Source of the DNA: Escherichia coli | GTDB lineage: Bacteria > Pseudomonadota > Gammaproteobacteria > Enterobacterales > Enterobacteriaceae | Direction: 5' to 3' (one strand) | Length of the DNA stretch: 64,000 bases | Assembly: GCF_041248615.1 (NCBI RefSeq) | Contig: NZ_CP158426.1 | In this document: piece after piece, positions 1 to 64,000 of the stretch | Layout: every line of letters starts with the position of its first letter | Position numbering within the stretch: position 1 is the first letter of the stretch | Translations under genes and position numbers: made by a program | Notes under the pieces: model-generated | The model's input: the letters and a program-made list of their open reading frames with translations, nothing else | Databases searched by the model: none | Told to the model about the DNA's origin: nothing

Positions 1-661
1 CCTGGGCGCTACTTTTATTGCTACCGCCTATTCCGGCTTCCGCCAGCTTTTCATCAAGATCGCGACCGTCTGCGACTTTTTCCAACTGTGCAGCAGCATC
101 CAGACGAGCCTGACGTTCGGCCTGACGCGTTTGCAGGCGTTTTAAGGATTCTGCCGCTGTCGAAACGCTGGAAGATGCGCCAACGGTAGAGGTCGTTACA
201 GCCTGTTGTGCACGCTGCATGGCTTCAGTGGCTTTAACGACTTCCATTTGCTGCTCAAACTGAGCGATACGCTGCGCTGTCGCTGTAACTGCTTTTTCCA
301 CGCCATCACGAGAGACTTCCAGATTCGACAACACTTGCTCTTCAGCGGTAATGAGATTCTCAAGGCGCGCGATTTCTTCAGCAACTTCGTTAATCAACGA
401 CGGATTAACGTTCTTGCTTAACGCTTTCAGCGCACGAGCTTCCAGACTGGCTTTGCGCTCACGTAAATCTTTCAGCTTATCGTGACTTAATTTCACCCGC
501 GCCAGCAGATCAACGCGAGATTTTCCGGCTTTATCGAGTTCAGCTTTAGCGTCACGGATATGCTGTTCCAGCATGCGCACGCCCTGGGTTTCTTCAATGG
601 ATTCTTCCGCCTGGGAGATAAACGATTTCCCCAGCGTAAATAAACTTTTTAAAATTCCCAT
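1..661 (-). CDS. yjfJ: PspA/IM30-family protein YjfJ, 3'-truncated by the window edge (start codon ATG at 659-661 on the minus strand)
   Basis: Open frame on the minus strand from the window edge to ATG at 661; hand translation begins MGILKSLFTLGKSFISQAEESIEET..., matching recalled YjfJ. Not in the ORF track because it has no stop inside the window. Confidence 0.8.
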   Translation of the reverse strand, partial: MGILKSLFTLGKSFISQAEESIEETQGVRMLEQHIRDAKAELDKAGKSRVDLLARVKLSHDKLKDLRERKASLEARALKALSKNVNPSLINEVAEEIARLENLITAEEQVLSNLEVSRDGVEKAVTATAQRIAQFEQQMEVVKATEAMQRAQQAVTTSTVGASSSVSTAAESLKRLQTRQAERQARLDAAAQLEKVADGRDLDEKLAEAGIGGSNKSSAQ

Positions 662-679
662 AAATACCCGTCCTTGTAA

Positions 680-1081
680 TTAGAGTGAATATTCTTCTGT
701 AATTTCAGCCAGATCCAATGCGTTATCTACCAGCGAGGTTATCTCAAGCAGGATATCTTCAAGAGAAGATTTAAGCGATAACGCCCCGAAAACAATGTAA
801 TACTCTTCATGTTGCACGCTGGAGATCCCTACCGATGACAACGGCATCATCTTCTGATTTCTTAATAAGAAGGTATTAAATTCATCTGGATTGCTGATAC
901 TACTTACCGGACAAATAAAGGTTTCGATAATCATTTGGCGGGAAGTAAATAGAATATTGATTTGCAAATCGCCATAATCATTCATTTTAATAATTAATGC
1001 GTTCTCGCCATTTGTTACATCAATATTTTGTTCAGGTACAGTTTGCAGCGCCGTCGCCAGCGCCAACGGATTCCATGTCAT
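680..1081 (-). CDS. yjfI: DUF2170-family protein YjfI (133 aa)
   Basis: ORF-track entry of 133 aa; length and position (downstream of rlmB) match K-12 yjfI. Confidence 0.8.
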   Translation of the reverse strand: MTWNPLALATALQTVPEQNIDVTNGENALIIKMNDYGDLQINILFTSRQMIIETFICPVSSISNPDEFNTFLLRNQKMMPLSSVGISSVQHEEYYIVFGALSLKSSLEDILLEITSLVDNALDLAEITEEYSL

Positions 1082-1160
1082 ATATTATTCCATATAAATT
1101 AAGTTTAAATATTAATAAAATGAATATTTGCAGTACGTAATTATCTTACCAGCTATAGAC

Positions 1161-1192
1161 AAAAAAAAACCATCCAAATCTGGATGGTTTTT
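1161..1192 (-). terminator. Rho-independent terminator downstream of rlmB
   Basis: Inverted repeat ccatccaaatctggatgg (1170-1187) flanked by an A-run on the plus strand (a T-run on the minus strand) and a T-run on the plus side, so it could act bidirectionally. Confidence 0.6.
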
Positions 1193-1207
1193 CATAATTC
1201 AGAGGAA

Positions 1208-1939
1208 CTAGCTGCGCTGTCGCACCGCTTCAAATAAGCAAATCCCTGTCGCCACAGAAACGTTCAGCGAAGAAACACTTCCTGCCATTGGGATGCTGAT
1301 CAACTCGTCGCAATGTTCACGGGTCAGGCGACGCATACCTTCACCTTCCGCGCCCATCACCAGCGCCAGGCGTCCGGTCATTTTGCTCTGATAGAGTGTA
1401 TGATCTGCCTCGCCTGCCGTACCGACGATCCAGATATTCTCTTCCTGCAACATACGCATGGTGCGCGCCAGATTAGTCACCCGAATCAGCGGAACGCTTT
1501 CTGCCGCACCACAGGCCACTTTTTTCGCCGTGGCGTTGAGCTGTGCGGAGCGATCTTTCGGCACAATCACCGCATGAACACCAGCGGCGTCCGCGCTACG
1601 CAGGCACGCGCCGAGGTTGTGCGGATCGGTTACGCCGTCGAGGATCAGCAGGAACGGTTGATCGAGCGAAGCGATCAGATCCGGCAGATCGTTTTCCTGA
1701 TACTGCCGTCCTGGCTTCACACGGGCGATAATGCCCTGATGCACGGCACCGTCGCTTTTCTCGTCGAGATACTGACGGTTCGCCAACTGGATAACCACGC
1801 CCTGGGACTCAAGGGCGTGAATCAGCGGTAACAGACGTTTATCTTCACGGCCTTTTAAAATAAAGACTTCCTGAAAACGTTCAGGGGCGCGCTCCAGCAG
1901 GGCCTGCACTGCGTGGATGCCGTAAATCATTTCGCTCAT
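1208..1939 (-). CDS. rlmB: 23S rRNA (Gm2251) 2'-O-methyltransferase RlmB (243 aa)
   Basis: ORF translation matches recalled RlmB (SpoU family); conserved position after rnr. Confidence 0.95.
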
Positions 1940-2029
1940 TAATGTACTCGTTGTTTACGTTTTGCCGGGAGCGCCACGCTTGCCCGGCCTACGGATAATT
2001 CACCCTCTTCTGTTTGAAGAGGGTTATGA

Positions 2030-4471
2030 TCACTCTGCCACTTTTTTCTTCGCCGCACGCTTCGCTTTGGTCGCTGCGGCTATTTTCTGCGTTTTCGCCG
2101 ATGGCTTTTTCGCTTTTCTCGCGTCTTTCTTCGCCGCTTTCGGCTTCGTTTTTTTCTCACCACGGAAGGCGCTGTCTGGCTCAAAGTTTACCTTTTTACC
2201 GACCTGACGACGCTTGCCGCCTTTTTTACCTGCATCGCCTTTTTTCGCTTTCTCGCGCGCCGTTTTACCTACGTTGCGCGGTGCGCGTTCGCTGGAGATC
2301 AGGCTAAAGTCGATTTTACGCTCGTCCATATTAACCGCTTCGACGCGAACTTCCACGCGATCGCCCAGGCGATAAGTCTGGCCGCTGGATTCACCCATCA
2401 GGCGTTGCCCTACCTGGTCAAAGCGATAGTAGTCATTGTCCAGCGAAGAGACATGGACCAGACCATCAATGAACAAGTCGTCCAGACGGACAAAGAATCC
2501 AAAGCCAGTGACGCTGGAAATTACGCCTTTAAAGACGTTACCTACCTGGTCGAGCATGAAGTCACACTTCAGCCAGTCAGCCACATCGCGCGTTGCTTCG
2601 TCGGCACGACGTTCTGCCATCGAACAGTGCTGACCCAGTTGCAGCATCTCTTCCATCGAATAATGGTAGCCGCCGGTTTCAGTGGTGTTACCCTGATGCC
2701 CCTGCTCTTTCGCCAGCAGATACTTAATGGCGCGGTGCAGCGTCAGGTCAGGATAACGACGAATCGGCGAAGTGAAGTGCGCATAGGACTGCAATGCCAG
2801 ACCGAAGTGACCACGGTTTTCTGGATCGTAAATCGCCTGTTTCATCGAGCGCAGCAGCATGGTTTGCAGCATTTCTGCGTCAGGACGATCGGCAACCGAC
2901 TCCAGCAGCTCCGCGTAGTCACGCGGTTCCGGCTTGTTACCGCCCGGCAATTCCAGCCCCAGCTCCGCCAGCACTGAACGGAAAGAGGTAATTGCTTCGG
3001 TGCTCGGCTTGTCGTGAATACGGAACAGTGCTGGTTCCTTGGCTTTCTCAACGAAACGCGCCGCCGAGATATTCGCCAGAATCATACACTCTTCAATTAA
3101 TTTGTGTGCGTCGTTACGCTGGGTCTGTTCGATACGTTCAATACGGCGTTCAGCGTTGAAAATGAACTTCGCTTCTTCGCTCTCAAATGAGATCCCACCA
3201 CGTTCTTCACGGGCTTTATCCAGCACTTTATAGAGGTTATGCAACTCTTCGAGATGCTTAACCAGTGGGGCGTACTGCTCGCGCAGATCCTGATCGCCCT
3301 GCAGAATATGCCAGACTTTGGTGTAGGTCAGACGTGCGTGAGAGCTCATTACCGCTTCATAGAATTTGTAGCCAGTCAGGCGGCCTTTCGACGAAACCGT
3401 CATCTCGCACACCATACACAGGCGGTCTACCTGCGGGTTGAGCGAACACAGACCGTTAGAGAGCACTTCCGGCAGCATCGGGATAACCTGCGAAGGGAAG
3501 TACACCGACGTACCACGGTTACGCGCTTCTCTGTCCAGCGGTGTTGGCGGACGCACATAGTAGCTGACGTCGGCAATCGCGACCCATAAACGCCAGCCGC
3601 CGCCGCGTTTTTTCTCGCAGTAAACTGCATCGTCAAAGTCACGGGCGTCTTCGCCATCAATGGTGACCAGCGGTAAATCGCGCAGATCGACACGGCCCGC
3701 TTTTGCTTCTTCCGGCACTTCTTCTTTCAGCCCGGCAACCTGTTGCTCAACGGCCTGCGGCCAGATATACGGAATTTCATGGGTACGCAGAGCGATATCA
3801 ACCGCCATGCCGGTGCCCATATTGTCGCCAAGTACTTCGACGATTTTACCCACCGCTTTGGTACGGCGAGTCGGGCGTTGGGTCAGTTCAACAACCACCA
3901 CAAAGCCCATCCGCGCGCCCATGATCTGATCGGGCGGGATTAAGATATCGAAGCTCAAACGACTGTCGTCAGGAACCACAAAGCCGACGCCCGCTTCGGT
4001 AAAGTAGCGACCAACAATCTGGCTGGTTTTTGGCACCAGTACGCGGACAATACGCGCTTCACGACGACCTTTACGGTCAGCACCCAGCGGCTGCGCCAGC
4101 ACCTGATCGCCATGAATGCAGGTTTTCATCTGCTCGCTGGAGAGATACAAATCATCTTTACGCCCTTCAACCCGCAGAAAGCCGTAGCCATCACGGTGGC
4201 CAATAACGGTACCTTTCACCAGGTCGAGGCGTTCCGGCAGCGCATAGCACTGACGACGAGTGAAGACCAGTTGACCATCGCGCTCCATCGCGCGCAGGCG
4301 GCGACGCAGGCCTTCAAGCTGCTCTTCGCCTTCAATGTGCAGTTCTACCGCCAGCTCATCACGGCTGGCCGGTTTTTCACGTTTGGTTAAATGTTCGAGG
4401 ATAAATTCCCGACTAGGGATGGGATTCGCGTATTTTTCAGCTTCGCGTTCCTGGAAAGGATCTTGTGACAT
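2030..4471 (-). CDS. rnr: Ribonuclease R (813 aa from ATG at 4471; ORF track extends to 827 aa from an upstream alternative start)
   Basis: Translation [20 protein letters not shown]... with a lysine-rich C-terminal tail; 813-aa form matches recalled K-12 RNase R. Confidence 0.95.
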
Positions 4472-4509
4472 CTCGGTTCCTCCGTTGTCATCTCTGATGA
4501 AGATTTTCG

Positions 4510-4935
4510 TCACTCCACCAGCAATAATTTATAAAGCGGTTGATTCTCTTCAACCAAATCGGCAAGCGTGTAGTTATCCAGTTCCGTAAGAAAACTTTGC
4601 ACGGCCTTAGAAAGTGCCTGTTTCAACCGACAGGCAGGTGTAATGTGGCAAAACTCACTGCTGCAATTCACCAGCGATAAGGGCTCCAGCTCGCGCACCA
4701 CATCACCAATACGTATCGCACTCGCCGGTTTACCCAGACGAATGCCGCCATTTTTTCCACGAACAGCAGTCACGTAGCCGGCACGACTAAGTTGATTGAT
4801 TATTTTGACCATATGATTACGGGAGACGCCGTAGACGTCAGTCACTTCAGAAATACTGGTCATCCGCCCTTCTGGCAATGACGCCATGTAGATCAGCGCA
4901 CGTAATCCGTAATCAGTGAAACTCGTTAACTGCAC
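4510..4935 (-). CDS. nsrR: Nitric-oxide-sensing Rrf2-family repressor NsrR (141 aa, GTG start)
   Basis: ORF translation [23 protein letters not shown]... with the three-Cys Fe-S ligand region; matches NsrR. Confidence 0.9.
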
Positions 4936-5139
4936 ATCAACCTCAAAAGGGAAATCGGGAAAAAATACATTTATATTGATGATAAACCAGCCACAAGCTG
5001 TGTCGCTAATTTATTTCAGTTCGGGGAAGGAAAAAAGCGAGGATTTAACACTGTGTCGGATAGCGTAATGGCTTACCCGACACAGCAATGTATCACACTG
5101 TTAGCCCGGCAGGCAAAATATCTGCCAGGCGTACCAGAA

Positions 5140-6441
<1,302 letters not shown>

Positions 6442-6541
6442 TCAAAATCACCGTTTGCTTAAAAATGGATTCTACCATCGCTTTTTCAGAGTTACAGCAC
6501 TTTTTGCACTCAAAAATGACCTCGATCAGTCTGTTTTTTGT

Positions 6542-6739
6542 TCAGCCAATCGTTTTCCTCAACATGTAGTAGACCACAACGCCCGCAACCACAAGTCCAC
6601 CGCCAAAACGACGTAAAATATTATCAGGCAAATTGGTCATCGCAGAGATCATCTTCTTCCATGCCTTCGGGTAAAGCATCGGCCCTAAACCTTCGAGCAC
6701 CAAAACCAGGGCAAGCGCCAGCCAGATTGTCGAATTCAT
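6542..6739 (-). CDS. yjeT: Small membrane protein YjeT (DUF2065, 65 aa)
   Basis: 65-aa hydrophobic ORF between purA and hflC, as in K-12. Confidence 0.8.
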   Translation of the reverse strand: MNSTIWLALALVLVLEGLGPMLYPKAWKKMISAMTNLPDNILRRFGGGLVVAGVVVYYMLRKTIG

Positions 6740-6820
6740 TGATTATCCTTATAGAAAAAGAAAACCACCGACATCCCTGAGGATGCGGTGGCTTTATTGA
6801 CCTGTACCGCAGTCGTTATA

Positions 6821-7825
6821 TTAACGCGTTGCGGAAGTCGGCGTCTTCATGTAGCGGAAGAAATCGCTATCCGGGCTCATGACCATCACGTCCTGATTGC
6901 CAGAGAAGCTGTTCTCATAAGCACGCAGGCTACGGATAAATGCGTAGAAGTCCGGATCTTTACTGAATGCATCAGCAAACAGTTTGGCTGCTTCTGCATC
7001 GCCTTCACCACGCATGATGCGGCCCTGACGCTCAGCTTCAGCCAGCGTTCTGGTCACTTCATAGTCGGCAGTCGCGCGCAGTTTTTCCGCTTCTTCCTGA
7101 CCTTGTGAACGGTGACGACGCGCTACCGCTTCACGCTCGGCGCGCATACGGTTGTAGATCGCTTCAGACACTTCGGTCGGCAGGTTGATCTGCTTAATAC
7201 GCACATCGACAACTTCAATACCCAGCGCCGCCATACTGTTCGGGTTGATGACCGGAACTTTGCCCTTCGTCTCAGCCGTTACGCGCTCTGCCGCTTCGGC
7301 AATGGCGTTATCTGCTGCCGGGGTAGTAACTTCATCTTCTGTACCCGCAGAACCGGAGTTCAGCGCGTCACGTACTTCGAGGGTCAGACGACCACGGGAA
7401 TCGGTGACGATGTCTTTCACGTCCAGGCGACCAATTTCAGAACGCAGACGGTCAGAGAACTTACGTTTCAACAGCACTTCCGCTTGCGAAATGTCGCCAC
7501 CGCCCGTTGCCAGGTAGTAACGGCTGAAATCGCTGATGCGCCATTTGATGTAAGAGTCGACGATCAGGTCTTTCTTCTCTTTGGTCACAAAGCGGTCGGC
7601 CTGGTTGTCCATGGTCTGAATACGTGCGTCGAGCATTTTCACCGTTTCAATGAACGGTATCTTGAAATGCAGACCCGGCTCATAAACCAGAGGTTTGTTG
7701 TCATCGTCACGCAGTACCTTACCAAAACGCAGCGTAATACCGCGCTCACCTTCTTTGACGACAAAGACAGACATGTAAAGCACTACCAGCACGATGATGA
7801 TAATCGCGATAACTGACTTACGCAT
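6821..7825 (-). CDS. hflC: FtsH modulator HflC (334 aa)
   Basis: ORF translation matches HflC (SPFH/band-7 domain), immediately downstream of hflK. Confidence 0.95.
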   Translation of the reverse strand: MRKSVIAIIIIVLVVLYMSVFVVKEGERGITLRFGKVLRDDDNKPLVYEPGLHFKIPFIETVKMLDARIQTMDNQADRFVTKEKKDLIVDSYIKWRISDFSRYYLATGGGDISQAEVLLKRKFSDRLRSEIGRLDVKDIVTDSRGRLTLEVRDALNSGSAGTEDEVTTPAADNAIAEAAERVTAETKGKVPVINPNSMAALGIEVVDVRIKQINLPTEVSEAIYNRMRAEREAVARRHRSQGQEEAEKLRATADYEVTRTLAEAERQGRIMRGEGDAEAAKLFADAFSKDPDFYAFIRSLRAYENSFSGNQDVMVMSPDSDFFRYMKTPTSATR

Positions 7826-7827
7826 CG

Positions 7828-9087
7828 TTATTCCCCCTGACGCTGGTAGTCGTTACGCTGCGCGTTGGCGCGGCGTTGGTCCATAATATCGCCCTGACTG
7901 GTGGACGACGTGTTGCTTGCTCCACTGGTTGTGGAGGAAGGGGCTGGCGGCAGACGCAGCAGATTGCTGGCACCGTTATCGCTCTTCGCCGCAGGGGCGT
8001 TACCACCTTTCAGCATCTGGTCTAACGGCAGAACCATCAGGTTGCCACCTTTATCGTTAACCAGCACTTTGCGGGTGTTGCCCAACACTTTTTCCATCGT
8101 CTCGATATACAGACGCTCGCGAGTAATTTCCGGCGCGGCTTTATATTCCGGCAGAAGTTTAGCAAAGCGCGCCACTTCACCCTGAGCTTCCAGGATGGTC
8201 TGGGCCTTGTACGCACGCGCCTCTTCGAGGATACGTTGCGCCTGACCGTTCGCACGCGGCTGAACTTCGTTGGTATACGCTTCTGCTTCACGAATATATT
8301 GCTGTTCGTTTTCACGCGCGGCAATCGCATCGTCAAACGCCGCTTTTACTTCTTCTGGCGGACGAGCTGCCTGGAAGTTGACGTCCAGCAGAGTGATACC
8401 CATGTCATACGGACGAATCGTCTCTTCCAGTTCGCGCTGAGTATCGCTACGAATCACGGTACGACCTTCCGTCAGAATGCGGTCCATGGTGTATTTACCG
8501 ATAACCCCGCGCAGGGCGCTGTCGGTAGCCTGACGCAGGCTGTCATCCGGGCTGGTCACGCTATACAGATATTTTTCCGGATCGGTGACGCGGTACTGCA
8601 CGTTCATCTCAACGCGCACTACGTTCTCGTCCGACGTCAGCATCACACCAGAAGCGGCCAGTTCACGCACGGCTTCCACGTTCACTGGTTTGACTTCGTC
8701 GATAAACGTCGGTTTCCAGTTCAGACCCGGCTCGACCAGATGGCTGAATTTACCAAAGCGTGTTACCACGCCACGTTCGGCTTCTTTAATGGTATAGAAA
8801 CCACTGGCCGCCCAGATAATGACAATCGCTGCCGCTGCGATGGTAACGACACGACCGCCAAGCTGCGGGCGCGGGCCTTGCGATGAACTGCCACCGCCAG
8901 ATCCGGTGCCTTTACCGCCGCCCAGACCACCGAGCTTTTTGCTCAGTTTGCGGAAGATATCATCTAAATCAGGTGGCCCTTGATCGCGACCGCCTTTGTT
9001 TCCATTTCCCTCAGAGTTGCCGCCAGGTTTGCTGCTTCCCCACGGGTCGCGGTCTTGTCCGTTATTACCGGGCTGATTCCACGCCAT
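7828..9087 (-). CDS. hflK: FtsH modulator HflK (419 aa)
   Basis: ORF translation matches HflK, with the Gly-rich N-terminal region followed by an SPFH domain. Confidence 0.95.
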   Translation of the reverse strand: MAWNQPGNNGQDRDPWGSSKPGGNSEGNGNKGGRDQGPPDLDDIFRKLSKKLGGLGGGKGTGSGGGSSSQGPRPQLGGRVVTIAAAAIVIIWAASGFYTIKEAERGVVTRFGKFSHLVEPGLNWKPTFIDEVKPVNVEAVRELAASGVMLTSDENVVRVEMNVQYRVTDPEKYLYSVTSPDDSLRQATDSALRGVIGKYTMDRILTEGRTVIRSDTQRELEETIRPYDMGITLLDVNFQAARPPEEVKAAFDDAIAARENEQQYIREAEAYTNEVQPRANGQAQRILEEARAYKAQTILEAQGEVARFAKLLPEYKAAPEITRERLYIETMEKVLGNTRKVLVNDKGGNLMVLPLDQMLKGGNAPAAKSDNGASNLLRLPPAPSSTTSGASNTSSTSQGDIMDQRRANAQRNDYQRQGE

Positions 9088-9172
9088 GTTTGTGCTCCAT
9101 ATTTGTTATGCGGTGATCCCTGTTGTCTTTCGACGCCAGAGGATATGACTCCACGCTTCAGACGCTACGCCG

Positions 9173-10453
9173 TTAGATCAGGTAATCGATCAACGCCGGT
9201 TCTTGTTTACAGAGGCGACGCCAGTCAACGATCGGCATACGAACTTGCAGACTTACGCTGCCGTCCTCCTCCATCCACTCTTTTTCTATTGCCTGAAGCT
9301 GATAAAAACGACTTCTCAGACGCCCTTCCTGCGGTGGCAGACGCAATGTATGCTGCGCCACCTCGCCGGAAAGCCGCTCCGTCAAAGCCTGAAAAAGCTG
9401 TGGTATCCCCGCTCCGGTCTGTGCGGAAAGCCAGACACGGATCGGTTTGTTCTCTTCGTCCCGATCAATACGCGGTTCGAAATCTTCCAGCATATCGATC
9501 TTGTTCATCACCAGCAGGGTTGGGATCTCGTGAGCGTCGATCTCTTCAAGAACCGTATTCACCGCTTCGATGTTTTCTTGTACACGCACATCCGCCGCAT
9601 CAATGACGTGCAGCAGCAATGTGGCTTGCCGCGTCTCTTGTAACGTGGCTTTAAATGCCGCCACCAGATCGTGCGGCAGGTGGCGAATAAACCCTACGGT
9701 ATCTGCCAACACGGTTTCACCGACATCCGCGACGTCAATACGCCGCAACGTCGGGTCGAGGGTGGCAAACAACTGGTCTGCCGCGTAGACCCGCGCTTCG
9801 GTGATGCGATTGAAAAGGGTAGATTTACCGGCGTTGGTATATCCCACCAGCGAAACAGTAGGAACGTCGGCTTTGATACGCGATTGCCGCCCCTGCTCAC
9901 GCTGCTTTTCAACTCTTTCCAGGCGCGACTGTATCTGCACGATGCGATTACGCAACAAACGACGGTCGGTTTCGAGCTGGGTTTCACCCGGACCACGCAA
10001 ACCTATCCCGCCTTTCTGTCTTTCAAGGTGGGTCCAGCCACGCACCAGGCGCGTAGCCAGATGGCGCAGCTGCGCCAGCTCAACCTGCAACTTACCCTCA
10101 TGGGTACGCGCACGTTGGGCGAAAATATCTAAAATAAGGCCGGTGCGGTCGATAACACGACACTCGCACAAACGCTCCAGGTTACGCTCTTGCGCCGGGC
10201 TCAGGGCATGGTCAAAAAGAACGACCGAAGCACCCGTCGCTTTGACAGCTTCCGCAATTTCAACTGCTTTACCTTCACCTACAAAATACTTTGGGTGCGG
10301 CGCTTTACGGCTACCGGTAATCACCTGCAATGCTTCGACACCGGCGGAAGAGACCAGAGATTCAAACTCCTGGAGGTCTTCCATATCTTTGTCTTGCGTA
10401 AAATAGATGTGTACCAGTACCGCCTGCTCACCAGCATCATAACGGTCAAACAA
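9173..10453 (-). CDS. hflX: Ribosome-associated GTPase HflX (426 aa)
   Basis: ORF translation contains GYTNAGKST (G1) and DTVGF motifs; matches HflX. Confidence 0.95.
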
Positions 10454-10528
10454 GCGTATAACCCTCTAAATAGATCAGCGGGGAACGCAGGATCGCTGGC
10501 TCCCCGTGTAAAAAAACAGCCCGAAACC

Positions 10529-10849
<321 letters not shown>

Positions 10850-10922
10850 TTATATGCTTATTTGTACTTTGAACCTTTCGATTCTGAAAAAATTGCGCAC
10901 GATACGTCTCAATTGTACACAT

Positions 10923-11873
10923 TCAGCCTGCGATAGCACCAACAACCTGTAATACTTCGTCACGCGCTTGTTCTGGTTTTTCACTGTCAAGCCAGTGAAC
11001 CCCTTCCCAACCACGCAGCCAGGTTATCTGCCGCTTCGCCAACTGTCTCGTGGCGCAAACACCTCGATAAACCATTTCATCGTATGAGATTTCGCCTTCA
11101 AGGTAAGACCACATCTGGCGATAACCCACGCAACGAATGGAAGGCAAGTCCGTATGCAAATCTCCTCGGGCAAAAAGCGCCCGGACTTCTGCTTCAAAAC
11201 CTGAAGCCAACATCTGATGAAAACGCTGCTCAATTCGTTGATGGAGCAGTTCACGGCTCGCCGGGGCGATGGCGAACTGATGCACCTGATACGGTAGAGC
11301 GTCTCCTGACGTTTGCGTCAGTTCCGTTAAAGTTTTACCCGAAATGAAAAAAACTTCCAGTGCCCGGGAAAGCCTTTGTGGATCATTTGGATGAATCCTT
11401 GCTGCCGCAACCGGATCGATCTCCTGAAGTTGACGATGCAATGACTCCCAACCTTGCTCTGCCGCCTGTTGCTCAATTCTGGCCCGCACTTCCGGGTCTG
11501 CCGACGGTAGCGGCGACAACCCTTCCAGCAATGCCTTGAAATACAACATCGTACCGCCCACTAACAGTGGGATCCGCCCCGCCGCGGTGATATCGGCCAT
11601 TTCCGCCAGCGCATCGCGGCGAAAATCAGCAGCCGAGTAAGCCTGCGACGGATCGCGAATATCCAGCAATCGGTGCGGCGCGGCGAGTAACTCTTCAGCG
11701 TTCGGCTTCGCCGTCCCGATATCCATCCCTTTGTAAATAAGGGCAGAATCAACGCTTATCAACTCTACTGGTAAAATTTTACGCAGCTCAATGGCTAACG
11801 CCGTTTTACCGGAGGCCGTCGGCCCCATCAAAAAAATCGCCTTAGGCAGGCTCGCCTTACTGATATCACTCAT
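10923..11873 (-). CDS. miaA: tRNA dimethylallyltransferase MiaA (316 aa)
   Basis: Translation with GPTASGKT P-loop matches MiaA; its start overlaps the mutL stop by 8 nt. Confidence 0.95.
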
Positions 11874-13713
11874 CTTTCAGGGCTTTTATCGCCGGATGTA
11901 AATCAACAGATTGTAACAGACCACCCGGCGGCGTTTTCACAAGTTGCGGACATAACCGTTCCACGTCCGCCAGCAGGGTTATGGCCTGCGCCATTGACCA
12001 CTGCGCATGTTCGCTCATCAGATTTCGTGCAATCCACTGCGCAATATTGCCAGGTTCGAATACGGACTGCTTCGCCAGGTAGCCTATCAGTTCAGGAATC
12101 AAGATTTGTAAATTTTGTTGGCGTAAGGGTAAAGGCACGGCCCTGATGGTCACATGCTGCGCATCGGACTGGAAATCAATACCCAATTCCGCCAGGGCAG
12201 ACTGCGCTTTTTCTAATGCCGATTTTTCTTCACCAGAAACTTTTAGCCGCAGCGGAATCAGCAACGGCTGGGCGCAAACTGGCGCTTCACCCGGCGTCAG
12301 TTGCGCCTGACGCAGCCAACGTTCTGCCACTGGCAAGGCTAAAAGTGAAATGTTGCCGTCGCGCTCCAGCAACGCACAGTCGGAATGGACGATAGTCAGT
12401 ATCCGACCAAAACTCTGACTGTTCGCCGCAAGTGCAGGTTCCTGCGGTTCTGGCGCTTTTGGTTTTTGCATCGGCGCGGGCGTTTGCAAAAGCTGGCGAT
12501 ACACTTCACCTTGCTGTTTCTGGTAACCTGGCTGCGCATTCGGCCAAGGGGCAGCCGGACGACTGCCTGAGGCGGGCGCAGGAGTGTAACGCGGAGCTAC
12601 TGGCTCACGAACTGCCGGTTCAGCAAAATGATTGCGCCCCGCCGCCACGCGGTTTTCCGGGATGGCGCGCGGTGCAGGTTGTGGTTCATCGTCCAGCGGT
12701 AGCGGCGTTTCCAGTTGCTGTTGTAGCACGCTCAGCACGCCCTGATAGATAAAATCATGCACCAGACGCGACTGATGGAAACGCACTTCGTGTTTGGCAG
12801 GGTGCACGTTGACGTCCACCTGATGTGGGTCGATCTCCAGATACAGCACAAATGCCGGTTGCTGATCGGCCCCCAGTTTGTCTTCGCAGGCCTGGCGGAT
12901 CGCGTGATTGATCAGGCGATCGCGCATCATGCGACCGTTCACGTAGCAATACTGAATTTCTGCCAGTGCGGGCGTGGTGTGATTTGGATCGGCCACCCAG
13001 CCGCGTAGCGTGAGATCGCCGTGTTGCCATTCAATCGCCAGCGCTTGTTCAAGAAAAGCGGTGCCGCAAATCGCGCCTAAGCGCCGTTCTTTTTGCCCGC
13101 CTTCCGGCACTGCGCGGTACTGACGCACAATTTTACCGTTATGCGACAGGTTGATCGTGACGTCGAAACGCGCCAGCGCAATGCGGCGGATGATCTCATC
13201 AATGTGGTTAAATTCGGTTTTCTCGGTGCGCAGGAATTTGCGCCGCGCCGGGGTGTTGTAGAACAGATCCAGCACCTCCAGCGTCGTCCCCACAGGATGC
13301 GCCGCCGGTTTTACCGTCACGTTCATATCGCGCCCTTCGGCATAGGCCTGCCAGGCTTCCTGCTGTTCTGCGGTGCGTGAAGTGAGCGTCAGGCGGGAAA
13401 CCGAACTGATACTCGCCAGCGCCTCACCGCGAAAGCCCAGGCTGATAATGGCTTCGAGATCGTCCAGAGAGGCGATTTTACTGGTGGCATGACGCGCCAG
13501 CGCCAGCGCCAGCTCGTCTTTTTTGATACCGCAGCCGTTATCACGAATGCGGATAAGTTTCGCCCCACCGCGTTCGATATCAATATCGATACGTGTCGCA
13601 CCTGCATCGAGGCTGTTTTCCACCAGTTCTTTGACTACCGACGCAGGTCGCTCGACCACCTCACCTGCGGCAATCTGGTTCGCCAGTTGTGGCGGTAAGA
13701 CCTGAATTGGCAT
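11866..13713 (-). CDS. mutL: DNA mismatch repair protein MutL (615 aa from ATG at 13713)
   Basis: Translation [39 protein letters not shown]... (GHKL ATPase); the ORF track adds one codon from an upstream TTG. Confidence 0.95.
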
Positions 13714-13722
13714 CAATCGTCC

Positions 13723-27070: not shown

Positions 27071-28048
27071 TTATGCCCGGTCAACGCTAAAGGCGATGAC
27101 TTCAGCCAGTGTCTCCGCGCCCAGCGCCAACATCACCAGACGATCAACACCTAATGCCACGCCGGAACAGTCAGGCATACCGACTTTCAAGGCTTCAATC
27201 AGATTCTGGTCAATGGGGTGCTGCGGCAAACCGCGCGCCGCGCGCTTACGGTTATCTTGTTCAAAGCGTTGTTGCTGCTCACGGGCATCCGTCAATTCAT
27301 GGAAACCATTCGCCAGCTCAATACCTTTATAATAAACCTCAAAGCGTTCAGCGACCCGATGATCTTCGGTACTGATTTGCGCCAGTGATGCCTGGCTGGC
27401 TGGAAAGTGGTACACAAAGGTCGGTTTTTCTTTACCAATATTTGGCTCTACGCCAAAGGTAAACAGCAATTGTAGCAACGTGTCGCGGTCTTCTTCGGTA
27501 TCTGCAACGTTGCTCAAATCCAGTTTCGCTGCCACTTCCCGCAGTTGCATTTTGTCGGCAGAGAGTGGGTCAATTTCCAGATAACGCAAGAAAGCTTGTT
27601 GATAAGAAAGGCTTTCTGCTGCCGGGCAGTCCAGCACCTGTTGTAAGAGATCGTCCACCTCGTTCATCAACCGGTACATATCATAGTGCGGTCGATACCA
27701 CTCAAGCATAGTGAACTCAGGGTTGTGATAACGCCCCATCTCTTCATTACGGAAGCTGCGGCACAGCTGGAATACCGGCCCACAACCAGCAACCAGCAGG
27801 CGTTTCATATGGTATTCCGGGCTGGTCATTAACCAGAGATTCATCCCCTGCGAATGCCCAGGGCCAACGAAACGTGTCTCAAACGGGACCAAATGAATAT
27901 CGGTTACCGTCGCCTGGCTCATACAAGGCGTCTCCACCTCCAGCACTCCACGATCGGCAAAGAAACGACGGATCTCCGCCATAATCGCCGCGCGTTTTAA
28001 TAAGTTAGGAATGGATGCGCTCGGCTGCCAGGATGCCGTTTCGCTCAT
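27071..28048 (-). CDS. epmA: EF-P Lys34 beta-lysyltransferase EpmA (325 aa from ATG at 28048)
   Basis: Translation [30 protein letters not shown]... (class II aaRS-like catalytic core without an anticodon-binding domain); matches PoxA/EpmA. Confidence 0.95.
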
Positions 28049-28220
28049 AGTTAAATCTCCAGTTTTTGACAAGGGCACGAAGTCTACTCGCAACGCGACG
28101 GCGAGACAAATTTTACGCAGGAATCAAACAAGGGTGGGCAGTGACTAAAAAAAGCACGATCTGATGGTTTAGTAATTAAATTAATCATCTTCAGTGATAA
28201 TTTAGCCCTCTTGCGCACTA

Positions 28221-28270
28221 AAAAAATCGATCTCGTCAAATTTCAGACTTATCCATCAGACTATACTGTT
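28221..28270 (+). promoter_or_regulatory. frdABCD promoter region with an FNR-box-like element and a -10 hexamer
   Basis: Sequence aaaaaTCGATCTCGTCAAAttt (28221-28243) resembles the FNR box TTGAT-N4-ATCAA; TATACT at 28263-28268 sits about 30 bp downstream of its centre, consistent with a class II FNR-activated promoter. Exact half-site register not resolved. Confidence 0.5.
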
Positions 28271-28372
28271 GTACCTATAAAGGAGCAGTGGAATAGCGTT
28301 CGCAGACCGTAACTTTCAGGCACTTACCCTGAAGTACGGGGCTGTGGGATAAAAACAATCTGGAGGAATGTC

Positions 28373-30173
28373 GTGCAAACCTTTCAAGCCGATCTTGCCA
28401 TTGTAGGCGCCGGTGGCGCGGGATTACGTGCTGCAATTGCTGCCGCGCAGGCAAATCCAAATGCAAAAATCGCACTAATCTCAAAAGTATACCCGATGCG
28501 TAGCCATACCGTTGCTGCAGAAGGGGGCTCCGCCGCTGTCGCGCAGGATCATGACAGCTTCGAATATCACTTTCACGATACAGTAGCGGGTGGCGACTGG
28601 TTGTGTGAGCAGGATGTCGTGGATTATTTCGTCCACCACTGCCCAACCGAAATGACCCAACTGGAACTGTGGGGATGCCCATGGAGCCGTCGCCCGGATG
28701 GTAGCGTCAACGTACGTCGCTTCGGCGGCATGAAAATCGAGCGTACCTGGTTCGCCGCCGATAAGACCGGCTTCCATATGCTGCACACGCTGTTCCAGAC
28801 CTCTCTGCAATTCCCGCAGATCCAGCGTTTTGACGAACATTTCGTGCTGGATATTCTGGTTGATGATGGTCATGTTCGCGGCCTGGTAGCAATGAACATG
28901 ATGGAAGGCACGCTGGTGCAGATCCGTGCTAACGCGGTCGTTATGGCTACCGGCGGTGCAGGTCGCGTTTATCGTTACAACACCAACGGCGGCATCGTTA
29001 CCGGTGACGGTATGGGTATGGCGCTAAGCCACGGCGTTCCGCTGCGTGACATGGAATTCGTTCAGTATCACCCAACCGGTCTGCCAGGTTCCGGTATCCT
29101 GATGACCGAAGGCTGCCGCGGTGAAGGCGGTATTCTGGTCAACAAAAATGGCTACCGTTATCTGCAAGATTACGGCATGGGCCCGGAAACTCCGCTGGGC
29201 GAGCCGAAAAACAAATATATGGAACTGGGTCCACGCGACAAAGTTTCTCAGGCCTTCTGGCACGAATGGCGTAAAGGCAACACCATCTCCACGCCGCGTG
29301 GCGATGTGGTTTATCTCGACCTGCGTCACCTCGGCGAGAAAAAACTGCATGAACGTCTGCCGTTCATCTGCGAACTGGCGAAAGCGTACGTTGGCGTCGA
29401 TCCGGTTAAAGAACCGATTCCGGTACGTCCGACCGCACACTACACCATGGGCGGTATCGAAACCGATCAGAACTGTGAAACCCGCATTAAAGGTCTGTTC
29501 GCCGTGGGTGAATGTTCCTCTGTTGGTCTGCACGGTGCAAACCGTCTGGGCTCCAACTCCCTGGCGGAACTGGTGGTCTTCGGCCGTCTGGCCGGTGAAC
29601 AAGCGACAGAGCGTGCAGCAACTGCCGGTAATGGCAACGAAGCGGCAATTGAAGCGCAGGCAGCTGGCGTTGAACAACGTCTGAAAGATCTGGTTAACCA
29701 GGATGGCGGCGAAAACTGGGCGAAGATCCGCGACGAAATGGGCCTGGCTATGGAAGAAGGTTGCGGTATCTACCGTACGCCGGAACTGATGCAGAAAACC
29801 ATCGACAAGCTGGCAGAGCTGCAGGAACGCTTCAAGCGCGTGCGCATCACTGACACTTCCAGCGTGTTCAACACCGACCTGCTCTACACCATTGAACTGG
29901 GCCACGGTCTGAACGTTGCTGAATGTATGGCGCACTCCGCAATGGCACGTAAAGAGTCCCGCGGCGCACACCAGCGTCTGGACGAAGGTTGCACCGAGCG
30001 TGACGACGTCAACTTCCTCAAACACACCCTCGCCTTCCGCGATGCTGATGGCACGACTCGCCTGGAGTACAGCGACGTGAAAATTACTACGCTGCCGCCA
30101 GCTAAACGTGTTTACGGTGGCGAAGCGGATGCAGCCGATAAGGCGGAAGCAGCCAATAAGAAGGAGAAGGCGA

Positions 30174-30181
<8 letters not shown>
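28373..30181 (+). CDS. frdA: Fumarate reductase flavoprotein subunit FrdA (602 aa, GTG start)
   Basis: Translation (V/M)[28 protein letters not shown]... (FAD-binding Rossmann fold); full-length match. Confidence 0.97.
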
Positions 30182-31314
<1,133 letters not shown>

Positions 31315-31324
31315 GGAGCCTGAG

Positions 31325-32880
<1,556 letters not shown>

Positions 32881-32968
32881 AATTTCATCGGGTCCGAATT
32901 TTTGGACCTTTTCTCCGCTTTTCCTTGCTGTCATCTACACTTAGAAAAAAACCAGTAAGGAAACATTT

Positions 32969-33502
32969 ATGCGCCTGCTCCCTCTCGTTGCCGCAGCGAC
33001 AGCTGCATTTCTGGTCGTTGCCTGCAGTTCTCCTACGCCGCCCCGTGGCGTGACAGTAGTGAATAATTTCGATGCTAAACGCTATCTCGGTACCTGGTAT
33101 GAGATTGCCCGTTTTGATCACCGCTTTGAACGTGGACTGGAAAAAGTCACCGCAACATACAGCCTGCGGGATGACGGCGGCCTGAATGTCATTAATAAAG
33201 GCTATAACCCTGACAGAGAAATGTGGCAGCAGAGTGAAGGGAAAGCGTACTTTACCGGCGCACCAACTCGCGCTGCGCTGAAAGTGTCATTCTTTGGTCC
33301 TTTCTATGGCGGTTATAACGTTATTGCACTCGATCGGGAATACCGCCATGCGCTGGTTTGCGGCCCGGACCGCGACTACCTGTGGATACTCTCCCGCACG
33401 CCAACCATTTCTGACGAAGTGAAACAGGAGATGCTGGCAGTCGCGACCCGGGAAGGGTTTGATGTCAGTAAGTTTATTTGGGTACAGCAGCCCGGTAGTT
33501 AG
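32969..33502 (+). CDS. blc: Outer-membrane lipocalin lipoprotein Blc (177 aa)
   Basis: Translation with lipobox LVVAC and a lipocalin fold signature; matches Blc. Its stop codon overlaps the sugE stop codon on the opposite strand by 2 nt. Confidence 0.9.
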
Positions 33503-33816
33503 TGAGTGCTGAGTTTCAGACCAATAATCCCCAATACGATTAACGCCAGACTCGCCAGGCGCATCGGGTTAGCGGACTCGCCGAGCAGCACAATGCCGGT
33601 GATGGCCGCGCCGACTGCGCCAATACCCGTCCACACGGCATAAGCCGTCCCTACTGGTAACGATTTCATCGCCCAGGCAAGTAGCGCCATACTGACAATC
33701 ATCGCCGTCACAGTAATAACACTTGGCGTCAAACGACTAAAGCCGTGGGTATATTTCAGGCCAACGGCCCATACCACTTCCAGCAGACCAGCAATAACTA
33801 AGATAATCCAGGACAT
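33499..33816 (-). CDS. sugE: SMR-family guanidinium exporter Gdx/SugE (105 aa from ATG at 33816)
   Basis: Translation [29 protein letters not shown]... (four-TM SMR protein with conserved Glu); the ORF track extends it to 126 aa from an upstream alternative start. Confidence 0.9.
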
Positions 33817-33832
33817 ATCAGGCTCCGGAGAA

Positions 33833-33882
33833 TTGGGGCCGTCCCCGGTGAAAAGAGGCGTTTGCAGGTCGTCCTGCAAAGC
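33833..33882 (-). promoter_or_regulatory. Guanidine-II (mini-ykkC)-like riboswitch in the sugE 5' leader
   Basis: The minus strand reads TTTGCAGG-ACGA-CCTGCAAA, a 14-nt linker, then GGGG-ACGG-CCCC: two GC-rich hairpins each capped by an ACGR tetraloop, ending ~17 nt upstream of the sugE ATG. Confidence 0.55.
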
Positions 33883-33946
33883 TGATGGTTGAACGGATAT
33901 TTTGCCAGGTGGCAGGGGAATTTCAACTATTACCTTTGTGACTATC

Positions 33947-33985
33947 GCAAAAAAACAAACGGCACGACATAACTGTCGTACCGTT
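33947..33985 (-). terminator. Rho-independent terminator downstream of ecnB
   Basis: The minus strand reads acggtacgacagttatgtcgtgccgt followed by TTGTTTTTTTGC. Confidence 0.6.
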
Positions 33986-33990
33986 ATTGC

Positions 33991-34137
33991 TTACTGCTGC
34001 GCTTTCGTTGCTGCGCCAGAAATCGCGTTACCGCCATCAGAAATGTCTTCACCAACGCCACGCGTGGTGTTGCAGGCAGTTAATACTGTTGAAAGCACCA
34101 GAACAGAAAAGATCGCTGCAATTGTCTTCTTCACCAT
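33991..34137 (-). CDS. ecnB: Entericidin B lipoprotein (48 aa)
   Basis: Hand translation [48 protein letters not shown]; lipobox LTAC. Below the 60-aa ORF-track cutoff. Confidence 0.85.
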
Positions 34138-34247
34138 AACGTCTTCCTTTTAGGTAATGTTATTTATGTTTGCCTATAGCAAATTAATAATAGACAACAT
34201 CACCAAAAATGATGGAAATCTGATGATTTTTCGGAAGAGAAGAAAAA

Positions 34248-34373
34248 TTAGCTGGCAGCGCGGGAGATGGAATTACCGAGATGTTTAATGTCTTCACCAA
34301 AACCGCGAGCGGTGTTACAGCCCGTGAGCAGCGCACTGGCAAGCAAAACAAGAACGATAAGGCGTTTCATCAT
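34248..34373 (-). CDS. ecnA: Entericidin A lipoprotein (41 aa)
   Basis: Hand translation MMKRLIVLVLLASALLTGCNTARGFGEDIKHLGNSISRAAS; lipobox LTGC; paralogous to ecnB. Below the ORF-track cutoff. Confidence 0.85.
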   Translation of the reverse strand: MMKRLIVLVLLASALLTGCNTARGFGEDIKHLGNSISRAAS

Positions 34374-34424
34374 CTCTGACCTGAATAAGTGATGGTGCAG
34401 CCTGCAGGCCGCACCACAACCGCA

Positions 34425-34991
34425 TTACTTCACGCGAGAGACGTATTCACCAGAGCGGGTATCCACTTTGATGACTTCGCCGATTTGTACAAACAGCGGA
34501 ACTTTAACCACAGCGCCAGTAGACAGGGTAGCCGGTTTGCCGCCAGTACCTGCGGTATCACCTTTCAGGCCCGGATCGGTATCCACGATTTCCAGTTCAA
34601 CGAAGTTCGGCGGAGTAACGGAGATCGGCTGACCATTCCACAGAGTTACGATACACTCTGCCTGATCCAGCAGCCATTTAGCGTTGTCGCCAATTGCTTT
34701 TGCATCAGCAGACAGCTGCTCGAAAGTTTCGTTGTTCATGAAGTGCCAGAACTCACCGTCGTTGTACAGGTAAGTCAGGTTCATATCGACAACATCAGCG
34801 CCTTCAGCGGAATCAGTAGATTTGAAGGTTTTTTCTACGCGAGTACCGGTCAGCAGACGACGCAGTTTAACGCGAGCAAATGCCTGGCCTTTACCCGGTT
34901 TTACGAATTCACTCGCTTCAACCGCGTAAGGTTCGCCGTCTAACATGATTTTAAGACCAGCACGAAAATCGTTGCTATAGTACGTTGCCAT
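34425..34991 (-). CDS. efp: Translation elongation factor P (188 aa)
   Basis: Translation [47 protein letters not shown]... including the KPGKG loop carrying the modified Lys34. Confidence 0.97.
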
Positions 34992-35032
34992 AAGGCCCTC
35001 TGAAATTTGTTAATTGGTAGCTAAGCCACAAA

Positions 35033-36061
35033 ATGGCGCATATTGTAACCCTAAATACCCCATCCAGAGAAGATTGGTTAACGCAACTTGCCGATGTTGT
35101 GACCGATCCTGATGAACTTCTGCGTCTTTTGAATATAGACGCGGACGAAAAACTGTTGGCCGGACGCAGCGCCAAAAAGCTGTTTGCCCTGCGTGTGCCC
35201 CGCTCATTTATCGATCGCATGGAGAAAGGCAATCCGAACGATCCGCTTTTGCGTCAGGTAATTACCTCGCAAGATGAGTTTGTCGTCGCGCCCGGATTCT
35301 CCACCGACCCGCTGGAAGAACAGCACAGCGTAGTGCCAGGTTTGTTGCATAAATACCACAACCGGGCGCTTTTGCTGGTCAAAGGCGGCTGCGCGGTAAA
35401 TTGCCGCTATTGCTTCCGTCGCCACTTCCCCTATGCCGAAAATCAGGGCAACAAGCGTAACTGGCAAACTGCACTTGAGTATGTTGCTGCGCATCCGGAA
35501 CTGGACGAGATGATTTTCTCCGGCGGCGATCCGCTGATGGCGAAAGATCACGAGCTGGACTGGTTGCTCACACAACTGGAAGCCATCCCGCATATCAAAC
35601 GTCTGCGGATTCACAGCCGTCTGCCGATTGTGATCCCGGCACGCATCACAGATGCGCTGGTTGAACACTTTTCACATTCTACGCTGCAAATCTTGCTGGT
35701 GAATCACATCAACCATGCCAATGAGGTAGATGAAACATTCCGTCAGGCGATGGCTAAGTTGCGCCGGGTAGGCGTTACTTTGCTGAACCAGAGCGTTCTG
35801 TTACGTGGTGTGAACGATAACGCGCAAACGCTGGCAAACCTGAGTAATGCGTTGTTCGATGCGGGCGTGATGCCGTATTACCTGCATGTGCTCGATAAAG
35901 TACAGGGCGCGGCGCATTTTATGGTGAGTGATGACGAAGCACGGCAGATTATGCGTGAGTTGCTGACACTGGTGTCGGGATATCTGGTGCCTAAACTGGC
36001 GCGAGAAATTGGCGGCGAACCCAGCAAAACGCCGCTGGATCTCCAGCTACGCCAGCAGTAA
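35033..36061 (+). CDS. epmB: EF-P lysine 2,3-aminomutase EpmB (342 aa)
   Basis: Translation with radical-SAM CxxxCxxC (CAVNCRYCFRRHF); matches YjeK/EpmB, divergent from efp. Confidence 0.95.
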   Translation: MAHIVTLNTPSREDWLTQLADVVTDPDELLRLLNIDADEKLLAGRSAKKLFALRVPRSFIDRMEKGNPNDPLLRQVITSQDEFVVAPGFSTDPLEEQHSVVPGLLHKYHNRALLLVKGGCAVNCRYCFRRHFPYAENQGNKRNWQTALEYVAAHPELDEMIFSGGDPLMAKDHELDWLLTQLEAIPHIKRLRIHSRLPIVIPARITDALVEHFSHSTLQILLVNHINHANEVDETFRQAMAKLRRVGVTLLNQSVLLRGVNDNAQTLANLSNALFDAGVMPYYLHVLDKVQGAAHFMVSDDEARQIMRELLTLVSGYLVPKLAREIGGEPSKTPLDLQLRQQ

Positions 36062-36355
36062 CTGATTAAACAGGGAAGTTTAATCTTTGCACGTTGCATA
36101 ACCTTTAATTATTCATATACATTGCTGTTATTACTTTTTATATAACCAACACCAATAATTAACCTTTCTTTTCTGTTTATATAGAGTGAGCACGGCTATT
36201 TATGTTATTTTAACAACTATTACTACCAAGCCCATTTATCTGGCTTATAAATTAAAATTAATTATTTAATTGAGAAATGGTTAGGGAGAACCTACATGGC
36301 CATAAGCATCAAGGGTGTTAATACCGGTGTTATTCGCAAGAGCAATAATTTCATT

Positions 36356-36364
36356 GCACTGGCG
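36356..36364. repeat. IS1 target-site duplication, left copy (GCACTGGCG)
   Basis: 9-bp sequence immediately flanking the IS1 end at 36365, identical to 37133-37141. Confidence 0.9.
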
Positions 36365-36379
36365 GGTAATGACTCCAAC

Positions 36380-36883
36380 TTATTGATAGTGTTTTATGTT
36401 CAGATAATGCCCGATGACTTTGTCATGCAGCTCCACCGATTTTGAGAACGACAGCGACTTCCGTCCCAGCCGTGCCAGGTGCTGCCTCAGATTCAGGTTA
36501 TGCCGCTCAATTCGCTGCGTATATCGCTTGCTGATTACGTGCAGCTTTCCCTTCAGGCGGGATTCATACAGCGGCCAGCCATCCGTCATCCATATCACCA
36601 CGTCAAAGGGTGACAGCAGGCTCATAAGACGCCCCAGCGTCGCCATAGTGCGTTCACCGAATACGTGCGCAACAACCGTCTTCCGGAGCCTGTCATACGC
36701 GTAAAACAGCCAGCGCTGGCGCGATTTAGCCCCGACGTATCCCCACTGTTCGTCCATTTCCGCGCAGACGATGACGTCACTGCCCGGCTGTATGCGCGAG
36801 GTTACCGACTGCGGCCTGAGTTTTTTAAATGGCGGAAAATCGTGTTGAGGCCAACGCCCATAATGCGGGCGGTTGCCCGGCAT
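36380..36883 (-). CDS. insB: IS1 InsB reading frame (167 aa; expressed as an InsAB' fusion by -1 frameshifting)
   Basis: ORF translation [64 protein letters not shown]... matches IS1 InsB. Confidence 0.95.
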
Positions 36884-37077
36884 CCAACGCCATTCATGGC
36901 CATATCAATGATTTTCTGGTGCGTACCGGGTTGAGAAGCGGTGTAAGTGAACTGCAGTTGCCATGTTTTACGGCAGTGAGAGCAGAGATAGCGCTGATGT
37001 CCGGCAGTGCTTTTGCCGTTACGCACCACCCCGTCAGTAGCTGAACAGGAGGGACAGCTGATAGAAACAGAAGCCAC
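36802..37077 (-). CDS. insA: IS1 InsA (91 aa) transposition inhibitor / N-terminal part of the transposase
   Basis: ORF translation [43 protein letters not shown]... matches IS1 InsA (zinc-finger plus HTH). Confidence 0.95.
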
Positions 37078-37132
37078 TGGAGCACCTCAAAAACACCATC
37101 ATACACTAAATCAGTAAGTTGGCAGCATCACC

Positions 37133-37141
37133 GCACTGGCG
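37133..37141. repeat. IS1 target-site duplication, right copy (GCACTGGCG)
   Basis: Identical 9 bp to 36356-36364, directly abutting the other IS1 end. Confidence 0.9.
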
Positions 37142-37991
37142 CTGAAAATTAAAGAGCCTCGCAATAAAGAATCGTTGTTCTTTCTGTCTGTCATGGAACT
37201 GCGCGACCTTCTGATTGCGCTGGAAAGCCGTTTGCATCAAAAGCATAAACTGGATGCTGCTGCACGCCTTCAGTATGAGCAAGCTCGCGATAAAGTCATT
37301 AAGAAAATGGCAGAAAATATCCCAGAAATTCTGGTTGATGAGCTTAAAAATGCCGATATTAATCGTCGGGTTAACACGCTGGAACTTACCGATAATCAGG
37401 GTGAAAATCTTACCTTCGTATTAACGCTACATGACGGTAGCAAATGTGAATTAGTCATCAATGAATTGCAGATTGAAATGCTGGCGCGAGCAATCATTCA
37501 TGCAATTAATAATGCGGAAATGCGTGAACTGGCATTACGTATTACCTCACTGTTAGATTTCCTACCGTTATACGATGTTGACTGCCAGGACAATGGCAAT
37601 CTGGAATATGACACCTATTCCCAACCGGAATGGAAACATAACTTGTTCAACCATTATCTGGCGGTGCTTTACCGCTTTAAAGATGAAAGTGGCAAAGAAC
37701 AATTTAGCGGCGCAGTGGTGAAAACGCGTGAAGCAACGCCGGGTAAAGAAGTGGAGGCGATCACTCGACGAATGCTTGATTTCAGCCCACGACTGAAAAA
37801 ACTCGCGGGTGTACCATGTCAGGTCTATGTTCGCACCGTAGCGGCAAATAACGCCCAACCGCTAACCCAGGATCAATGCTTACGCGCGCTACATCACTTA
37901 CGTGTTCAATCCACCAGCAAAACTGCACCACAGGCGAAATAATCCCATCTGTTTTACTACGAGGCTGGAAGTATCCAGCCTCTGGATCCCA

Positions 37992-38345
37992 TCAGTTCGG
38001 GCACTTATATACCTGGCCGATAATCTGGCTATCCGTCGGGACAAAACTGGACAACATCCCCTGCGACGGGCTGCTGATGCCATAAATCACGTTACCGCCC
38101 ATTGCAGCAGCCTGGTTGCGCAGATCGTTTGCTGCGCCGCGCATAGAACCGCCCTCTTCACCGTGTTGCCCGGAAAGCCAGTTGCTTTGCTTACCTGTCG
38201 CAGTACCAATCAGCTGGCACTCTGCGCCTGGCTGCTCGTCCACAATGCGTACACTCTGACCGGCAGCACTCAATTCGTTGCTGGAGCTACAACCCGCCAT
38301 CAGTAGCGCGGCACCGACAATCCCTGCTAAGTATTTTACGTGCAT
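37992..38345 (-). CDS. yjeI: Lipoprotein YjeI (DUF4156, 117 aa from ATG at 38345)
   Basis: Translation MHVKYLAGIVGAALLMAGCSSSNELSAAGQ... with lipobox LMAGC; located downstream of groL as in K-12. Confidence 0.85.
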   Translation of the reverse strand: MHVKYLAGIVGAALLMAGCSSSNELSAAGQSVRIVDEQPGAECQLIGTATGKQSNWLSGQHGEEGGSMRGAANDLRNQAAAMGGNVIYGISSPSQGMLSSFVPTDSQIIGQVYKCPN

Positions 38346-38425
38346 GTTATTCCCCATAATCAATGAGCTGGACGCCACTCGCGTCGTCCGTGTCTGAATC
38401 TTATACTAGAAAGATGACCAAAAGA

Positions 38426-38456
38426 AAAACCCCCAGACATTTCTGCCCGGGGGTTT
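38426..38456 (-). terminator. groESL Rho-independent terminator
   Basis: The minus strand reads AAACCCCCGGGCAGAAATGTCTGGGGGTTTTTCTTTTGG (GC-rich hairpin plus T-run), 27 bp after the groL stop. Confidence 0.75.
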
Positions 38457-38482
38457 GTTTATTTCTGCGAGGTGCAGGGCAA

Positions 38483-40141
<1,659 letters not shown>

Positions 40142-40172
40142 TTAAATTCGTATGTTCAGTGTCGTGCGCGGA

Positions 40173-40517
<345 letters not shown>

Positions 40518-40544
40518 TTACGTGGTTTCCCGGCTGGTGACCAG

Positions 40545-40576
40545 AGAAATGGGGATGAGGCTTCGCCCCTTCAAGG
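40545..40576 (-). promoter_or_regulatory. sigma32 (heat-shock) promoter of groESL
   Basis: The minus strand reads CCCCTTGAAggggcgaagcctcatCCCCATTTctc, i.e. CTTGAA -35 and CCCCATTT -10, the rpoH consensus arrangement, ~80 bp upstream of groS. Confidence 0.65.
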
Positions 40577-40741
40577 GGGAAAAAGAAAAAAAATTCTGAT
40601 CAGCACAAAATCGGGTGAAAACCCTGATTCACCTCACATTTCATCGCAATTTCTTCATCACCGTCATAAGCGAATCTGATTGTGCTACCATCGAAAATCT
40701 ACGCAGTTGCCCATAATTTGGGCGCAATCGGACATCAACCC

Positions 40742-41998
40742 ATGAGTGGACTCAAACAAGAACTGGGGCTGGCCCAGGGCATTGGCCTGCTATCGACGTC
40801 ATTATTAGGCACCGGCGTGTTTGCCGTTCCTGCGTTAGCTGCACTGGTAGCAGGCAATAACAGCCTGTGGGCGTGGCCCGTTTTGATTATCTTAGTGTTC
40901 CCGATTGCGATTGTGTTTGCGATTCTGGGTCGCCACTATCCCAGCGCAGGCGGTGTCGCGCACTTCGTCGGTATGGCGTTTGGTTCGCGGCTTGAGCGAG
41001 TCACCGGCTGGTTGTTTTTATCGGTCATTCCCGTGGGTTTGCCTGCCGCGTTACAAATTGCTGCCGGGTTCGGCCAGGCAATGTTTGGCTGGCATAGCTG
41101 GCAACTGTTGTTGGCAGAACTCGGTACGCTGGCGCTGGTGTGGTATATCGGTACTCGCGGTGCCAGTTCCAGTGCTAATCTACAAACAGTTATTGCCGGA
41201 CTTATCGTCGCGCTGATTGTCGCTATCTGGTGGGCGGGCGATATCAAACCTGCGAGTATCCCCTTCCCTGCACCTGGTAATATCGAACTTACCGGGTTAT
41301 TTGCTGCGTTATCAGTGATGTTCTGGTGCTTTGTCGGTCTGGAAGCATTTGCCCATCTTGCCTCGGAATTTAAAAATCCAGAGCGTGATTTTCCTCGTGC
41401 TTTGATGATTGGTCTGCTGCTGGCAGGATTAGTCTACTGGGGCTGTACGGTAGTCGTCTTACACTTCGACGCCTATGGTGAACAAATGGCGGCAGCAGCA
41501 TCGCTTCCAAAAATTGTAGTGCAACTGTTCGGTGTAGGAGCGTTATGGATTGCCTGCGTGATTGGCTATCTGGCCTGCTTTGCCAGTCTCAACATTTATA
41601 TACAGAGCTTCGCCCGCCTGGTCTGGTCGCAGGCGCAACATAATCCTGACCACTACCTGGCACGCCTCTCTTCTCGTCATATCCCGAATAATGCCCTCAA
41701 TGCGGTACTCGGCTGCTGCGTGGTGAGCACGTTGGTGATTCATGCTTTAGAGATCAATCTGGACGCTCTTATTATTTATGCCAATGGCATCTTTATTATG
41801 ATTTATCTGTTATGCATGCTGGCAGGTTGTAAATTATTGCAAGGACGTTATCGACTACTGGCGGTGGTTGGCGGGCTGTTATGCGTTCTGTTACTGGCAA
41901 TGGTCGGCTGGAAAAGTCTCTATGCGCTGATCATGCTGGCGGGGTTATGGCTGTTTCTGCCAAAACGAAAAACGCCGGAAAATGGCATAACCACATAA
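40742..41998 (+). CDS. yjeH: APC-family amino acid (Met / branched-chain) exporter YjeH (418 aa from ATG at 40742)
   Basis: Polytopic membrane ORF MSGLKQELGLAQGIGLLSTSLLGTGVFAVPALAA...; the 418-aa form matches the recalled K-12 length. Confidence 0.9.
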   Translation: MSGLKQELGLAQGIGLLSTSLLGTGVFAVPALAALVAGNNSLWAWPVLIILVFPIAIVFAILGRHYPSAGGVAHFVGMAFGSRLERVTGWLFLSVIPVGLPAALQIAAGFGQAMFGWHSWQLLLAELGTLALVWYIGTRGASSSANLQTVIAGLIVALIVAIWWAGDIKPASIPFPAPGNIELTGLFAALSVMFWCFVGLEAFAHLASEFKNPERDFPRALMIGLLLAGLVYWGCTVVVLHFDAYGEQMAAAASLPKIVVQLFGVGALWIACVIGYLACFASLNIYIQSFARLVWSQAQHNPDHYLARLSSRHIPNNALNAVLGCCVVSTLVIHALEINLDALIIYANGIFIMIYLLCMLAGCKLLQGRYRLLAVVGGLLCVLLLAMVGWKSLYALIMLAGLWLFLPKRKTPENGITT

Positions 41999-42013
41999 TC
42001 CGGCGTTTCGACA

Positions 42014-42490
42014 TTAATCCTGGCGATCGTCTTTATGATCAAGGCGGTCGCGGTCATCATCCTTTCGCTGGTACTCACCATCAAAAGTATTACCGCCACC
42101 GGTCCCGGCGCTAAAACCGCCGCCTGGCATGCGAGAAAAGCGCAAATGCGGCATCAACTTCACTGTCAGATGCTTTTGCACCGGCGGCAATAAAAGCAGA
42201 AGACCGAGGAAGTCGGTAAAAAAGCCCGGTAATAAAAGCAGCAAACCAGCAATGATCAGCGAAACACTTTTAATCATCTCCGCCGCTGGGTTTTCACCCG
42301 CCGCCATTTTTTGCTGCATCAGCACGAAATTCTTAAAGCCCTGGTTGCGTACCAGTGACATACCGATAACTGACGTGAATATAACCAGCACGAGGGTCAG
42401 CAATACCCCCAATACATGGGCAACCTGAATAAAGATTGAAATCTCAATATAGACATAAAGAAAAATGGCAATAAAAGGTAACCAGCGCAA
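42014..42490 (-). CDS. fxsA: Inner-membrane protein FxsA (158 aa)
   Basis: Translation MRWLPFIAIFLYVYIEISIFIQVAHVLGVLLTLVLVIF... with a charged Asp/Arg-rich C-terminus; matches FxsA. Confidence 0.9.
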   Translation of the reverse strand: MRWLPFIAIFLYVYIEISIFIQVAHVLGVLLTLVLVIFTSVIGMSLVRNQGFKNFVLMQQKMAAGENPAAEMIKSVSLIIAGLLLLLPGFFTDFLGLLLLLPPVQKHLTVKLMPHLRFSRMPGGGFSAGTGGGNTFDGEYQRKDDDRDRLDHKDDRQD

Positions 42491-42826
42491 AGGTTTCTCC
42501 TGTAATAGCAGCCGGTTAAACCCGGCTACCTGAATGGGTTGCGAATCGCGTTCAGCTTATATTGTGGTCATTAGCAAAATTTCAAGATGTTTGCGCAACT
42601 ATTTTTGGTAGTAATCCCAAAGCGGTGATCTATTTCACAAATTAATAATTAAGGGGTAAAAACCGACACTTAAAGTGATCCAGATTACGGTAGAAATCCT
42701 CAAGCAGCATATGATCTCGGGTATTCGGTCGATGCAGGGGATAATCGTCGGTCGAAAAACATTCGAAACCACATATATTCTGTGTGTTTAAAGCAAATCA
42801 TTGGCAGCTTGAAAAAGAAGGTTCAC

Positions 42827-44263
42827 ATGTCAAACAACATTCGTATCGAAGAAGATCTGTTGGGTACCAGGGAAGTTCCAGCTGATGCCTACTATGGTGT
42901 TCACACTCTGAGAGCGATTGAAAACTTCTATATCAGCAACAACAAAATCAGTGATATTCCTGAATTTGTTCGCGGTATGGTAATGGTTAAAAAAGCCGCA
43001 GCTATGGCAAACAAAGAGCTGCAAACCATTCCTAAAAGTGTAGCGAATGCCATCATTGCCGCATGTGATGAAGTCCTGAACAACGGAAAATGCATGGATC
43101 AGTTCCCGGTAGACGTCTACCAGGGCGGCGCAGGTACTTCCGTAAACATGAACACCAACGAAGTGCTGGCCAATATCGGTCTGGAACTGATGGGTCACCA
43201 GAAAGGTGAATATCAGTACCTGAACCCGAACGACCATGTTAACAAATGTCAGTCCACTAACGACGCCTACCCGACCGGTTTCCGTATCGCAGTTTACTCT
43301 TCCCTGATTAAGCTGGTAGATGCGATTAACCAACTGCGTGAAGGCTTTGAACGTAAAGCTGTCGAATTCCAGGACATCCTGAAAATGGGTCGTACCCAGC
43401 TGCAGGACGCAGTACCGATGACCCTCGGTCAGGAATTCCGCGCTTTCAGCATCCTGCTGAAAGAAGAAGTGAAAAATATCCAACGTACCGCTGAACTGCT
43501 GCTGGAAGTTAACCTTGGCGCAACAGCAATCGGTACTGGTCTGAACACGCCGAAAGAGTACTCTCCGCTGGCAGTGAAAAAACTGGCTGAAGTCACTGGC
43601 TTCCCATGCGTACCGGCTGAAGACCTGATCGAAGCGACCTCTGACTGCGGCGCTTATGTTATGGTTCACGGCGCGCTGAAACGCCTGGCTGTGAAGATGT
43701 CCAAAATCTGTAACGACCTGCGCTTGCTCTCTTCTGGCCCACGTGCCGGCCTGAACGAGATCAACCTGCCGGAACTGCAGGCGGGCTCTTCCATCATGCC
43801 AGCTAAAGTAAACCCGGTTGTTCCGGAAGTGGTTAACCAGGTATGCTTCAAAGTCATCGGTAACGACACCACTGTTACCATGGCCGCAGAAGCAGGTCAG
43901 CTGCAGTTGAACGTTATGGAGCCGGTCATTGGCCAGGCCATGTTTGAATCCGTTCACATTCTGACCAACGCTTGCTACAACCTGCTGGAAAAATGCATTA
44001 ACGGCATCACTGCTAACAAAGAAGTGTGCGAAGGTTACGTTTACAACTCTATCGGTATCGTTACTTACCTGAACCCGTTCATCGGTCACCACAACGGTGA
44101 CATCGTGGGTAAAATCTGTGCCGAAACCGGTAAGAGTGTACGTGAAGTCGTTCTGGAACGCGGTCTGTTGACTGAAGCGGAACTTGACGATATTTTCTCC
44201 GTACAGAATCTGATGCACCCGGCTTACAAAGCAAAACGCTATACTGATGAAAGCGAACAGTAA
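42827..44263 (+). CDS. aspA: Aspartate ammonia-lyase AspA (478 aa from ATG at 42827)
   Basis: Translation [34 protein letters not shown]... with the fumarase/aspartase [10 protein letters not shown] signature. Confidence 0.97.
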
Positions 44264-44285
44264 TCGTACAGGGTAGTACAAATAA

Positions 44286-44317
44286 AGAAGGCACGTCAGA
44301 TGACGTGCCTTTTTTCT
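44286..44317 (+). terminator. aspA Rho-independent terminator
   Basis: aggcacgtcagatgacgtgcct hairpin followed by TTTTTTCTT. Confidence 0.8.
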
Positions 44318-44380
44318 TGTGAGCAGTAACTTAAAAATAACAATCCAATATCAACTTGTTAAAAAACAAGGAAGGCTAAT

Positions 44381-45682
44381 ATGCTAGTTGTAGAACTCAT
44401 CATAGTTTTGCTGGCGATCTTCTTGGGCGCCAGATTGGGGGGAATAGGTATTGGTTTTGCAGGCGGATTGGGGGTGCTGGTTCTTGCCGCTATTGGCGTT
44501 AAACCCGGTAACATCCCGTTCGATGTCATTTCCATTATCATGGCGGTTATCGCCGCTATTTCTGCCATGCAGGTTGCTGGCGGTCTGGACTATCTGGTTC
44601 ATCAGACAGAAAAGCTGCTGCGCCGTAACCCGAAATACATCACGATCCTCGCGCCGATCGTGACCTATTTCCTGACAATCTTTGCTGGTACTGGCAACAT
44701 CTCTCTGGCGACACTGCCAGTTATCGCTGAAGTTGCGAAGGAACAAGGCGTCAAACCTTGCCGTCCGCTGTCTACTGCAGTGGTATCCGCGCAGATTGCG
44801 ATCACCGCATCGCCAATCTCAGCAGCAGTGGTTTACATGTCTTCCGTAATGGAAGGTCATGGCATCAGCTACCTCCATCTGCTCTCCGTGGTCATCCCGT
44901 CCACCCTGCTGGCGGTTCTGGTGATGTCCTTCCTGGTCACTATGCTGTTCAACTCCAAACTCTCTGACGATCCGATTTATCGCAAGCGTCTGGAAGAAGG
45001 CCTGGTTGAACTGCGCGGTGAAAAGCAGATTGAAATCAAATCCGGTGCAAAAACGTCCGTCTGGCTATTCCTGCTGGGCGTAGTTGGCGTGGTTATCTAT
45101 GCAATCATCAACAGCCCAAGCATGGGTCTGGTTGAAAAACCGCTGATGAACACCACCAACGCAATCCTGATCATCATGCTCAGCGTTGCAACTCTGACCA
45201 CCGTTATCTGTAAAGTCGATACCGACAACATCCTCAACTCCAGCACCTTCAAAGCAGGTATGAGCGCCTGTATTTGTATCCTGGGTGTTGCGTGGCTGGG
45301 CGATACTTTCGTTTCCAACAACATCGACTGGATCAAAGATACCGCTGGTGAAGTGATTCAGGGTCATCCGTGGCTGCTGGCCGTCATCTTCTTCTTTGCT
45401 TCTGCTCTGCTGTACTCTCAGGCTGCAACCGCAAAAGCACTGATGCCGATGGCTCTGGCACTGAACGTTTCTCCGCTGACCGCTGTTGCTTCTTTCGCTG
45501 CGGTGTCAGGTCTGTTCATTCTGCCGACCTACCCGACGCTGGTTGCTGCGGTACAGATGGATGACACGGGTACAACCCGTATCGGTAAATTCGTCTTCAA
45601 CCATCCGTTCTTCATCCCGGGTACTCTGGGTGTTGCCCTGGCCGTTTGCTTCGGCTTCGTGCTGGGTAGCTTCATGCTGTAA
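44381..45682 (+). CDS. dcuA: Anaerobic C4-dicarboxylate transporter DcuA (433 aa)
   Basis: Translation MLVVELIIVLLAIFLGARLGGIGIGFAGGLGVLVLAAIGVKPG...; matches DcuA. Confidence 0.95.
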   Translation: MLVVELIIVLLAIFLGARLGGIGIGFAGGLGVLVLAAIGVKPGNIPFDVISIIMAVIAAISAMQVAGGLDYLVHQTEKLLRRNPKYITILAPIVTYFLTIFAGTGNISLATLPVIAEVAKEQGVKPCRPLSTAVVSAQIAITASPISAAVVYMSSVMEGHGISYLHLLSVVIPSTLLAVLVMSFLVTMLFNSKLSDDPIYRKRLEEGLVELRGEKQIEIKSGAKTSVWLFLLGVVGVVIYAIINSPSMGLVEKPLMNTTNAILIIMLSVATLTTVICKVDTDNILNSSTFKAGMSACICILGVAWLGDTFVSNNIDWIKDTAGEVIQGHPWLLAVIFFFASALLYSQAATAKALMPMALALNVSPLTAVASFAAVSGLFILPTYPTLVAAVQMDDTGTTRIGKFVFNHPFFIPGTLGVALAVCFGFVLGSFML

Positions 45683-45691
45683 TGATCAATC

Positions 45692-45717
45692 GCGGGGCTT
45701 CAGGCCCCGCTTTCTTT
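45692..45717 (+). terminator. dcuA Rho-independent terminator
   Basis: gcggggc-ttcag-gccccgc hairpin followed by TTTCTTT. Confidence 0.8.
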
Positions 45718-45796
45718 CCCGCCGACTAACATCCTTCCCCCGTCCGTTGTATAGTGACCTCTCTCTTGCGGTTCCATCTGTTCTTGCGAGGTGTTT

Positions 45797-46135
45797 ATGC
45801 TTGATGAAAAAAGTTCGAATACCGCGTCTGTCGTGGTGCTATGTACGGCACCGGATGAAGCGACAGCCCAGGATTTAGCCGCCAAAGTGCTGGCGGAAAA
45901 ACTGGCGGCCTGCGCGACCTTGATCCCCGGCGCAACCTCTCTTTATTACTGGGAAGGTAAGCTGGAGCAAGAATACGAAGTGCAGATGATTTTAAAAACT
46001 ACCGTATCTCACCAGCAGGCACTGCTGGAATGCCTGAAGTCTCATCATCCATATCAAACCCCGGAACTTCTGGTTTTACCTGTTACACACGGAGACACAG
46101 ATTACCTCTCATGGCTCAACGCATCTTTACGCTGA
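45797..46135 (+). CDS. cutA: Divalent-cation tolerance protein CutA (112 aa)
   Basis: Translation [55 protein letters not shown]...; its 3' end overlaps the dsbD start by 25 nt. Confidence 0.9.
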
Positions 46136-47808
46136 TCCTGCTACTTTGCAGCACTTCCGTTTTTGCCGGATTATTCGACGCGCCGGGACGTTCACAATTT
46201 GTCCCCGCGGATCAAGCCTTTGCTTTTGATTTTCAGCAAAACCAACATGACCTGAATCTGACCTGGCAGATCAAAGACGGTTATTACCTCTACCGTAAAC
46301 AGATCCGCATTACGCCGGAACACGCGAAAATTGCCGACGTACAGCTGCCGCAAGGCGTCTGGCATGAAGATGAGTTTTACGGCAAAAGCGAGATTTACCG
46401 CGATCGGCTGACGCTTCCCGTAACCATCAACAAGGCGAGTGCGGGAGCGACGTTAACTGTCACCTACCAGGGCTGTGCTGATGCCGGTTTCTGTTATCCG
46501 CCAGAAACCAAAACCGTTCCGTTAAGCGAAGTGGTCGTCAACAACTCAGCGCCACAGCCTGTGTCTGTTCCGCAGCAAGAGCAGCCCACCGCGCAATTGC
46601 CCTTTTCCGCGCTCTGGGCGTTGTTGATCGGTATTGGTATAGCCTTTACGCCATGCGTGCTGCCAATGTACCCACTGATTTCTGGTATCGTGCTGGGCGG
46701 TAAACAGCGGCTCTCCACTGCCAGAGCATTGTTGCTGACCTTTATTTATGTGCAGGGGATGGCGCTGACTTACACGGCACTGGGTCTGGTGGTTGCCGCC
46801 GCAGGGTTACAGTTCCAGGCGGCGCTACAGCACCCATACGTGCTCATTGGCCTCGCTATCGTCTTTACCTTGCTGGCGATGTCAATGTTTGGCTTGTTTA
46901 CTCTGCAACTCCCCTCTTCGCTGCAAACACGTCTCACGCTGATGAGCAATCGCCAACAGGGCGGCTCACCTGGCGGTGTGTTTGTTATGGGGGCGATTGC
47001 CGGACTGATCTGTTCACCATGCACCACCGCACCGCTTAGCGCGATTCTGCTGTATATCGCCCAAAGCGGGAACATGTTGCTGGGGGGCGGCACGCTTTAT
47101 CTCTATGCGTTGGGCATGGGCCTGCCGCTGATGCTAATAACCGTCTTTGGTAACCGCCTGCTGCCGAAAAGCGGCCCGTGGATGGAACAAGTCAAAACCG
47201 CGTTTGGTTTTGTGATCCTCGCACTGCCGGTCTTCCTGCTGGAGCGAGTGATTGGTGATATATGGGGATTACGCTTGTGGTCGGCGCTTGGTGTCGCATT
47301 CTTTGGCTGGGCCTTTATCACCAGCCTACAGGCCAAACGCGGCTGGATGCGCGTGGTGCAAATAATCCTGCTGGCAGCGGCATTAGTTAGCGTGCGCCCA
47401 CTTCAGGATTGGGCATTTGGTGCGACGCATACCGCGCAAACTCAGACGCATCTCAACTTTACACAAATCAAAACGGTAGATGAGTTAAATCAGGCGCTCG
47501 TTGAAGCCAAAGGCAAACCGGTGATGTTAGATCTCTATGCCGACTGGTGCGTCGCCTGTAAAGAGTTTGAGAAATACACCTTCAGCGACCCGCAGGTGCA
47601 AAAAGCGTTAGCAGACACGGTATTACTTCAGGCCAACGTCACTGCCAACGACGCACAAGATGTGGCGCTGTTAAAGCATCTTAATGTCCTTGGCCTACCG
47701 ACAATTCTCTTTTTTGACGGACAAGGCCAGGAGCATCCACAAGCACGCGTCACGGGCTTTATGGATGCTGAAACCTTCAGCGCACATTTGCGCGATCGCC
47801 AACCGTGA
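46111..47808 (+). CDS. dsbD: Thiol:disulfide interchange protein DsbD (565 aa)
   Basis: Translation [20 protein letters not shown]... with a C-terminal thioredoxin-like CVAC motif and the TM-domain Cys pair. Confidence 0.95.
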
Positions 47809-47844
47809 ACGACACTTGCAGTGGGAAAGACGGAGGAAAATAGC

Positions 47845-48420
47845 GTGCAACGTGAAGATGTACTGGGAGAAGCCCTGAAATTATTAGAATTACAAGGGAT
47901 TGCCAACACCACGCTGGAGATGGTTGCTGAACGTGTGGATTATCCACTGGACGAGCTGCGCCGTTTCTGGCCAGACAAAGAGGCAATCCTCTACGATGCG
48001 CTGCGTTATCTTAGCCAACAGATAGATGTCTGGCGTCGTCAGCTGATGCTGGACGAAACGCAAACCGCCGAACAAAAGCTGCTGGCACGTTATCAGGCGT
48101 TATCGGAGTGCGTTAAAAACAACCGCTATCCGGGCTGTCTGTTTATCGCTGCCTGTACGTTTTATCCCGATCCTGGCCACCCTATTCATCAACTGGCCGA
48201 TCAGCAAAAAAGCGCGGCCTACGATTTCACCCACGAACTGTTAACCACGCTGGAAGTTGACGATCCGGCGATGGTAGCAAAGCAGATGGAACTGGTGCTG
48301 GAAGGCTGTTTAAGCCGAATGCTGGTGAATCGTAGCCAGGCGGATGTCGACACCGCACATCGGCTGGCAGAAGATATCCTGCGCTTCGCTCGCTGCCGCC
48401 AGGGTGGCGCACTGACCTGA
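47845..48420 (+). CDS. yjdC: TetR-family transcriptional regulator YjdC (191 aa, GTG start)
   Basis: Translation (V/M)[30 protein letters not shown]... (TetR HTH); downstream of dsbD as in K-12. Confidence 0.85.
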
Positions 48421-48526
48421 CAGAAACACAGAAAAGAAGCGATTTGCCGCAATCTTAAGCAGTTGAATCGCTTTTACTGAAATTAGGTTGACGAGATGTG
48501 CAGATTACGGTTTAATGCGCCCCGTT

Positions 48527-48602
48527 GCCCGGATAGCTCAGTCGGTAGAGCAGGGGATTGAAAATCCCCGTGTCCTTGGTTCGATTCCGAGTCCGGGCAC
48601 CA
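48527..48602 (+). tRNA. pheU: tRNA-Phe (GAA anticodon)
   Basis: GCCCGGATAGCTCAGTCGGTAGAGCAGGGGATTGAAAATCCCCGTGTCCTTGGTTCGATTCCGAGTCCGGGCACCA, a 76-nt cloverleaf with encoded CCA. Confidence 0.95.
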
Positions 48603-48612
48603 AATTCATATA

Positions 48613-48640
48613 AACGGACCTCCACGGAGGTCCGTTTTTC
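48613..48640 (+). terminator. pheU Rho-independent terminator
   Basis: acggacctcc-acgg-aggtccgt hairpin followed by TTTTCGTTT. Confidence 0.8.
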
Positions 48641-49218
48641 GTTTCAGGACGCCACAATTTAAGCGTTCTGCCTAAAAATCATTTCTACCGAACTCAACCA
48701 AATTCTCCCCACAACACCAGCATTTTGCGGGTATATCCCAATTCGGGAAAATTTGTTCCTGAGCTATAGCGCTGACTGACGTGAAATGTCGTGCGACCCC
48801 GTGATGCTGTTGAATGTCAAATGACGTCATCAGGAGCGTAACGCATCCATAAAGCACAACACCGGTCTGAACGCCGACTGATGAGATTTTCTGAATGAGA
48901 ACAAAGAGAAATGTATCAGTCCGCTTGCTCATGCAAAGACTAACAATCCATTAAAATAGTAAGCGCTCCGGACAATTTTCCATGGATTATTTTCTGAACA
49001 TTTTTCTTTGGCAAAGATGATGAATTTTGATGGTAAGGAATATTACTTCTGGTTCTCAGTAAAATCCTTTCTCAATACTATGTGATCAAGAAGTTTATGT
49101 CTGGTAAAAATAACGTCTTGCATTCACCAATAATATGTAAATAAACCCATCTATAGATGGTAAAAATAGGTTGTGGCAATTATCATTGCATCATTCCCTT
49201 TTCGAATGAGTTTCTATT

Positions 49219-50757
49219 ATGCAACAACCTGTAGTTCGCGTTGGCGAATGGCTTGTTACTCCGTCCATAAACCAAATTAGCCGCAATGGGCGTCAACTTA
49301 CCCTTGAGCCGAGATTAATCGATCTTCTGGTTTTCTTTGCTCAACACAGTGGCGAAGTACTTAGCAGGGATGAACTTATCGATAATGTCTGGAAGAGAAG
49401 TATTGTCACCAATCACGTTGTGACGCAGAGTATCTCAGAACTACGTAAGTCATTAAAAGATAATGATGAAGATAGTCCTGTCTATATCGCTACTGTACCA
49501 AAGCGCGGCTATAAATTAATGGTGCCGGTTATCTGGTACAGCGAAGAAGAGGGAGAGGAAATAATGCTATCTTCGCCTCCCCCTATACCAGAGGCGGTTC
49601 CTGACACAGATTCTCCCTCCCACAGTCTTAACATTCAAAACACCGCAACGCCACCTGAACAATCCCCAGTTAAAAGCAAACGATTCACTACCTTTTGGGT
49701 ATGGTTTTTTTTCCTGTTGTCGTTAGGTATCTGTGTAGCACTGGTAGCGTTTTCAAGTCTTGATACACGTCTTCCGATGAGCAAATCGCGTATTTTGCTC
49801 AATCCACGCGATATTGACATTAATATGGTAAATAAAAGTTGTAACAGCTGGAGTTCCCCGTATCAGCTCTCTTACGCGATAGGCGTGGGTGATTTGGTGG
49901 CGACATCACTTAACACCTTCTCCACCTTTATGGTGCATGACAAAATCAACTACAACATTGATGAACCGAGCAGTTCCGGTAAAACATTATCTATTGCGTT
50001 TGTTAATCAGCGCCAATACCGTGCTCAACAATGCTTTATGTCGGTAAAATTGGTAGACAATGCAGATGGTTCAACCATGCTGGATAAACGTTATGTCATC
50101 ACTAACGGTAATCAGCTGGCGATTCAAAATGATTTACTCCAGAGTTTATCAAAAGCGTTAAACCAACCGTGGCCACAACGAATGCAGGAGATGCTCCAGC
50201 AAATTTTGCCTCATCGTGGTGCGTTATTAACTAATTTTTATCAGGCACATGATTATTTACTGCATGGCGATGATAAATCATTGAACCGTGCCAGTGAATT
50301 ATTAGGTGAGATTGTTCAATCATCCCCAGAATTTACCTACGCGAGAGCAGAAAAAGCATTAGTTGATATCGTGCGCCATTCTCAACATCCTTTAGATGAA
50401 AAACAATTAGCAGCACTGAACACAGAAATAGATAACATTGTTACACTACCGGAATTGAATAACCTGTCCATTATATATCAAATAAAAGCGGTCAGTGCTC
50501 TGGTAAAAGGTAAAACAGATGAGTCTTACCAGGCGATAAATACTGGCATTGATCTTGAAATGTCCTGGCTAAATTATGTGTTGCTTGGCAAGGTTTATGA
50601 AATGAAGGGGATGAACCGGGAAGCAGCTGATGCATATCTCACCGCCTTTAATTTACGCCCAGGGGCAAACACCCTTTACTGGATTGAAAATGGTATATTC
50701 CAGACTTCTGTTCCTTATGTTGTACCTTATCTCGACAAATTTCTCGCTTCAGAATAA
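49219..50757 (+). CDS. cadC: ToxR-like membrane-integrated transcriptional activator CadC (512 aa)
   Basis: Translation MQQPVVRVGEWLVTPSINQISRNGRQLTLEPRLIDLLVFF... (winged-helix, single TM, periplasmic sensor); contains the PPPIP motif at codons 120-124 (49576-49590). Confidence 0.95.
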   Translation: MQQPVVRVGEWLVTPSINQISRNGRQLTLEPRLIDLLVFFAQHSGEVLSRDELIDNVWKRSIVTNHVVTQSISELRKSLKDNDEDSPVYIATVPKRGYKLMVPVIWYSEEEGEEIMLSSPPPIPEAVPDTDSPSHSLNIQNTATPPEQSPVKSKRFTTFWVWFFFLLSLGICVALVAFSSLDTRLPMSKSRILLNPRDIDINMVNKSCNSWSSPYQLSYAIGVGDLVATSLNTFSTFMVHDKINYNIDEPSSSGKTLSIAFVNQRQYRAQQCFMSVKLVDNADGSTMLDKRYVITNGNQLAIQNDLLQSLSKALNQPWPQRMQEMLQQILPHRGALLTNFYQAHDYLLHGDDKSLNRASELLGEIVQSSPEFTYARAEKALVDIVRHSQHPLDEKQLAALNTEIDNIVTLPELNNLSIIYQIKAVSALVKGKTDESYQAINTGIDLEMSWLNYVLLGKVYEMKGMNREAADAYLTAFNLRPGANTLYWIENGIFQTSVPYVVPYLDKFLASE

Positions 50758-51122
50758 GTAACTCCCGGGTTGATTTATGCTCGGCAATATTTATTGTTGA
50801 GTTTTTGTATGTTTCTGTTGGTATAATATGTTGCGGTAATTTATTTGCCGCATAATTTTTATTACATAAATTTAACCAGAAAATGTCCCGCAATCCATTG
50901 TAAACATTGAATGTTTATCTTTTCATGATATCAACTTGCGATCCTGATGTGTTAATAAAAAACCTCAAGTTCTCACTTACAGAAACTTTTGTGTTATTTC
51001 ACCTAATCTTTAGGATTAATCCTTTTTTCGTGAGTATTCTTAGCGCCAGTTTGGTCTGGTCAGGAAATAGTTATACATCATGACCCGGACTCCAAATTCA
51101 AAAATGAAATTAGGAGAAGAGC

Positions 51123-52457
51123 ATGAGTTCTGCCAAGAAGATCGGGCTATTTGCCTGTACCGGTGTGGTTGCCGGTAATATGATGGGGAGCGGTATTGCA
51201 TTATTACCTGCGAACCTAGCAAGTATCGGTGGTATTGCTATCTGGGGTTGGATTATCTCTATTATTGGTGCAATGTCGCTGGCGTATGTATATGCCCGAC
51301 TGGCAACAAAAAACCCGCAACAAGGTGGCCCAATTGCTTATGCCGGAGAAATTTCCCCTGCATTTGGTTTTCAGACAGGTGTTCTTTATTACCATGCTAA
51401 CTGGATTGGTAACCTGGCGATTGGTATTACCGCTGTATCTTATCTTTCCACCTTCTTCCCAGTATTAAATGATCCTGTTCCGGCGGGTATCGCCTGTATT
51501 GCTATCGTCTGGGTATTTACCTTTGTAAATATGCTCGGCGGTACCTGGGTAAGCCGTTTAACCACTATTGGTCTGGTGCTGGTTCTTATTCCTGTGGTGA
51601 TGACTGCTATTGTTGGCTGGCATTGGTTTGATGCTGCAACTTATGCAGCTAACTGGAATACTGCGGATACCACTGATGGTCATGCGATCATTAAAAGTAT
51701 TCTGCTCTGCCTGTGGGCCTTCGTGGGTGTTGAATCCGCAGCAGTAAGTACTGGTATGGTTAAAAACCCGAAACGTACCGTTCCGCTGGCAACCATGCTG
51801 GGTACTGGTTTAGCAGGTATTGTTTATATCGCTGCGACTCAGGTGCTTTCCGGTATGTATCCGTCTTCTGTAATGGCAGCTTCCGGTGCTCCGTTTGCAA
51901 TCAGTGCTTCAACTATCCTCGGTAACTGGGCTGCGCCGCTGGTTTCTGCATTCACCGCCTTTGCGTGCCTGACTTCTCTGGGCTCCTGGATGATGTTGGT
52001 AGGCCAGGCAGGTGTACGTGCCGCTAACGACGGTAACTTCCCGAAAGTTTATGGTGAAGTCGACAGCAACGGTATTCCGAAAAAAGGTCTGCTGCTGGCT
52101 GCAGTGAAAATGACTGCCCTGATGATCCTCATCACTCTGATGAACTCTGCCGGTGGTAAAGCATCTGACCTGTTCGGTGAACTGACCGGTATCGCAGTAC
52201 TGCTGACTATGCTGCCGTACTTCTACTCTTGCGTTGACCTGATTCGTTTTGAAGGCGTTAACATCCGCAACTTTGTCAGCCTGATCTGCTCTGTACTGGG
52301 TTGCGTGTTCTGCTTCATCGCGCTGATGGGCGCAAGCTCCTTCGAGCTGGCAGGTACCTTCATCGTCAGCCTGATTATTCTGATGTTCTACGCTCGCAAA
52401 ATGCACGAGCGCCAGAGCCACTCAATGGATAACCACACCGCGTCTAACGCACATTAA
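51123..52457 (+). CDS. cadB: Lysine/cadaverine antiporter CadB (444 aa)
   Basis: Translation MSSAKKIGLFACTGVVAGNMMGSGIALLPANLASIGG...; APC-family transporter. Confidence 0.95.
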   Translation: MSSAKKIGLFACTGVVAGNMMGSGIALLPANLASIGGIAIWGWIISIIGAMSLAYVYARLATKNPQQGGPIAYAGEISPAFGFQTGVLYYHANWIGNLAIGITAVSYLSTFFPVLNDPVPAGIACIAIVWVFTFVNMLGGTWVSRLTTIGLVLVLIPVVMTAIVGWHWFDAATYAANWNTADTTDGHAIIKSILLCLWAFVGVESAAVSTGMVKNPKRTVPLATMLGTGLAGIVYIAATQVLSGMYPSSVMAASGAPFAISASTILGNWAAPLVSAFTAFACLTSLGSWMMLVGQAGVRAANDGNFPKVYGEVDSNGIPKKGLLLAAVKMTALMILITLMNSAGGKASDLFGELTGIAVLLTMLPYFYSCVDLIRFEGVNIRNFVSLICSVLGCVFCFIALMGASSFELAGTFIVSLIILMFYARKMHERQSHSMDNHTASNAH

Positions 52458-52536
52458 TTAAAAGTATTTTCCGAGGCTCCTCCTTTCATTTTGTCCCATG
52501 TGTTGGGAGGGGCCTTTTTTACCTGGAGATATGACT

Positions 52537-54684
52537 ATGAACGTTATTGCAATATTGAATCACATGGGGGTTTATTTTAAAGAAGAACCCATCCGTGAAC
52601 TTCATCGCGCGCTTGAACGTCTGAACTTCCAGATTGTTTACCCGAACGACCGTGACGACTTATTAAAACTGATCGAAAACAATGCGCGTCTGTGCGGCGT
52701 TATTTTTGACTGGGATAAATATAATCTCGAGCTGTGCGAAGAAATTAGCAAAATGAACGAGAACCTGCCGTTGTACGCGTTCGCTAATACGTATTCCACT
52801 CTCGATGTAAGCCTGAATGACCTGCGTTTACAGATTAGCTTCTTTGAATATGCGCTGGGTGCTGCTGAAGATATTGCTAACAAGATCAAGCAGACCACTG
52901 ACGAATATATCAACACTATTCTGCCTCCGCTGACCAAAGCATTGTTTAAATATGTTCGTGAAGGTAAATATACTTTCTGTACTCCTGGTCACATGGGCGG
53001 TACTGCATTCCAGAAAAGCCCGGTAGGTAGCCTGTTCTATGATTTCTTTGGTCCGAACACCATGAAATCTGATATTTCCATTTCAGTATCTGAACTGGGT
53101 TCTCTGCTGGATCACAGTGGTCCACACAAAGAAGCAGAACAGTATATCGCTCGCGTCTTTAACGCAGACCGCAGCTACATGGTGACCAACGGTACTTCCA
53201 CTGCGAACAAAATTGTTGGTATGTACTCTGCTCCGGCAGGCAGCACCATTCTGATTGACCGTAACTGCCACAAATCGCTGACCCACCTGATGATGATGAG
53301 CGATGTTACGCCAATCTATTTCCGCCCGACCCGTAACGCTTACGGTATTCTTGGTGGTATCCCACAGAGTGAATTCCAGCACGCTACCATTGCTAAGCGC
53401 GTGAAAGAAACACCAAACGCGACCTGGCCGGTACATGCCGTAATTACCAACTCTACCTATGATGGTCTGCTGTACAACACCGACTTCATCAAGAAAACAC
53501 TGGATGTGAAATCCATCCACTTTGACTCCGCGTGGGTGCCTTACACCAACTTCTCACCGATTTACGAAGGTAAATGCGGTATGAGCGGTGGCCGTGTAGA
53601 AGGGAAAGTGATTTACGAAACCCAGTCTACTCACAAACTGCTGGCGGCGTTCTCTCAGGCTTCCATGATCCACGTTAAAGGTGACGTAAACGAAGAAACC
53701 TTTAACGAAGCCTACATGATGCACACCACCACTTCTCCGCACTACGGTATCGTGGCGTCCACTGAAACCGCTGCGGCGATGATGAAAGGCAATGCAGGTA
53801 AGCGTCTGATCAACGGTTCCATTGAACGTGCGATCAAATTCCGTAAAGAGATCAAACGTCTGAGAACGGAATCTGATGGCTGGTTCTTTGATGTATGGCA
53901 GCCGGATCATATCGATACCACTGAATGCTGGCCGCTGCGTTCTGACAGCACCTGGCACGGCTTCAAAAACATCGATAACGAGCACATGTATCTTGACCCG
54001 ATCAAAGTCACCCTGCTGACTCCGGGGATGGAAAAAGACGGCACCATGAGCGACTTCGGTATTCCGGCCAGCATCGTGGCGAAATACCTCGACGAACATG
54101 GCATAGTTGTTGAGAAAACCGGTCCGTATAACCTGCTGTTCCTGTTCAGCATCGGTATCGATAAGACCAAAGCACTGAGCCTGCTGCGTGCTCTGACAGA
54201 CTTCAAACGTGCGTTCGATCTGAACCTGCGTGTGAAAAACATGCTGCCGTCTCTGTATCGTGAAGATCCTGAATTCTATGAAAACATGCGTATTCAGGAA
54301 CTGGCTCAGAATATCCACAAACTGATTGTTCACCACAATCTGCCGGATCTGATGTATCGCGCATTTGAAGTTCTGCCGACCATGGTAATGACTCCGTATG
54401 CTGCGTTCCAGAAAGAGCTGCACGGTATGACCGAAGAAGTTTACCTCGACGAAATGGTAGGTCGTATTAACGCCAATATGATCCTTCCGTATCCGCCGGG
54501 AGTTCCTCTGGTAATGCCGGGTGAAATGATCACCGAAGAAAGCCGTCCGGTTCTGGAGTTCCTGCAGATGCTGTGTGAAATCGGCGCTCACTATCCGGGC
54601 TTTGAAACCGATATTCACGGTGCATACCGTCAGGCTGATGGCCGCTATACCGTTAAGGTATTGAAAGAAGAAAGCAAAAAATAA
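52537..54684 (+). CDS. cadA: Inducible lysine decarboxylase CadA (715 aa from ATG at 52537)
   Basis: Translation MNVIAILNHMGVYFKEEPIRELHRALERLNFQIVYPNDRDDLL... with the PLP-binding fold; the 715-aa form matches recalled CadA. Confidence 0.97.
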   Translation: MNVIAILNHMGVYFKEEPIRELHRALERLNFQIVYPNDRDDLLKLIENNARLCGVIFDWDKYNLELCEEISKMNENLPLYAFANTYSTLDVSLNDLRLQISFFEYALGAAEDIANKIKQTTDEYINTILPPLTKALFKYVREGKYTFCTPGHMGGTAFQKSPVGSLFYDFFGPNTMKSDISISVSELGSLLDHSGPHKEAEQYIARVFNADRSYMVTNGTSTANKIVGMYSAPAGSTILIDRNCHKSLTHLMMMSDVTPIYFRPTRNAYGILGGIPQSEFQHATIAKRVKETPNATWPVHAVITNSTYDGLLYNTDFIKKTLDVKSIHFDSAWVPYTNFSPIYEGKCGMSGGRVEGKVIYETQSTHKLLAAFSQASMIHVKGDVNEETFNEAYMMHTTTSPHYGIVASTETAAAMMKGNAGKRLINGSIERAIKFRKEIKRLRTESDGWFFDVWQPDHIDTTECWPLRSDSTWHGFKNIDNEHMYLDPIKVTLLTPGMEKDGTMSDFGIPASIVAKYLDEHGIVVEKTGPYNLLFLFSIGIDKTKALSLLRALTDFKRAFDLNLRVKNMLPSLYREDPEFYENMRIQELAQNIHKLIVHHNLPDLMYRAFEVLPTMVMTPYAAFQKELHGMTEEVYLDEMVGRINANMILPYPPGVPLVMPGEMITEESRPVLEFLQMLCEIGAHYPGFETDIHGAYRQADGRYTVKVLKEESKK

Positions 54685-54696
54685 TTAGCTCGTACA

Positions 54697-54726
54697 AGGG
54701 AAGTGGCTTGCCACTTCCCTTTTTTG
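54697..54726 (+). terminator. cadBA Rho-independent terminator
   Basis: gggaagtggc-ttg-ccacttccc hairpin followed by TTTTTTGCT. Confidence 0.8.
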
Positions 54727-54742
54727 CTCATAAGGAGAACAC

Positions 54743-56200
54743 ATGAAAACACCCTCACAGCCGCGCGCGATATACTATATCGTGGCGATCCAAATCTGGG
54801 AGTACTTCAGTTTTTACGGCATGCGTGCCTTACTCATTCTCTATCTCACCCATCAGCTTGGTTTTGATGATAACCATGCCATCAGCCTGTTCAGCGCATA
54901 TGCATCTCTGGTTTACGTTACCCCTATTCTCGGCGGCTGGCTTGCCGACCGCCTGCTCGGCAACCGCACTGCAGTGATTGCCGGCGCGCTGTTAATGACC
55001 CTTGGCCATGTGGTGCTGGGCATTGATACAAATTCAACTTTTAGCCTGTATCTGGCGCTGGCAATCATTATTTGTGGCTACGGTTTATTCAAATCAAACA
55101 TCAGCTGTTTGCTTGGCGAGCTCTACGACGAGAACGATCATCGACGTGATGGCGGTTTTTCGCTGCTGTATGCTGCGGGCAATATCGGTTCTATCGCAGC
55201 CCCAATCGCCTGCGGCCTGGCTGCTCAGTGGTATGGATGGCATGTTGGCTTTGCCCTTGCGGGTGGCGGCATGTTTATCGGTTTGTTGATTTTCTTAAGC
55301 GGTCATCGTCATTTCCAGTCCACGCGTAGTATGGATAAAAAAGCGCTAACAAGCGTTAAATTTGCCTTACCAGTATGGAGCTGGTTAGTGGTGATGCTCT
55401 GTTTAGCCCCTGTATTTTTTACCCTGCTGCTGGAGAACGACTGGTCAGGATATTTGCTGGCGATCGTTTGCCTCATTGCCGCACAAATCATTGCCCGCAT
55501 GATGATCAAATTCCCCGAACACCGCCGTGCTCTTTGGCAAATTGTATTGTTGATGTTTGTCGGGACGTTGTTCTGGGTACTGGCACAACAGGGCGGCAGT
55601 ACCATCAGCTTGTTTATCGATCGCTTTGTGAATCGTCAGGCATTCAATATTGAAGTACCTACAGCACTATTCCAGTCGGTGAATGCCATTGCGGTGATGC
55701 TCGCTGGGGTTGTTCTGGCCTGGCTGGCGTCGCCAGAAAGCCGCGGCAATTCAGCATTGCGCGTCTGGCTGAAGTTTGCCTTTGGCTTACTGCTGATGGC
55801 TTGTGGCTTTATGTTGCTGGCATTTGATGCCCGACATGCAGCGGCTGGCGGTCAAGCGTCAATGGGCGTGATGGTATCCGGGCTGGCGCTAATGGGCTTT
55901 GCTGAACTCTTTATTGACCCGGTGGCGATTGCGCAAATCACGCGTCTGAAAATGTCTGGCGTATTAACCGGTATTTATATGCTGGCAACAGGCGCGGTCG
56001 CCAACTGGCTGGCAGGCGTCGTGGCACAGCAGACGACAGAGTCGCAAATTAGCGGTATGGCAATTGCCGCTTACCAGCGATTCTTTTCTCAGATGGGAGA
56101 GTGGACGTTGGCTTGTGTCGCGATCATCGTGGTATTGGCCTTTGCTACCCGTTTTCTGTTTAGCACGCCGACGAATATGATACAGGAGAGTAACGATTAA
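54743..56200 (+). CDS. dtpC: Proton-dependent dipeptide/tripeptide permease DtpC (485 aa)
   Basis: Translation [36 protein letters not shown]... (POT/PTR2 family signature). Confidence 0.9.
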
Positions 56201-56436
56201 CTGTCGTAAAAACAATTGGTTATGAATAAATTAACTTTCAGTTTATCACACTAGCAAATCGAGATTAATAAGTCATTTAAACCATTTTTATGGTTATTTA
56301 TTAGTGATATCAACTTGAGGTAAGCGTTAGTTTCGATAAGATAAACTGAGTTATTAATAGTCGAGGCAGATAATACAGTGTACCGATCTGTCTCTTTATC
56401 TACGCTAAATTGAAAGCTGGATTTAGAGGAACCAAA

Positions 56437-57954
56437 ATGTCTGAACGAGAAACACGGGGAGCCAATGAGGCTATTGATTTTAACGATGAACTGAGAAATC
56501 GCCGCGAAAAACTGGCGGCACTACGTCAGCAAGGTGTGGCGTTTCCCAATGATTTTCGCCGCGACCATACCTCTGACCAGTTGCACGAAGAGTTTGATGC
56601 GAAGGATAACCAGGAACTGGAATCCTTAAACATTGAAGTCTCGGTTGCTGGCCGAATGATGACCCGTCGTATCATGGGGAAAGCCTCCTTTGTAACGTTG
56701 CAGGATGTCGGTGGCCGTATTCAACTGTACGTCGCACGAGATAGCCTGCCAGAAGGTGTTTATAACGATCAGTTTAAAAAATGGGATCTGGGTGACATTA
56801 TCGGTGCCCGCGGTACGCTGTTTAAGACGCAAACGGGTGAGCTTTCCATTCACTGTACTGAGCTGCGCCTGCTGACTAAAGCACTACGTCCTTTACCAGA
56901 TAAATTCCATGGTCTGCAGGATCAGGAAGTCCGTTATCGTCAACGTTATCTGGACCTCATCGCTAACGATAAATCCCGTCAAACGTTTGTTGTCCGTTCA
57001 AAAATTCTGGCCGCTATCCGTCAGTTCATGGTCGCGCGCGGCTTTATGGAAGTAGAAACCCCGATGATGCAGGTAATTCCAGGTGGGGCATCTGCTCGCC
57101 CGTTTATTACCCATCATAACGCTCTGGATTTAGATATGTACCTGCGTATCGCGCCAGAGCTGTATCTGAAACGTCTGGTTGTAGGCGGTTTTGAACGGGT
57201 ATTCGAAATCAACCGTAACTTCCGTAATGAAGGTATTTCTGTTCGCCATAATCCTGAGTTCACAATGATGGAACTCTACATGGCGTATGCGGATTACCAC
57301 GATTTGATTGAACTGACAGAGTCACTGTTCCGCACCCTGGCACAAGAGGTTCTGGGTACCACTAAAGTCACTTATGGCGAGCATGTGTTTGATTTCGGCA
57401 AACCGTTTGAAAAACTCACCATGCGCGAAGCAATCAAAAAATATCGTCCAGAAACCGATATGGCCGACCTGGATAATTTTGATGCCGCTAAAGCATTAGC
57501 TGAATCTATTGGTATTACGGTAGAGAAAAGCTGGGGGCTGGGACGTATTGTCACGGAGATCTTTGATGAAGTGGCAGAAGCACATCTGATTCAGCCAACC
57601 TTTATTACGGAATATCCCGCAGAAGTGTCACCGCTGGCGCGCCGTAATGATGTTAACCCGGAAATCACCGACCGATTTGAATTCTTCATCGGTGGTCGTG
57701 AAATCGGTAATGGTTTTAGCGAATTAAACGACGCAGAAGATCAGGCTGAACGTTTCCAGGAACAGGTTAACGCTAAAGCTGCAGGTGACGACGAAGCCAT
57801 GTTCTATGACGAAGATTACGTGACTGCGCTGGAATATGGTTTGCCACCAACCGCTGGTCTGGGTATTGGTATCGACCGAATGATTATGCTGTTTACAAAC
57901 AGTCATACTATTCGCGACGTTATTCTCTTCCCGGCGATGCGCCCACAGAAATAA
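56437..57954 (+). CDS. lysU: Lysine--tRNA ligase, heat-inducible isoform LysU (505 aa from ATG at 56437)
   Basis: Translation MSE(R/Q)[29 protein letters not shown]... (class II aaRS); assigned lysU rather than lysS by its position next to the cad/dtpC genes. Confidence 0.95.
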
Positions 57955-58072
57955 TTTTCACTTTAATGAACGAAGCAGTCAGGCGACTGCTTCGTTCATC
58001 ATTCCGCAAATCCAGTTTTGAGGAGAGACGCTTCGTTTCACGATAACCAGCGGGTCCACTCAACTACAGCTC

Positions 58073-58246
58073 CTAAAAGAGAGAAAAAAGTAATGCCACA
58101 GGCAGACTCATTGGCCAGGTTATTCCTACCAGGAATGCACTAAGTAAACGAATATGTGTTTTCTCATGTGAGATAAACCAGATAATGACAAAGGATATGT
58201 TCACACCAATCACATAAAAAATTAATATTTTAGAGAATAGTGCCAT
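58073..58246 (-). CDS. ghoT: Type V toxin GhoT, small membrane-lytic peptide (57 aa)
   Basis: Hand translation MALFSKILIFYVIGVNISFVIIWFISHEKTHIRLLSAFLVGITWPMSLPVALLFSLF, TAG stop at 58073-58075; immediately downstream of ghoS. Below the ORF-track cutoff. Confidence 0.85.
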   Translation of the reverse strand: MALFSKILIFYVIGVNISFVIIWFISHEKTHIRLLSAFLVGITWPMSLPVALLFSLF

Positions 58247-58273
58247 TTTTTATGTTCTTCTTATCCTTCCTGG

Positions 58274-58570
58274 CTACTTGTAAAACTGACGGAAATAATC
58301 ATCAACTGTCATAATGTTGAGGTCAAAGTCAATATCCGGTAAGTCTAAGCATTTAAGCCTGATTAAATCTTCGATTTCACTTGCGGCTAACGATGTCGTT
58401 ATTGCGAAGGAGTTTTCATTCAATTGTCGTGGTATCCCATATTCATCAGCCACGATAGAGGAGAAATTCATATCATACATCAATGATCTTAACCTTAAGA
58501 ACACTGAGGAATAAGATGATGGATAATCAAAAGAAACAACATAAGTATTGAACTTGTTTTTACCTTCCAT
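58274..58570 (-). CDS. ghoS: Type V antitoxin GhoS, sequence-specific endoribonuclease (98 aa)
   Basis: ORF translation MEGKNKFNTYVVSFDYPSSYSSVFLRLRSLMYDMNFSSIVADEYGIPRQLNEN... matches GhoS (YjdK). Confidence 0.85.
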   Translation of the reverse strand: MEGKNKFNTYVVSFDYPSSYSSVFLRLRSLMYDMNFSSIVADEYGIPRQLNENSFAITTSLAASEIEDLIRLKCLDLPDIDFDLNIMTVDDYFRQFYK

Positions 58571-58798
58571 AATATGACTCCTATCAATATTGAACGCTCT
58601 GGGGACGCAAAACTTATTAACCCCGATCGATGATTTTCATATAGGAGATATTCTTTTTTTTTTGCTCAGTAAAGGGGATGACTTGGGACAAAAAAACGCT
58701 CTCTCTGACCATTCTTTGTGCATCCCCCTACCCTTCAGATACTCTCCTGCATCACACCGCGGAGAGCAAGAAAAATATCGTGACTCTGTACTCTCCCA

Positions 58799-59071
58799 TC
58801 AACTTCGAATATCATCATACTCACGCGTTTTATCAAATTCGTGTTTCGCAAATGGGCATAGTGGGATAATTTTTCGTTTTTCCCGACGCATTTTTTCCAC
58901 GACTTTCGCAACCAGCTGTTTACCAATCCCTTGCCCTTTCAGGCTTTCATCGACATCGGTATGTTCGATAATCGCTAAATTCTCTCCGGTCGGCACAAAG
59001 ACAATTTCAGCGATTTGCTTGCCCTGTTCGTCATTAATGTAAAATTTATTGTGGCCTTCGCGTATTTCCAT
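58799..59071 (-). CDS. yjdJ: GNAT-family acetyltransferase-like protein YjdJ (90 aa)
   Basis: ORF translation [54 protein letters not shown]...; GNAT motif A (Q/RxxGxG/A). Confidence 0.8.
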
Positions 59072-59082
59072 TTTACCCTCGC

Positions 59083-59313
59083 TTATTTATGACGGTATTT
59101 CAGCGCGCCACTCGGGCACGTATCAATCACTTTAACCACAGTGGCAACGTCGACTTCATCCGGCATGATCCACGGCTTTCGTTTGAGATTAAATAACTTG
59201 CCGTTGCCACGTACGCAATTGCCAGAATGCTGACATATCGCAGTGTTGAAATAGACATCGATCTTTTCGCCGGTATAACAGCGATAACCCCCGTCCAGTA
59301 GCGCCTGATCCAT
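59083..59313 (-). CDS. yjdI: Small Cys-rich protein YjdI (76 aa from ATG at 59313)
   Basis: Translation [55 protein letters not shown]...; the ORF track shows a 102-aa extended version. Confidence 0.8.
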
Positions 59314-59332
59314 GACCTTCCCTCTCTCATCA

Positions 59333-60597
<1,265 letters not shown>

Positions 60598-60754
60598 GAT
60601 TATCGCTATAAGCATAGCCCCGGAATCTTCATACAGCACTGGCAGTTTCCGTTGCCAGAGTCTCTTCCCCTATATAGCCAATCATTCTTACTCCCTTTGA
60701 ATTACCCGCCTCATCAGAGATAATGCTTAAGAAATTTGTCACACAAGGAAGCTG

Positions 60755-62386
60755 ATGAGACATTCATTGCCCTACCGCATGTTACGCAAACGTCCGATGA
60801 AATTGAGTACCACAGTGATCTTAATGGTCAGCGCGGTACTGTTCTCGGTGCTATTGGTGGTGCATCTGATTTACTTCTCGCAAATCAGTGATATGACGCG
60901 AGACGGGCTAGCCAACAAGGCACTGGCGGTGGCGCGTACCCTCGCCGACTCGCCGGAAATCCGTCAGGGCTTGCAGAAAAAACCGCAGGAGAGCGGCATC
61001 CAGGCCATCGCGGAAGCCGTGCGCAAACGCAACGATCTGCTGTTTATTGTCGTTACCGATATGCAAAGTCTTCGCTACTCGCATCCTGAAGCCCAGCGTA
61101 TTGGTCAGCCATTTAAAGGTGATGACATCCTTAAAGCGCTGAATGGCGAAGAAAATGTCGCTATCAATCGCGGTTTTCTGGCGCAGGCTTTACGCGTATT
61201 TACCCCCATCTACGATGAAAATCATAAGCAAATTGGCGTGGTGGCGATCGGCCTTGAGTTAAGCCGCGTGACCCAACAGATCAATGACAGTCGCTGGAGC
61301 ATTATCTGGTCGGTATTATTTGGCATGCTGGTCGGACTGATTGGCACCTGCATTCTGGTTAAAGTATTGAAAAAAATCCTTTTCGGCCTGGAACCCTACG
61401 AAATCTCCACGCTGTTTGAGCAACGCCAGGCCATGTTGCAGTCCATCAAAGAAGGCGTCGTTGCCGTGGACGATCGCGGCGAGGTCACGCTGATCAACGA
61501 TGCCGCACAAGAATTGCTGAATTACCGTAAGTCGCAGGACGATGAGAAGCTGTCGACGCTAAGCCACTCGTGGTCACAGGTAGTAGATGTCTCGGAAGTG
61601 TTACGCGACGGTACGCCGCGCCGCGACGAAGAGATTACGATTAAAGACCGGCTATTACTGATCAACACCGTTCCGGTGCGCAGTAATGGCGTTATCATCG
61701 GTGCCATTTCAACCTTCAGAGACAAAACTGAAGTACGTAAACTGATGCAGCGACTCGACGGTCTGGTCAACTATGCTGACGCACTTCGTGAACGATCCCA
61801 CGAATTTATGAATAAATTGCATGTGATTCTCGGATTATTGCATCTGAAGAGTTATAAGCAGTTGGAAGATTACATTCTCAAAACAGCCAATAACTATCAG
61901 GAAGAGATTGGCTCTCTGCTGGGTAAGATCAAATCTCCGGTTATCGCTGGTTTTTTAATCAGCAAGATTAACCGCGCGACCGATTTAGGCCATACGCTGA
62001 TTTTAAACAGTGAAAGCCAACTGCCAGACAGCGGCAGTGAGGACCAGGTCGCGACGCTGATTACCACATTGGGAAATCTGATAGAAAACGCGCTGGAAGC
62101 ATTAGGGCCGGAACCCGGAGGCGAAATTAGCGTAACATTGCACTACCGTCACGGCTGGCTGCACTGTGAAGTTAACGATGATGGACCGGGGATCGCACCC
62201 GACAAAATCGATCACATTTTTGACAAAGGTGTCTCGACAAAAGGAAGCGAGCGAGGCGTCGGTTTAGCACTTGTCAAACAACAGGTAGAAAATCTCGGCG
62301 GCAGCATCGCCGTGGAATCGGAACCCGGGATTTTCACACAATTTTTTGTCCAGATACCCTGGGACGGGGAGAGGTCGAACAGATGA
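60755..62386 (+). CDS. dcuS: C4-dicarboxylate sensor histidine kinase DcuS (543 aa)
   Basis: Translation with two TM helices, a periplasmic PAS domain, cytoplasmic PAS and HisKA/HATPase domains; full-length match to DcuS. Confidence 0.95.
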   Translation: MRHSLPYRMLRKRPMKLSTTVILMVSAVLFSVLLVVHLIYFSQISDMTRDGLANKALAVARTLADSPEIRQGLQKKPQESGIQAIAEAVRKRNDLLFIVVTDMQSLRYSHPEAQRIGQPFKGDDILKALNGEENVAINRGFLAQALRVFTPIYDENHKQIGVVAIGLELSRVTQQINDSRWSIIWSVLFGMLVGLIGTCILVKVLKKILFGLEPYEISTLFEQRQAMLQSIKEGVVAVDDRGEVTLINDAAQELLNYRKSQDDEKLSTLSHSWSQVVDVSEVLRDGTPRRDEEITIKDRLLLINTVPVRSNGVIIGAISTFRDKTEVRKLMQRLDGLVNYADALRERSHEFMNKLHVILGLLHLKSYKQLEDYILKTANNYQEEIGSLLGKIKSPVIAGFLISKINRATDLGHTLILNSESQLPDSGSEDQVATLITTLGNLIENALEALGPEPGGEISVTLHYRHGWLHCEVNDDGPGIAPDKIDHIFDKGVSTKGSERGVGLALVKQQVENLGGSIAVESEPGIFTQFFVQIPWDGERSNR

Positions 62387-63102
62387 TCAATGTATTAATT
62401 ATCGATGACGACGCAATGGTCGCGGAGCTGAATCGCCGATACGTAGCACAAATCCCAGGCTTTCAATGCTGTGGAACAGCCTCGACGCTGGAGAAAGCCA
62501 AAGAGATTATCTTCAATAGCGATACGCCTATCGACCTGATATTGCTCGATATCTATATGCAAAAAGAGAACGGGCTCGATTTACTGCCTGTCCTGCATAA
62601 CGCGCGTTGCAAAAGTGATGTGATTGTCATCTCCTCCGCAGCCGATGCGGCAACCATTAAAGATTCCCTGCATTACGGTGTTGTGGATTACCTGATCAAA
62701 CCCTTCCAGGCTTCCCGCTTTGAAGAGGCGCTCACCGGCTGGCGGCAAAAGAAAATGGCGCTGGAAAAACATCAGTATTATGACCAGGCCGAGCTTGATC
62801 AGCTAATCCACGGCAGCAGCTCCAACGAGCAGGATCCTCGTCGCTTGCCAAAAGGCTTAACGCCGCAGACGTTACGCACGCTGTGCCAGTGGATTGACGC
62901 GCATCAGGACTATGAGTTTTCAACCGACGAGCTGGCTAACGAGGTTAACATCTCGCGTGTTTCCTGCCGAAAATACCTCATCTGGCTGGTCAACTGCCAC
63001 ATCTTGTTCACCAGTATCCATTATGGCGTCACAGGGCGTCCGGTTTACCGTTACCGTATTCAGGCAGAACACTACTCACTGCTGAAACAATATTGCCAAT
63101 AA
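62383..63102 (+). CDS. dcuR: Response regulator DcuR (239 aa)
   Basis: Translation MINVLIIDDDAMVAELNRRYVAQIPGF... (REC domain plus HTH); start overlaps the dcuS stop by 4 nt. Confidence 0.95.
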   Translation: MINVLIIDDDAMVAELNRRYVAQIPGFQCCGTASTLEKAKEIIFNSDTPIDLILLDIYMQKENGLDLLPVLHNARCKSDVIVISSAADAATIKDSLHYGVVDYLIKPFQASRFEEALTGWRQKKMALEKHQYYDQAELDQLIHGSSSNEQDPRRLPKGLTPQTLRTLCQWIDAHQDYEFSTDELANEVNISRVSCRKYLIWLVNCHILFTSIHYGVTGRPVYRYRIQAEHYSLLKQYCQ

Positions 63103-63672
63103 CGGATCGCTGGTTATCTGTAAGTAATAATTATTACCGTAATGCAAAATACCCCTGGCACAAGTTACATTCTTCATCAGTAAAACTTGTGCCAGATCAA
63201 ATATAATTATCCCTCCATCATCGTTAAAAATTAATATCTCTTCAGATGAACGGTGTTTTTAATTTCAAAACGCTAACAAAAGTTAATTAACTATTATGTC
63301 ACCCGCATTATGTGTATTTTTACCCACAAATGGGTAGATCAGATTAATCTATAAACCTAATGATATCTGCCCTGAGAACAAAAAATAGACCGATAAATAT
63401 CAATAAGATAACAGCAAACAAAACATTAACATCTGCGCAGTACAAACTATAAACCCATCGCCAGAGAGTTTTTCTCTCTGAAAAAGCCGCTTATCACAGT
63501 GCATAAATTTGCCGCTGCTTTAATCAGCCAATATTCACTGTGAGGTATTTGCTAAAGCCGGTAACGACCAAACGGATATTTAGTCAGGCTCTGAAAACAG
63601 TTCATACAAAACAGAACGTGACTGTGATCTATTCAGCAAAAATTTAAATAGGATTATCGCGAGGGTTCACAC

Positions 63673-64000
63673 ATGTTATTTACTATCCAACTTATCATAA
63701 TACTGATATGTCTGTTTTATGGTGCCAGAAAGGGTGGTATCGCGCTGGGTTTATTAGGCGGTATCGGTCTGGTCATTCTGGTCTTCGTCTTCCACCTTCA
63801 GCCAGGTAAACCACCGGTTGATGTCATGCTGGTTATCATTGCGGTGGTGGCGGCATCGGCGACCTTGCAAGCTTCGGGCGGTCTTGATGTCATGCTGCAA
63901 ATTGCCGAGAAGCTGCTGCGCCGCAACCCGAAATATGTCTCAATTGTCGCGCCGTTTGTGACCTGTACGCTGACCATTCTTTGCGGTACGGGTCATGTGG
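63673..64000 (+). CDS. dcuB: Anaerobic C4-dicarboxylate antiporter DcuB, 5' portion (truncated by the window end)
   Basis: ATG at 63673; translation [61 protein letters not shown]..., paralogous to dcuA in this window; downstream of dcuSR as expected. Confidence 0.9.

Follow-up and report, generated by a model that had tools for sequence, protein, structure and literature searches.

Convergent blc and sugE of Escherichia coli meet at interlocked stop codons in what is probably an ordinary, evolutionarily frozen overlap

The convergent genes blc and sugE (gdx) of Escherichia coli overlap tail to tail through interlocked stop codons, and the junction is quite probably an ordinary, evolutionarily frozen arrangement without a dedicated regulatory role. 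In the window, which is the whole 64,000-nt stretch of E. coli DNA that was analysed (RefSeq assembly GCF_041248615.1, contig NZ_CP158426.1), the sequence read directly at positions 33499–33502 is TTAG, such that the two coding sequences overlap by 4 nt including the stops and the stop codons share 2 nt (33500–33501; Table 1). This sharing, claimed in a first-pass annotation of the window, was borne out by the sequence, by NCBIfam models of both proteins, and by RefSeq annotation. Blc matches NF007786 with 346 bits (cut-off 267; residues 1–175 on profile positions 1–175 of 176) and SugE matches NF008512 with 193.5 bits (cut-off 126; residues 1–104 on profile positions 1–104 of 104). Because both proteins match their models end to end, neither stop is an artefact of ORF calling, and that source of the stops was rejected. 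RefSeq shows the same 4-nt overlap of coding sequences for E. coli 042, a strain that matches the window at 100% identity across 1051 bp; of 5426 complete E. coli genomes, 5424 carry this 1051-bp blc/sugE region. The true start of sugE is the ATG that gives a 105-aa protein, as opposed to the TTG at 33879 in the mechanical list of open reading frames; the 126-aa ORF that begins at this TTG was rejected as a mechanical extension over the riboswitch. The end of blc carries a tandem in-frame stop, TAG-TGA (33500–33505), of which the TGA (33503–33505) is created by the C-terminal codons of sugE on the other strand.

Since there is no intergenic DNA, each transcript must terminate inside the partner gene, and because each stop sits within the annotated coding sequence of the partner, any translatable full-length blc or sugE mRNA enters the partner coding sequence. 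The further claim of the first pass, that the transcripts overlap at their 3′ ends, consequently holds for translatable full-length mRNAs; ending before the partner coding sequence is impossible for productive mRNAs and possible only for prematurely terminated transcripts. That no terminator lies between the genes was likewise upheld, as there is no room between them and no structure at the junction. Folds of 81 nt (junction ±40 nt) on both strands were no better than shuffled sequences (z = −0.04 and −0.44) and the terminator scan was empty there, such that a hidden terminator at the junction was rejected, and the blc/sugE junction does not qualify as a bidirectional intrinsic terminator. No conserved structure was detected downstream of either stop using sliding RNAalifold windows (330–400 nt, 32 species; best, −4.1 kcal/mol).

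Table 1. Positions in the window of the blc/sugE junction and of the features discussed in the text.
Feature	Position	Strand	Description
Junction	33499..33502	both	blc TAG 33500–33502 (+); sugE TAA = complement of 33499–33501 (−)
blc CDS	32969..33502	+	outer-membrane lipocalin lipoprotein, 177 aa
sugE/gdx CDS	33499..33816	−	SMR-family guanidinium exporter, 105 aa, ATG at 33816
Guanidine-II (mini-ykkC) riboswitch, sugE leader	33834..33880	−	RF01068, 50.4 bits vs gathering threshold 32, E 1.3e-08
Rho region peak, window equivalent	33603	−	inside sugE ORF, 104 nt before last base of stop
Candidate Rho loading site, first 80 nt past sugE stop	33419..33498	−	untranslated, C-rich/G-poor, antisense to blc 3′ end
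Antisense-sugE stretch entered by blc transcripts	33503..33816	+	C/G 1.36 overall, windows up to 1.9
Terminator-like hairpin + U-tract, ampC/blc interval	32890..32917	+	GGGUCCGA-AUUU-UUGGACC, dG −12.4, z −2.4
ecnB intrinsic terminator	33958..33985	−	upstream of sugE promoter; Term-seq 3′ end at MG1655 4376735/6
Hairpin + U-tract (TTTTT tail) inside blc	33138..33175	−	324–353 nt past sugE stop, dG −10.8

The junction belongs to a class of overlaps that has been described in detail. The modal length of gene overlaps in prokaryotes is 4 bp, opposed stops can interlock only where the tetramer is CTAA, TTAA, CTAG, or TTAG, and among the 58 convergent overlaps counted in E. coli an intrinsic terminator was predicted in only 23 of the 116 genes involved (~20%; Lillo & Krakauer 2007, PMC2174442). 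As a pair of tail-to-tail coding genes joined by the permitted tetramer TTAG, blc and sugE fall within the 4-nt convergent YTAR class; their geometry is identical to that of the overlaps in PMC2174442, with opposed stops interlocked on a shared TA, and there is no difference in kind, the addition here being the measured conservation of the junction across at least 13 enterobacterial genera. Judged from that survey and from one 50-kb sample of strain 042 around the locus, in which the gaps at seven convergent junctions were +12, +213, +15, +49, −4, +28, and −18 nt, convergent spacing too short for a terminator is routine. The blc–sugE overlap is therefore an ordinary member of a well-described class, already annotated throughout RefSeq for E. 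coli, and matters little as it stands.

The surrounding region (31.5–36 kb in the window) has the order frdD-ampC-blc, followed on the opposite strand by sugE-ecnB-ecnA-efp and then by epmB. This copy of blc/sugE is the native chromosomal locus of E. coli beside the chromosomal ampC, and differs from the mobilised module found on plasmids. The hairpin in the ampC/blc interval limits read-through from ampC into blc and the junction; it is absent from the list returned by the simple terminator scan. The loop of the ecnB terminator reads CAGTTATG in the window and CAGCTGTG in MG1655 (K-12), with the stem unchanged. Relative to E. coli 042, the 5′ part of yjeJ is interrupted by an IS1 copy of 768–769 bp (36364–37132) that shares 98.8% identity with the IS1A of that strain, and nine bases of 042 sequence (locus L082, 27637–27645) flank the copy on both sides, fitting an IS1 target-site duplication. 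The collinearity of strain 042 with the window stops near a tRNA-Phe gene, from window position ~48735 onward, where the window sequence differs; beyond this tRNA gene strain 042 carries an integrase-bearing island with a DEAD/DEAH helicase, two DNA methyltransferases, an S8 peptidase, an AAA ATPase, and an SNF2 protein.

Using a Blc-based scan with one genome per species, 80 loci were recovered, of which 44 had a convergent sugE within 2.5 kb of blc, all of them in the Enterobacterales; a sugE neighbour of blc was found at none of the scanned loci outside this order. The overlap was exactly 4 nt in 40 of the 44 convergent loci, spread across Escherichia, Citrobacter, Enterobacter, Klebsiella, Raoultella, Kosakonia, Cedecea, Buttiauxella, Pluralibacter, Leclercia, Pseudescherichia, Superficieibacter, and Pseudocitrobacter, together with one Providencia plasmid. 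The four exceptions were Salmonella enterica subsp. arizonae (+16 nt), a Raoultella metagenome-assembled genome (MAG; 0), Serratia grimesii (−7), and S. microhaemolytica (+75). In S. enterica subsp. arizonae (locus L012, 3032–3053) the junction has been reopened by a 16-nt spacer (TAG-CGATATCAGCTACAAA-TTA), and the interlocked state can therefore be escaped.

The gene pair also travels on plasmids. A homologue of blc-sugE occurs in 847 PLSDB plasmid records (766 predicted conjugative), of which 834 are at 60–80% identity to the window and are taken here as Citrobacter-type copies of the module found with blaCMY-2. This mobilised blaCMY-2-blc-sugE module of conjugative plasmids is presumably of Citrobacter origin, and contains blc and sugE joined by an identical 4-nt overlap (plasmid locus L008). 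Several of the PLSDB records, 4.8–4.9 Mb in length, are evidently chromosomes filed as plasmids.

Among the orthologous junctions, the tetramer opens with T or C and closes with A or G around an unvarying TA core, with all four tetramers (TTAG, TTAA, CTAA, and CTAG) in use, a substitution pattern that is exactly what plain maintenance of two stops predicts. The C-terminus of SugE is always ...LK(L/I)S(T/A)(H/P), while that of Blc is variable (PGS, PGA, PH, KG, HY, NR, and others; 174–177 aa), and because the Blc end varies in both sequence and length there is no dual coding at the junction. No sign of constraint beyond the two stops is apparent from the compared sequences. Loss of a stop is predicted to lengthen the proteins by 47 aa (Blc) and 40 aa (SugE) as medians, and the persistence of the −4 spacing would fit a mutational trap, as opposed to selection for coupling. 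This argument is not airtight, because in approximately one quarter of the species one stop could go at the price of only 1–3 residues, yet the −4 overlap persists. As a separate observation, loss of the blc stop would add only a single residue in 11 of the 40 loci with a 4-nt overlap.

The description of sugE as riboswitch-controlled proved correct, with the match to RF01068 in the leader covering model positions 1–48 of 48 and the window sequence identical to the K-12 leader quoted in PMC7815308; it belongs to the class marked by a pair of hairpins with ACGR tetraloops ahead of a SugE-type gene. In K-12, the dominant 3′ end of sugE is at the first codon, 76 nt from the transcription start site (Adams et al. 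2021, PMC7815308), and a Rho termination region lies within the sugE ORF at MG1655 4377088 (+ strand there; PMC7815308, supplementary file 2). The window equivalent of this peak was obtained by arithmetic from the shared ATG, and the underlying Rho score compares 800-nt windows and has low positional resolution. Reads upstream and downstream of the region numbered 565/67 in untreated cells and 750/745 in cells given bicyclomycin (BCM; Rho score = 8.4, p = 4e-73; PMC7815308), and in LB-grown K-12 the action of Rho lowers transcription of the sugE strand ~8-fold near the 3′ part of the gene. Termination of sugE by Rho is further backed by rhoR66S reporter and northern data (PMC7815308), and by efficiency in vivo sugE stands in the top group of Rho terminators (PMC9160355). 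The downstream BCM read window spans the entire blc antisense region and read-through is full with BCM (K-12, PMC7815308), so it is Rho, and not a hairpin, that keeps sugE-strand transcription off blc. As Rho cuts sugE-strand transcription in K-12 in LB, little antisense RNA extends across blc except on induction of sugE or inhibition of Rho; the BCM experiment represents exponential growth in LB, a condition of weak expression for the RpoS-dependent blc. Term-seq gave no discrete 3′ end on either strand between MG1655 4376877 and 4378959 in LB at OD 0.4, LB at OD 2.0, or M63, and thus none for blc or for full-length sugE, which fits diffuse, processed ends of the Rho type or low expression. 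Adams et al. document the leader and ORF of sugE as a Rho target, with BCM read-through that enters the blc antisense region, and their subject is premature termination as regulation of sugE, not the 3′ overlap with blc.

The composition of the RNA past both E. coli stops would be compatible with loading of Rho, which calls for more than about 50–80 nt of untranslated RNA that is rich in C and poor in G. In 60-nt windows across the first 80 nt past the sugE stop, the C/G ratio is 1.9–2.3, and the antisense-sugE stretch entered by blc transcripts is also C-rich (Table 1). Across 32 species, the median C/G ratio downstream of each stop was about 1.04–1.2, compared to the C-rich RNA of E. coli, and a conserved rut-like composition was rejected, the feature being present in E. 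coli and not across genera.

One expression dataset bears on the relation between the two genes. In strain ZX-1, in which a 20-bp deletion in the P2 hairpin of the riboswitch makes gdx constitutive, strand-specific RNA-seq gave 26029 gdx counts compared to 468 (log2FC = +6.08) and 263 blc counts compared to 1180 (log2FC = −1.89, p = 0.053), that is, 68-fold more gdx RNA and 3.7-fold less blc RNA, in a comparison with one replicate per strain (n = 1), differing plasmid backgrounds, and 11 SNPs plus two deletions in ZX-1 (PMC13064478). The RpoS-dependent genes otsB (log2FC = −2.14), osmE (−2.11), dps (−2.09), katE (−1.35), and osmY (−1.10) fell in the same comparison (PMC13064478). The fall in blc runs in the direction predicted by the first-pass annotation, which had read the overlap as permitting mutual antisense interference between a stress-induced lipocalin and a riboswitch-controlled exporter. 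The fall is not specific, however, because the RpoS-dependent genes fall similarly and blc is itself reportedly RpoS-dependent, a finding said to go back to Bishop et al. in 1995. The ZX-1 data were accordingly rejected as evidence for interference, the decrease in blc being indistinguishable from that of the RpoS regulon. A study of ampC amplification that included blc and sugE deletions contained no expression data bearing on interference. Mutual antisense interference is thus permitted by the geometry and possible, but unsupported.

Other accounts of how the two transcripts end, or of why the overlap persists, were weighed against an ordinary frozen junction. Intrinsic terminators embedded within the partner genes, with the hairpin at 33175..33138 (−) serving sugE and the ecnB terminator, read in reverse, serving blc, are unlikely, even though among E. 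coli genes in convergent overlaps ~20% have an intrinsic terminator predicted within the partner (PMC2174442). For sugE, the hairpin inside blc is the sole candidate of this kind; it ends in a TTTTT tail and lies past the stop (Table 1), but folds no better than shuffled sequences (z = −1.5; 17 of 200 shuffles fold as well), is not conserved, gives no Term-seq peak in any of the three conditions, and lies within a window across which BCM reads downstream equal those upstream (745 compared to 750); it was judged not functional. For blc, the terminator scan returned nothing of the hairpin-plus-U-tract type for the + strand across sugE (33503..33816), and the first strong structure that a read-through transcript would meet is the ecnB hairpin in its + reading, which is stable (dG = −15.4, z = −3.0) but is followed by AUUGCUUA, a poor U-tract. 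Over 2 kb, four terminator-like sites were observed compared to 2.1 expected from shuffles. Alternatively, RNA polymerases from the converging units could collide head-on and so set where the transcripts end, a mechanism put forward for convergent gene pairs of E. coli and documented, for pairs other than this one, by in vitro work and SEnd-seq (Wang et al., bioRxiv 10.1101/2022.10.23.513370). Both cases involve a convergent pair that shares a termination zone, and convergent geometry without a terminator would suit such collisions, but the mechanism of Wang et al. depends on a stem-loop in intergenic DNA, with A and U tracts on its two sides, to position the collisions between the gene boundaries. 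At blc/sugE there is neither intergenic DNA nor structure at the junction. Collision also needs heavy simultaneous transcription, whereas sugE is mostly terminated early in LB and blc is expressed mainly in stationary phase, and the chance that collisions set these ends is very slight indeed.

It is also quite improbable that blc and sugE form a regulatory cis-antisense pair, excludon-like, whose overlap is kept by selection, such that guanidine-induced sugE transcription crosses the 3′ part of blc, stationary-phase blc transcription crosses sugE, and reciprocal repression follows from collision of polymerases or from cleavage of the duplex by RNase III. That the overlap is retained on mobilised plasmid copies and at 40 of the 44 loci, which span many genera, would suit such a pair, as would the persistence of −4 even where loss of a stop costs 1–3 aa, the opposed changes of gdx and blc in ZX-1, and the read-through of the sugE strand across the whole blc antisense region with Rho inhibited. 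That antisense transcript is normally suppressed by Rho, however, and the drop of blc in ZX-1 (n = 1, mixed background) matches the general fall of RpoS-dependent genes. The junction substitutions, too, are those of plain stop-codon maintenance, the junction has changed in S. enterica subsp. arizonae, the Raoultella MAG, and two Serratia species, and no paper on antisense effects between blc and sugE was found in the searchable literature. Excludons, as found in Listeria and S. aureus, are opposite-strand neighbours with overlapping transcripts and reciprocal repression, and are defined by a documented long antisense transcript together with a demonstrated reciprocal effect on expression. The blc/sugE pair is alike in being opposite-strand neighbours with overlapping transcripts, but is known from its geometry and one non-specific dataset. 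The fullest form of the idea, a riboswitch-gated enterobacterial excludon in which selection keeps the overlap, guanidine-induced sugE represses stationary-phase blc and the reverse, and Rho sets the length of the overlap, is very improbable.

The reading preferred here is that of an ordinary junction with stops interlocked on a shared TA, a state that persists across the Enterobacteriaceae. Its persistence would follow from the cost of change, in that any substitution in the shared TA would destroy both stops and the loss of either stop would, in most species, add a long C-terminal tail, so that a double purifying selection would freeze the junction. On the sugE strand in K-12, termination is Rho-dependent and apparently diffuse. 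With the guanidine-II riboswitch off, Rho stops most sugE transcripts in the leader or the ORF, before they reach blc; with sugE translated, Rho would probably load on the untranslated RNA past the stop and terminate transcription within ~100–300 nt, in the blc antisense region. Transcripts of blc may be handled likewise, to judge by the composition of their C-rich extension into antisense sugE. With the two genes on together, the 3′ ends of their mRNAs would then overlap, and interference arising in this way would be a by-product and probably small.

Were specific reciprocal repression to be shown, a riboswitch-gated antisense pair would be added to the biology of E. coli, and the result would have a bearing also on the plasmid-borne blc-sugE module that accompanies blaCMY-2. 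Because guanidine can switch on one partner via a Rho-coupled riboswitch, blc/sugE may serve as a simple test bed for the termination of convergent genes without intergenic DNA. The blc/sugE junction is also a clean example of how interlocked stops freeze gene spacing over long evolutionary distances.

Follow-up and report, generated by a model that had tools for sequence, protein, structure and literature searches.

The sugE (gdx) leader of Escherichia coli: a guanidine-II (mini-ykkC) riboswitch and candidate pairings for its OFF state

The guanidine-II (mini-ykkC) riboswitch class is defined by two hairpins with ACGR tetraloops, two conserved closing G-C pairs and 16 conserved nucleotides, and the linker between the hairpins ranges from 7 to 40 nt (PMC5558903). 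In the accepted model of the class a guanidinium ion is bound in each ACGR loop, C-G pairs form between the two kissing loops, the Shine-Dalgarno (SD) sequence is freed and translation is switched on (PMC9300104, PMC9094411, PMC12186494, PMC5558903). The Pseudomonas aeruginosa member (PDB 5VJ9) shares with the E. coli element its class and the ligand site in the kissing loops, and is a translational ON switch before an SMR exporter, as the E. coli element would be. Sequestration of the P. aeruginosa SD has been proposed to involve a 'P0' helix made from sequence 5' of P1 and the linker. In contrast, there is no helix between the 5' flank and the SD in the folds we computed for E. coli. A RelE initiation assay has shown that ribosome loading on the P. 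aeruginosa member depends on ligand; we found this measurement in the literature for that member and none for E. coli. The guanidine-I (ykkC) and guanidine-III classes share the ligand and are associated with the same gene families (gdx and guanidine carboxylase) (PMC12186494), but their folds are unrelated to that of guanidine-II, guanidine-I being a large transcriptional aptamer and guanidine-III a pseudoknot.

The E. coli member has been studied directly, and a review names E. coli among the carriers of the class (PMC12186494). An RNA called 'E. coli P1_8bp' has been crystallised with guanidine (PDB 5NDI; UUUGCAGGACGACCUG(BrC)AAA) (PMC5486947). A 49-nt E. coli SugE aptamer, consisting of P1, the native 13-nt linker and P2 with its ACGG loop, has been examined by NMR and SAXS (PMC9300104), and smFRET and simulation have been applied to a 47-mer (PMC9094411). 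In the NMR study two ligand-induced G-C pairs were seen; P1 (ACGA) is the stronger binding site and an ACGG variant, as in P2, is weaker (PMC9300104). Additionally, guanidinium (Gdm+) improves Gdx-dependent Cs+ tolerance in E. coli, and the caesium-resistant E. coli ZX-1 has a 20-bp deletion (AGAATTGGGGCCGTCCCCGG) upstream of gdx together with constitutive gdx expression (PMC13064478, 2025). The ZX-1 phenotype was observed as raised gdx mRNA; the published support for regulation in E. coli cells is indirect and comprises RNA-seq with n = 1 and growth phenotypes (PMC13064478).

We have analysed the sugE (gdx) leader within a 64-kb stretch of E. coli DNA, referred to here as the window; positions are those of the window and the leader is read on the minus strand. 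The features are collected in Table 1. The element is the same as the E. coli sugE/gdx representative of guanidine-II (RF01068) and there are no differences between them: the hairpins, the 14-nt linker, the SD and gdx all match. The P1 sequence of PDB 5NDI is identical to window positions 33880-33861. The string deleted in ZX-1 occurs once in the window, at 33829-33848, where its loss removes P2, and it is flanked by two CCGG repeats. As the published work concerns precisely this sequence, the element is known already, to the nucleotide.

Table 1. Features of the sugE (gdx) leader and its surroundings, in window coordinates
Feature	Position	Strand	Details and basis
sugE/gdx CDS, 105 aa	33499..33816	minus	Guanidinium/H+ antiporter; ATG 33816-33814, stop 33501-33499; RefSeq CDS in identical genomes
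Guanidine-II (mini-ykkC) aptamer, Rfam RF01068	33834..33880	minus	cmscan
P1 hairpin, UUUGCAGG-ACGA-CCUGCAAA	33861..33880	minus	8 bp; read from sequence
P1 parts	UUUGCAGG 33880-33873; ACGA loop 33872-33869; CCUGCAAA 33868-33861	minus	
Linker, CGCCUCUUUUCACC	33847..33860	minus	14 nt; read from sequence
CUCU within the linker	33857-33854	minus	Putative anti-SD of the published model
P2 hairpin, GGGG-ACGG-CCCC	33835..33846	minus	4 bp; read from sequence; aligned to Rfam model
P2 parts	GGGG 33846-33843; ACGG loop 33842-33839; CCCC 33838-33835	minus	
P2-to-SD spacer, AAUUCUCC		minus	Followed by GGAG, CCUGAU and AUG
Shine-Dalgarno, GGAG	33823..33826	minus	6 nt ahead of ATG; read from sequence
Predicted alternative helix, CCGGGGA:UCUCCGG	33825..33848 (33848-33842 with 33831-33825)	minus	Candidate OFF-state element; prediction only
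Promoter-like site, TTGAAA, 16 nt, TG-CAAAAT	33899..33926	minus	Consensus match alone
Terminator-like hairpin and T-run, 3' of ecnB	33958..33985	minus	12-bp stem, then TGTTTTTTTG

The sequence-only reading from which this work started had described two GC-rich, ACGR-capped hairpins on the minus strand before sugE, followed by a GGAG Shine-Dalgarno and an ATG. The hairpins are present at 33880-33835, and the SD and start codon lie downstream of them as described; GGAG is also the SD assigned to sugE/gdx in the legend of Fig. 1 of PMC13064478. The geometry given in that reading needs some correction. Its 14-nt linker stands, but the 5-bp stem that it gave P1 does not: the linker figure fits only with a stem of 8 bp, so P1 has 8 bp. 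Similarly, the distance from P2 to the ATG had been put at ~17 nt and is 18 nt, with 8 nt between the end of P2 and GGAG. P1 is formed in every computed fold of the leader, and a predicted fold extends it by a further 2 bp across a bulged C. The promoter-like site would give a leader of ~75-80 nt. It is weak evidence because one such site was found in comparison with 0.7 expected in shuffles. Further upstream, the terminator-like hairpin 3' of ecnB is predicted to delimit the sugE transcription unit on its upstream side.

A covariance-model scan of the minus strand for mini-ykkC had been proposed as a check on the sequence-only reading, and the scan returned a full-length match far above the curated threshold. 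The RF01068 score is 50.4 bits (gathering score, 32) with model positions 1-48 of 48 aligned, and E = 5.2e-07 for the whole 64-kb window searched with all 4227 families. Two sub-threshold Rfam matches in the region, RT-17 and PK-IAV (E 0.9 and 8.7), were dismissed as chance. Neither guanidine-I (ykkC) nor guanidine-III was found at the gathering threshold in the 64-kb window or in 79 Gdx loci. The pattern GGACGRCC-N7-37-GGACGRCC has a single occurrence in the 64 kb, and 100 dinucleotide-preserving shuffles yielded none. As in the class definition, both ACGR loops are closed by two G-C pairs (GG-ACGA-CC in P1 and GG-ACGG-CC in P2). The 14-nt linker (33860-33847) is within the class range of 7-40 nt, the SD is close downstream and the next gene encodes an SMR Gdx exporter.

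The product of sugE scores 193.5 bits against the SugE equivalog model NCBIfam NF008512 (cut-off, 126) over residues 1-104 of 104, which bears out the claim that the downstream gene is the SMR-family guanidinium exporter sugE (gdx). The Qac and EmrE models scored far under their cut-offs on this protein, and its nearest PDB chains are Gdx-type SMR proteins (E 1.5e-32). A longer TTG-initiated ORF in the mechanical ORF listing differs from the annotated 105-aa sugE/gdx gene. The gene order on the E. coli chromosome is frdD-ampC-blc-sugE-ecnB-ecnA-efp-epmB; sugE (minus) and blc (plus) are convergent genes that share 4 nt at the stop codons (33499-33502). It had also been claimed that ORF-based annotation would miss the element. 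This is the case in all four RefSeq records examined (PGAP), where the sugE leader is blank and no riboswitch feature is annotated. PGAP names the product 'quaternary ammonium compound efflux SMR transporter SugE', while the literature describes a guanidinium exporter (PMC13064478, PMC12186494). Other parts of the window contain a full-length match (150 bits) to the Hfq-binding sRNA isrC at 59408-59530 (plus), three identical tandem tRNA genes at 18470-18886 (minus) and a single further tRNA at 48527-48599 (plus).

The leader is nearly universal in E. coli. A 211-nt region was found in 5424 of 5426 complete genomes and is 100% identical in many E. coli chromosomes; the 82-nt leader alone was found in 5412 of the 5426, in every case with at least 95% identity. 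The leader allele of the window is the K-12 allele (100% match to a K-12 record), and ~2260 of the 5412 genomes depart from it at 1-4 positions. In the other strains examined, one or two bases of the linker or spacer are changed. One such change, C33857G (CGCCUCUU to CGCGUCUU), is present in CFT073 and in one O157 strain (L082, L083) and affects the first base of the putative anti-SD CUCU. A second, C33830U in CFT073, changes a G-C pair to G-U in the predicted alternative helix. E. coli strain 167, isolated from urine (NZ_CM132950.1, L084:2481-2565), has a natural 29-nt deletion corresponding to window positions 33859-33831. The deletion takes out the linker and the whole of P2 and fuses P1 to CUCCGGAG and the SD; a junction-specific search found it in 1 of 5426 genomes. 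It is akin to the 20-bp deletion selected in the laboratory in ZX-1. Three plasmid copies of the leader were counted in E. coli. Additionally, the Providencia vermicola plasmid p8538-NDM-1 carries a sugE of Citrobacter type whose guanidine-II aptamer is intact (47.2 bits; L007:538-582), and riboswitch-controlled gdx genes on plasmids have already been reported in a review (PMC12186494).

For comparison across genera we chose 80 loci of Gdx relatives, one genome per species, by protein similarity alone and scanned all of them with Rfam. Guanidine-II was matched in all 20 Enterobacterales Gdx loci with enough upstream sequence (38-49 bits) and upstream of 44 of the 79 Gdx relatives overall. The distance from the end of the motif to the start codon is 12-28 nt in most loci, including those of Enterobacterales, 45 nt in L023 and ~44-66 nt in several Mesorhizobium loci. 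In the remaining 35 of 79 there was no guanidine-class Rfam match at the gathering threshold within 600 nt upstream. The proteins of these motif-negative loci (L024, L026, L028, L030-L035 and others, for example from some Bradyrhizobium, Massilia and Bordetella) are 60-70% identical, and close relatives in the same genera do carry a guanidine-class match.

An alignment anchored on both hairpins (45 sequences; 44 fetched loci and the window) was used to measure covariation. The sequences had been retained for matching the same model, so the set is biased towards the Rfam structure; in this set 91.8% of stem cells hold standard pairs (67.8% in shuffles) and there are 143 double-sided stem changes (49 in shuffles). 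The stem covariation score is 0.645, compared with 0.18 for shuffled sequences and 0.06-0.25 for slid registers. Compensatory changes were seen in seven of eight P1 pairs and three of five P2 pairs. The P2 stem is near-invariant across Enterobacterales and covaries in remoter loci. Most Enterobacteriaceae loci retain a CGYNUCU motif where the linker starts, and the remaining linker sequence drifts. UCC serves as codon 2 in 22 of the 45 Gdx loci with the riboswitch (21 of the 44 fetched, plus the window) and in 2 of the 35 that lack it; with Enterobacterales and Mesorhizobium making up most of the set, this association is confounded by lineage. Compared by eye, position four of the P2 loop (R) and the nucleotide directly following GGAG are G:C in 11 cases, G:U in one, A:U in four and A:C in two. 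This apparent covariation is suggestive but was given no weight, the count being small, phylogenetically clustered and dependent on the register chosen.

Taken together, the RF01068 match, the SugE/Gdx gene, the covarying orthologous loci and the literature on this sequence all back the guanidine-II assignment made from the sequence, and there is no evidence against the identity of the element. The sugE/gdx leader element is almost certainly a guanidine-II (mini-ykkC) riboswitch, and we infer that in E. coli it works as a translational ON switch. In the proposed mechanism, P1 and P2 would form in the leader, each with an ACGR tetraloop closed by two G-C pairs, and each loop would bind one guanidinium ion. 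Binding would bring about kissing of the loops through C-G pairs, and the P1-P2 complex would keep the GGAG and ATG free through the shape that it imposes on the leader. Ribosomes could then initiate and the guanidinium exporter Gdx would be made. When guanidinium is absent, an alternative pairing would occlude the ribosome site. The literature establishes for this sequence that P1 binds guanidine and that loop-loop contacts within the aptamer depend on ligand; translational control in E. coli and the identity of the occluding pairing are what we infer.

Pairings that could hide the ribosome site were modelled with constrained ensembles at four transcript lengths, and 45 loci were folded free, with P1 and P2 locked, and with the linker also kept unpaired. 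The alternative helix CCGGGGA:UCUCCGG is the minimum free energy (MFE) fold of the 75-nt leader, and its constrained ensemble lies 1-2.5 kcal/mol from the free ensemble. It is predicted to exclude P2 and to cover the first two G of the SD. There is a further complementarity between GGGAC (33845-33841), which comprises three G of the P2 5' arm and the first two loop bases, and the G-UCCU of AUG-UCC-U, which lies within window positions 33816-33808. The candidate OFF structures are 1.5-4 kcal/mol apart in the constrained ensembles. Predicted SD accessibility in E. coli is ~0.2-0.4 whether P1 and P2 are locked or not, so that no switch emerges from the nearest-neighbour model. Nor did modelling the ZX-1 deletion raise predicted SD accessibility (0.26 vs 0.23). 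This lack of a modelled switch weakens the mechanistic detail, as do the weaker-binding ACGG loop in P2, the indirect nature of the cell data and the bias of the covariation set.

Two readings stand outside translational control by an aptamer. The folding energy of the leader is unexceptional overall (z = -1.4), as it would be if two GC-rich hairpins had come together by chance and regulated nothing. For the same reason the signal is a specific motif and not general stability, and a chance pair is at odds with a covariance-model E of 5e-07, a motif seen in 0 of 100 shuffles, conservation across genera with covariation, and ligand-bound structures published for the identical sequence; its probability is negligible and it is ruled out. 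The hairpins might instead, or in addition, act on transcription or mRNA stability, either with P1 and CGCCUCUUUU as a weak attenuator or through exposure of untranslated mRNA to Rho or RNase E. P1 and the U-rich tail CGCCUCUUUU (33851-33880, minus) were flagged as terminator-like by a consensus scan, but the scan found two sites where 1.2 were expected, and the U-run begins 6 nt past the P1 stem and is interrupted, which is not the form of a canonical terminator. Because the U-run is displaced from the stem, this is probably no real terminator, and a role for it as a transcription attenuator is unlikely. More generally, ZX-1 was seen as raised gdx mRNA (PMC13064478) and protection from RNase E is documented for guanidine-III (PMC9094411, PMC12186494). 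However, better translation would be expected to raise mRNA secondarily, and the guanidine-II class is described in the literature as exclusively translational. We consider an effect on transcription or stability improbable.

If control is translational, the pairing that hides the SD can be drawn in two ways. The published model has P1 and P2 permanently folded; CUCU in the linker (33857-33854) pairs with GGAG to close a loop around P2, and ligand-driven kissing of the loops separates linker and SD (PMC9300104, PMC9094411; the anti-SD is called 'putative' there). Consistent with this, CUCU:GGAG is the MFE pairing in the 82-nt transcript and CGYNUCU is kept at the start of the linker in most Enterobacteriaceae loci. 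That MFE is obtained only with P1 and P2 enforced, however, and <1% of the SD pairing probability goes to the linker in the free ensemble. In Citrobacter-type leaders the linker pairing GCUUC:GGAGC reaches -6.5 kcal/mol, but the E. coli helix has only 4 bp and is worth -3.5 kcal/mol as a duplex. With 20 nt of the ORF included, the constrained ensemble is ~3.9 kcal/mol worse than the free one. Moreover, CFT073 and an O157 strain have G in place of the first C of CUCU, and forcing the linker to be unpaired gave no gain in predicted accessibility of the ribosome-binding site (RBS) over 45 loci (p = 0.43). Alternatively, the strands of P2 could open when ligand is absent and pair with the ribosome site, through CCGGGGA:UCUCCGG or through GGGAC:G-UCCU (AUG-UCC-U) plus GGC(C)CC:GG(A)GCC. 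P2 and occlusion of the RBS would then be mutually exclusive and P2 stabilised by ligand would free the RBS. The folds argue for this at more than one length: the helix CCGGGGA:UCUCCGG is the MFE of the 75-nt transcript, as noted above, and the second set of pairings is the MFE of 85-112-nt transcripts. In ~12 of 21 enterobacterial leaders the MFE has this nested form too, the SD pairing mainly with the P2 3' arm, and in Bradyrhizobium-type loci the P2 loop and 3' arm pair with the SD (ACGACCCUG:GAGGGUCGUC) at -14 kcal/mol. Locking P1 and P2 raised predicted accessibility from the SD to the AUG from 0.40 to 0.46 over 45 loci (Wilcoxon p = 0.0009, for sequences that are not independent), but in the E. 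coli sequence locking P2 left it unchanged. By NMR, P2 is folded without ligand, in a construct without the SD region (PMC9300104), and phylogeny confounds the link between codon 2 and the riboswitch. The complementarity itself may be incidental because the G-rich stem, the SD and the Met-Ser-Trp codons are conserved for other reasons. The ZX-1 deletion takes exactly the P2 strands, including the 5' arm of the alternative helix, and fits the opening of P2 somewhat better than pairing with the linker because CUCU and GGAG stay intact; it is compatible with the linker model too and does not exclude it. We give the two roughly equal weight: pairing with the linker is quite possible though short of probable, and competition for the P2 strands has a comparable, less than even, chance. 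A more specific form for E. coli, in which the OFF state, in place of the textbook linker:SD pairing, is a strand exchange that pairs the P2 strands, including the ligand-binding GGAC, with the SD and the G-UCC of the start and second codons, and in which folding of P2 is the regulated step, is put forward tentatively and may well be wrong.

In summary, the element is a textbook riboswitch that is already known, and this E. coli copy is the subject of crystal, NMR, SAXS and smFRET studies. Its value as a discovery is small. The practical value is in annotation, where the RefSeq leader is blank and the gene is still named as a quaternary-ammonium efflux pump, and a scan able to pick the element out of raw sequence can thus be taken to work properly. 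How the ribosome site of E. coli is hidden when ligand is absent is a question of mechanism, modest in scope and of concern to specialists on riboswitches. If strand exchange were true, losing P2 by deletion, whether selected as in ZX-1 or natural as in the urinary strain 167, would create a constitutive-ON allele.

Follow-up and report, generated by a model that had tools for sequence, protein, structure and literature searches.

The annotated entericidin genes ecnA and ecnB of Escherichia coli: a tandem pair of small lipoprotein genes between efp and sugE

The window, a 64,000-nt stretch of Escherichia coli DNA, carries the already known and annotated chromosomal entericidin genes ecnA and ecnB, which makes the locus an ordinary finding (Table 1). 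Both are minus-strand mini-genes, and the ORF listing reproduced to the base the original prediction of two tandem genes of 41 and 48 amino acids at 33991-34373. At these lengths both fall under a 60-amino-acid cut-off, which had correctly been named as the reason for their absence from the ORF track. Over 1,601 bp, the DNA of this region matched E. coli 042 and other strains at 100% identity, and on this identical DNA the RefSeq gene order is efp-ecnA-ecnB-sugE-blc, with EcnA as WP_000977754.1 and EcnB as WP_000239596.1. Most of this 1.6-kb region was found in 5,421 of 5,426 E. coli genomes, with a 161-bp ecnA segment showing 90-95% identity to the window in 1,051 of the 5,421 records. Residue 14 of the EcnA signal peptide is Ala here and Thr in two other E. 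coli strains.

Table 1 Features of the entericidin locus and its surroundings, with positions counted in the window
Feature	Position	Strand	Details	Basis
ecnA CDS	34248..34373	-	ATG start; 41-aa pre-lipoprotein MMKRLIVLVLLASALLTGCNTARGFGEDIKHLGNSISRAAS	ORF listing
EcnA lipobox	34317..34328	-	L16-T17-G18-C19, Asn at +2	Read from translation
ecnB CDS	33991..34137	-	ATG start; 48-aa pre-lipoprotein	ORF listing
EcnB lipobox	34072..34083	-	L19-T20-A21-C22, Asn at +2	Read from translation
efp's terminator-like stem	34388..34421	-	G+C-rich hairpin, -22.6 kcal/mol, z -2.8; no clean U run here	
ecnA-ecnB spacer	34138..34247	-	110 nt; carries ecnB's own promoter	
First sigma-S-type -10 box	34187..34193	-	cTATTAT (TTGTCTATGCTTAAG in most species)	Sequence, conserved block
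Second -10-like box	34173..34181	-	TGCTATAGG (GCTATACAC in most species)	Sequence, conservation
ecnB Shine-Dalgarno	34143..34149	-	AAGGAAG, 5 nt upstream of ATG	
Predicted MicA sRNA pairing site	34106..34136	-	ecnB +2 to +32, codons 1-11	RNAduplex
ecnB intrinsic terminator	33948..33985	-	12-bp stem, then TGTTTTTTTG	Terminator scan, folding
Promoter-like site ahead of riboswitch	33899-33926			Promoter scan
Guanidine-II (mini-ykkC) riboswitch	33834..33880	-	sugE/gdx leader; neighbour, outside the pair	Rfam RF01068
sugE	33499-33816			RefSeq annotation
Antisense ORF over ecnB	33902..34153	+	83 aa, TTG start	ORF listing

The 41-aa peptide scored 112.7 bits against the NCBIfam equivalog model for EcnA (NF007319, cut-off 86) and the 48-aa peptide 121.9 bits against that for EcnB (NF007487, cut-off 94), and because neither reached the cut-off of the model for its partner, there is no doubt which gene is A and which is B. 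The two peptides also exceeded the gathering threshold of Pfam PF08085 (26.5 and 30.2 bits versus 23.3). The protein search that had been suggested for the pair thus upheld its identity as entericidins, which follows from the family models, the RefSeq annotation, the conserved neighbours efp and sugE, and conservation of the lipobox and the core. EcnA and EcnB are paralogues, as indicated by 52% identity across 44 amino acids (BLASTP, E 2e-13), and their translations contain the anticipated LTGC and LTAC motifs followed by NTxRGxGEDI. A search of the PDB revealed no relative of EcnB at E values up to 1.

Each gene would encode a signal peptide with a lipobox cysteine, giving rise to a very short mature lipopeptide: 23 amino acids for EcnA (CNTARGFGEDIKHLGNSISRAAS) and 27 for EcnB. 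Lipoboxes were recognized by the pattern [LVI][ASTVI][GAS]C, and EcnA additionally gave a weak match to Pfam LPAM_1 (17.7 bits, under the cut-off of 20). The mature core CNTxRGxGEDI is present in both peptides, with CNTARGFGEDI as the EcnA consensus across 64 species among the matches listed, and the columns of the lipobox Cys and the following Asn were at least 90% conserved in the 64 orthologues of each gene among the matches listed. Under the '+2 rule', the Lol pathway delivers lipoproteins with Asn at +2 to the outer membrane, and from this residue we infer that both EcnA and EcnB are probably located there. The helical hydrophobic moment was 0.59 for EcnA (exceeded by 0 of 2,000 shuffles) and 0.41 for EcnB (exceeded by 0.1% of 2,000 shuffles), so the mature peptides of both genes would be amphipathic if helical.

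Related loci were collected by an exact-pattern scan that returned at least 77 enterobacterial species loci. Overall, the order efp-ecnA-ecnB with both genes kept was seen at 63 of 77 species loci among the matches listed, and tblastn mapping placed efp and sugE beside the genes in about 80 species among the matches listed. An intact ecnB without an intact adjacent ecnA occurred at 13 of the 77 species loci among the matches listed, a frequency biased by the exact-pattern scan and scored beside ecnB only, such that unlinked copies elsewhere in the genome are possible; Budvicia aquatica, for example, has unlinked A-type and B-type genes. Decayed ecnA remnants were still in place in three of the 13 listed loci (S. 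enterica arizonae, C. amalonaticus and Intestinirhabdus). Four or more genera with relatives that retain both genes showed loss of ecnA and retention of ecnB, with the ecnB promoter and Shine-Dalgarno sequence intact, and the EcnB protein of the ecnA-less Enterobacter sp. ENT03 is identical to that of the ecnA-bearing Enterobacter sp. Bisph1. The mature parts gave pN/pS values of 0.25 for ecnA and 0.15 for ecnB (64 species among the matches listed), which indicates purifying selection on both ORFs and speaks for ecnA being a genuine coding gene in the species that carry it.

The spacer between the two genes measured 99-117 nt, including the stop and start codons, in 55 of 64 species among the matches listed. 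A terminator at this place had been raised as a possible source of differential expression; none emerged, as a consensus scan of 34138..34247 called no terminator-like site and RNAalifold found 0 conserved pairs in 30 species among the matches listed. Since the spacer is without a terminator, read-through from ecnA into ecnB is possible. Differential expression stems from a separate promoter that serves ecnB and lies in the spacer, in place of an intergenic terminator (PMC5389655). This promoter has been described as sigma38-dependent and poorly used by sigma70, with an overlapping OmpR site, a -10-like pause motif at +4 to +9 and a pause at +17/+18 (PMC5389655). The box at 34187..34193 is, judging from its sequence, the putative -10 element of the ecnB promoter, and the second box would be the true -10 or, alternatively, the sigma38 pause element already described. 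Candidate transcription start sites accordingly lie at about 34181 or about 34169, both placements fitting the published description (PMC5389655).

The -10 boxes and Shine-Dalgarno sequence of ecnB are also conserved in species that lack an upstream ecnA, and the AAAGGAAG block at the Shine-Dalgarno sequence is conserved in the alignment of 30 species among the matches listed. In this strain, pairing with the anti-Shine-Dalgarno sequence was stronger for ecnB (-5.6 kcal/mol) than for ecnA (-3.2 kcal/mol). Across 64 species among the matches listed, however, the ecnA site (median, -7.0 kcal/mol) was as strong as that of ecnB (median, -5.6 kcal/mol), and a weak ribosome-binding site was rejected as the general cause of undetected EcnA, being weak only in this lineage. 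Upstream, ecnA begins directly behind efp's terminator-like hairpin in an efp-ecnA gap of 51 nt. A strong hairpin fills this gap in 64 species among the matches listed (median, -24 kcal/mol), and the consensus terminator scan did not call the one at 34388..34421. For these hairpins the minimum-energy fold draws the U run into extra pairs across species, which confounds counts of U runs.

The small RNA MicA represses ecnB mRNA (PMC3551931). With a query sequence confirmed as MicA by Rfam (RF00078, 83.9 bits), RNAduplex paired MicA nucleotides 1-28 with the start of ecnB at -24.2 kcal/mol, an energy matched by 0 of 1,000 shuffles and falling in the top 0.9% of 567 genomic windows. The predicted site is kept in other species, and its position at codons 1-11 fits the published repression. 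A corresponding pairing at the ecnA start (-20.9 kcal/mol) was rejected, as it contains a 25-nt internal loop and was equalled by 6.8% of shuffles and 5.8% of genomic windows.

Downstream, the ecnB terminator comprises 12 pairs, six of them G-C, with a loop of four (-21.5 kcal/mol, z -4.3). The leader structure of sugE that had been placed next to the pair proved to be a guanidine-II riboswitch, scoring 50.4 bits against a gathering threshold of 32 (E 2e-08) over the full model (1-48), with ACGR loops GGACGACC and GGACGGCC. The plus-strand ORF over ecnB, which the original prediction had called spurious, exists as an open frame; it had no match in a Pfam search and is absent from the RefSeq annotation. 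Its stop-free stretch varied from 41 to 98 codons across 79 species among the matches listed, and we judged it to be non-coding and rejected it as a gene.

The best overall explanation, to which we assign a probability of roughly 90%, is a chromosomal entericidin locus of tandem paralogues that are not tightly coupled, with EcnB an abundant, regulated envelope lipoprotein and an antidote role that is not obligatory. Published work describes RpoS-driven induction of ecnB in stationary phase and its repression by OmpR and MicA. EcnB is among the small E. coli proteins most commonly detected by mass spectrometry, reaching as many as about 70,000 copies per cell, with its lipidation asserted by curation (PMC12529367). 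We read EcnB as an abundant stress-regulated lipoprotein because of this control and these tens of thousands of copies. The expectation that both small ORFs are translated therefore holds for EcnB through mass spectrometry (PMC12529367); EcnA, by comparison, was not detected (PMC3686733), and no protein-level evidence for it was found in the literature searched.

Mechanistically, ecnA and ecnB would not form a tightly coupled operon: the spacer is without a terminator, yet the ecnB promoter boxes are conserved and published mRNA levels are uncoupled. With its own sigma-S-type promoter, a strong Shine-Dalgarno sequence, a clean intrinsic terminator and first ~30 coding bases complementary to MicA, ecnB would supply an abundant small envelope lipoprotein under stationary-phase and envelope-stress control. 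EcnA, its paralogue, would be present at low abundance and may modulate EcnB.

The pair had been introduced as an antidote/toxin-like module, which correctly reflects how papers describe it and how RefSeq names the products ('lipoprotein toxin entericidin B' and 'lipoprotein antitoxin entericidin A'). In the 1998 model behind it, EcnB is bacteriolytic, EcnA is its antidote and their balance decides whether stationary-phase cells lyse at high osmolarity; as a true toxin-antitoxin module, we consider this unlikely, although several observations speak for it. According to papers citing the single direct functional test in E. coli (Bishop et al. 1998, J Mol Biol 280:583), EcnB overproduction led to lysis that was eased by ecnA co-expression, and an EcnB homologue secreted by Enterobacter C6-6 is cited as antibacterial (in PMC7296081). 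The tandem linkage at 63 of the 77 listed species loci, with its near-constant spacer, and the strong amphipathicity of both mature peptides, if helical, also favor this model.

Against it, an addiction module would have its antitoxin always accompany the toxin, whereas ecnB is kept with its promoter and Shine-Dalgarno sequence where ecnA is absent or decayed at 13 of 77 listed loci, unlinked copies being possible, and the EcnB sequence itself is the same with or without ecnA in the Enterobacter pair above. Cells carry the ~70,000 copies of EcnB without being killed (PMC12529367), with EcnA undetected (PMC3686733), and remain viable when ecnB mRNA rises 7- to 13-fold without ecnA (PMC5105897). 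Conversely, ecnA mRNA can rise without ecnB (PMC5854682). The Keio ecnA deletion exists and is viable (PMC7296081), the two genes have separate promoters (PMC5389655), and the Agrobacterium family member Atu8019 caused neither lysis nor pore formation (PMC7296081). Together, the repeated loss of ecnA and the published data argue against an obligate toxin-antitoxin pair. We infer that the antidote relationship of EcnA is not obligatory, and the comparison of loci suggests that the textbook 'antidote/toxin' label is weaker than its use in annotation would have it. A bolder version holds that EcnB is no antidote-needing toxin at all but an abundant RpoS-induced, MicA-repressed housekeeping or stress lipoprotein, that ecnA is dispensable, poorly expressed and repeatedly lost, that the toxin and antitoxin names are wrong and that the 1998 lysis was an overproduction artefact of a membrane-active lipopeptide; for this version we put the chances at even.

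A second alternative is a single ecnAB operon in which a spacer hairpin and an anti-Shine-Dalgarno helix attenuate transcription or ecnB translation. The spacer RNA of this strain does fold to -24.7 kcal/mol (z -3.75, with no shuffle as good), and CUCUUC just past the ecnA stop pairs with GGAAGA of the ecnB Shine-Dalgarno region (~34142-34238). However, the hairpin is not followed by a U run and coincides with no called terminator-like site, and the alignment of 30 listed species retained none of its pairs. The conserved blocks are instead promoter-like DNA motifs and the Shine-Dalgarno sequence, which are kept where ecnA is absent upstream, and the published promoter puts the transcription start within the hairpin (PMC5389655). 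We rejected the hairpin as a conserved RNA element, as the E. coli fold is not conserved and the published start lies inside it, and regard attenuation as very improbable. Finally, the notion that one or both entericidin ORFs are chance and that the real gene is the plus-strand 83-aa ORF can be dismissed as virtually without prospect: the mini-ORFs are shorter than usual gene-calling lengths, 83 antisense codons are open and the frame runs without a stop for 60 codons or more in 48 of 79 species among the matches listed, but both minus-strand peptides score at equivalog level with a conserved lipobox, purifying selection is visible in the sense frame, EcnB peptides have been seen by mass spectrometry (PMC12529367), and the antisense frame has no family match, variable ends and no annotation, and crosses both the ecnB terminator and the sugE promoter.

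Cut-offs of 60 amino acids hide real, highly expressed genes, and such a cut-off was the sole reason that the pair was missed; as a scan result the pair carries little weight, being annotated in essentially every E. coli genome. Wider interest is confined to the 'toxin/antitoxin' label, which rests on one overexpression study and sits uneasily with the repeated natural loss of ecnA, the abundance of EcnB and the independent control of the two genes. EcnB ranks among the most abundant small lipoproteins that E. coli makes.

Among related loci, those of Citrobacter, Enterobacter and Klebsiella (ecnA-ecnB-ecnR-sugE) share the efp-ecnA-ecnB order, the ~110-nt spacer and the ecnB promoter boxes and Shine-Dalgarno sequence. 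They differ downstream: the ecnB-sugE gap is about 1 kb in many other species but 174 nt (33817-33990) in E. coli, and C. werkmanii has a divergently transcribed 199-aa ORF between ecnB and sugE, presumably an ecnR-type regulator, whereas E. coli has no such gene. In its regulation, ecnB resembles the MicA targets ompA and tsx and the small RpoS-dependent envelope lipoproteins, being induced in stationary phase in an RpoS-dependent manner and, like ompA and tsx, repressed by MicA through 5'-end pairing, predicted in the case of ecnB, around the start of translation; the sequences are unrelated, and the likeness is one of regulation only.

With classical toxin-antitoxin or post-segregational killing modules such as hok/sok and mazEF, ecnAB has in common a small envelope-active peptide that is reportedly lethal when overproduced and a linked counteracting gene. 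Unlike those systems, the ecnAB partners are both paralogous lipoproteins with separate promoters, and it is the 'antitoxin' that is repeatedly lost and whose deletion is tolerated, whereas the 'toxin' stays and is naturally abundant. Atu8019 of Agrobacterium tumefaciens shares the Pfam family and, as a small lipoprotein of the surface or outer membrane, is close to the entericidins in size, but it is a single gene, unlike the ecnA/ecnB pair (PMC7296081). It has been reported to act in the docking of outer-membrane vesicles, and its overproduction left cells unlysed and liposomes undisrupted (PMC7296081).

We found both minus-strand mini-genes, of 41 and 48 aa, exactly where the original prediction had placed them, and they are the known entericidin pair, as established by family-model scores and the RefSeq annotation of the region (frdBCD, ampC, blc, sugE, ecnB, ecnA, efp, epmB). 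The 41-aa peptide (MMKRLIVLVLLASALLTGCNTARGFGEDIKHLGNSISRAAS) scored 112.7 bits on the NCBIfam EcnA equivalog model (cut-off 86) and the 48-aa peptide reached 121.9 bits with the EcnB model (cut-off 94); neither passed the cut-off of the other's model, and both exceeded the gathering threshold of Pfam PF08085. EcnA and EcnB share 52% identity over 44 aa (E 2e-13), and their translations comprise, from N to C terminus, a basic N-terminus, a hydrophobic stretch, the predicted lipobox (LTGC with Cys19 in EcnA, LTAC with Cys22 in EcnB) and the NTxRGxGEDI core. The 60-aa cut-off was the sole cause of their absence from the ORF track, and the plus-strand ORF described as antisense to ecnB does exist. 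The window is E. coli chromosomal DNA. The surrounding 1601-bp segment is 100% identical to several complete E. coli genomes, including strain 042, and is covered to at least 80% in 5421 of 5426 E. coli genomes. Overall, ecnA and ecnB are real, conserved, paralogous pre-lipoprotein genes at a locus that is already known: it carries an annotation in essentially every E. coli genome, and its regulation has been published. The modest additions of this analysis are a null result for a terminator or attenuator in the spacer and an apparent repeated loss of ecnA with ecnB kept.

Features of the entericidin region, in window coordinates
Feature	Position	Strand	Remarks
efp	end at 34425	-	51-nt gap to ecnA
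efp-ecnA hairpin	34388-34421	-	G+C-rich; -22.6 kcal/mol, z -2.8; nearly fills the gap
ecnA ORF	34248-34373	-	ATG start, 41 aa
Spacer	34138-34247	-	110 nt
First sigma-S-type -10 box	34187-34193	-	cTATTAT
Second sigma-S-type -10 box	34173-34181	-	TGCTATAGG; in tandem
ecnB Shine-Dalgarno	34143-34149	-	AAGGAAG; strong
ecnB ORF	33991-34137	-	ATG start, 48 aa
Antisense ORF	33902-34153	+	TTG start, 83 aa
ecnB intrinsic terminator	33948-33985	-	textbook; 12-bp stem and T run
Sigma70-like promoter	33899-33926	-	only sigma70-like match within 33400-35100
Guanidine-II (mini-ykkC) riboswitch	33834-33880	-	full-length; RF01068, 50.4 bits versus 32
sugE/gdx	33499-33816	-	gene behind riboswitch leader

A terminator between the two genes had been suggested as a route to differential expression, but the terminator scan returned no terminator-like site in the spacer, and differential expression is due to ecnB's own promoter. 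An alignment of 30 orthologous spacers revealed DNA-like conserved blocks (TTGTCTATGCTTAAG; GCTATACAC; AAACAAYATTGGC; AAAAGGAAGA), still present in species without ecnA upstream, which agree with the published ecnB promoter. That promoter is sigma38-dependent, poorly used by sigma70 and overlaps an OmpR site, and its initially transcribed region contains a -10-like pause motif (second position at +5, pause at +17/+18; PMC5389655). Transcription starts at about 34181 or about 34169 both fit this description. In the window strain the spacer RNA folds unusually well (-24.7 kcal/mol, z -3.75) into a long imperfect hairpin and an outer helix formed between the ecnB Shine-Dalgarno and a CUCUUC segment immediately past the ecnA stop codon. 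We rejected an attenuator or translational occluder because the RNAalifold consensus of the 30 spacers contained 0 conserved pairs, the blocks that are kept are promoter-like, and the ecnB transcription start lies inside the hairpin by either placement. Compared with other genera, the E. coli-lineage spacer (34142-34238, minus strand) contains an additional AAATAACATTACC segment. As a result, a long, imperfect inverted repeat (GGTGATGTTGT…ATAACATTACC) surrounds the ecnB promoter, and this repeat might just as well be a site for protein binding at the DNA level.

Upstream, the promoter scan found no promoter-like site for ecnA, which is therefore probably transcribed by polymerase reading past the efp terminator or from an efp-internal start. 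A strong hairpin occupies the efp-ecnA gap in 64 of 64 species examined (median -24 kcal/mol). In the window strain CACUUAUUCAGG takes the place of a clean U run 3' of its stem, and no terminator was called there by the consensus scan; the hairpins inspected in Citrobacter werkmanii and Salmonella are followed by a T run. The ecnA Shine-Dalgarno is weak in the window strain (-3.2 kcal/mol, against a cross-species median of -7.0).

Translation, implied for both genes, holds for EcnB, which is among the E. coli small proteins most often detected by mass spectrometry, at up to ~70,000 copies per cell (PMC12529367); our literature search found no protein-level evidence for EcnA. The ecnA transcript can be measured, and its level changes independently of ecnB (PMC5854682); a LolCDE inhibitor raises ecnB 7- to 13-fold but not ecnA (PMC5105897). 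Across 64-species orthologue sets, the EcnA signal peptide evolves freely (pN/pS 0.61, versus 0.25 for the mature part); the latter value and the conserved lipobox and core support ecnA as a coding gene where present. For EcnB, the corresponding values were 0.20 and 0.15.

A possible explanation for this constrained signal peptide is pairing with MicA, an sRNA reported to repress the ecnB transcript in both Salmonella and E. coli (PMC3551931); according to the literature, ecnB is also induced by RpoS and repressed by OmpR. The MicA query sequence, confirmed by its score on RF00078 (83.9 bits), lies between the E. coli genes luxS and gshA. RNAduplex predicted pairing of MicA nt 1-28 with ecnB +2 to +32 (34106-34136) at -24.2 kcal/mol, equalled by 0 of 1000 shuffles and within the top 0.9% of 567 genomic windows; the same predicted site was seen in other species, and pairing with ecnA was not significant. 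The constrained codons (34072-34137) coincide with this site, which suggests RNA-level selection on the EcnB signal-peptide coding sequence.

We surveyed other species, one genome each, with an exact degenerate-pattern scan that yielded at least 120 loci, a biased sample because exact matches were required and counts are among the matches listed. These matches extend to Halomonadaceae, Aeromonas, Sphingomonadales and Chthoniobacterales. Among the matches listed, 77 species loci were directly preceded by efp and had 700 nt or more of downstream sequence; 63 carried ecnA then ecnB, 13 ecnB only and 1 an A-type gene only. The ecnB-only loci kept the ecnB promoter boxes and Shine-Dalgarno. Decaying remnants of ecnA persist in place in Salmonella enterica subsp. 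arizonae (start codons lost, 11-nt core deletion, 1-nt insertion), Citrobacter amalonaticus (a 13-nt deletion removing the GFGEDI core) and Intestinirhabdus (heavily decayed). In Superficieibacter, Pseudescherichia, Phytobacter massiliensis, Enterobacter asburiae, Enterobacter sp. ENT03, Tenebrionibacter and Kluyvera, no ecnA could be recognised in the efp-ecnB interval; in the remaining ecnB-only locus, from Serratia sp. M24T3 (L100), the B-type gene is more divergent. Both genes are retained by sister taxa (P. diazotrophicus, E. cloacae, other Citrobacter), and S. enterica diarizonae has an intact ecnA ORF with GFCEDI, so the losses are independent of one another.

Several further observations concern gene content. 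In Kluyvera genomosp. 3 (locus L054, 1961-2200), with no ecnA upstream, a C-terminal frameshift extends ecnB to 79 aa (…AISGQQPRRSNKS…), which may reflect either a sequencing error or decay of the gene. Budvicia aquatica carries its B-type gene (L024, 6036-6170) and its A-type gene (L025, 4528-4659; ~500 nt from a sugE homologue) on different contigs, and pair linkage is therefore not universal in Enterobacterales. Far outside Enterobacterales, tandem family pairs occur in Halomonadaceae (L015, L016, L040, L044, L046, L057, L059, L081, L118) and in Chthoniobacterales (L049, L063); in the Halomonadaceae pairs both members belong to the 'GG' (EcnB-like) type, a pattern that suggests the gene has been tandemly duplicated independently and recurrently. 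Within E. coli, the ecnA segment (34230-34390) is more polymorphic than its surroundings, with 1051 of 5421 records matching the window at 90-95% identity across its 161 bp, compared with 3 of 5425 in that range across the surrounding 1.6 kb. Of the 25 records listed in this comparison, all except one still have ecnA annotated as intact; the final record of the list, NZ_CM132268.1, matched only 74% of the segment, in two places.

The classical reading of EcnB as toxin and EcnA as antidote stems from the 1998 original study, in which, according to citing papers, EcnB overproduction caused lysis that EcnA relieved. The mature peptides are amphipathic if helical (hydrophobic moment 0.59 for EcnA and 0.41 for EcnB, above nearly all shuffles). 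An obligate relationship is argued against by the ecnA losses, the identical EcnB sequences of ecnA-less Enterobacter sp. ENT03 and ecnA-bearing Enterobacter sp. Bisph1, the viability of the Keio ecnA deletion strain (mentioned in PMC7296081), EcnB abundance and the separate promoters, although ecnB-only genomes may hold unlinked ecnA copies elsewhere. We consider the classical reading unlikely, and whether the label is simply wrong an even call. We favor EcnB as a putative abundant, stress-regulated envelope lipopeptide, under its own promoter, Shine-Dalgarno and terminator and with a predicted MicA site at its start. Asn at +2 would place both proteins at the outer membrane. The membrane activity of EcnB would be lytic only on gross overproduction, and EcnA would be a dispensable modulator at most.

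Downstream of ecnB, the remark that the pair adjoins a sugE leader structure was correct, since a promoter and a guanidine-II riboswitch lie between the ecnB terminator and sugE; the terminator-like pattern scan also flagged the first riboswitch hairpin (33861-33880). In Citrobacter werkmanii (L003, 9775-10374, plus strand), a divergently oriented 199-aa ORF, which we take to be an ecnR-type regulator, separates ecnB from sugE. Unlike this arrangement, the E. coli interval spans 174 nt (33817-33990) and has no regulator gene, and a dedicated regulator was therefore lost or never present.

Follow-up and report, generated by a model that had tools for sequence, protein, structure and literature searches.

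Insertion sequences of the IS1 family are recognized by a length of about 768 bp, imperfect inverted repeats of about 23 bp that start with GGTRATG, the gene insA followed by the overlapping DDE frame insB', and a 9-bp duplication of the target. Classical hot spots of IS1 insertion, reportedly described by Zerbib in 1985 and by Gamas in 1987, are said to lie in AT-rich regions, and one of them, in pBR322, is said to be bound by IHF. IS1 also bounds ampC amplification units, which arise in the neighbourhood ampC-blc-sugE-ecnAB-efp-epmB-yjeJ-yjeI. Here, we describe an insertion of the same element in the same neighbourhood, in a window of Escherichia coli DNA (the whole stretch that was analysed, 64,000 nucleotides; all coordinates refer to it). 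We consider it highly probable that, in the lineage of strain NRZ14408, yjeJ was interrupted by the transposition of an intact IS1, with the gene most likely null and its loss most likely the neutral loss of a dispensable gene.

The element, which is IS1B-like, occupies positions 36365–37132 (768 bp) and carries insA and insB on the minus strand. Its left end, GGTAATGACTCC..., is IRR (36365–36387), and its right end, ...GGCAGCATCACC, is IRL (37110–37132); the inverted repeats GGTAATGACTCCAACTTATTGAT (left) and GGTGATGCTGCCAACTTACTGAT (right, reverse-complemented) agree at 18 of the 23 terminal positions. The insA gene (36802–37077, minus strand, 91 aa) encodes a zinc ribbon and a helix-turn-helix (Pfam PF03811 and PF12759) and is followed by the overlapping insB frame (36380–36883, minus strand), a 167-aa ORF with the DDE_Tnp_IS1 domain (Pfam PF03400); the ORFs also match the NCBIfam family transpos_IS1 (NF033558). 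The A6C slippery motif TTAAAAAAC at IS1 position 305 (36820–36828, minus strand) is the site of the programmed −1 frameshift, and a −1 slip simulated at this motif gives a predicted 232-aa InsAB' fusion. The RefSeq annotation of NZ_LT599825.1, made by PGAP, likewise contains an intact IS1B-family transposase with a programmed frameshift. A sigma-70-like promoter, CTGCCA-16-TATGAT (37098–37125, minus strand), lies in IRL and is directed into IS1, at a position that, from established IS1 biology, we take to be that of the insA promoter and to serve this function.

Compared with IS1A of K-12, the copy is identical at 760 of 768 positions (99.0%, 8 base differences). Its length, inverted repeats, insA/insB' arrangement with the A6C frameshift and 9-bp duplication are all like those of the K-12 isoforms IS1A and IS1B, with no structural difference, and IS1B-like is the name that RefSeq gives to the element here. 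Judged by its letters, then, the copy appears to have every feature for transposition intact. The initial annotation had placed an IS1 with intact insA and insB at exactly these positions, and the Pfam and NCBIfam domains bear this out.

Directly outside the element, the nonamer GCACTGGCG stands on both sides (36356–36364 on the left and 37133–37141 on the right), as had been claimed from the first reading. The direct repeat is exact over 9 bp and can be neither extended nor shifted, and a match of this length between two given positions would arise by chance with a probability of 4^-9, or about 4e-6. In K-12, GCACTGGCG occurs once, and yjeJ is continuous.

The insertion lies at the edge of the epmB–yjeJ intergenic spacer (36062–36295), whose GC content is 28.2% against 50.7% for the whole window. 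This is a short spacer haplotype, without the 160-bp REP/BIME-like block that is found in the spacer of K-12. The duplicated nonamer is itself GC-rich (7 of 9 positions), and the ±50 bp around the target have 39% GC; AT-richness is thus a property of the neighbourhood and not of the target nonamer. The earlier description of an AT-rich target segment therefore holds for the spacer and fails for the nine duplicated bases.

When the element and one copy of the repeat are removed, positions 36296–36364 and 37142–37942 join into a frame of 870 nt and 289 codons with no internal stop, in agreement with the initial annotation. The reconstructed protein matches the YjeJ-like Pfam family PF15922 over positions 1–283 of 283 (E = 2.1e-174, 579 bits, cutoff 27) and has the same sequence as WP_001008025.1 of E. 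coli 042, the DNA being one synonymous base apart. It differs from YjeJ of K-12 at 5 residues, and the N-terminus MAISIKGVNTGVIRKSNNFIALALKIKEPRNKES, on which the identification of the start had been made to depend, is common to both. The gene order efp-epmB-yjeJ-yjeI-groL is the same in K-12, 042 and NRZ14408, which places the reconstructed gene where yjeJ is expected.

IS1 thus entered yjeJ 69 bases from the start, after codon 23, and the duplicated target corresponds to yjeJ nt 61–69. The 5' fragment (36296–36364, plus strand) retains codons 1–23 and is continued by a chimeric ORF (36296–36445, plus strand) of 49 aa, in which the 23 YjeJ codons are followed by 26 codons from the IRR end of IS1 and a stop; the 25 IS-encoded codons counted originally are one too few. 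The 3' fragment (37142–37942, plus strand) holds codons 24–289 and the stop. It can be read in two ways, as the listed ORF 37175–37942 (TTG start, 255 aa) or as the RefSeq CDS 37127–37942 (ATC start, 271 aa). The listed ORF is the 3' remnant rather than an independent gene, as was proposed. As found, neither fragment alone is a full member of PF15922, and both halves of yjeJ, like IS1, are free of decay.

The empty site was surveyed in 5426 complete E. coli RefSeq genomes. Of these, 5373 have the 300-bp site without interruption, and in many, E. coli 042 among them, it matches at 100%; together with the continuous gene of K-12, this is the outcome foreseen for the comparison with other strains. 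A left junction matching in one piece at 100% was found in only one of the 5426 genomes, NZ_LT599825.1 of E. coli NRZ14408, which the title of Falgenhauer et al. 2017, quoted in PMC10790570, describes as a clinical isolate resistant to carbapenems and colistin. In public collections, the 49-aa chimeric peptide is found exactly as WP_257719570.1, and this peptide and the 271-aa remnant occur on 11–17 contigs. GCA_014863425.1 matches the window without a difference over 5150 bp, and in the draft GCA_020005525.1, both junction contigs are identical to the window. The interrupted allele therefore marks a clone that has been sampled more than once or re-sequenced.

A scan of JGI metagenomes for the right junction ACCGCACTGGCGCTGAAAATTAAAG gave 0 matches. 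A 22-kb search for relatives brought up no complete genome that is nearly identical, and the next best stood at 99.7%; the coverage figures of this search are inflated by nearby IS1 copies and set no bound on recency. The view that the insertion is recent is plausible in that decay is absent and a single complete genome carries the allele, and it is weakened by the presence of the allele in other assemblies. Since the allele recurs in this way and the site is a recurrent target (see below), the perfect duplication alone says little about age.

IS1 insertions in the vicinity were sought in complete genomes with chimeric queries of 150 bp of flank and 150 bp of IS1 end. About 47 complete genomes carry IS1 in yjeJ or in the AT-rich spacer upstream: about 24 have it inside yjeJ, in 17 combinations of position and orientation, and about 23 further ones have it in the spacer. 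Ten positions in yjeJ were verified in sequence (nt 69, 79, 89, 105, 109, 120, 309, 550, 562 and 621), with 9-bp duplications at 9 of the 10. As a control, the 5' part of ampC, searched in one orientation, gave 1 genome with IS1. The segment nt 69–120 accounts for 6 of the 17 combinations (binomial p ~0.0015), a statistic that goes with a single control gene and with positions that were in part deduced from how far joined BLAST pieces extend. Several long-span matches had suggested insertions near nt 690; these were rejected, as the joined pieces were reversed and the insertions lie in the spacer.

These data define an IS1 hot zone that runs through the 28%-GC epmB–yjeJ spacer and about 120 nt into yjeJ. 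The AT-rich target preference of IS1 invoked in the initial annotation is thereby supported at the population level, and the other interrupted alleles, in E. coli and Shigella, involve the same gene and the same element as the allele studied here. The locus resembles the classical hot spots in that insertions cluster beside a 28%-GC region and that the 9-bp target has G/C at both ends. A further likeness, to the IHF-bound hot spot, is a candidate IHF core with one mismatch, AATGAAATTATTG, at yjeJ nt 48–60 on the minus strand, which abuts the target; because such motifs occur about once per kb in the window, it is only a lead.

The nucleotide at which IS1 is joined to yjeJ in the window has been used elsewhere. 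Junctions between yjeJ nt 69 and an IS1 end were found in at least seven flank haplotypes on draft and metagenome contigs, one with a K-12-identical flank and another from a Shigella sonnei assembly. The adjoining end is IRR or IRL-like, so that both orientations are represented, and several IS1 end variants occur. The 042-like flank of NRZ14408 is unlike that of all other carriers found, and an SNP 22 bp upstream of the junction separates every other haplotype from it, so that these are independent insertions rather than one allele spread by recombination.

It should be noted that the peptide look-up behind these contigs was site-specific by construction and gives no preference of nt 69 over neighbouring nucleotides. 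With this in mind, we put forward only tentatively, and with more doubt than belief, that yjeJ nt 61–69 (GCACTGGCG), at the edge of the AT-rich spacer, is a precise, orientation-independent IS1 hot spot used independently in at least five to seven lineages, among them phylogroup-D-like E. coli, a K-12-identical background and Shigella sonnei. Its cause could be local nucleoprotein architecture, with bent DNA bound by IHF or H-NS. If such a hot spot exists, it would seed IS1 homology 3.5 kb from ampC and could ease IS1-mediated ampC amplification. The locus is in any case a convenient natural target for studying how IS1 chooses its sites, and in typing or phylogenetics the sharing of an IS1 position should not be read as common descent.

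For the insertion in the window, simple transposition remains the reading we hold with high confidence. By established IS1 biology, the InsAB' DDE transposase would have been made by −1 frameshifting at the A6C motif and would have attached the ends of IS1 where yjeJ was cut with a 9-bp stagger at nt 61–69, and gap repair would have produced the duplication of GCACTGGCG; only the end product is seen directly. The choice of site would reflect the regional hot zone, in which unrelated lineages have repeatedly acquired IS1 at this very nucleotide. We regard the loss of yjeJ as most likely neutral, neutrality being an assumption, and selection for the loss could be an alternative explanation of the recurrent insertions.

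Copies of insertion sequences are a classic source of misassembly, and the chromosome has about 8 IS1 ends, so that an element wrongly placed in yjeJ deserves mention; a misplacement would not yield a perfect 9-bp duplication, and the identical junctions in independent assemblies exclude it, so we give this reading practically no weight. Import of the interrupted allele by homologous recombination from a lineage with IS1 at the site, such as Shigella sonnei, would account for the same junction in S. sonnei and several E. coli backgrounds. It is very improbable, given that the flanks here are of the E. coli 042 type, with 1.9 kb of identity on the left and a single differing base in yjeJ on the right; the upstream SNP is present in every other haplotype, and the opposite orientations and different IS1 end variants show independent events. 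Somewhat more probable than these two, though still unlikely, is an adaptive insertion in this multidrug-resistant clinical isolate, in which either the loss of YjeJ was selected or an IS1 placed 3.5 kb from ampC (31747–32880) provided anchoring homology through which IS1 could mediate duplication or amplification of ampC under beta-lactam pressure. Such a role would fit the repeated, independent hits in yjeJ and in the spacer before it, several lineages having been hit at one and the same nucleotide, and the same-site contig with the K-12-identical flank (L022) would fit a laboratory-derived strain. In laboratory evolution under amoxicillin, moreover, ampC amplicons often start at the yjeJ/epmB spacer, and IS1 lies at amplicon junctions or ends (PMC12625342, PMC8430887). 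The 64-kb window, however, holds one IS1 copy, with no second copy bracketing a segment as in a composite transposon or an ampC amplification unit, and no duplicated ampC segment. Unlike the IS1-bounded ampC units, the locus has only this one IS1, with collinear flanks and a duplicated target, which is the signature of simple transposition and not of an amplification junction. The AT-rich target preference alone explains the recurrence without selection, and the authors who described the amplicons concluded against a fixed hot spot for the boundaries (PMC12625342).

The remaining alternative concerns the 3' piece, which might be a functional gene expressed independently from the IS1 end. RefSeq, which already displays the IS1B-like transposase and the 69-nt 5' pseudogene piece in NZ_LT599825.1, treats this piece as a non-pseudo CDS, the "YjeJ family protein" WP_192459808.1 of 271 aa, and the remnant ORF is indeed undamaged. 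IS1 ends reportedly contribute the −35 part of hybrid promoters (a finding credited to Prentki et al., 1986), and a weak hybrid promoter can be made out by eye from TTGGCA at 37119–37124, a 19-nt spacer and GAAAAT; this could give some transcription of the remnant. A 264-aa form of YjeJ annotated in E. albertii records (P0016) starts at residue 26, so an N-terminally shortened YjeJ may not be inert. Against this stand the start of WP_192459808.1, an ATC at 37127 that lies six bases inside IRL without a Shine–Dalgarno sequence, and the absence of 23 residues that are conserved in Escherichia and Citrobacter and covered by the Pfam model. A scan for sigma-70-like promoters found no outward promoter from IS1 of at least 9/12 quality, only the inward one in IRL. 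In other genomes with IS1 10–50 nt further into yjeJ, PGAP marks both halves as pseudogenes, so the intact call here is a length-threshold artefact. A functional remnant is accordingly quite improbable.

WP_192459808.1 is thus an annotation artefact and should be a pseudogene fragment. Since the remnant has neither the native promoter nor a usable start codon and is missing the conserved first 23 residues, the allele is, as far as can be read from the DNA, most likely null. The next gene, yjeI, is convergent, and no polar effect on downstream genes is therefore expected.

The feature is an ordinary IS1 knockout that public annotation already displays, and as a textbook insertion into a dispensable gene of a published genome it matters little in itself. 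What is mildly new is the mis-annotated remnant CDS, which is one practical point of the insertion, and the repeated independent use of the locus and of the exact nucleotide by IS1.

As for the protein itself, homologues of YjeJ are found essentially in Escherichia, Shigella, Citrobacter and relatives. Conservation between Escherichia and Citrobacter includes residues 1–27, which are predicted, in a region modelled with moderate confidence, to lie in a beta-hairpin of the N-terminal domain; the AlphaFold2 model as a whole is poor (mean pLDDT 57), with the C-terminal half below 50. Searches for a function gave no match in NCBIfam, no PADLOC family of anti-phage defence at E <= 0.1 and no sequence relative in the PDB better than E = 0.05, and Foldseek of the model against the PDB returned nothing significant, the best match being PUR-alpha repeats (E = 0.039, TM 0.21). 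A 255-aa cluster representative (P0018) was considered as the 3' remnant and rejected, since it comes from an unrelated contig and is a variant frameshifted at its C-terminus. In laboratory K-12, a yjeJ deletion replaced by bla has been used as a neutral linked marker (PMC10679819), which shows that yjeJ is dispensable in the laboratory.

The epmB–yjeJ spacer together with the first ~120 nt of yjeJ (window 36062–36420) is a landing zone that IS1 has used repeatedly. About 47 of the 5426 complete genomes carry IS1 in yjeJ or in this spacer, and the exact junction at yjeJ nt 69 was found in at least seven flank haplotypes, with IS1 in both orientations; its carriers include Shigella sonnei and one flank identical to that of K-12. 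The homologous loci compared on this point were the yjeJ regions L003–L007, L011–L014 and L019–L027.

Directly adjoining the 9-bp target of IS1 is a candidate IHF site on the minus strand, at nt 48–60 of the reconstructed yjeJ (window 36343–36355), whose sequence AATGAAATTATTG differs from the core consensus WATCAANNNNTTR by one mismatch. Since the window holds roughly one such one-mismatch core match per kb, the position of this one beside the target may be due to chance.

The spacers on both sides of yjeJ differ in length between strains. Relative to the window, K-12 (locus L008) has ~160 bp extra in the epmB–yjeJ spacer (against 36062–36080) and ~153 bp extra in the yjeJ–yjeI spacer (against 37943–37991), and from their sequence both blocks resemble palindromic units of the REP/BIME type (GCCGGATAAGGCG..., GCCTGATAAGCG...). 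A near-duplicate of TGATTAAAC(A/T)GGGAAGTT flanks the first of them on both sides; the window and E. coli 042 carry neither block.

In RefSeq, PGAP calls the yjeJ 3′ remnant of strain NRZ14408 an intact CDS of 271 aa (WP_192459808.1; window 37127–37942, NZ_LT599825.1 4840672–4841487), whereas the equivalent remnants of other genomes are flagged as pseudogenes. The start codon of this CDS is a non-canonical ATC lying within the IRL, the inverted repeat of IS1 at 37110–37132. For the YjeJ reconstructed by joining window 36296–36364 to 37142–37942, AlphaFold2 gave a poor model (mean pLDDT 57) of repeating units, each consisting of beta-strands followed by a helix. A Foldseek search with it returned no significant match, the best being PUR-alpha repeats (E = 0.039, TM 0.21), so that a PUR-alpha-like fold may serve as a lead only.

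Another allele was seen in E. coli 3PT (L011, NZ_CM137004.1), where IS1 lies at yjeJ nt 79 (locus positions 1461–2228). The lack of a target duplication and the annotation of just 504 nt of yjeJ beyond IS1 suggest an IS1-adjacent deletion or IS–IS recombination rather than a simple insertion. The control search with the 5′ part of ampC revealed one genome, strain S1-INA-02-B (NZ_CP145662.1 296572–296895), with IS1 at the frdD end/ampC promoter region, a position that could alter ampC expression. Many related ST405-like genomes (e.g., WCHEC96200 and strain 405) carry another IS1 no more than a few kb from the frd–ampC–groEL segment, and the 22-kb query was therefore “completed” by this neighbouring copy.

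Follow-up and report, generated by a model that had tools for sequence, protein, structure and literature searches.

The window analyzed here is a stretch of 64,000 nucleotides of Escherichia coli DNA (contig NZ_CP158426.1), in which a tRNA gene is separated by a short spacer from the next long open reading frame (ORF). ARAGORN finds a tRNA-Phe(GAA) at 48527-48602 on the + strand, with a cloverleaf bearing the GAA anticodon, and the Rfam tRNA model RF00005 scores 68.3 bits over the same positions (gathering score, 29). At a permissive threshold, Rfam detects nothing besides the tRNA in the searched pheU-cadC stretch. The first long ORF 3' of the tRNA (49219-50757, + strand, 512 aa) is cadC according to the annotation of K-12 and of strain Ecol_316; over 48527-49218 the window is 97.3% identical to the former and 100% identical to the latter. 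The gene order annotated in both strains, dcuA-cutA-dsbD-dicD(yjdC)-pheU-cadC-cadB, is the E. coli synteny, and the position between dicD (yjdC) and cadC, seen in Ecol_316, in K-12 and in the neighbors listed in NC_000913.3, distinguishes pheU from pheV. Thus the annotated neighbors identify the tRNA as pheU and set the spacer to cadC at 616 bp (48603-49218). ARAGORN, the ORF list and the annotation all confirm what the first-pass annotation had reported, namely that pheU is followed by ~616 bp and then cadC, and no intact integrase or island gene lies between the two.

The sequence just upstream of the tRNA suggests a promoter for pheU, with a putative -35 element TTGACG (48488-48493), a 17-nt spacer, a putative -10 element TTTAAT (48511-48516) and a GC-rich discriminator, GCGCCCC, between the putative -10 element and pheU. 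Our consensus promoter scan missed this element because its rule accepts only -10 hexamers with A as the second base. At the opposite end of the spacer lies an AT-rich region (GC 0.39) that presumably holds the promoter and 5' leader of cadC. In the alignment, the final ~65 nt before the cadC ATG are almost invariant across Escherichia species, and identity over 49040-49218 ranges from 0.84 to 0.98 across the species compared. The features that frame the spacer are:

48488-48516, + strand: likely pheU promoter, from reading of the sequence
48527-48602, + strand: pheU, tRNA-Phe(GAA), from ARAGORN, Rfam and the annotation of Ecol_316 and K-12
48580-48602, + strand: att core, 23 nt at the 3' end of pheU, the crossover site of pheU islands, from comparison with occupied genomes
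49016-49218, + strand: cadC upstream region, AT-rich, presumed promoter and 5' leader, from the alignment

As a reference for integrase sequence, we used the intact integrase that lies directly after pheU in strain 23AR0303 (locus L004, positions 4361-5626, 421 aa; WP_001218773.1). This protein has the P4-type architecture (Pfam domains Arm-DNA-bind_3, Phage_int_M and Phage_integrase) and shares 54% identity with phage P4 Int across 97% of its length. A tblastn comparison of the L004 integrase with the spacer returned three collinear pieces on the + strand, with E = 5e-10:

48766-48795, + strand: integrase residues 1-10
48800-48883, + strand: integrase residues 359-391
48885-48956, + strand: integrase residues 397-420

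The two high-scoring segments of the 3' part reach 37.7 and 29.3 bits, against a mean best score of 16.7 bits and a maximum of 23.9 bits in 200 shuffled spacers. When phage P4 Int itself served as the query, a match was obtained at 48803-48883 (E = 0.002). The nucleotide comparison (blastn) gives the same picture: the whole stump aligns collinearly with the left end of L004, an intact island. Positions 48603-48759 match the att-to-int intergenic region of L004 at 92% identity, with one 12-nt gap; positions 48759-48786 align with the start of the L004 integrase gene (int), whose ATG is replaced by ATA in the window; and positions 48798-49015 are 68% identical to the final ~190 nt of int together with the ~55 nt that follow, in an alignment that includes a 1-nt insertion and two deletions of 14 nt each. 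The earlier statement that the spacer holds no integrase therefore stands for intact genes, and fails for integrase-derived sequence on the + strand, which tblastn, blastn and the shuffled controls all reveal. The island-derived part of the spacer is divided as follows:

48603-48765, + strand: island left-arm relic, the att-to-int intergenic region, 92% identical to its L004 counterpart
48766-48795, + strand: 5' piece of the integrase relic, codons 1-10, from tblastn and blastn with L004 int
48796-48799, + strand: junction of the internal deletion, with ~1.04 kb of int (codons ~11-358) lost, from tblastn and blastn
48800-48959, + strand: 3' piece of the integrase relic, codons ~359-420 and a TAG stop at 48957-48959, corresponding to K-12 yjdQ (b4654)
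48960-49015, + strand: weak residual homology to the DNA just 3' of int in intact islands, from a blastn alignment reaching ~49015

The 5' piece reads IALTDVKCRA, compared with MALTDAKIRA in L004, and its start codon is ATA in E. coli. The 3' piece carries an in-frame stop, a frameshift and the two 14-nt deletions. With the first of these deletions (48843/48844), the relic lost the segment opposite GVRAAY in the alignment, which to judge by the motif would hold the catalytic tyrosine. The C-terminal peptide of the relic reads DFLNENKEKCISPLAHAKTNNPLK plus RDAVECQM..., and the residual homology that follows it probably marks the right limit of recognizable island DNA. From the 68% DNA identity of the 3' part to the intact intP4, it follows that the relic comes from a different lineage of the P4 integrase family.

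The losses are extensive. Relative to the intact intP4, codons ~11-358 are gone, and with them nearly all of the arm-binding domain, of which the first 10 codons remain, the entire core-binding domain and the greater part of the catalytic domain. Compared with functional P4-family integrases, then, homology is present, the arm-DNA-binding (PF13356) and core-binding (PF22022) domains are absent, and only about the last 60 codons of the catalytic domain (PF00589, R..HxxR..Y) are left, in a reading frame broken by the ATA start, the stop and the frameshift. Judged from its sequence, the relic cannot encode a recombinase and keeps no part needed for recombinase activity. The reconstructed 64-aa peptide has no meaningful match in Pfam or NCBIfam, because it is too short and degraded, and the relic is detectable solely by comparison with full-length relatives.

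This sequence has been catalogued before. NC_000913.3 lists yjdQ (b4654) at 4362191-4362353 on the - strand, 198-360 nt from the 3' end of pheU, which is equivalent to ~48800-48962 in the window; place and strand relative to pheU and cadC are the same, the spacers are 97% identical, and the two copies differ by strain-level substitutions only. PGAP marks an integrase pseudogene in most E. coli genomes, describing it on the + strand as "integrase, frameshifted, incomplete, missing N-terminus", with an extent in window terms of ~48845-48959 in Ecol_316 and ~48800-48959 in K-12. The spacer relic is the already annotated K-12 pseudogene yjdQ, and in that respect an ordinary finding. The K-12 record annotates the 3' piece alone, whereas the 10-codon 5' piece and the island left arm are described here. 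Our literature search found no paper on "yjdQ".

The left arm lies directly against the tRNA, and it contains the only terminator that our scan found after pheU:

48612-48645, + strand: pheU Rho-independent terminator, from the terminator scan (RNAfold, -18.4 kcal/mol)

Its hairpin has an 11-bp stem, AAACGGACCTC/GAGGTCCGTTT, with the loop CACG, followed by a T tract (the hairpin at 48612-48637 can also be written AAACGGACCTCC-ACGG-AGGTCCGTTT), and it is 95-100% conserved across the Escherichia species compared. A search for DicD in a single genome of each bacterial species gave 80 dicD-pheU loci across the Enterobacteriaceae, and the hairpin comparison covered 70 loci of this family. Most other genera, among them Citrobacter, Enterobacter, Salmonella, Klebsiella and Kosakonia, carry CTATTTAAAGAACCCAGCCTATGGCTGGGTTTTTGC or a slightly different version of it after pheU, which forms a hairpin of a different, native type (GAACCCAGCC-TATG-GCTGGGTT; as a search pattern, GAACCCGCC..GGCGGGTT). 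The hairpin of the window is found together with a following integrase at least 75% identical to that of L004 in Leclercia (L052), Trabulsiella (L064), K. spallanzanii (L081) and E. coli (L004), and together with a following integrase relic in Escherichia species and in Raoultella (L084); at a single locus, in C. amalonaticus (L012), it occurs with no integrase detected. This confinement to loci with an L004-type integrase or its relic, L012 apart, indicates that the present terminator of pheU was brought in by the island; it would act to end pheU transcription.

Further into the left arm, positions 48603-48735 are ~95-96% identical to the island left ends in occupied genomes. The 12-nt gap relative to L004 removes one of two tandem repeat copies: the motif TTGCGGGTATAT, tandemly duplicated in the intact L004 island, is present once in the window, at 48725-48736. 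By analogy with P4, whose attP arm repeats lie just upstream of int, the motif occupies the corresponding position and may be an arm-type site. The layout as a whole is that of phage P4 Int and of the intact intP4 of pheU and pheV islands (WP_001218773.1), in which the 3' end of the tRNA is followed by ~160-200 nt with arm-type repeats and then by int on the same strand.

In the literature, yjdC-pheU-cadC counts as a standard integration site of LEE and papGII islands. Among 5426 complete E. coli genomes, the tRNA/att sequence and spacer are present over at least 80% of their length in 5217, so that 96% retain the spacer, and dicD, pheU and the relic are contiguous, as in the window, in 3733 (69%). 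In most of the remaining genomes, of which we sampled some, islands lie between pheU and a copy of attR that precedes the relic. At the left junction of these islands, the match to the window extends up to position 48735 only and an intact integrase comes next; at the right junction, the match runs from position 48580 across the relic and on into cadC. The ireA/CP4-like island of strain eco-241 has a 22-nt attR copy at its far end, directly before the relic. These junctions show that new islands integrate at the 3' end of the tRNA, 5' of the old stump. Occupied pheU sites (LEE, papGII and ireA/CP4-like islands) thus have the same attB and the same flanks, yjdC (dicD) and cadC, as the window; the difference is that in them the relic lies beyond attR, whereas in the window no island separates pheU from the relic. 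In occupied strains, the att core and the ~133-nt left arm are present on both sides of the island at ~95% identity, forming a direct repeat of ~156 bp.

We searched the window for a second att site. The 23-nt att core has no second copy at up to 3 mismatches in the window, and none with as many as 6 mismatches was found over the 15.4 kb that follow the tRNA (48603-64000); the first-pass annotation had proposed a search for such a repeat. At up to 8 mismatches, and with a 16-nt core, a single match with 7 mismatches appeared on the opposite strand, which is at chance level. A search for a native-type pheU flank in the window and in locus L003, up to melA, returned chance matches of 9-14 nt only. 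By the usual marks of an island at pheU, then, the same-strand integrase next to the tRNA is present as a relic only, attR is absent at the far boundary, and there is no cargo inside the spacer. The right end of the old island appears to carry no attR mark, and the extent given here spans its recognizable DNA only.

To place the relic in time, we aligned the spacers of the window, K-12, Escherichia sp. E1V33, E. whittamii and strain SCPM-O-B-8794, the last of which is deposited as E. coli and is treated here as a separate species. The junction of the internal deletion is common to all aligned spacers, and thus to four Escherichia species. Smaller changes differ among lineages: SCPM-O-B-8794 has 10 extra nucleotides on the 3' side of the junction and ~20 nt of int leader that are lost in E. 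coli; the segment of the first 14-nt deletion is still present in E. whittamii and SCPM-O-B-8794; and the int ATG is retained in E. whittamii, E1V33 and SCPM-O-B-8794. The common junction together with the lineage-specific indels is evidence for one ancient deletion, followed by separate erosion in each lineage. On this alignment, the relic is old, has been passed down vertically and already existed when E. coli separated from E. whittamii and two other Escherichia lineages.

The identity of the relic to that of the window is 0.90, 0.93 and 0.80 in the three species other than E. coli, compared with 0.85, 0.83-0.87 and 0.74-0.78 at the four-fold-degenerate sites of cadC and dicD in the same species. 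This indicates that the relic has diverged at a roughly neutral rate, perhaps slightly more slowly; it is a little more conserved than four-fold sites, which leaves some room for weak constraint. E. albertii differs. The stump in strain NBRC 107761 consists of int residues ~4-41 followed by unrelated DNA, and in other E. albertii genomes the pheU site, viewed with a 10-kb flank, shows either an island with an intact integrase or a rearrangement by IS1.

We conclude, with a probability of about 0.93, that pheU carries no island at present and its attB is free and usable, and that the first ~410 bp of the spacer are the vertically inherited stump of an ancient P4-like island, made up of a left arm and a decayed int. 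The sequence of events would begin with the insertion of such an island at pheU, the left arm of which would now supply the terminator of the tRNA. The integrase gene would then have lost ~1 kb (codons ~11-358) in one internal deletion, and would have decayed further by loss of the start codon, a stop, a frameshift and small deletions. Later islands would recombine site-specifically at the 3' end of the tRNA, producing the order pheU, island, attR, relic, cadC. Homologous recombination between the left-arm copies could delete such islands and at the same time "refresh" the left arm, which would account for an identity of 92-96% in the left arm as against 68% in the int relic. Given these two values, the stump may be a mosaic and not derive from one element.

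As to the original extent of the island, the stump could be the visible end of a larger element, a whole 10.2-kb segment that an ancestor within Escherichia acquired at pheU and that then went to fixation:

48605-58794, + strand: 10.2-kb segment with the int relic, cadC, cadB, cadA, dtpC, lysU and ghoST, filling the slot between the 3' end of pheU and yjdJ

One line of evidence comes from CP089930.1 (L009, deposited as E. coli E69). Its homology to the window ends at 48604, exactly at the end of the tRNA, and picks up again at 58795 (3' end of yjdJ), with 2.7 kb of other DNA between these points. About 25 nt before its yjdJ lies a native-type pheU hairpin, GAACCCGCCTACAAGGCGGGTTTTTGCTTTT, identical to the hairpin that follows pheU in Pseudenterobacter (L061) and preceded by an att-like sequence, GCTGGCACTACTA. 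The breakpoints and the native terminator directly before yjdJ place window positions 48605-58794 inside the pheU insertion slot and suggest one ancient island. A strain has also been described that lacks exactly the ~10 kb of lysU-yjdL-cadABC between pheU and yjdJ (PMC3408504). Among the 80 species loci, cadC comes next after pheU in Escherichia only; GC is 0.36-0.44 in the spacer, in cadC and in the cadC-cadB gap, compared with ~0.52 upstream of pheU; and a toxin-antitoxin pair, ghoST, stands at the far end.

Other observations weigh against so large an island. The window has neither an attR nor a native terminator before yjdJ, and GC is ordinary in cadB, cadA and dtpC. The right flank of CP089930.1 is just 89% identical and may have been imported, and a junction of the CP089930.1 type is found in no complete RefSeq E. 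coli genome. The outgroup genera also lack yjdJ after pheU, so that they do not fix the ancestral state: tblastn found no YjdJ or YjdI downstream of pheU in other genera, and searches of the pheU loci with DcuB, FumB, YjdF and MelB gave the upstream DcuA paralogue alone among the matches listed. Moreover, the data are accounted for just as well if the cad locus was already resident and a deletion joined it to an int stump of unrelated origin. It is therefore with reservation, and leaning somewhat against it, that we put forward the full proposal: that the 10.2 kb, with the Cad acid-stress system (cadCBA), dtpC, lysU as the second lysyl-tRNA synthetase and the ghoST pair, are a single P4-type island, fixed in the E. 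coli/E. whittamii clade after its split from E. albertii-like lineages, so that pheU would never have been empty and yjdQ would be the last scar of mobility.

We also considered whether the relic has been kept for a function, with the left arm ending pheU transcription and the promoter region of the decayed int feeding cadC. Several features are consistent with such co-option: the strong hairpin, nearly invariant across species, is the sole terminator after pheU; the relic and cadC are on the same strand; and the spacer persists in nearly all genomes. In addition, an RpoH-holoenzyme binding peak has been reported in the K-12 cadC-pheU spacer (PMC5493296, Table 3; in vitro SELEX), and by our own conversion it maps near position 48746 of the window if the coordinates of the table are those of U00096.2. 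However, the resolution of that assay is coarse and the binding was in vitro, our consensus scan shows no sigma-70 promoter on the + strand of the relic, and outside the hairpin both divergence and indels are close to neutral. Co-option of the relic is unlikely, and we rate it below the larger island.

Much less probable is that the site is a truly empty ancestral attB and the spacer ordinary intergenic DNA free of island sequence, as the headline of the first-pass annotation, "unoccupied", implied. The lack of an intact integrase, of cargo in the spacer and of an att duplication agrees with that description, as does a published comparative table in which pheU of K-12, W and B has no mobile element. 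Against it stand the significant, collinear integrase homology on the + strand, obtained by the very translated search for P4-family integrases that had been proposed as a check, the independently annotated pseudogene, and the tRNA-adjacent hairpin, which is of the island type and unlike that of most other genera. These results refute emptiness in the strict sense; they leave intact the view that no island is present now, and the fallback wording, that the site carries at most a short remnant, proved exactly right. Equally improbable is that the one spacer ORF of at least 60 aa (48672-48932, - strand, 86 aa) is a genuine small gene: no ORF there is longer and it starts with ATG, but it has no meaningful match in Pfam or NCBIfam, has no integrase features, as was noted at first, lies antisense to the relic, is annotated neither by PGAP nor in the K-12 record nor in any other record inspected, is cut short by a stop codon in K-12, eco-241 and E1V33 and shows a frameshift in E. 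whittamii and SCPM-O-B-8794, all of which mark it as a chance ORF rather than a gene.

The stump at pheU has known counterparts. The K-12 elements CP4-6, CP4-44, CP4-57 and KpLE2 are likewise decayed P4-integrase elements next to tRNA or tmRNA genes, and they keep kilobases of cargo and mostly recognizable att repeats. At pheU in the window, by contrast, ~0.4 kb survive and no repeat is left, unless one regards the cad block as cargo too.

Since the relic is already in the reference annotation and pheU is a textbook hotspot, our analysis has little practical weight in itself. It does show that tRNA hotspots of E. coli described as unoccupied can carry island-derived flanks, here including even the terminator of the tRNA, which is relevant to how attB is defined and to the design of PCR assays that probe for islands. 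The ~156-bp direct repeat around present-day islands could permit their loss by a route that needs no integrase. If the 10.2-kb segment did enter as one ancient island, an acid-stress module regarded as "core" in E. coli would be island cargo, and this origin would provide a context for the repeated loss of the cad module in Shigella and enteroinvasive lineages.

Comparison with the pheU islands of present-day genomes shows that the stump left between the tRNA-Phe gene pheU and cadC is not uniform: the left arm (window 48603-48735) matches the islands' left ends at 92-96% identity, whereas identity falls to just 68% in the 3' relic of the decayed P4-type integrase gene (window 48798-48959). 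Judged by these alignments, the stump is a mosaic of two parts that differ in their identity to present-day islands. In occupied genomes, direct repeats of ~156 bp lie on either side of the island, and recombination between them may have produced such a structure.

The same spacer contains an RpoH holoenzyme peak from genomic SELEX (K-12 map position 4360430; PMC5493296, Table 3). Our own conversion, which assumes that Table 3 uses U00096.2 coordinates, places this peak at window ~48746; if those coordinates apply, its center lies just 5' of the decayed integrase start and faces cadC.

Within the variable segment between pheU and yjdJ, GC content is markedly low (0.36-0.44) across cadC and the cadC-cadB intergenic region (window 49200-51400), against values of ~0.52 in the sequence preceding pheU and ~0.50 for cadA and dtpC. 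The far end of the segment carries the following pair, in a stretch of 0.37-0.40 GC:

58080-58570, minus strand: putative ghoST, a type V toxin-antitoxin pair (coordinates and gene names deduced from ORF 58274-58570 of the window, ghoS, together with the annotated homologous region in L003)

The native-type pheU hairpin is absent from the ghoS-yjdJ interval of the window (58571-58798). In CP089930.1 (locus L009), from a divergent Escherichia without the 10.2-kb cad block, an att-like relic and a pheU terminator of the native type lie at 13436-13500, ~25 nt upstream of yjdJ.

Many genera share a conserved motif located beyond the native pheU terminator, about 40-60 nt downstream of pheU; carriers include Klebsiella, Kosakonia, Phytobacter, Raoultella, Kluyvera and Salmonella diarizonae:

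GGACTCT(C/T)CATCGAACT: comparison loci L028, L049, L053, L062, L063, L072, L074-L080 and L082

The motif does not correspond to a YjdJ homologue's 3' end. Elsewhere in the window, three tRNA-Gly(GCC) genes stand in tandem as the glyVXY cluster (18467-18886, minus strand).

In E. albertii (L010, 10759-11438; L087-L091), the pheU site is in a different state from that in the window: the type strain retains a short N-terminal integrase stump (amino acids ~4-41), and other strains carry either a P4-type integrase that is intact and accompanied by a fec-like iron-uptake island, or a rearrangement associated with IS1.

Follow-up and report, generated by a model that had tools for sequence, protein, structure and literature searches.

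The polyproline stall site of cadC and its proximity to efp, epmB and epmA in Escherichia coli

The cad and efp genes of the window

The stretch of Escherichia coli DNA analysed here, 64,000 nucleotides that we call the window, matches positions 4803546-4867545 of NZ_LT599825.1 (isolate NRZ14408) without a single difference (100% identity over 64,000 bases) and, two IS insertions aside, runs collinear with, but in the opposite orientation to, K-12 MG1655 at ~4.35-4.386 Mb. At its centre of interest lies cadC (49219-50757, plus strand), a 512-aa open reading frame that carries this name in RefSeq and encodes the membrane-integrated, pH- and lysine-responsive activator of cadBA. The encoded protein contains the winged-helix OmpR/PhoB-type DNA-binding domain at residues 24-100 (Trans_reg_C, PF00486, E=3e-19) and the periplasmic sensor domain at residues 191-324 (CadC_C1, PF18500, E=4.5e-63), with a hydrophobic segment that begins at about residue 156, N-terminal to CadC_C1, such that a transmembrane helix and a sensor domain are both in place. 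It matches K-12 CadC at 507 of 512 residues (the substitutions are A129D, I276V, E308Q, T325M and K328Q), and the gene sits directly upstream of cadBA, as befits an orthologue of K-12 cadC.

Between the DNA-binding domain and the hydrophobic segment runs a proline-rich cytoplasmic linker (about residues 108-155; 49540-49683, plus strand), and here, at 49576-49590 on the plus strand, the bases cct ccc cct ata cca translate in frame to PPPIP, codons 120-124 of cadC. The first nine of these bases (49576-49584) are three consecutive in-frame proline codons, CCT CCC CCT, preceded by the serine codon TCG, and are the same as the published CCU(P120)-CCC(P121)-CCU(P122) (PMC8129111). None of the five substitutions falls within PPPIP, the nearest being A129D, and codons 115-127 agree base for base with K-12. 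The earlier note had placed PPPIP at CadC codons 120-124 and had set an alignment to CadC beforehand as the check; translation, reading frame and the RefSeq name of the gene all bear the placement out, as does the identity to K-12 CadC over codons 115-127. A second consecutive-proline motif, ATPPEQ (P145-P146, 49651-49656, plus strand), lies in the same linker, for which the literature likewise counts two polyproline motifs (PMC5811046; PMC5936718). In gene, position, amino acids and codons the site is thus the K-12 CadC PPPIP of Ude et al. 2013 and Krafczyk et al. 2021; the second PP motif and the surroundings (cadBA, efp, epmA and epmB) are shared as well, and what sets it apart from the K-12 system is limited to strain-level differences, namely the five CadC substitutions and an IS1 in yjeJ.

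The GC content of cadC is 0.42, as compared to 0.507 for the window, and the gene together with its flanks (48500-51500) forms an AT-rich tract of GC 0.38-0.42. Judged from base composition, this is consistent with a horizontal origin of the module. Downstream of cadC on the plus strand follow the CadC-activated operon cadB (51123-52457) and cadA (52537-54684), whose products are identical to those of K-12, then dtpC (54743-56200) and lysU (56437-57954). The last of these was named lysS by PGAP, yet it occupies the lysU position and its product is identical to K-12 LysU at 504 of 505 residues; from the sequence, the name reflects an annotation ambiguity between the two LysRS paralogues.

The genes for EF-P and its modification lie on the other side of cadC. 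The 188-aa product of efp (34425-34991, minus strand) is identical to the K-12 protein, matches all three EF-P families (PF08207, PF01132 and PF09285) and has Lys34 in the K-12 context KPGK34GQ. Divergent from efp is epmB (yjeK; 35033-36061, plus strand), encoding a 342-aa lysine 2,3-aminomutase annotated as such and matching the radical SAM family PF04055, and about 6.4 kb further on, as in K-12, is epmA (yjeA/poxA; 27071-28048, minus strand), encoding the 325-aa EF-P-(R)-beta-lysine ligase. EpmA matches tRNA-synt_2 (PF00152) only and is thus a class II aaRS core, a LysRS paralogue without the anticodon-binding domain; it differs from K-12 at one residue. EpmB and EpmA are both full length and intact, and the EF-P beta-lysylation system is present in this sense. 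EpmB carries nine amino-acid differences from K-12, including the cluster C212H/A214S/R215H (24 nucleotide changes in all), while the adjacent efp has only three changes, all of them silent; epmB may be a recombinant or divergent allele, as far as this pattern of substitutions indicates.

Thus the window contains full-length copies of efp, epmB, epmA, cadB, cadA, dtpC and lysU. Measured from the PPPIP motif, efp is 14,585 bp away, epmB 13,515 bp and epmA 21,528 bp, as compared to ~14.1, ~13.1 and ~21.1 kb in K-12, so that the figure of ~15 kb given in the earlier note for efp/epmAB describes efp and epmB well and understates the distance to epmA. The same note had the client and its translation-rescue machinery together in one window. 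This is true of efp, epmB and epmA; it does not extend to EpmC (yfcM), the co-sensor LysP or the EF-P paralogue EfpL, none of which is among the 66 annotated features, and EpmC is therefore not linked to the other beta-lysylation genes in this window. EpmC is dispensable for EF-P activity (PMC4176338).

The interval between epmB and cadC holds eleven unrelated protein genes on both strands, one IS1 and one tRNA, and the genes between the efp side and cadC include groESL, aspA, dcuA and dsbD. The IS1 (36365-37132), which is not in K-12, splits yjeJ between epmB and yjeI and lengthens the efp-cadC spacing by ~0.8 kb relative to K-12. The tRNA is tRNA-Phe pheU (48527-48602, plus strand), followed by the integrase remnant yjdQ (48800-48962, plus strand), which we located by blastn of K-12 yjdQ; the two stand directly upstream of cadC, on the side facing efp, and mark an island-integration hotspot. 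Elsewhere in the window, a copy of ISEc31 (IS3 family) at 59341-60597, between yjdI and dcuS, is likewise not in K-12, and K-12 yjeN-yjeO were not found in the window, where mscM adjoins yjeM (~25200-25350). The first 36,000 bases (1-36000) are rich in genes for translation and RNA functions (rlmB, rnr, hflX, hfq, miaA, tsaE, queG, three tRNA-Gly genes, orn, rsgA, epmA, efp and epmB), which is the normal K-12 arrangement.

The stall motif in published work and across genomes

The published account of this site is detailed. CadC activates cadBA at low pH in the presence of lysine, which is sensed via LysP. According to PMC5936718, two consecutive-proline motifs in the unstructured CadC linker stall ribosomes and are relieved by EF-P only; the same paper, citing Ude 2013, describes an EF-P-independent CadC-PPPIP/AAAIS variant that is present at 11-14 instead of 3-5 copies per cell and switches PcadBA on aberrantly. 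The codons matter as well as the residues. The choice of CCU-CCC-CCU after Ser TCG is important, since silent recoding to 3xCCG raises output threefold and lowers the lysine threshold, so that cadBA is already induced when there is too little lysine for this to be of use (PMC8129111). The serine at position -1 (SPPP in CadC) belongs to a class that weakens PPP stalling (PMC4176338), which fits the reported importance of the slow codons CCU-CCC-CCU. An epmA mutant lacks CadA activity (PMC5078493), and EfpL contributes to the Cad response too (PMC11611912). Stalling at the site and its relief by modified EF-P were established experimentally on the identical K-12 sequence (PMC5936718, PMC8129111, PMC4176338). 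The earlier note had described PPPIP as the EF-P-dependent motif that limits CadC copy number and so tunes cadBA, which matches the K-12 work and, given the identical codons, would apply here; its label of established biology was apt, as every step of the mechanism is already in print, and nothing in our analysis speaks against it.

Within E. coli the motif is strongly conserved. By megablast, 5,046 of 5,426 complete genomes (93%) have exactly the same 42 nucleotides over codons 114-127, a count from a query that is blind to any genome in which a SNP falls among the central bases of those 42; a word-11 search recovers the region in 5,238 genomes, 161 more than the search seeded with an exact 28-mer, and about 3.5% of genomes are without the region or have a truncated cadC. 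In both of the variant genomes sampled (n=2) the change is a synonymous CCT->CCC at P122 (49582-49584), with PPPIP kept. The resulting CCT CCC CCC lengthens the run of C from five to six, in up to 161 genomes, of which two were sampled; ribosome slippage has been tied to CCC and CCU runs in published work.

Beyond E. coli, PPPIP occurs in the cryptic-clade Escherichia and in E. whittamii; E. albertii has SSPTSIP at the motif position and no PPP at all, and E. fergusonii PPALP, followed downstream by a PPP. The sequence in Salmonella diarizonae is SPPPPI. In K. pneumoniae a PPP stands at another point of the linker, and Raoultella and most Klebsiella have no PPP at the motif position. We considered whether PPP is a conserved feature of the CadC family and rejected this, as its position is not conserved and most orthologues are without it. 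From this distribution, PPPIP is a lineage-specific device rather than a defining CadC trait.

On a different reading of the same data, the triproline would owe its existence mainly to the composition of a disordered, rapidly evolving linker rich in Pro and Ala; E. coli would only later have come to depend on it, and it would not be a tuning device conserved in, and built for, the CadC family. The CadC linkers are hypervariable and hardly alignable and contain on average 16% proline, the exact motif is confined to E. coli, the cryptic clades and E. whittamii while E. albertii and E. fergusonii differ, and PPP, where it recurs (14 of the 52 non-redundant linkers, as compared to 8.2 expected from per-linker shuffling), does not occupy homologous positions. 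That last figure cuts both ways, however, because an excess over the shuffles hints at recurrent selection for some polyproline, although its nominal P of about 0.02 ignores relatedness and makes it only a hint. Against a by-product origin we also set the identity of both the motif and its synonymous codons in 93% of E. coli genomes, the retention of PPP in both variants examined, and the published observation that amino-acid changes and silent changes each deregulate the system. Taken together, we regard a mainly compositional origin as rather unlikely.

The neighbourhood of cadC and efp

The earlier note had gone on to propose that the linkage of cadC to efp and epmAB in one window is itself a functional connection. 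Our data argue against this: the linkage is found only in Escherichia, it is broken in 32% of E. coli genomes, and the number of EF-P clients in the window is at chance level.

We examined 76 cadC loci from a one-genome-per-species collection (GTDB), each with up to 10 kb of flank, by tblastn with all 55 window proteins. The order cadC-cadB-cadA is universal in these loci, most of the Enterobacterales loci have dtpC after cadA, and 18 loci then have lysU, including those of Escherichia, Klebsiella, Raoultella, Buttiauxella and Pseudescherichia. The upstream side behaves quite differently. Among the 76 loci, the flank aspA-dcuA-cutA-dsbD-yjdC, which leads to groESL and efp, is found only in Escherichia; none of the E. 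coli upstream neighbours of cadC appears within 10 kb in the ~60 other genera or species, and in none of the loci do the flanks of up to 10 kb around cadC contain efp, epmB or epmA. The efp-cadC distance in other genera is thus gauged from the differing neighbours, a proxy set by the 10-kb flanks. In Salmonella, for example, cadC is preceded by hcaT-glyA-hmp and the cad module is followed by glrR; K. pneumoniae has a fimbrial usher and an lpxL-like gene upstream of cadC; and Yersinia ruckeri has putA-putP upstream and a gene for a D-serine/D-alanine/glycine transporter (cycA-type) downstream. Such different flanks in each genus point to the cad module as a separately placed unit. Thus the neighbourhood comprising efp, epmB and (further out) epmA does not include cadC, which belongs to a separately mobile cadC-cadBA-dtpC(-lysU) module located elsewhere in other genera, and a coupled cadC-efp neighbourhood conserved across genera was not found in this collection.

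The linkage is also unstable within the species. Of 5,426 complete E. coli genomes, 3,685 have an uninterrupted yjdC-pheU-cadC junction; in the other 1,741 (32%) it is broken at the 3' end of pheU. In strain 01_3327, for example, a 59-kb island carrying LEE, efa1, nleB and nleE occupies the junction and puts cadC about 73 kb from efp.

Nor do the genes around efp include an excess of polyproline proteins. A PPP is no rarity in a protein of 512 aa. PPP is present in two of the 55 complete coding sequences of the window, those of CadC and AmiB, where composition predicts 1.6 PPP sites and where the 96 PPP proteins of E. coli (PMC4176338) lead one to expect ~1.3 per 64 kb; the chance of at least one PPP protein within 15 kb on either side of efp is about 46%. 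Enrichment of the window in EF-P clients was accordingly rejected, two proteins against 1.3-1.6 being what chance provides, and no client excess marks a coupled neighbourhood here. AmiB (amiB, 13723-15060, minus strand) has eight consecutive prolines at residues 130-137 (14650-14673, minus strand), ~20 kb from efp, with efp lying between it and cadC; this is reported to be the longest proline run in E. coli and the site of a sharp ribosome-profiling pause (PMC4402525). Like CadC, other E. coli EF-P clients such as LepA, Rnb, NlpD and AmiB have at least three prolines and a stalling strength modulated by upstream context. CadC differs in that its pause has a demonstrated regulatory role, in the stoichiometry with LysP, whereas none is cited for AmiB.

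The position of lysU calls for separate comment, as the earlier note had counted it, with cadBA, among the genes that the client and its rescue machinery influence. For EF-P this is plausible: in a SILAC comparison LysU is among the proteins that drop 2- to 7-fold upon deletion of efp (PMC4140641), and the protein has one diproline, LPPT. For CadC the claim is not supported, as our literature search found no report of CadC control of lysU. Moderately low pH induces LysU, which is less cadaverine-sensitive than LysS, and EpmA is itself a LysRS paralogue (PMC5078493). A LysU-like LysRS gene follows cadC-cadB-cadA-dtpC in 14 non-Escherichia species, with an upstream flank that differs by genus. 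That lysU keeps its place behind cadBA-dtpC in several genera is in line with a role in support of cadaverine production, with LysU as a cadaverine-tolerant LysRS, and not with a link to efp.

Two observations do run counter to an incidental linkage. The exact PPPIP and the proximity of the cad genes to efp are confined to the same clade (E. coli, the cryptic clades and E. whittamii), and the lysine-related genes epmA, epmB, cadB, cadA and lysU all fall within one 31-kb stretch. One could therefore imagine that the proximity is adaptive, a loose lysine-centred neighbourhood kept in Escherichia for reasons of gene dosage, co-amplification or chromosomal domain. Such a neighbourhood would take in epmB, a lysine user, epmA, the LysRS paralogue, and cadB, cadA and lysU, all at 27-58 kb of the window; in 5,343 of 5,426 E. 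coli genomes the interval between efp and the pheU junction is collinear; motif and linkage share their restriction to the Escherichia clade; LysU falls when efp is deleted; and amplicons around ampC can include epmA and efp and occasionally reach lysU. Yet the arrangement is without conservation outside Escherichia, islands of up to 59 kb split it in nearly a third of E. coli genomes, the genes in between (groESL, aspA, dcuA, dsbD) are unrelated and lie on both strands, PPP clients are no denser than chance, and the lysine- and EF-P-related genes epmC, lysP and efpL are absent from the window annotation. Moreover, EF-P acts in trans and is abundant. It is a diffusible protein of ~40,000 copies per cell (PMC11611912), and there is thus no mechanistic reason for its gene to lie near that of a client. 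We consider an adaptive neighbourhood very unlikely, and slightly less likely again the fuller scenario in which the cad module was captured beside pheU, the resulting proximity of ~15-20 kb was selected, and PPPIP arose together with it. The proximity of cadC and efp in the genome is real but incidental.

An integrated view of the stall site

Overall, we believe that 49576-49590 is, with high probability, the known EF-P-dependent stall site of cadC, and that the nearness of efp, epmB and epmA is incidental to it. The sequence, codons, gene identities, distances and conservation come from our analysis, and stalling, EF-P dependence and copy-number control come from the literature; that the linkage is incidental we infer. 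The general course of events at this site would be as follows. Consider a ribosome that reaches Pro120-Pro121-Pro122 of CadC, three prolines read from the non-optimal codons CCU-CCC-CCU in a disordered cytoplasmic linker. Peptide-bond formation would slow there and translation would pause, and EF-P, the product of efp, beta-lysylated on Lys34 by EpmB and EpmA, would relieve the pause only in part. The pause would in turn hold CadC at few molecules per cell, in balance with the co-sensor LysP, and with that balance cadBA would be switched on only when the pH is low and lysine is sufficient. That efp, epmB and epmA lie 13.5-21.5 kb away would have no role in this mechanism and would be a by-product of the site that the cadC-cadBA-dtpC-lysU module occupies beside pheU.

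As a fact about E. coli the motif itself is not new, CadC PPPIP being the founding example of EF-P-dependent translation and one that has been published down to its codons. A selected proximity in Escherichia, if true, would be only moderately interesting. The negative result is the more useful one: the location of cadC near efp, epmB and epmA is no ground for assuming a functional neighbourhood, nor should annotation pipelines take it as a sign of coupling. The movement of lysU with the cad module in several genera is a minor comparative by-product of the analysis. Finally, the restriction of PPPIP to one lineage, together with the polyproline runs found at different points of the CadC linker in other Enterobacterales, may be of use in understanding how CadC copy number is set where the motif is lacking.

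What the first reader, a model, noticed from the sequence alone, without database searches (positions are those of the whole stretch)
58073..58570. ghoS-ghoT type V toxin-antitoxin pair; the toxin gene is invisible to the ORF track
ghoS (98 aa) is followed after 27 bp by a 57-aa hydrophobic ORF that I translated by hand as GhoT. It falls below the 60-aa cutoff of the supplied ORF track. Type V systems (an antitoxin RNase that cleaves the toxin mRNA) are rare, and this is an example of a functional module that length-filtered ORF calling misses. The locus lies only ~1.1 kb from the IS3-family insertion.
Basis: partly seen in the sequence, partly recalled or inferred. Interest (0 to 1): 0.35.

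Follow-up and report, generated by a model that had tools for sequence, protein, structure and literature searches.

The report
Known E. coli ghoS-ghoT toxin-antitoxin pair
This is the ordinary, already characterised ghoS-ghoT toxin-antitoxin gene pair that almost every E. coli chromosome carries, encoding proteins identical to those of the laboratory strain K-12, so it is correct but not new.

Summary
On the minus strand, a 98-aa ORF (58274..58570) is followed after a 27-nt spacer by a 57-aa hydrophobic ORF (58073..58246).

Both proteins are 100% identical to E. coli K-12 GhoS (b4128; also PDB 2LLZ, 98/98) and GhoT (b4559). They match Pfam GhoS (E 6e-41) and Toxin_GhoT_OrtT (E 9e-26).

The same DNA occurs in 5321 of 5426 complete E. 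coli genomes, where the NCBI pipeline annotates both genes by name. The window itself is E. coli NRZ14408 (NZ_LT599825.1).

The type V mechanism was published for these exact sequences, and I only inherit it from the literature:
- GhoS is an endoribonuclease that cleaves ghoT mRNA.
- GhoT is a small membrane-damaging peptide.
- MqsR cleaves the ghoS part of the transcript at GCU sites.

Sequence details agree with that account: R28 in GhoS, F38 in GhoT, three GCU sites in ghoS and none in ghoT.

The toxin gene is "invisible" only because of the first stage's 60-aa cutoff.

The nearby IS is ISEc31. It starts 769 bp from the ghoS start codon, beyond yjdJ and yjdI, and nothing links it to the pair.

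Verdict: already known, low interest. Minor extras are that the GhoS family is extremely small and that both genes are only 35% G+C.

The parts
58274..58570 (-). ghoS, the 98-aa antitoxin (endoribonuclease GhoS, formerly YjdK)
   Evidence: The ORF is. Pfam PF11080 GhoS matches at E 6.1e-41, 138.8 bits against a cutoff of 21. It is 98/98 identical to PDB 2LLZ 'yjdK' and to K-12 b4128. R28, L25 and M31 sit at the positions discussed in PMC4010927. AGGAG lies 7 nt upstream of the ATG. PGAP annotates it as ghoS in the identical record.
58247..58273 (-). 27-nt ghoS-ghoT spacer (CCAGGAAGGATAAGAAGAACATAAAAA), purine-rich, with the presumed ghoT ribosome-binding region
   Evidence: The sequence is. 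It is identical to K-12 with 0 differences. It shows no stable local structure (z = +1.4). The two genes are in the same frame, but the spacer holds an in-frame TAA.
58073..58246 (-). ghoT, the 57-aa hydrophobic membrane toxin (formerly YjdO)
   Evidence: The ORF appears only at min_aa 30. Pfam PF10753 Toxin_GhoT_OrtT matches at E 8.9e-26, 90.4 bits against a cutoff of 22.1. It is 57/57 identical to K-12 b4559. GRAVY is 1.5, with two hydrophobic segments and F38 present. It has no GCT triplet, against three in ghoS.
57966..57999 (.). Perfect 15-bp inverted repeat with a 4-nt loop between the convergent stop codons of lysU (57954) and ghoT (58073). It is a probable shared transcript-end hairpin.
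   Evidence: It is read directly from the sequence. The minus-strand RNA 57945..58072 folds at -44.4 kcal/mol, z = -4.57, with 0 of 200 shuffles folding as well. It has no T-run, so the consensus terminator scan did not list it. A terminator function is inferred.
58571..58798 (-). 228-nt yjdJ-ghoS intergenic region, the presumed ghoST promoter region (promoter not located)
   Evidence: The only promoter-like hit upstream, 58836..58808, is weak and lies inside yjdJ. In all, 5 hits were found against 2.9 +/- 1.7 expected by chance. Relative to K-12 the region carries several substitutions and an A-run of 10 rather than 8.

Best explanation
This is the chromosomal ghoS-ghoT (ghoST) operon of Escherichia coli, the founding type V toxin-antitoxin system. 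Here it is in strain NRZ14408 and encodes proteins identical to those of K-12.

The published mechanism for these exact proteins runs as follows. The two genes are transcribed together, antitoxin first. GhoT is a 57-residue peptide with two hydrophobic segments. It inserts in the inner membrane, damages it, and lowers proton-motive force and ATP, giving 'ghost' cells. GhoS is a stable 98-residue protein with a Cas2-like fold. It does not bind the toxin. It acts as a sequence-specific endoribonuclease that cuts the ghoT part of the mRNA, so the toxin is not made. Under stress, the type II toxin MqsR, which cuts at GCU, destroys the ghoS part (three GCU sites) and spares ghoT (no GCU sites), which lets GhoT be made.

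Shown here: the identity of the genes, their layout, their conservation, and the sequence features. Inherited from the literature and not testable here: RNase activity, toxicity, and the MqsR cascade.
For: - **Layout.** ORFs and the 27-nt spacer are at the stated coordinates.
- **Identity.** Both proteins are 100% identical to K-12 GhoS and GhoT. GhoS equals the solved NMR structure 2LLZ over 98/98 residues.
- **Family.** Pfam GhoS matches at 6e-41 and Toxin_GhoT_OrtT at 9e-26, both far above the curated cutoffs.
- **Distribution and annotation.** The DNA is present in 5321 of 5426 complete E. coli genomes with ghoS and ghoT annotated. The same context cadA-dtpC-lysU-ghoT-ghoS-yjdJ-yjdI-dcuS is seen.
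- **Selection.** There are 5 synonymous and 0 non-synonymous differences from K-12.
- **Residues and sites named in the papers.** R28 is present in GhoS and F38 in GhoT. ghoS has three GCU sites and ghoT none.
- **Mechanism in the literature.** GhoS as an endoribonuclease specific for ghoT mRNA, Cas2 homology and R28 are stated in PMC4010927. Cleavage of the ghoT transcript and the absence of GCU in ghoT are in PMC4344625. MqsR cleavage of ghoS at GCU is in PMC3874152. Membrane damage, ATP and PMF loss are in PMC12282077.
- **Conserved pairing.** A GhoS relative at 31% identity sits next to a GhoT relative at 49% identity (L007).
Against: - Nothing in the sequence argues against the identification.
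- Almost all the biochemical evidence comes from one group of collaborating laboratories. The primary papers (Wang et al. 2012, 2013) are not in the held library, so I rely on later papers that restate them.
- The absence of GCU in a 174-nt AT-rich gene is not in itself significant. Single-nucleotide shuffles (base composition kept) give zero sites 11% of the time.
[quoted passage not shown] That paper does not address ghoST itself.
- No promoter or canonical terminator could be placed with confidence.
Confidence: 0.93

Rival explanations
1. The genes are ghoS and ghoT, but in the cell the pair is not mainly a toxin-antitoxin switch. On this view GhoS is a small RNase with a broader regulatory role (about 20 transcripts of purine and pyrimidine metabolism are reported as targets). 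GhoT toxicity would be an over-expression effect of a small membrane peptide.
For: - PMC4010927 reports that GhoS also lowers 20 other mRNAs and that two substitutions broaden it into a toxin.
- The locus is a fixed chromosomal gene pair. It occurs in 98% of E. coli genomes, in no phage record, and in no real mobile plasmid; the 9 plasmid-labelled records are all non-mobilizable and up to 4.9 Mb.
- It has no PADLOC defence-family match.
- Some relatives have lost or truncated the toxin while keeping GhoS (L008, L009, L010).
- The stress roles of the MqsRA partner system are contested (PMC6918082).
Against: - The pairing of the two families is kept in a relative at 31% identity, even with the gene order reversed (L007). 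That points to a functional couple.
- Published work shows GhoS neutralises GhoT but not its paralogue OrtT.
- A CRISPRi screen found ghoS knock-down much more costly than ghoT knock-down under gentamicin (PMC12282077).
Confidence: 0.1
2. GhoT is controlled like a type I toxin, by an unannotated antisense or trans-acting small RNA. GhoS would then be secondary.
For: - GhoT resembles type I toxins: short, hydrophobic and membrane-targeting (PMC3874152).
- Two promoter-like matches lie on the plus strand, antisense to ghoT and ghoS, at 58200..58229 and 58286..58315.
Against: - The promoter-like matches are no more frequent than chance (5 found against 2.9 +/- 1.7).
- No Rfam family matches 57800..59400, even at E <= 1.
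- Whole-window hits at gathering score lie elsewhere.
- The ghoS-ghoT junction shows no structure above shuffles.
- Published data attribute neutralisation to the GhoS protein.
Confidence: 0.02
3. The 57-aa ORF is a chance open frame in AT-rich DNA and not a gene.
For: It is short and lies in 35% G+C DNA, where stop-free stretches are less expected but small ORFs abound.
Against: - The Pfam match has E 8.9e-26.
- The product is identical to a studied K-12 protein.
- The only difference from K-12 is synonymous.
- Homologues at 49-76% identity sit next to GhoS homologues in other organisms.
Confidence: 0.005

Closest known systems
GhoS/GhoT (ghoST, formerly yjdK/yjdO) of Escherichia coli K-12, the prototype type V toxin-antitoxin system (Wang et al. 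2012 Nat Chem Biol, cited through PMC4010927 and PMC4344625)
   Same: - Both proteins are identical.
- The gene order, the 27-nt spacer and the neighbours (lysU on one side, yjdJ-yjdI on the other) are the same.
- R28, F38 and the GCU distribution are the same.
   Different: - There are 5 synonymous substitutions in the coding regions.
- The upstream intergenic region has a few substitutions and a 2-nt longer A-run.
- An ISEc31 copy lies 769 bp upstream of ghoS, beyond yjdJ and yjdI.
OrtT (YdcX), the orphan GhoT paralogue of E. coli
   Same: It belongs to the same Pfam family, PF10753 Toxin_GhoT_OrtT, and is a small membrane-damaging peptide.
   Different: OrtT has no partner antitoxin, is not neutralised by GhoS, and its mRNA has two GCU sites (PMC4344625). 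The ORF here is GhoT itself and sits beside ghoS.
Cas2 endoribonucleases of CRISPR-Cas systems
   Same: The literature reports that GhoS shares the Cas2 fold and conserved catalytic residues (PMC4010927).
   Different: There is no detectable sequence-family membership, since Pfam gives only PF11080. There is no CRISPR context. The structural relation was not re-tested here.
Type I membrane toxins (Hok, TisB, Ldr)
   Same: They are short hydrophobic inner-membrane peptides that collapse membrane energy (PMC3874152).
   Different: Their antitoxin is an antisense RNA. Here a protein RNase is the reported antitoxin, and no RNA family is detected.

Membership tests
GhoS antitoxin family (Pfam PF11080) | Sequence match to the family profile above the curated threshold | tested here: met
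   138.8 bits against a cutoff of 21, E 6.1e-41, covering profile positions 6-93 of 94.
GhoS antitoxin family (Pfam PF11080) | Identity with the experimentally characterised and structurally solved protein (K-12 YjdK/GhoS, PDB 2LLZ) | tested here: met
   98/98 identical to 2LLZ chain A and to b4128.
GhoS antitoxin family (Pfam PF11080) | Catalytic arginine R28, reported as the most important residue for RNase activity | tested here: met
   Residue 28 of the translation is R, flanked by L25 and M31 as described in PMC4010927.
GhoS antitoxin family (Pfam PF11080) | Endoribonuclease activity on ghoT mRNA | not testable with these tools
   This is a biochemical property. It is reported for the identical protein.
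GhoT/OrtT toxin family (Pfam PF10753) | Sequence match to the family profile above the curated threshold | tested here: met
   90.4 bits against a cutoff of 22.1, E 8.9e-26, covering profile positions 1-55 of 55.
GhoT/OrtT toxin family (Pfam PF10753) | Short peptide with two hydrophobic membrane segments; F38 needed for toxicity | tested here: met
   57 aa, GRAVY 1.5. Hydrophobic windows cover residues 1-27 and 31-57 with a polar SHEKTHIR turn between them, and residue 38 is F. The F38R constructs are listed in PMC4344625.
GhoT/OrtT toxin family (Pfam PF10753) | Toxicity on expression (membrane damage, ATP loss) | not testable with these tools
   Reported for the identical K-12 protein.
Type V toxin-antitoxin system | Antitoxin and toxin genes adjacent, on the same strand, as one operon with the antitoxin first | tested here: met
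   Both are on the minus strand, ghoS upstream, with a 27-nt spacer. Co-transcription itself is inferred from the layout and the literature.
Type V toxin-antitoxin system | A protein antitoxin that acts by degrading the toxin mRNA rather than by binding the toxin | not testable with these tools
   This is the definition given in PMC4010927. It is inherited through sequence identity only.
MqsR-GhoST cascade | MqsR GCU sites present in ghoS and absent from ghoT | tested here: met
   ghoS has GCT at nucleotides 121, 213 and 221; ghoT and the spacer have none. On its own the statistics are weak: P(0 sites) is about 0.11 in single-nucleotide shuffles that keep base composition.
Type I toxin-antitoxin system (considered as a rival) | An antisense or nearby small RNA antitoxin | tested here: inconclusive
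   No Rfam match at E <= 1 in 57800..59400. Antisense promoter-like hits are at chance level. An undescribed RNA cannot be excluded from sequence alone.

The most novel reading that the evidence does not exclude
In this one strain (NRZ14408), ISEc31 has inserted 26 bp upstream of yjdI. If the yjdI-yjdJ transcript normally reads through into ghoST, the insertion would cut that transcription off and change the ghoS:ghoT balance. Separately, an undescribed antisense RNA might overlap ghoT. Neither idea has positive evidence; they are simply not excluded.
Probability: 0.03. Interest if true: 0.25.

Novelty: already known. Interest (0 to 1): 0.05.

Why it matters
It matters little biologically. The locus is a textbook example, it is present and annotated in nearly all E. 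coli genomes, and here it encodes the very proteins on which the experiments were done.

The practical lesson concerns method only. A 60-aa ORF cutoff hides real small genes such as ghoT, so short hydrophobic ORFs next to small conserved genes deserve a look. That is well known, and standard annotation pipelines already call this gene.

The side results are small additions rather than discoveries:
- The GhoS family is tiny worldwide.
- Both genes have low G+C.
- Relatives show reversed, fused or decayed forms of the pair.

Tried and rejected
- **NCBIfam.** No model matched either protein, although PGAP names both genes. No conclusion drawn.
- **PADLOC defence models.** No match.
- **Phage genomes.** No GhoS match by tblastn.
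- **Plasmids.** Nine records matched, all E. coli, all 'non-mobilizable' and 94 kb to 4.9 Mb. Several of them are as large as whole chromosomes (4.8-4.9 Mb), so they are probably chromosomal sequence filed as plasmid. This is no evidence for a mobile ghoST.
- **Rfam.** Nothing at a permissive threshold over 57800..59400.
- **Consensus terminator scan.** It found none. The strong hairpin between lysU and ghoT lacks a T-run and was found by eye and by folding.
- **Promoter-like hits.** At chance level, so no promoter is claimed.
- **Spacer fold.** No structure that might occlude the ghoT start.
- **Primary papers.** PMC3514572 and PMC3620836 are not held, so the mechanism is cited from later open papers.
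- **Fraikin et al. 2019 (PMC6918082).** Checked for a direct challenge to ghoST; it does not mention the locus.
- **Structure prediction and fold search.** Not run, because an experimental structure of the identical protein exists.

Full report
**1. What is in the sequence.**

Reading 57700..58900 and listing ORFs down to 30 aa shows two adjacent ORFs on the minus strand. One is 58274..58570, 98 aa, starting MEGKNKFNTYVVSFDYP. The other is 58073..58246, 57 aa, reading MALFSKILIFYVIGVNISFVIIWFISHEKTHIRLLSAFLVGITWPMSLPVALLFSLF.

The spacer between them is 27 nt, CCAGGAAGGATAAGAAGAACATAAAAA. The first gene has AGGAG 7 nt before its ATG. The second has only a purine-rich stretch further upstream.

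The 57-aa product has GRAVY 1.5 and pI 9.7. It has two hydrophobic stretches separated by a short polar turn.

**2. Identity.**

- Pfam places the 98-aa protein in PF11080 GhoS (E 6.1e-41) and the 57-aa protein in PF10753 Toxin_GhoT_OrtT (E 8.9e-26). Both are far above the curated thresholds.
- The 98-aa protein is identical over all 98 residues to the NMR structure 2LLZ, 'Uncharacterized protein yjdK'.
- I fetched the K-12 MG1655 locus, where ghoS is b4128 and ghoT is b4559. Both window proteins are 100% identical to the K-12 proteins.
- At the DNA level, ghoS differs from K-12 at 4 positions and ghoT at 1. All five are third codon positions and synonymous. The spacer is identical.

**3. Distribution and origin of the window.**

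An 801-bp query across the pair matches 5321 of 5426 complete E. coli genomes. The matched features are annotated 'type V toxin-antitoxin system endoribonuclease antitoxin GhoS' and 'toxin GhoT'.

The gene order is the same in the two 100%-identical records fetched and in K-12: cadA-dtpC-lysU(lysS)-ghoT-ghoS-yjdJ-yjdI-dcuS.

The window is 100% identical to E. coli NRZ14408 (NZ_LT599825.1). That is the only one of the 5426 genomes that carries the IS junction seen here.

The toxin gene is therefore invisible only to a 60-aa ORF filter, not to standard annotation.

**4. How it works.**

The mechanism is inherited from the literature for the identical proteins.

- GhoS is described as an endoribonuclease specific for ghoT mRNA. 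It has a Cas2-like fold, and R28 is its key catalytic residue. It is not toxic, and it also lowers about 20 other transcripts (PMC4010927).
- GhoT damages the membrane and lowers ATP and proton-motive force (PMC4344625; PMC12282077; PMC3874152).
- The type II toxin MqsR cleaves the ghoS part of the transcript at 5'-GCU, while ghoT lacks such sites. Stress therefore enriches ghoT mRNA.

I checked the sequence-level parts of this account. R28, with L25 and M31, is present in GhoS, and F38 is present in GhoT. ghoS has GCT at nucleotides 121, 213 and 221, whereas ghoT and the spacer have none. The absence from ghoT is consistent with the model but not significant alone; P is about 0.11 in single-nucleotide shuffles that keep base composition.

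RNase activity, toxicity and the cascade cannot be tested with these tools. The two primary papers are not in the held library.

**5. Transcript boundaries.**

No promoter can be placed, because promoter-like matches are at chance level (5 found against 2.9 +/- 1.7).

A perfect 15-bp inverted repeat with a 4-nt loop lies at 57966..57999, between the convergent stops of lysU (57954) and ghoT (58073). The minus-strand RNA folds at -44.4 kcal/mol with z = -4.57. This is probably a shared transcript-end hairpin. It lacks a T-run, so the consensus scan missed it.

No Rfam family matches the locus. The ghoS-ghoT junction has no structure beyond shuffles.

**6. Related sequences elsewhere.**

GhoS is a very small family.

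- The word-indexed search of 5.8 billion proteins returned 47 clusters. Nearly all are at least 64% identical to the query, and every cluster that carries a source name is named E. coli or Shigella, apart from one partial protein from a human gut metagenome.
- The exhaustive HMMER scan of 1.84 billion 50%-identity representatives returned only 37 hits at E <= 0.001. About a dozen of these are full-length relatives at 27-59% identity.
- The protein is absent from phage genomes. It occurs only in nine E. coli records labelled as plasmids, all non-mobilizable and several as large as whole chromosomes.

Neighbourhoods of the relatives vary.

- In L007, a 31%-identical GhoS lies 22 nt downstream of a 49%-identical GhoT, so the order is reversed.
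- In L009 and L010, a 59%-identical GhoS is followed by a GhoT remnant of 37 aa.
- In L008, a 27%-identical GhoS has no GhoT-like neighbour.
- In L004-L006, GhoS-like and GhoT-like parts are read as one 135-aa ORF.

The pairing of the two families is thus conserved at distance, which fits a functional couple. It also decays in some lineages.

Both window genes are 35% G+C in a region of about 46-55%. This is a composition typical of horizontally acquired DNA, although the locus is now fixed in the species.

**7. The IS.**

Comparison with the IS-free isolate 362 places the insertion between 59340 and 60597. It is 1258 bp with TG...CA ends, 26-nt imperfect terminal inverted repeats and a 3-bp direct repeat GAT. 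It is 100% identical to copies annotated ISEc31, an IS3-like element.

It sits in the yjdI-dcuS intergenic region, 26 nt before the yjdI start and 157 nt before the dcuS start. That is 769 bp from the ghoS start codon, with yjdJ and yjdI in between. Nothing ties it to ghoST.

**8. Verdict.**

The locus is the already known and routinely annotated ghoST pair, so novelty is nil and interest is low. The rivals are a broader or non-TA role for GhoS, a type I-like RNA control, and a chance ORF. Respectively, they are compatible only as a nuance, unsupported, and refuted.

Noticed in passing
window 59340-60597: An ISEc31 (IS3-like) copy of 1258 bp, with TG...CA ends, 26-nt imperfect terminal inverted repeats and a 3-bp target duplication GAT. 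It is inserted in the yjdI-dcuS intergenic region, 26 nt upstream of the yjdI ATG and 157 nt upstream of the dcuS ATG. Of 5426 complete E. coli genomes, only NRZ14408 has this junction. It may separate yjdI, and possibly dcuS, from native promoter elements. That was not tested.
   Followed up: partly
window 59408-59530 (+): A full-length Rfam match to isrC 'Hfq binding RNA' (150 bits, E 1.5e-36). It lies inside the 5' part of the ISEc31 transposase orfA, so this sRNA family model coincides with IS3-family transposase coding sequence.
   Followed up: no
window 58073-58750: ghoS and ghoT are 35% G+C, and the surrounding roughly 0.7 kb is 34-38%, against about 46-55% in flanking genes. This suggests old horizontal acquisition of a locus that is now near-universal in E. 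coli.
   Followed up: partly
L004 1011-1457; also L005, L006 (protein P0042): In metagenome contigs, a 65%-identical GhoS-like sequence and a 76%-identical GhoT-like sequence are read as a single ORF with no stop between them. There is an in-frame stop just before the conserved GhoS N-terminus. The cluster has 91 member sequences, and the neighbour is an EamA transporter rather than lysU. It is either a natural fusion or a decaying locus.
   Followed up: partly
L007 2305-2800; L009 2501-2954; L008 198-491: Distant GhoS relatives show a reversed gene order (ghoT then ghoS, 22-nt spacer, L007), a truncated 37-aa GhoT (L009, L010), or no GhoT neighbour (L008). Several sit beside an EamA transporter. 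L007 and L009 also sit beside an amino-acid decarboxylase plus permease pair, which recalls the cadBA neighbourhood in E. coli.
   Followed up: partly
window 58654-58663: A homopolymer run of 10 T on the plus strand (10 A on the ghoS strand), about 85-95 nt upstream of the ghoS ATG. K-12 has 8. This is a length-variable tract in the presumed ghoST promoter region.
   Followed up: no
window 58314-58514 (+): A 66-aa ORF antisense to ghoS. It is most likely a spurious open frame opposite a real gene, and it was not examined.
   Followed up: no
window 56410-57954 (+): PGAP labels the lysyl-tRNA synthetase next to ghoT as 'lysS' in RefSeq genomes. By position it is lysU, the inducible paralogue, as in K-12. 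This is an annotation naming quirk.
   Followed up: no
window 33834-33880 (-); 18470-18886 (-); 48527-48599 (+): Other Rfam hits at gathering score in the window: a Guanidine-II (mini-ykkC) riboswitch, three tandem tRNA genes with identical scores, and one further tRNA. All look ordinary for E. coli.
   Followed up: no

What the first reader, a model, noticed from the sequence alone, without database searches (positions are those of the whole stretch)
58654..58663. T10 homopolymer in the ghoS upstream region
A run of ten T (A10 on the ghoST coding strand) lies ~85-95 bp upstream of the ghoS start codon. Homopolymers of this length are uncommon in E. coli and prone to slipped-strand length changes. 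Located in a toxin-antitoxin promoter region, length variation could modulate expression, or the tract may act as an UP-element-like A-tract.
Basis: seen in the sequence. Interest (0 to 1): 0.2.

Follow-up and report, generated by a model that had tools for sequence, protein, structure and literature searches.

The report
Variable poly-A/T run upstream of ghoS
The ten-T run is real and its length differs between E. coli lineages (8 to 12 bases) through occasional replication slippage, but it behaves like an ordinary intergenic microsatellite, not an on/off switch for the GhoS/GhoT toxin-antitoxin genes.

Summary
The T10 run at 58654-58663 is confirmed. It is A10 on the yjdJ-ghoS-ghoT strand, 84-93 nt upstream of the ghoS ATG, and it is the only run of 10 or more in the 64-kb window (0.19-0.35 expected). 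Among 5,329 complete E. coli genomes with the locus, about 68% carry A8 (K-12, B, W, O157:H7, O104:H4). About 28% carry A10 (042, Nissle, ATCC 25922), about 2.7% A9 (the ST95 lineage and others), 17 carry A11 and at least one A12. Rare alleles sit on flanking haplotypes identical to those of common alleles, so slippage has recurred. Even so, about 96% of genomes carry A8 or A10, and named strains of the same lineage share an allele, so this is not phase variation. Two outgroup sequences point to 10 as the ancestral length. No credible sigma-70 promoter uses the tract as its spacer, and I found no mapped ghoS start site. In K-12, a published Term-seq 3' end lies 4 nt upstream of the tract, behind a conserved hairpin. 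A conserved CUCCU block that could pair with the ghoS Shine-Dalgarno sequence follows the tract directly. My best reading is a length-tolerant, unstructured A-rich linker. A role as an UP element or as an RNA-binding site remains untested.

The parts
58654..58663 (-). The homopolymer: T10 on the plus strand, A10 on the yjdJ/ghoS/ghoT coding strand. Its length is polymorphic (A8-A12) among E. coli genomes.
   Evidence: Sequence. Alleles.
58672..58729 (-). Conserved long hairpin (outer stem GGGGAUG/CAUCCCC) followed by UUUACU. It looks like a terminator or a processing stop for RNA coming from yjdIJ or from a leader promoter.
   Evidence: Fold of 58668-58745: -23.4 kcal/mol, z = -1.9. The stem is conserved in alignment A1 and in outgroups L012 and L013.
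58668..58668 (-). Position equivalent to the Term-seq RNA 3' end mapped in K-12 at 4352488(+). It lies 4 nt upstream of the tract.
   Evidence: Adams et al. 2021 (PMC7815308), supplementary files 1 and 3. Mapped to the window through L011.
58690..58696 (-). T7 run on the coding strand, inside the hairpin, 26 nt upstream of the tract. It serves as an internal control because it is invariant.
   Evidence: Invariant in alignment A1 and in all 27 sequences. Exact 61-64-mers that include it account for about 98.7% of genomes.
58641..58652 (-). Conserved block AAUAUCUCCUAU immediately 3' of the tract. It is a predicted anti-Shine-Dalgarno arm.
   Evidence: MFE and consensus folds. Invariant in E. 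coli and nearly so in the outgroups.
58571..58584 (-). ghoS ribosome-binding region AUAGGAGUCAUAUU, the predicted pairing partner of 58641-58652.
   Evidence: 12 pairs kept in 6 diverged sequences. There is no covariation and the fold z-score is only -0.56, so the pairing is inference only.
58274..58570 (-). ghoS coding sequence (type V antitoxin endoribonuclease).
   Evidence: ORF; RefSeq annotation.
58073..58246 (-). ghoT coding sequence (membrane toxin).
58799..59071 (-). yjdJ coding sequence (GNAT acetyltransferase), the upstream neighbour. Its stop codon is 135 nt upstream of the tract.
58774..58836 (-). Two overlapping promoter-like matches at the 3' end of yjdJ: TTGATA-17-GATATT (58836-58808) and TTGATG-17-GATATT (58802-58774). 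Either could start a long ghoS leader that contains the hairpin and the tract.
   Evidence: Scores are 11.8 and 10.5 bits, no better than the best hit in shuffled sequence (median 10.1), so these are candidates only.

Best explanation
The tract is a genuine, heritable poly(dA:dT) microsatellite in the 228-bp yjdJ-ghoS intergenic region. Ten bases is probably the ancestral length. A 2-base deletion (A8) predominates in K-12-like, B1-like and O157-like lineages, and occasional one-base replication slippage produces A9, A11 and A12 sublineages. The tract lies between two conserved elements on the coding strand. Four nucleotides upstream is a hairpin that marks an RNA 3' end. Immediately downstream is a CUCCU-containing block that can pair with the ghoS ribosome-binding site. 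The tract is predicted to be unpaired. I read it as a length-tolerant A-rich linker. Its length drifts because changes of one or two bases have little or no effect on ghoST expression. It is not a phase-variation switch. What is shown: the tract exists, its length is polymorphic, the two common alleles dominate and track named lineages, changes recur, and in K-12 the RNA 3' end and an antisense Rho termination zone have been mapped. What is inferred: that length changes are near-neutral, that the tract is single-stranded, and that the anti-SD pairing forms.
For: Allele counts come from exact 61-64-mers searched against 5,426 complete genomes. The counts in the >=99% identity band are A10 1,502, A8 3,613, A9 150 and A11 23, of which 17 are full-length. 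One A12 was confirmed. About 7 partial hits inflate each band. Alleles track lineages and linked SNPs: A8 occurs with G at alignment column 103 and A10 with T. A9 is shared by the ST95-type strains APEC O1, S88 and UM146. Changes recur on identical haplotypes: 042-type A10 versus O169:H41 A11; XDL A10 versus ST648 A9; W A8 versus O22:H8 A9; and one B2 haplotype carrying A9, A11 and A12. The same-patient isolates 4/0 and 4/1-1 differ only by this indel across 8 kb. Outgroups: a divergent E. coli-like genome has A10, and Escherichia sp. MOD1-EC7003 has AAAGGAAAAA, also 10 nt. No promoter uses the tract as its spacer. No terminator hairpin precedes the T-run on the plus strand (z = 0.11). The tract is unpaired in the MFE fold of the whole intergenic RNA. 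Published work states that indel rates at E. coli mononucleotide runs rise exponentially with run length (PMC11754648).
Against: Near-neutrality is inferred, not measured. No expression data exist for any allele. The blocks on both sides of the tract are conserved across Escherichia clades, and the tract has stayed at 8 or more uninterrupted A in at least 98.7% of E. coli genomes. That is also what a functional A-rich element would look like. Some rare alleles may be homopolymer errors in long-read assemblies. The ghoS transcription start is unknown, so it is unsettled whether the tract acts as DNA upstream of a promoter or as RNA in a leader.
Confidence: 0.6

Rival explanations
1. The tract is an UP-element-like or curvature A-tract for a weak ghoS promoter just downstream. 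If the -35 hexamer is near 58640-58635 and transcription starts near 58605, the tract lies at about -49 to -58. There it could contact the RNA polymerase alpha C-terminal domain or shape binding by H-NS or Fis. Length alleles would then shift helical phasing and so promoter strength.
For: The tract plus GAA matches the proximal UP subsite consensus AAAAAARNR (Estrem et al. 1999, cited from my own knowledge). A candidate core promoter, ATGAAA-18-TAAGTT, lies at the right distance. A -10-like TAAGTT, TAAATT or TATACT persists at that spot in O157, L012 and L013. The ghoST region is AT-rich at 32-37% GC. Published work reports ghoST transcription induced under starvation in some (p)ppGpp backgrounds (PMC11783221), so a regulated promoter must exist somewhere.
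Against: The candidate core promoter scores 6.9 bits, below the median best score of shuffled sequence (10.1), and the consensus scan missed it. A 2-bp length difference rotates an UP element by about 70 degrees, yet both A8 and A10 are fixed in large clades. No ghoS start site could be found in the held literature.
Confidence: 0.2
2. The tract works at the RNA level. It would be an exposed single-stranded A-rich site in a long ghoS leader. It could bind the distal face of Hfq or ribosomal protein S1, or act as a ribosome standby site next to the helix that sequesters the ghoS Shine-Dalgarno sequence. That would help translation of the antitoxin.
For: The tract is unpaired between two structured domains in the MFE fold. 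It is followed directly by a conserved CUCCUAU block that pairs with AUAGGAG of the ghoS ribosome-binding site in all six diverged sequences, including one with a 58-nt insertion in the loop. Promoter-like sites at the yjdJ 3' end could start such a leader. Adams et al. listed the 3' end among 3' ends lying within 200 nt upstream of an ORF.
Against: There is no covariation, and the fold z-score is only -0.56. The upstream promoter candidates are at chance level. No Hfq or sRNA link to ghoS was found in the papers searched. Frequent termination at the hairpin would leave few transcripts carrying the tract.
Confidence: 0.12
3. The tract acts on the opposite strand. As U8-U10 in an antisense RNA that runs through ghoS, it would be a pause element that helps Rho terminate that RNA about 47 nt further on. 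This would protect yjdJ from antisense read-through.
For: Adams et al. report a strong Rho-dependent termination region at K-12 4352446(-), with p = 3e-50 and read-through rising in bicyclomycin. This corresponds to window position ~58710(+). The plus strand downstream of the tract is C-rich and G-poor, with GC skew about -0.25, as expected of a rut site. Promoter-like sites on the plus strand lie inside ghoT and ghoS. Published work detects RNase III cleavage sites in the ghoS transcript, reported in a section on inter-molecular duplexes (PMC6212723).
Against: No hairpin precedes the U-run. Rho termination does not require a U-tract. Nothing ties the tract itself to the termination point.
Confidence: 0.05
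4. The tract is a true phase-variable contingency switch. High-frequency reversible slippage in the tract would turn ghoST expression on and off within clonal populations.
For: A homopolymer of 10 is within the range that slips. Five length alleles exist. One same-patient isolate pair differs only at the tract.
Against: About 96% of genomes carry A8 or A10, and named strains of one lineage share an allele. The tract is not in a promoter spacer or an ORF. The only ORF crossing it is not conserved in frame. E. coli has functional mismatch repair and few known SSR switches (my own knowledge).
Confidence: 0.03

Closest known systems
Polymorphic mononucleotide simple-sequence repeats in non-coding E. 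coli DNA (Gur-Arie et al. 2000 and Diamant et al. 2004, cited from my own knowledge; length-dependent indel rate as cited in PMC11754648)
   Same: It is a long A/T run in an intergenic region. Its flanks are conserved, its length differs between strains by one or a few bases, its alleles track lineages, and changes occasionally recur.
   Different: I found no record of this particular locus being described. It sits between two conserved RNA-structure elements, which most such repeats do not.
Phase-variable promoter homopolymers of contingency loci (for example the Neisseria porA poly-G and opc poly-C tracts, the Bordetella fim poly-C tract and the Mycoplasma vlp poly-A tract)
   Same: It is a homopolymer upstream of a gene whose length can change by slippage.
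   Different: It is not located between a recognisable -35 and -10. Its alleles are fixed in large lineages and are not mixed within clones. The host is mismatch-repair proficient.
UP elements of sigma-70 promoters (rrnB P1 type; proximal subsite AAAAAARNR)
   Same: The A-run followed by GAA matches the proximal subsite consensus. The surrounding DNA is AT-rich and lies upstream of a gene.
   Different: No core promoter or start site has been established at the required distance. A 2-bp length dimorphism is tolerated.
A-rich Hfq or S1 sites and ribosome standby sites in leaders with a sequestered ribosome-binding site (the rpoS leader A6/(AAN)4 elements; the tisB standby site)
   Same: It is a predicted single-stranded A-rich stretch next to a helix that could occlude the Shine-Dalgarno sequence of a toxin-antitoxin gene.
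   Different: The helix and the leader are predictions only. No binding, sRNA partner or start-site data exist.

Membership tests
Polymorphic mononucleotide microsatellite (SSR) locus | An uninterrupted homopolymer of about 8 nt or more in non-coding DNA | tested here: met
   T10 at 58654-58663 lies in the yjdJ-ghoS intergenic region.
Polymorphic mononucleotide microsatellite (SSR) locus | Length differs among strains while the flanks stay conserved | tested here: met
   A8, A9, A10, A11 and A12 alleles occur with invariant flanks of 36 and 17 nt in about 98.7% of 5,329 genomes.
Polymorphic mononucleotide microsatellite (SSR) locus | Changes arise by stepwise slippage, seen as independent one-base changes on the same haplotype | tested here: met
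   At least five allele pairs or sets share identical flanking haplotypes. Assembly error cannot be excluded for the singletons.
Phase-variable SSR promoter switch | The repeat lies in the -35/-10 spacer or inside the ORF of the regulated gene | tested here: not met
   The best promoter overlapping the tract scores 5.8 bits or less for any allele from A7 to A12, against a shuffle median of 10.1. The consensus scan gave no hit. The 31-aa ORF that crosses the tract changes frame between alleles.
Phase-variable SSR promoter switch | High-frequency reversible length change within clones | tested here: inconclusive
   The population data argue against it, since about 96% of genomes carry A8 or A10 and named strains of one lineage share an allele. 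Within-culture heterogeneity needs read-level data, which I did not have.
Phase-variable SSR promoter switch | Length alleles give distinct expression states | not testable with these tools
   This needs reporter fusions or RNA and protein measurements.
UP element | An A/T-rich sequence matching the UP consensus | tested here: met
   AAAAAAGAA matches AAAAAARNR. This was read directly from the sequence; the consensus is cited from my own knowledge.
UP element | Position -40 to -60 relative to a mapped transcription start | tested here: inconclusive
   No ghoS start site was found in the held papers or supplements. The only positionally compatible core promoter scores at chance level.
UP element | Stimulation dependent on the alpha C-terminal domain | not testable with these tools
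   This needs in vitro transcription or alpha-subunit mutants.
Intrinsic terminator T-tract | A G+C-rich hairpin immediately followed by the T-run on the transcribed strand | tested here: not met
   The scan found 0 terminator-like sites in 58000-59400. The plus-strand RNA upstream of U10 folds no better than shuffled sequence. On the minus strand the run is A, and it lies after the hairpin.

The most novel reading that the evidence does not exclude
The tract could be an evolvable tuning element of the type V GhoS/GhoT system. Its length would set the spacing between the upstream terminator or attenuator hairpin and the anti-SD block, or the phasing of an UP-like element. The deep A8/A10 dimorphism and the A9 and A11 sublineages would then give lineage-specific antitoxin-to-toxin set-points. 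The A-rich stretch might also act as an Hfq, S1 or ribosome-standby platform for a leader with a sequestered ribosome-binding site.
Probability: 0.1. Interest if true: 0.4.

Novelty: new member of a known kind. Interest (0 to 1): 0.15.

Why it matters
As it stands, the finding matters little. It is one more polymorphic intergenic homopolymer. It could serve as a cheap lineage marker (A8 versus A10, with A9 in ST95-type strains), and it is a warning about homopolymer errors in assemblies. It would matter modestly if the length alleles changed GhoS/GhoT expression, because transcriptional and translational control of this type V system is essentially uncharacterised. The by-products are probably more useful leads for understanding ghoST control than the tract itself. 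These are the conserved hairpin with a mapped RNA 3' end, a possible anti-SD helix, and a Rho-terminated antisense RNA.

Tried and rejected
- **Short megablast queries.** Queries of 61-63 nt returned nothing, most likely because low-complexity masking of the T7 and A-runs leaves fewer than 28 unmasked bases. I repeated them with blastn 'distant' mode.
- **Promoter-spacer model.** I scanned alleles A7 to A12 with a position weight matrix. Nothing credible overlaps the tract.
- **Terminator T-tract model.** Rejected for both strands.
- **Known RNA family.** Rfam gave no match in 57900-59400 at E <= 1.
- **Small ORF.** The 31-aa ORF at 58617-58712(-) reads the tract as KKK. I rejected it because the A8, A9 and A10 alleles put the downstream part in different frames, and I saw no obvious Shine-Dalgarno sequence upstream.
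- **Search for a mapped ghoS start site.** The original GhoST papers and the Thomason dRNA-seq paper are not held. Supplements of the Cappable-seq, SMRT-Cappable-seq, Kim 2012 and Cho 2014 papers have no entry for this locus. Two further papers have no supplements held as text.
- **Wider phylogenetic reach.** A degenerate ghoS N-terminal pattern found only 2 loci among 100,044 species genomes. GhoS tblastn against plasmids hit only E. coli records, several of them as large as a chromosome. The locus appears confined to Escherichia, so no deep comparison is possible.
- **Hfq or sRNA link.** Nothing relevant was found in the literature searched.

Full report
**Observation.** The plus strand reads ...GGAGATATTC TTTTTTTTTT GCTCAG..., with the ten T at exactly 58654-58663. 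The genes yjdI (59083-59313), yjdJ (58799-59071), ghoS (58274-58570) and ghoT (58073-58246) all lie on the minus strand. The run is therefore A10 on their coding strand. It sits 84-93 nt upstream of the ghoS ATG and 135 nt downstream of the yjdJ stop codon.

It is the only homopolymer of 10 or more in the window. An i.i.d. model expects 0.19 such runs and a first-order Markov model about 0.35. One run of this length in 64 kb is therefore uncommon but not statistically remarkable. All five runs of 8 or more in the window are A/T, and four of them lie outside real genes.

**Where the window comes from.** A 451-nt query around the tract is 100% identical to E. coli 042. Over a longer stretch the window is only 99.0% identical to 042. 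It is 100% identical to NZ_LT599825.1, including a 1,262-bp ISEc31 insertion at 59338-60599 that 042 lacks.

**Is the length variable?** Yes.
- A first alignment of ten strains showed A10 in 042, XDL, LS4 and 50579417. It showed A8 in W, O104:H4, SMN013SH2, B, O157:H7 and 13C1065T. The two groups are in perfect linkage with a SNP 45 nt away.
- I then searched all 5,426 complete E. coli genomes with exact allele-specific queries: 36 nt of invariant left flank, the A-run, and 17 nt of invariant right flank.
- Megablast failed on these queries, most likely because low-complexity masking of the runs leaves too little unmasked sequence to seed a match. Blastn worked.
- 5,336 genomes have the locus, and 5,329 have it at full length.
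- Counts in the >=99% identity band are A10 1,502, A8 3,613, A9 150 and A11 23, of which 17 are full-length.
- About seven partial alignments inflate each band. The corrected shares are roughly A8 68%, A10 28%, A9 2.7% and A11 0.3%.
- One A12 was confirmed in strain SCU-387.
- About 1.3% of genomes remain unclassified. They have another length or a flank SNP.

**Slippage-prone, or a few old events?** Both.
- The two common alleles follow deep lineages. K-12, B/BL21, W, O104:H4, O111:H8 and O157:H7 carry A8. 042, Nissle 1917 and ATCC 25922 carry A10.
- A9 is shared by ST95-type strains such as APEC O1, S88, UM146 and IMT5155.
- Two outgroups suggest that 10 is the ancestral length. A divergent E. 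coli-like genome (L012) has A10. Escherichia sp. MOD1-EC7003 (L013) has AAAGGAAAAA, which is also ten bases.
- I fetched 13 further genomes carrying rare alleles or chosen as comparators, and compared 32 variable flanking columns. Different lengths sit on identical haplotypes:
  - the 042-type haplotype with A10 or A11 (O169:H41);
  - the XDL type with A10 or A9 (ST648);
  - the W type with A8 or A9 (O22:H8 strain 154);
  - one B2 haplotype with A9 (ATCC 11775, APEC O1), A11 (NC101, K-15KW01) and A12 (SCU-387).
- Isolates 4/0 (urinary tract infection, A9) and 4/1-1 (faeces, A10) come from one Swedish series. They are identical over 8,063 bp except for this single-base indel.
- The T7 run 26 nt away never varies.
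- This is the expected behaviour of a long mononucleotide run. Published work states that indel rates in E. coli rise exponentially with run length (PMC11754648).
- Some singleton alleles may be long-read assembly errors. The ST95 A9 allele cannot be, because it recurs in many independent assemblies.
- The pattern is not phase variation. About 96% of genomes carry one of two alleles, and named strains of one lineage share an allele.

**What surrounds the tract on the coding strand.**
- Upstream is a conserved long hairpin at 58672-58729. Its outer stem is GGGGAUG/CAUCCCC. The fold energy is -23.4 kcal/mol with z = -1.9. It is followed by UUUACU, then GAGC, then the tract.
- In K-12 the tract is A8 at 4352493-4352500. 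Term-seq data of Adams et al. 2021 (PMC7815308) place an RNA 3' end at 4352488(+) in two conditions. The authors class it as 'orphan, 96 nt upstream of ghoS'. That position is the last U of UUUACU, 4 nt before the tract, and corresponds to window position 58668.
- The tract therefore lies just past a terminator-like or exonuclease-stop hairpin. The simple terminator scan did not call this hairpin because its loop is long and its U-tract is weak.
- Downstream, the tract is followed at once by GAAUAUCUCCUAU (58641-58653). This block is invariant in E. coli and nearly so in both outgroups, although the next 30 nt diverge strongly in L012.
- In MFE and consensus folds this block pairs with AUAGGAGUCAUAUU (58571-58584), the ghoS ribosome-binding site. 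The tract itself is left unpaired.
- The pairing is kept in six diverged sequences, including L013, which has a ~58-nt palindromic insertion in the intervening loop.
- There is no covariation, and the fold is no better than shuffled sequence (z = -0.56). The helix is a lead, not a result.

**Promoters.**
- The consensus scan found only one minus-strand site nearby, TTGATA-17-GATATT at 58836-58808, inside the 3' end of yjdJ.
- My PWM scan added TTGATG-17-GATATT at 58802-58774.
- The two sites score 11.8 and 10.5 bits. The median best score in shuffled sequence is 10.1, so neither is significant.
- For alleles A7 to A12, no promoter with the tract in or next to its spacer scores above 5.8 bits.
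- A weak ATGAAA-18-TAAGTT at 58640-58611 (6.9 bits) would put the tract at about -49 to -58. The tract plus GAA fits the proximal UP subsite AAAAAARNR (my own knowledge). An UP-like role therefore cannot be excluded, but it has no statistical support.
- I could not find a mapped ghoS start site in any held paper or supplement.

**Opposite strand.**
- On the plus strand the T-run is not preceded by a hairpin (z = 0.11), and the hairpin that follows it is not followed by a T-run. It is therefore not an intrinsic terminator in either direction.
- Adams et al. report a strong Rho-dependent termination region at K-12 4352446(-), p = 3e-50. This corresponds to window position ~58710(+), about 47 nt past the tract in the antisense direction.
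- An antisense RNA therefore crosses the tract as U8-U10. The plus strand there is C-rich and G-poor.
- Promoter-like sites exist on the plus strand inside ghoT and ghoS.
- RNase III cleavage sites have been detected in the ghoS transcript, reported in a section on inter-molecular duplexes (PMC6212723).
- Whether the U-run contributes to pausing is unknown.

**Other checks.**
- Rfam has no family matching this region.
- The 31-aa ORF at 58617-58712(-) reads the tract as Lys-Lys-Lys, but its frame differs between alleles, so it is not a gene.
- ghoS appears confined to Escherichia. Only 2 loci turned up among 100,044 species genomes, and plasmid hits were all E. coli records.

**Verdict.** The 'promoter element or expression modulator' half is unsupported and remains open.

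My probabilities for the competing readings are:
- a near-neutral, length-tolerant A-rich linker between two conserved RNA elements: about 0.6;
- an UP-like or curvature element: about 0.2;
- an Hfq, S1 or standby site in a ghoS leader: about 0.12;
- an antisense pause element: about 0.05;
- a true phase switch: about 0.03.

This is a new example of a well-known kind of feature and deserves low interest. The hairpin with its mapped 3' end, the possible anti-SD helix and the antisense RNA are better leads into ghoST control than the tract itself.

Noticed in passing
window 59338-60599: A 1,262-bp ISEc31 (IS3-family) copy is inserted between yjdI and dcuS. It is absent from strain 042 and from all other complete genomes at this site. 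Only NZ_LT599825.1 matches, at 100%, which identifies the source of the window.
   Followed up: partly
window 58668-58729, minus strand: A conserved long hairpin followed by UUUACU. Its end coincides with a published K-12 Term-seq 3' end classed as 'orphan, -96 of ghoS'. It could be the yjdIJ terminator or an attenuator in a ghoS leader.
   Followed up: partly
window 58641-58652 with 58571-58584, minus strand: A conserved CUCCUAU block can pair with the ghoS Shine-Dalgarno region (AUAGGAG). This suggests translational occlusion of the antitoxin gene. No covariation is available to test it.
   Followed up: partly
window ~58710, plus strand (K-12 4352446, minus strand): Published data show strong Rho-dependent termination of an antisense RNA that runs through ghoS and the tract. 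Its promoter is unknown. Promoter-like sites lie at 58200-58229 and 58286-58315 on the plus strand.
   Followed up: no
L013 about 4513-4570: Escherichia sp. MOD1-EC7003 carries a ~58-nt palindromic, MITE-like insertion with TATACTC...GAGTATA ends in the ghoS leader. Its tract is interrupted (AAAGGAAAAA).
   Followed up: no
L021 and L022 (strains 4/0 and 4/1-1): A urinary and a faecal isolate from one Swedish series are identical over 8 kb except for A9 versus A10 at this tract. This is either very recent slippage or a homopolymer assembly error.
   Followed up: partly
window 1161-1169, 18985-18992, 40586-40593, 49705-49712: These are the other long A/T runs in the window (A9, T8, A8, T8). Three are intergenic. 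The T8 at 49705 lies inside a long ORF. I did not check their polymorphism.
   Followed up: no
one search hit table (e.g. strains LS4, EC28, L1PEag1): Several genomes whose match spans 450 nt show a second matching place for part of the 58450-58900 query elsewhere in the chromosome. I did not examine what is duplicated.
   Followed up: no

Follow-up and report, generated by a model that had tools for sequence, protein, structure and literature searches.

Insertion sequences are known to activate the genes next to which they insert, be it from an outward or hybrid promoter or by read-through. IS1 and IS5 do so at bgl, the right ends of IS2 and of other IS3-family elements carry functional -35 hexamers, and IS911 acts through a junction promoter. 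In Escherichia coli K-12 MG1655, the sensor gene dcuS is separated from its divergent neighbour yjdI by a native spacer of 180 bp (4351663-4351842, with the dcuS edge at 4351662 and the yjdI start at 4351843). The transcription start of K-12 dcuS was reportedly mapped by Goh et al. in 2005, who are also said to have described that nitrate represses the dcuS promoter through NarL. Cells contain very few molecules of DcuS, a protein of very low abundance (PMC9429925). Here we analysed a stretch of E. coli DNA of 64,000 nucleotides (the window), in which a copy of ISEc31 lies in the spacer between yjdI and dcuS, and compared this locus to the systems named above.

The ISEc31 insertion between yjdI and dcuS

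According to the RefSeq annotation, the genes around the insertion are ordered dtpC, lysS, ghoT, ghoS, yjdJ, yjdI, ISEc31 transposase, dcuS, dcuR, dcuB and fumB. The remaining window is ordinary core chromosome (hfq, mutL through frdABCD, ampC, groSL, aspA-dcuA, cadC). The two-component system formed by DcuS and DcuR was confirmed by the match of both proteins to curated family models, by the adjacency of the two genes and by their position upstream of dcuB-fumB (order dcuS-dcuR-dcuB-fumB). The DcuS, DcuR and YjdI proteins are each identical to those of K-12. The following features, given in window coordinates, make up the locus.

59083-59313, minus strand: yjdI (RefSeq annotation), encoding a 4Fe-4S mono-cluster protein; divergent neighbour of dcuS, intact
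59314-59339, no strand: native intergenic DNA left with yjdI, 26 bp, ending in the left GAT copy
59340-60597, plus strand: ISEc31 (IS3 family), 1,258 bp, with its transposase co-oriented with dcuS
60586-60591, plus strand: outward -35-like hexamer TTGACC within the right inverted repeat, from which the idea of a hybrid promoter arose
60598-60754, plus strand: residual dcuS upstream region, 157 bp, beginning with the right GAT copy (3 bp, 60598-60600)
60689-60709, plus strand: block of partial conservation that overlaps and flanks the -35 (cross-genus alignment)
60697-60724, plus strand: putative sigma-70 core promoter of dcuS (consensus scan and conservation)
60745-60751, plus strand: Shine-Dalgarno-like AAGGAAG upstream of the dcuS ATG (direct sequence reading)
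60755-62386, plus strand: dcuS, C4-dicarboxylate sensor histidine kinase of 543 aa, with its ATG at 60755 (NF008298, 854.6 bits; cutoff 520)
62383-63102, plus strand: dcuR, response regulator of 239 aa (NF007750, 503.6 bits; cutoff 262)

ISEc31 is present as a single copy within the window. Direct reading of the sequence placed its left edge at 59340, where it starts with TGTAGTGG, and its right edge at 60597, where it ends with CCACTACA; the 8-bp tips TGTAGTGG and CCACTACA are identical parts of otherwise imperfect terminal inverted repeats. A 3-bp direct repeat (GAT) is found on either side of the element, at 59337-59339 and 60598-60600, and represents the target-site duplication. The termini fit the rule for the IS3 family, which has 5'-TG...CA-3' ends and a target-site duplication of 3-4 bp. 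The orfA start lies at 59412 and the stop at 60587-60589. An A6G -1 frameshift motif (AAAAAAG) is located at 59672, and fusing the frames at this motif gave an intact, uninterrupted OrfAB of 404 aa. The transposase matched NF033516 (transpos_IS3) with 303 bits (cutoff 160). Moreover, the element is 99.5-99.9% identical over its whole length to many records annotated as 'IS3-like element ISEc31 family transposase', and the RefSeq annotation also names an ISEc31 transposase at the insertion site.

Two side observations were made on mobile elements in the window. The Rfam family isrC (RF01387, 'Hfq binding RNA') matched 59408-59530 on the plus strand over its full length (150 bits, E = 5e-38). 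This match covers the 5' end of the ISEc31 orfA, beginning 4 nt before the ATG, so that a catalogued sRNA family overlaps the leader and coding start of an IS3-family transposase. In addition, the window contains a second insertion sequence, an IS1B family element at 36380-37077 (region ~36296-37942), which divides yjeJ between a short annotated fragment and an ORF of greater length.

When ISEc31 and one GAT copy were removed, joining 59314-59339 to 60601-60754, the resulting spacer was identical to that of K-12 at 180/180 positions. The reconstructed empty site also matched IS-free E. coli genome sequence, including NZ_OW967178.1, at 100% over 599 bp. Since removal of the element and one GAT restores the empty site exactly, the insertion is a genuine and clean transposition event. 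ISEc31 transposed into the 180-bp yjdI-dcuS spacer of the clinical isolate NRZ14408, at a point 26 bp before the yjdI start codon. Of the split spacer, 154 bp (86%) stay with dcuS and 26 bp with yjdI. The distance from the element to the dcuS start codon is 154 bp, or 157 bp when the duplicated GAT is counted, and that to the yjdI start codon is 26 bp.

A sequence-only reading of this DNA had placed 157 bp between the element and dcuS (60598-60754). These coordinates are correct, with 3 bp belonging to the GAT duplication. The same reading had called the remaining upstream region short, which describes the 157 bp but is misleading, as the native spacer is itself only 180 bp long and 86% of it is retained. 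It had also stated that dcuS now lacks its divergent partner. Indeed, yjdI has been moved 1,258 bp further from dcuS, but the gene is intact and not lost. What was missed is that yjdI, and not dcuS, is the gene that was separated from most of the intergenic DNA, and yjdJ probably was too.

The ISEc31 insertion is strain-private: it was found in only one of 5,426 complete E. coli genomes, that of NRZ14408, and the uninterrupted site in 5,346 of them. The 2.1-kb stretch around the insertion is 100% identical to NRZ14408 (NZ_LT599825.1) and is covered in full by no other complete genome of E. coli. A 225-bp query across the spacer was contiguous in 5,365 of the 5,413 matching genomes and not in the other 48. 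In one of these 48, EC2641 (NZ_JALDNN010000001.1 locus, 2750-3578), the edge of an IS1B element lies 75 bp upstream of the dcuS ATG, and dcuSR is otherwise ordinary. The IS1B edge is equivalent to window position 60680, 17 bp upstream of the -35, and the conserved TTGAAT/GATAAT block was spared. Beyond IS1B, unrelated DNA of a cbtA/yeeU toxin-antitoxin island replaces yjdI. The EC2641 locus is an IS1-associated rearrangement and not a simple insertion, and it shows that mobile elements upstream of dcuS are not unique to NRZ14408. In a published survey, the espC island of ST131 was placed in the yjdIJKO region (PMC5538559).

Conservation of the region upstream of dcuS

Orthologous loci were gathered with a degenerate pattern from the periplasmic domain of DcuS, which gave 29 stretches, 28 of them with dcuS. 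The reconstructed native sequence of the window and 28 species-representative loci from the genera Escherichia, Citrobacter, Salmonella and Trabulsiella were aligned over 260 bp upstream of the start codon (n=29). Four of the aligned sequences are from Escherichia (the window and three loci) and 25 are non-Escherichia sequences. The consensus scan reported a single promoter-like site in the residual region, consisting of a -35 hexamer TTGAAT (60697-60702), a 16-bp spacer and a -10 hexamer GATAAT (60719-60724). TTGAAT was present in 26/29 and GATAAT in 27/29 aligned sequences, and the spacer was 16 or 17 in all of them. Among the 25 non-Escherichia sequences, the identity to the window was 0.97 at the -35 and 0.99 at the -10, 0.69 in the promoter spacer and 0.59 in the 11 bp 5' of the -35. 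Across 60601-60685 it was 0.12-0.24, and on the yjdI side the 26 bp showed an identity of 0.24, where chance would give ~0.25. By these values, the conserved dcuS promoter module is confined to the ~70 bp directly preceding the ATG.

The weight-matrix score of the putative dcuS promoter was 10.7, which is no better than that of shuffled sequence (best scores: median 10.1, 95th percentile 13.5). Sequence-only promoter prediction was therefore dropped as evidence for dcuS, and the case for the promoter rests on the cross-genus conservation. From this conservation we infer that the hexamers are the functional dcuS promoter. Transcription of dcuS is predicted to start at ~60731, ~24 nt upstream of the ATG. 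The ISEc31 junction lies at about -134 relative to this predicted start, and the putative -35 begins 99 bp downstream of the element.

The flanks of the -35 and the 3' half of the promoter spacer (CATCAG), all within 60689-60718, are partly conserved in the four genera, which suggests a candidate regulator site overlapping the dcuS promoter. Two heptamers, TACTCCC (60689-60695) and TACCCGC (60703-60709), are NarL-heptamer-like when compared to the consensus TACYYMT. A regulator site at this position would be compatible with the NarL repression that is said to operate in K-12. Because the reconstructed spacer is identical, K-12 mapping applies here base for base. However, the full-text citing papers found by literature search contained no coordinates for the mapped dcuS start or the NarL footprint. 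The searchable supplementary files of genome-wide start-site and related papers likewise held no entry for dcuS, yjdI, b4125, b4126 or the K-12 coordinates. Literature on dcuS of BL21(DE3) (PMC8317463) was set aside, as it concerns a coding frameshift and not the promoter.

Within the four Escherichia sequences, conservation extends to the distal spacer. Directly next to the junction, TCGCTATAAGCATAGCCCC (~60602-60620) is identical in all four and now lies across ISEc31 from yjdI. In E. albertii, a gap of ~15 bp is found within 60660-60680. No structured RNA, terminator or Rfam family was found in the residual region, the sole Rfam match being located inside ISEc31. An inverted repeat, CTGGCA-N8-TGCCAG, is present in the distal residual region at 60640-60659 on the plus strand; it is not followed by a T-run and is not conserved in E. 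albertii. Salmonella enterica subsp. diarizonae carries ~7 copies of the pentanucleotide ACAAG ~100-150 bp upstream of dcuS, upstream of the conserved block, and S. arizonae has at most a remnant of this run in the same place.

We also determined which genes neighbour dcuS in the 28 loci. In a tblastn search, yjdI adjoined dcuS only in the three Escherichia loci, and it was absent in eleven non-Escherichia loci, each of which offered 800 bp or more of sequence upstream. The other genera have entirely different upstream neighbours of dcuS and keep the same promoter hexamers. The pairing with yjdI is Escherichia-specific and therefore not a conserved part of dcuS control. In Klebsiella, the orthologs of yjdI/yjdJ are KPN_03295-03296, far in locus-tag order from KPN_01550-01551, which were paired with dcuR/dcuS at only 57-66% identity (PMC3415461 supplement).

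Predicted effects of the insertion on dcuS and yjdI

Taken together, we hold it probable, at roughly 78%, that the dcuS promoter is intact, that there is no loss of DcuS and that yjdI (probably with yjdJ) has been cut from most of the intergenic DNA. For the expression of dcuS and for yjdI we infer the following consequences. The putative core promoter (60697-60724) remains joined to dcuS, together with its partly conserved flanks and the ribosome-binding site. The dcuSR genes would most likely still be transcribed and regulated from their native promoter, with no loss of basal DcuS, and ISEc31 would likely add, at most, low co-directional read-through. The sequence-only reading had argued that native dcuS promoter elements must either lie in the 157 bp or have been displaced beyond the element. 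This logic is sound, and the conserved promoter-like element lies entirely in the retained 157 bp. Its further prediction, that basal DcuS is altered through the loss of such elements, is not supported, as TTGAAT-16-GATAAT is retained and the only 26 bp displaced are not conserved outside Escherichia. Since the dcuS core promoter is most likely intact, reduced expression of dcuS would be unlikely.

An increase in dcuS expression has more in its favour, though we regard this too as unlikely. ISEc31 could raise basal dcuSR either by read-through of transcripts begun in the left inverted repeat, at the transposase promoter, or by a hybrid promoter built on the right-end TTGACC, and the extra DcuS would shift the balance with the co-sensors DctA and DcuB. 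The transposase and dcuS share the same strand, and with so few DcuS molecules per cell even small absolute changes could matter. A consensus scan of 59000-60900 reported no terminator-like site, hence none between the transposase stop and dcuS, and the RNA of 60570-60770 has no more stable fold than shuffled sequence (z = 0.38), which makes some IS-derived transcription into dcuS plausible. However, IS3-family transposase promoters are weak, and any read-through must still cross the intact native dcuS promoter region. It is possible that read-through causes at most a low-level, modest increase of dcuS expression.

The hybrid promoter, which had been raised as a possibility before, was considered in its own right. 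The outward -35-like hexamer TTGACC is indeed present, 7 bp from the right end of ISEc31, but it has no properly spaced -10. Its best -10 partner at a spacing of 16-18 bp is AAGCAT (18 bp, 3/6 match to TATAAT), with a score of 9.2. TATAAG is found at a spacing of 15 bp, without the final T, and scores 7.8. Both candidates are below the shuffle median of 10.1 and neither was reported in the consensus scan. We therefore rejected a hybrid promoter at the ISEc31 right end on account of its poor geometry. A more far-reaching scenario, in which read-through or a weak hybrid promoter lifts DcuS above its co-sensor transporters and leads to partly ligand-independent or nitrate-insensitive C4-dicarboxylate signalling, while yjdI-yjdJ is silenced, appears quite improbable.

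The opposite effect would require that an upstream element of dcuS was lost beyond ISEc31, or that dcuS was uncoupled from the divergent yjdI promoter, be it in supercoiling or in regulation. In support of this, the insertion has pushed 26 bp of the spacer, with everything beyond them, away by a further 1,258 bp, the distal spacer is conserved within Escherichia, and the cross-genus conservation leaves room for an Escherichia-specific element in the displaced 26 bp or beyond, or for uncoupled divergent promoters. Nevertheless, a lowering of dcuS expression in this way is very improbable, as the 26 bp moved away lie directly at the yjdI ATG and have only chance identity outside Escherichia, the junction, with ~134 bp to the predicted start, lies farther out than class I activator sites and UP elements usually do, other genera keep the same hexamers behind different upstream neighbours, E. 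albertii has a gap in the distal part, and EC2641 retains only 75 bp of native sequence before dcuS.

With the dcuS promoter most likely intact, yjdI is more likely to be affected by the insertion than dcuS. Unless transcription starts within the remaining 26 bp, yjdI and probably yjdJ could be transcribed only across the entire ISEc31, against the direction of the transposase. A weight-matrix scan gave no well-scoring candidate for the native yjdI promoter. We also considered a yjdI promoter made by the junction, with TACAAT on the minus strand at 59343-59338 (formed by the IS tip and the flank). This candidate was unconvincing, with a poor -35 and a score of 8.6.

As such, the event is an ordinary IS insertion of an already known type in a public, annotated genome, and matters little. 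A modest by-product of the analysis is the phylogenetic footprint of the dcuS promoter, together with the Escherichia-specific divergent arrangement of yjdI and dcuS. If ISEc31 did change the level of DcuS, the locus would present a natural case of a low-abundance sensor retuned by an insertion sequence, but nothing here points in that direction.

Comparison with known systems

The closest system is the dcuSR control region of K-12. The reconstructed spacer is the same as in MG1655 at all 180 positions, as are both proteins of the two-component system. In contrast to K-12, a 1,258-bp insertion sequence is located ~134 bp upstream of the predicted dcuS start. The EC2641 locus is similar in that an insertion sequence lies immediately upstream of an intact dcuSR and outside the TTGAAT/GATAAT block. 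It differs in the element, which is IS1B, in the native sequence left before dcuS (75 bp) and in the DNA beyond, where a toxin-antitoxin island is found instead of yjdI. With the insertion sequences that activate neighbouring genes, ISEc31 shares its IS3-family membership, its co-orientation with the downstream gene, a TTGACC hexamer close to its right end (7 bp) and the lack of a terminator-like site before dcuS. Unlike in those cases, this hexamer has no properly spaced -10, and dcuS keeps its own conserved promoter, the -35 of which lies 99 bp downstream of ISEc31.
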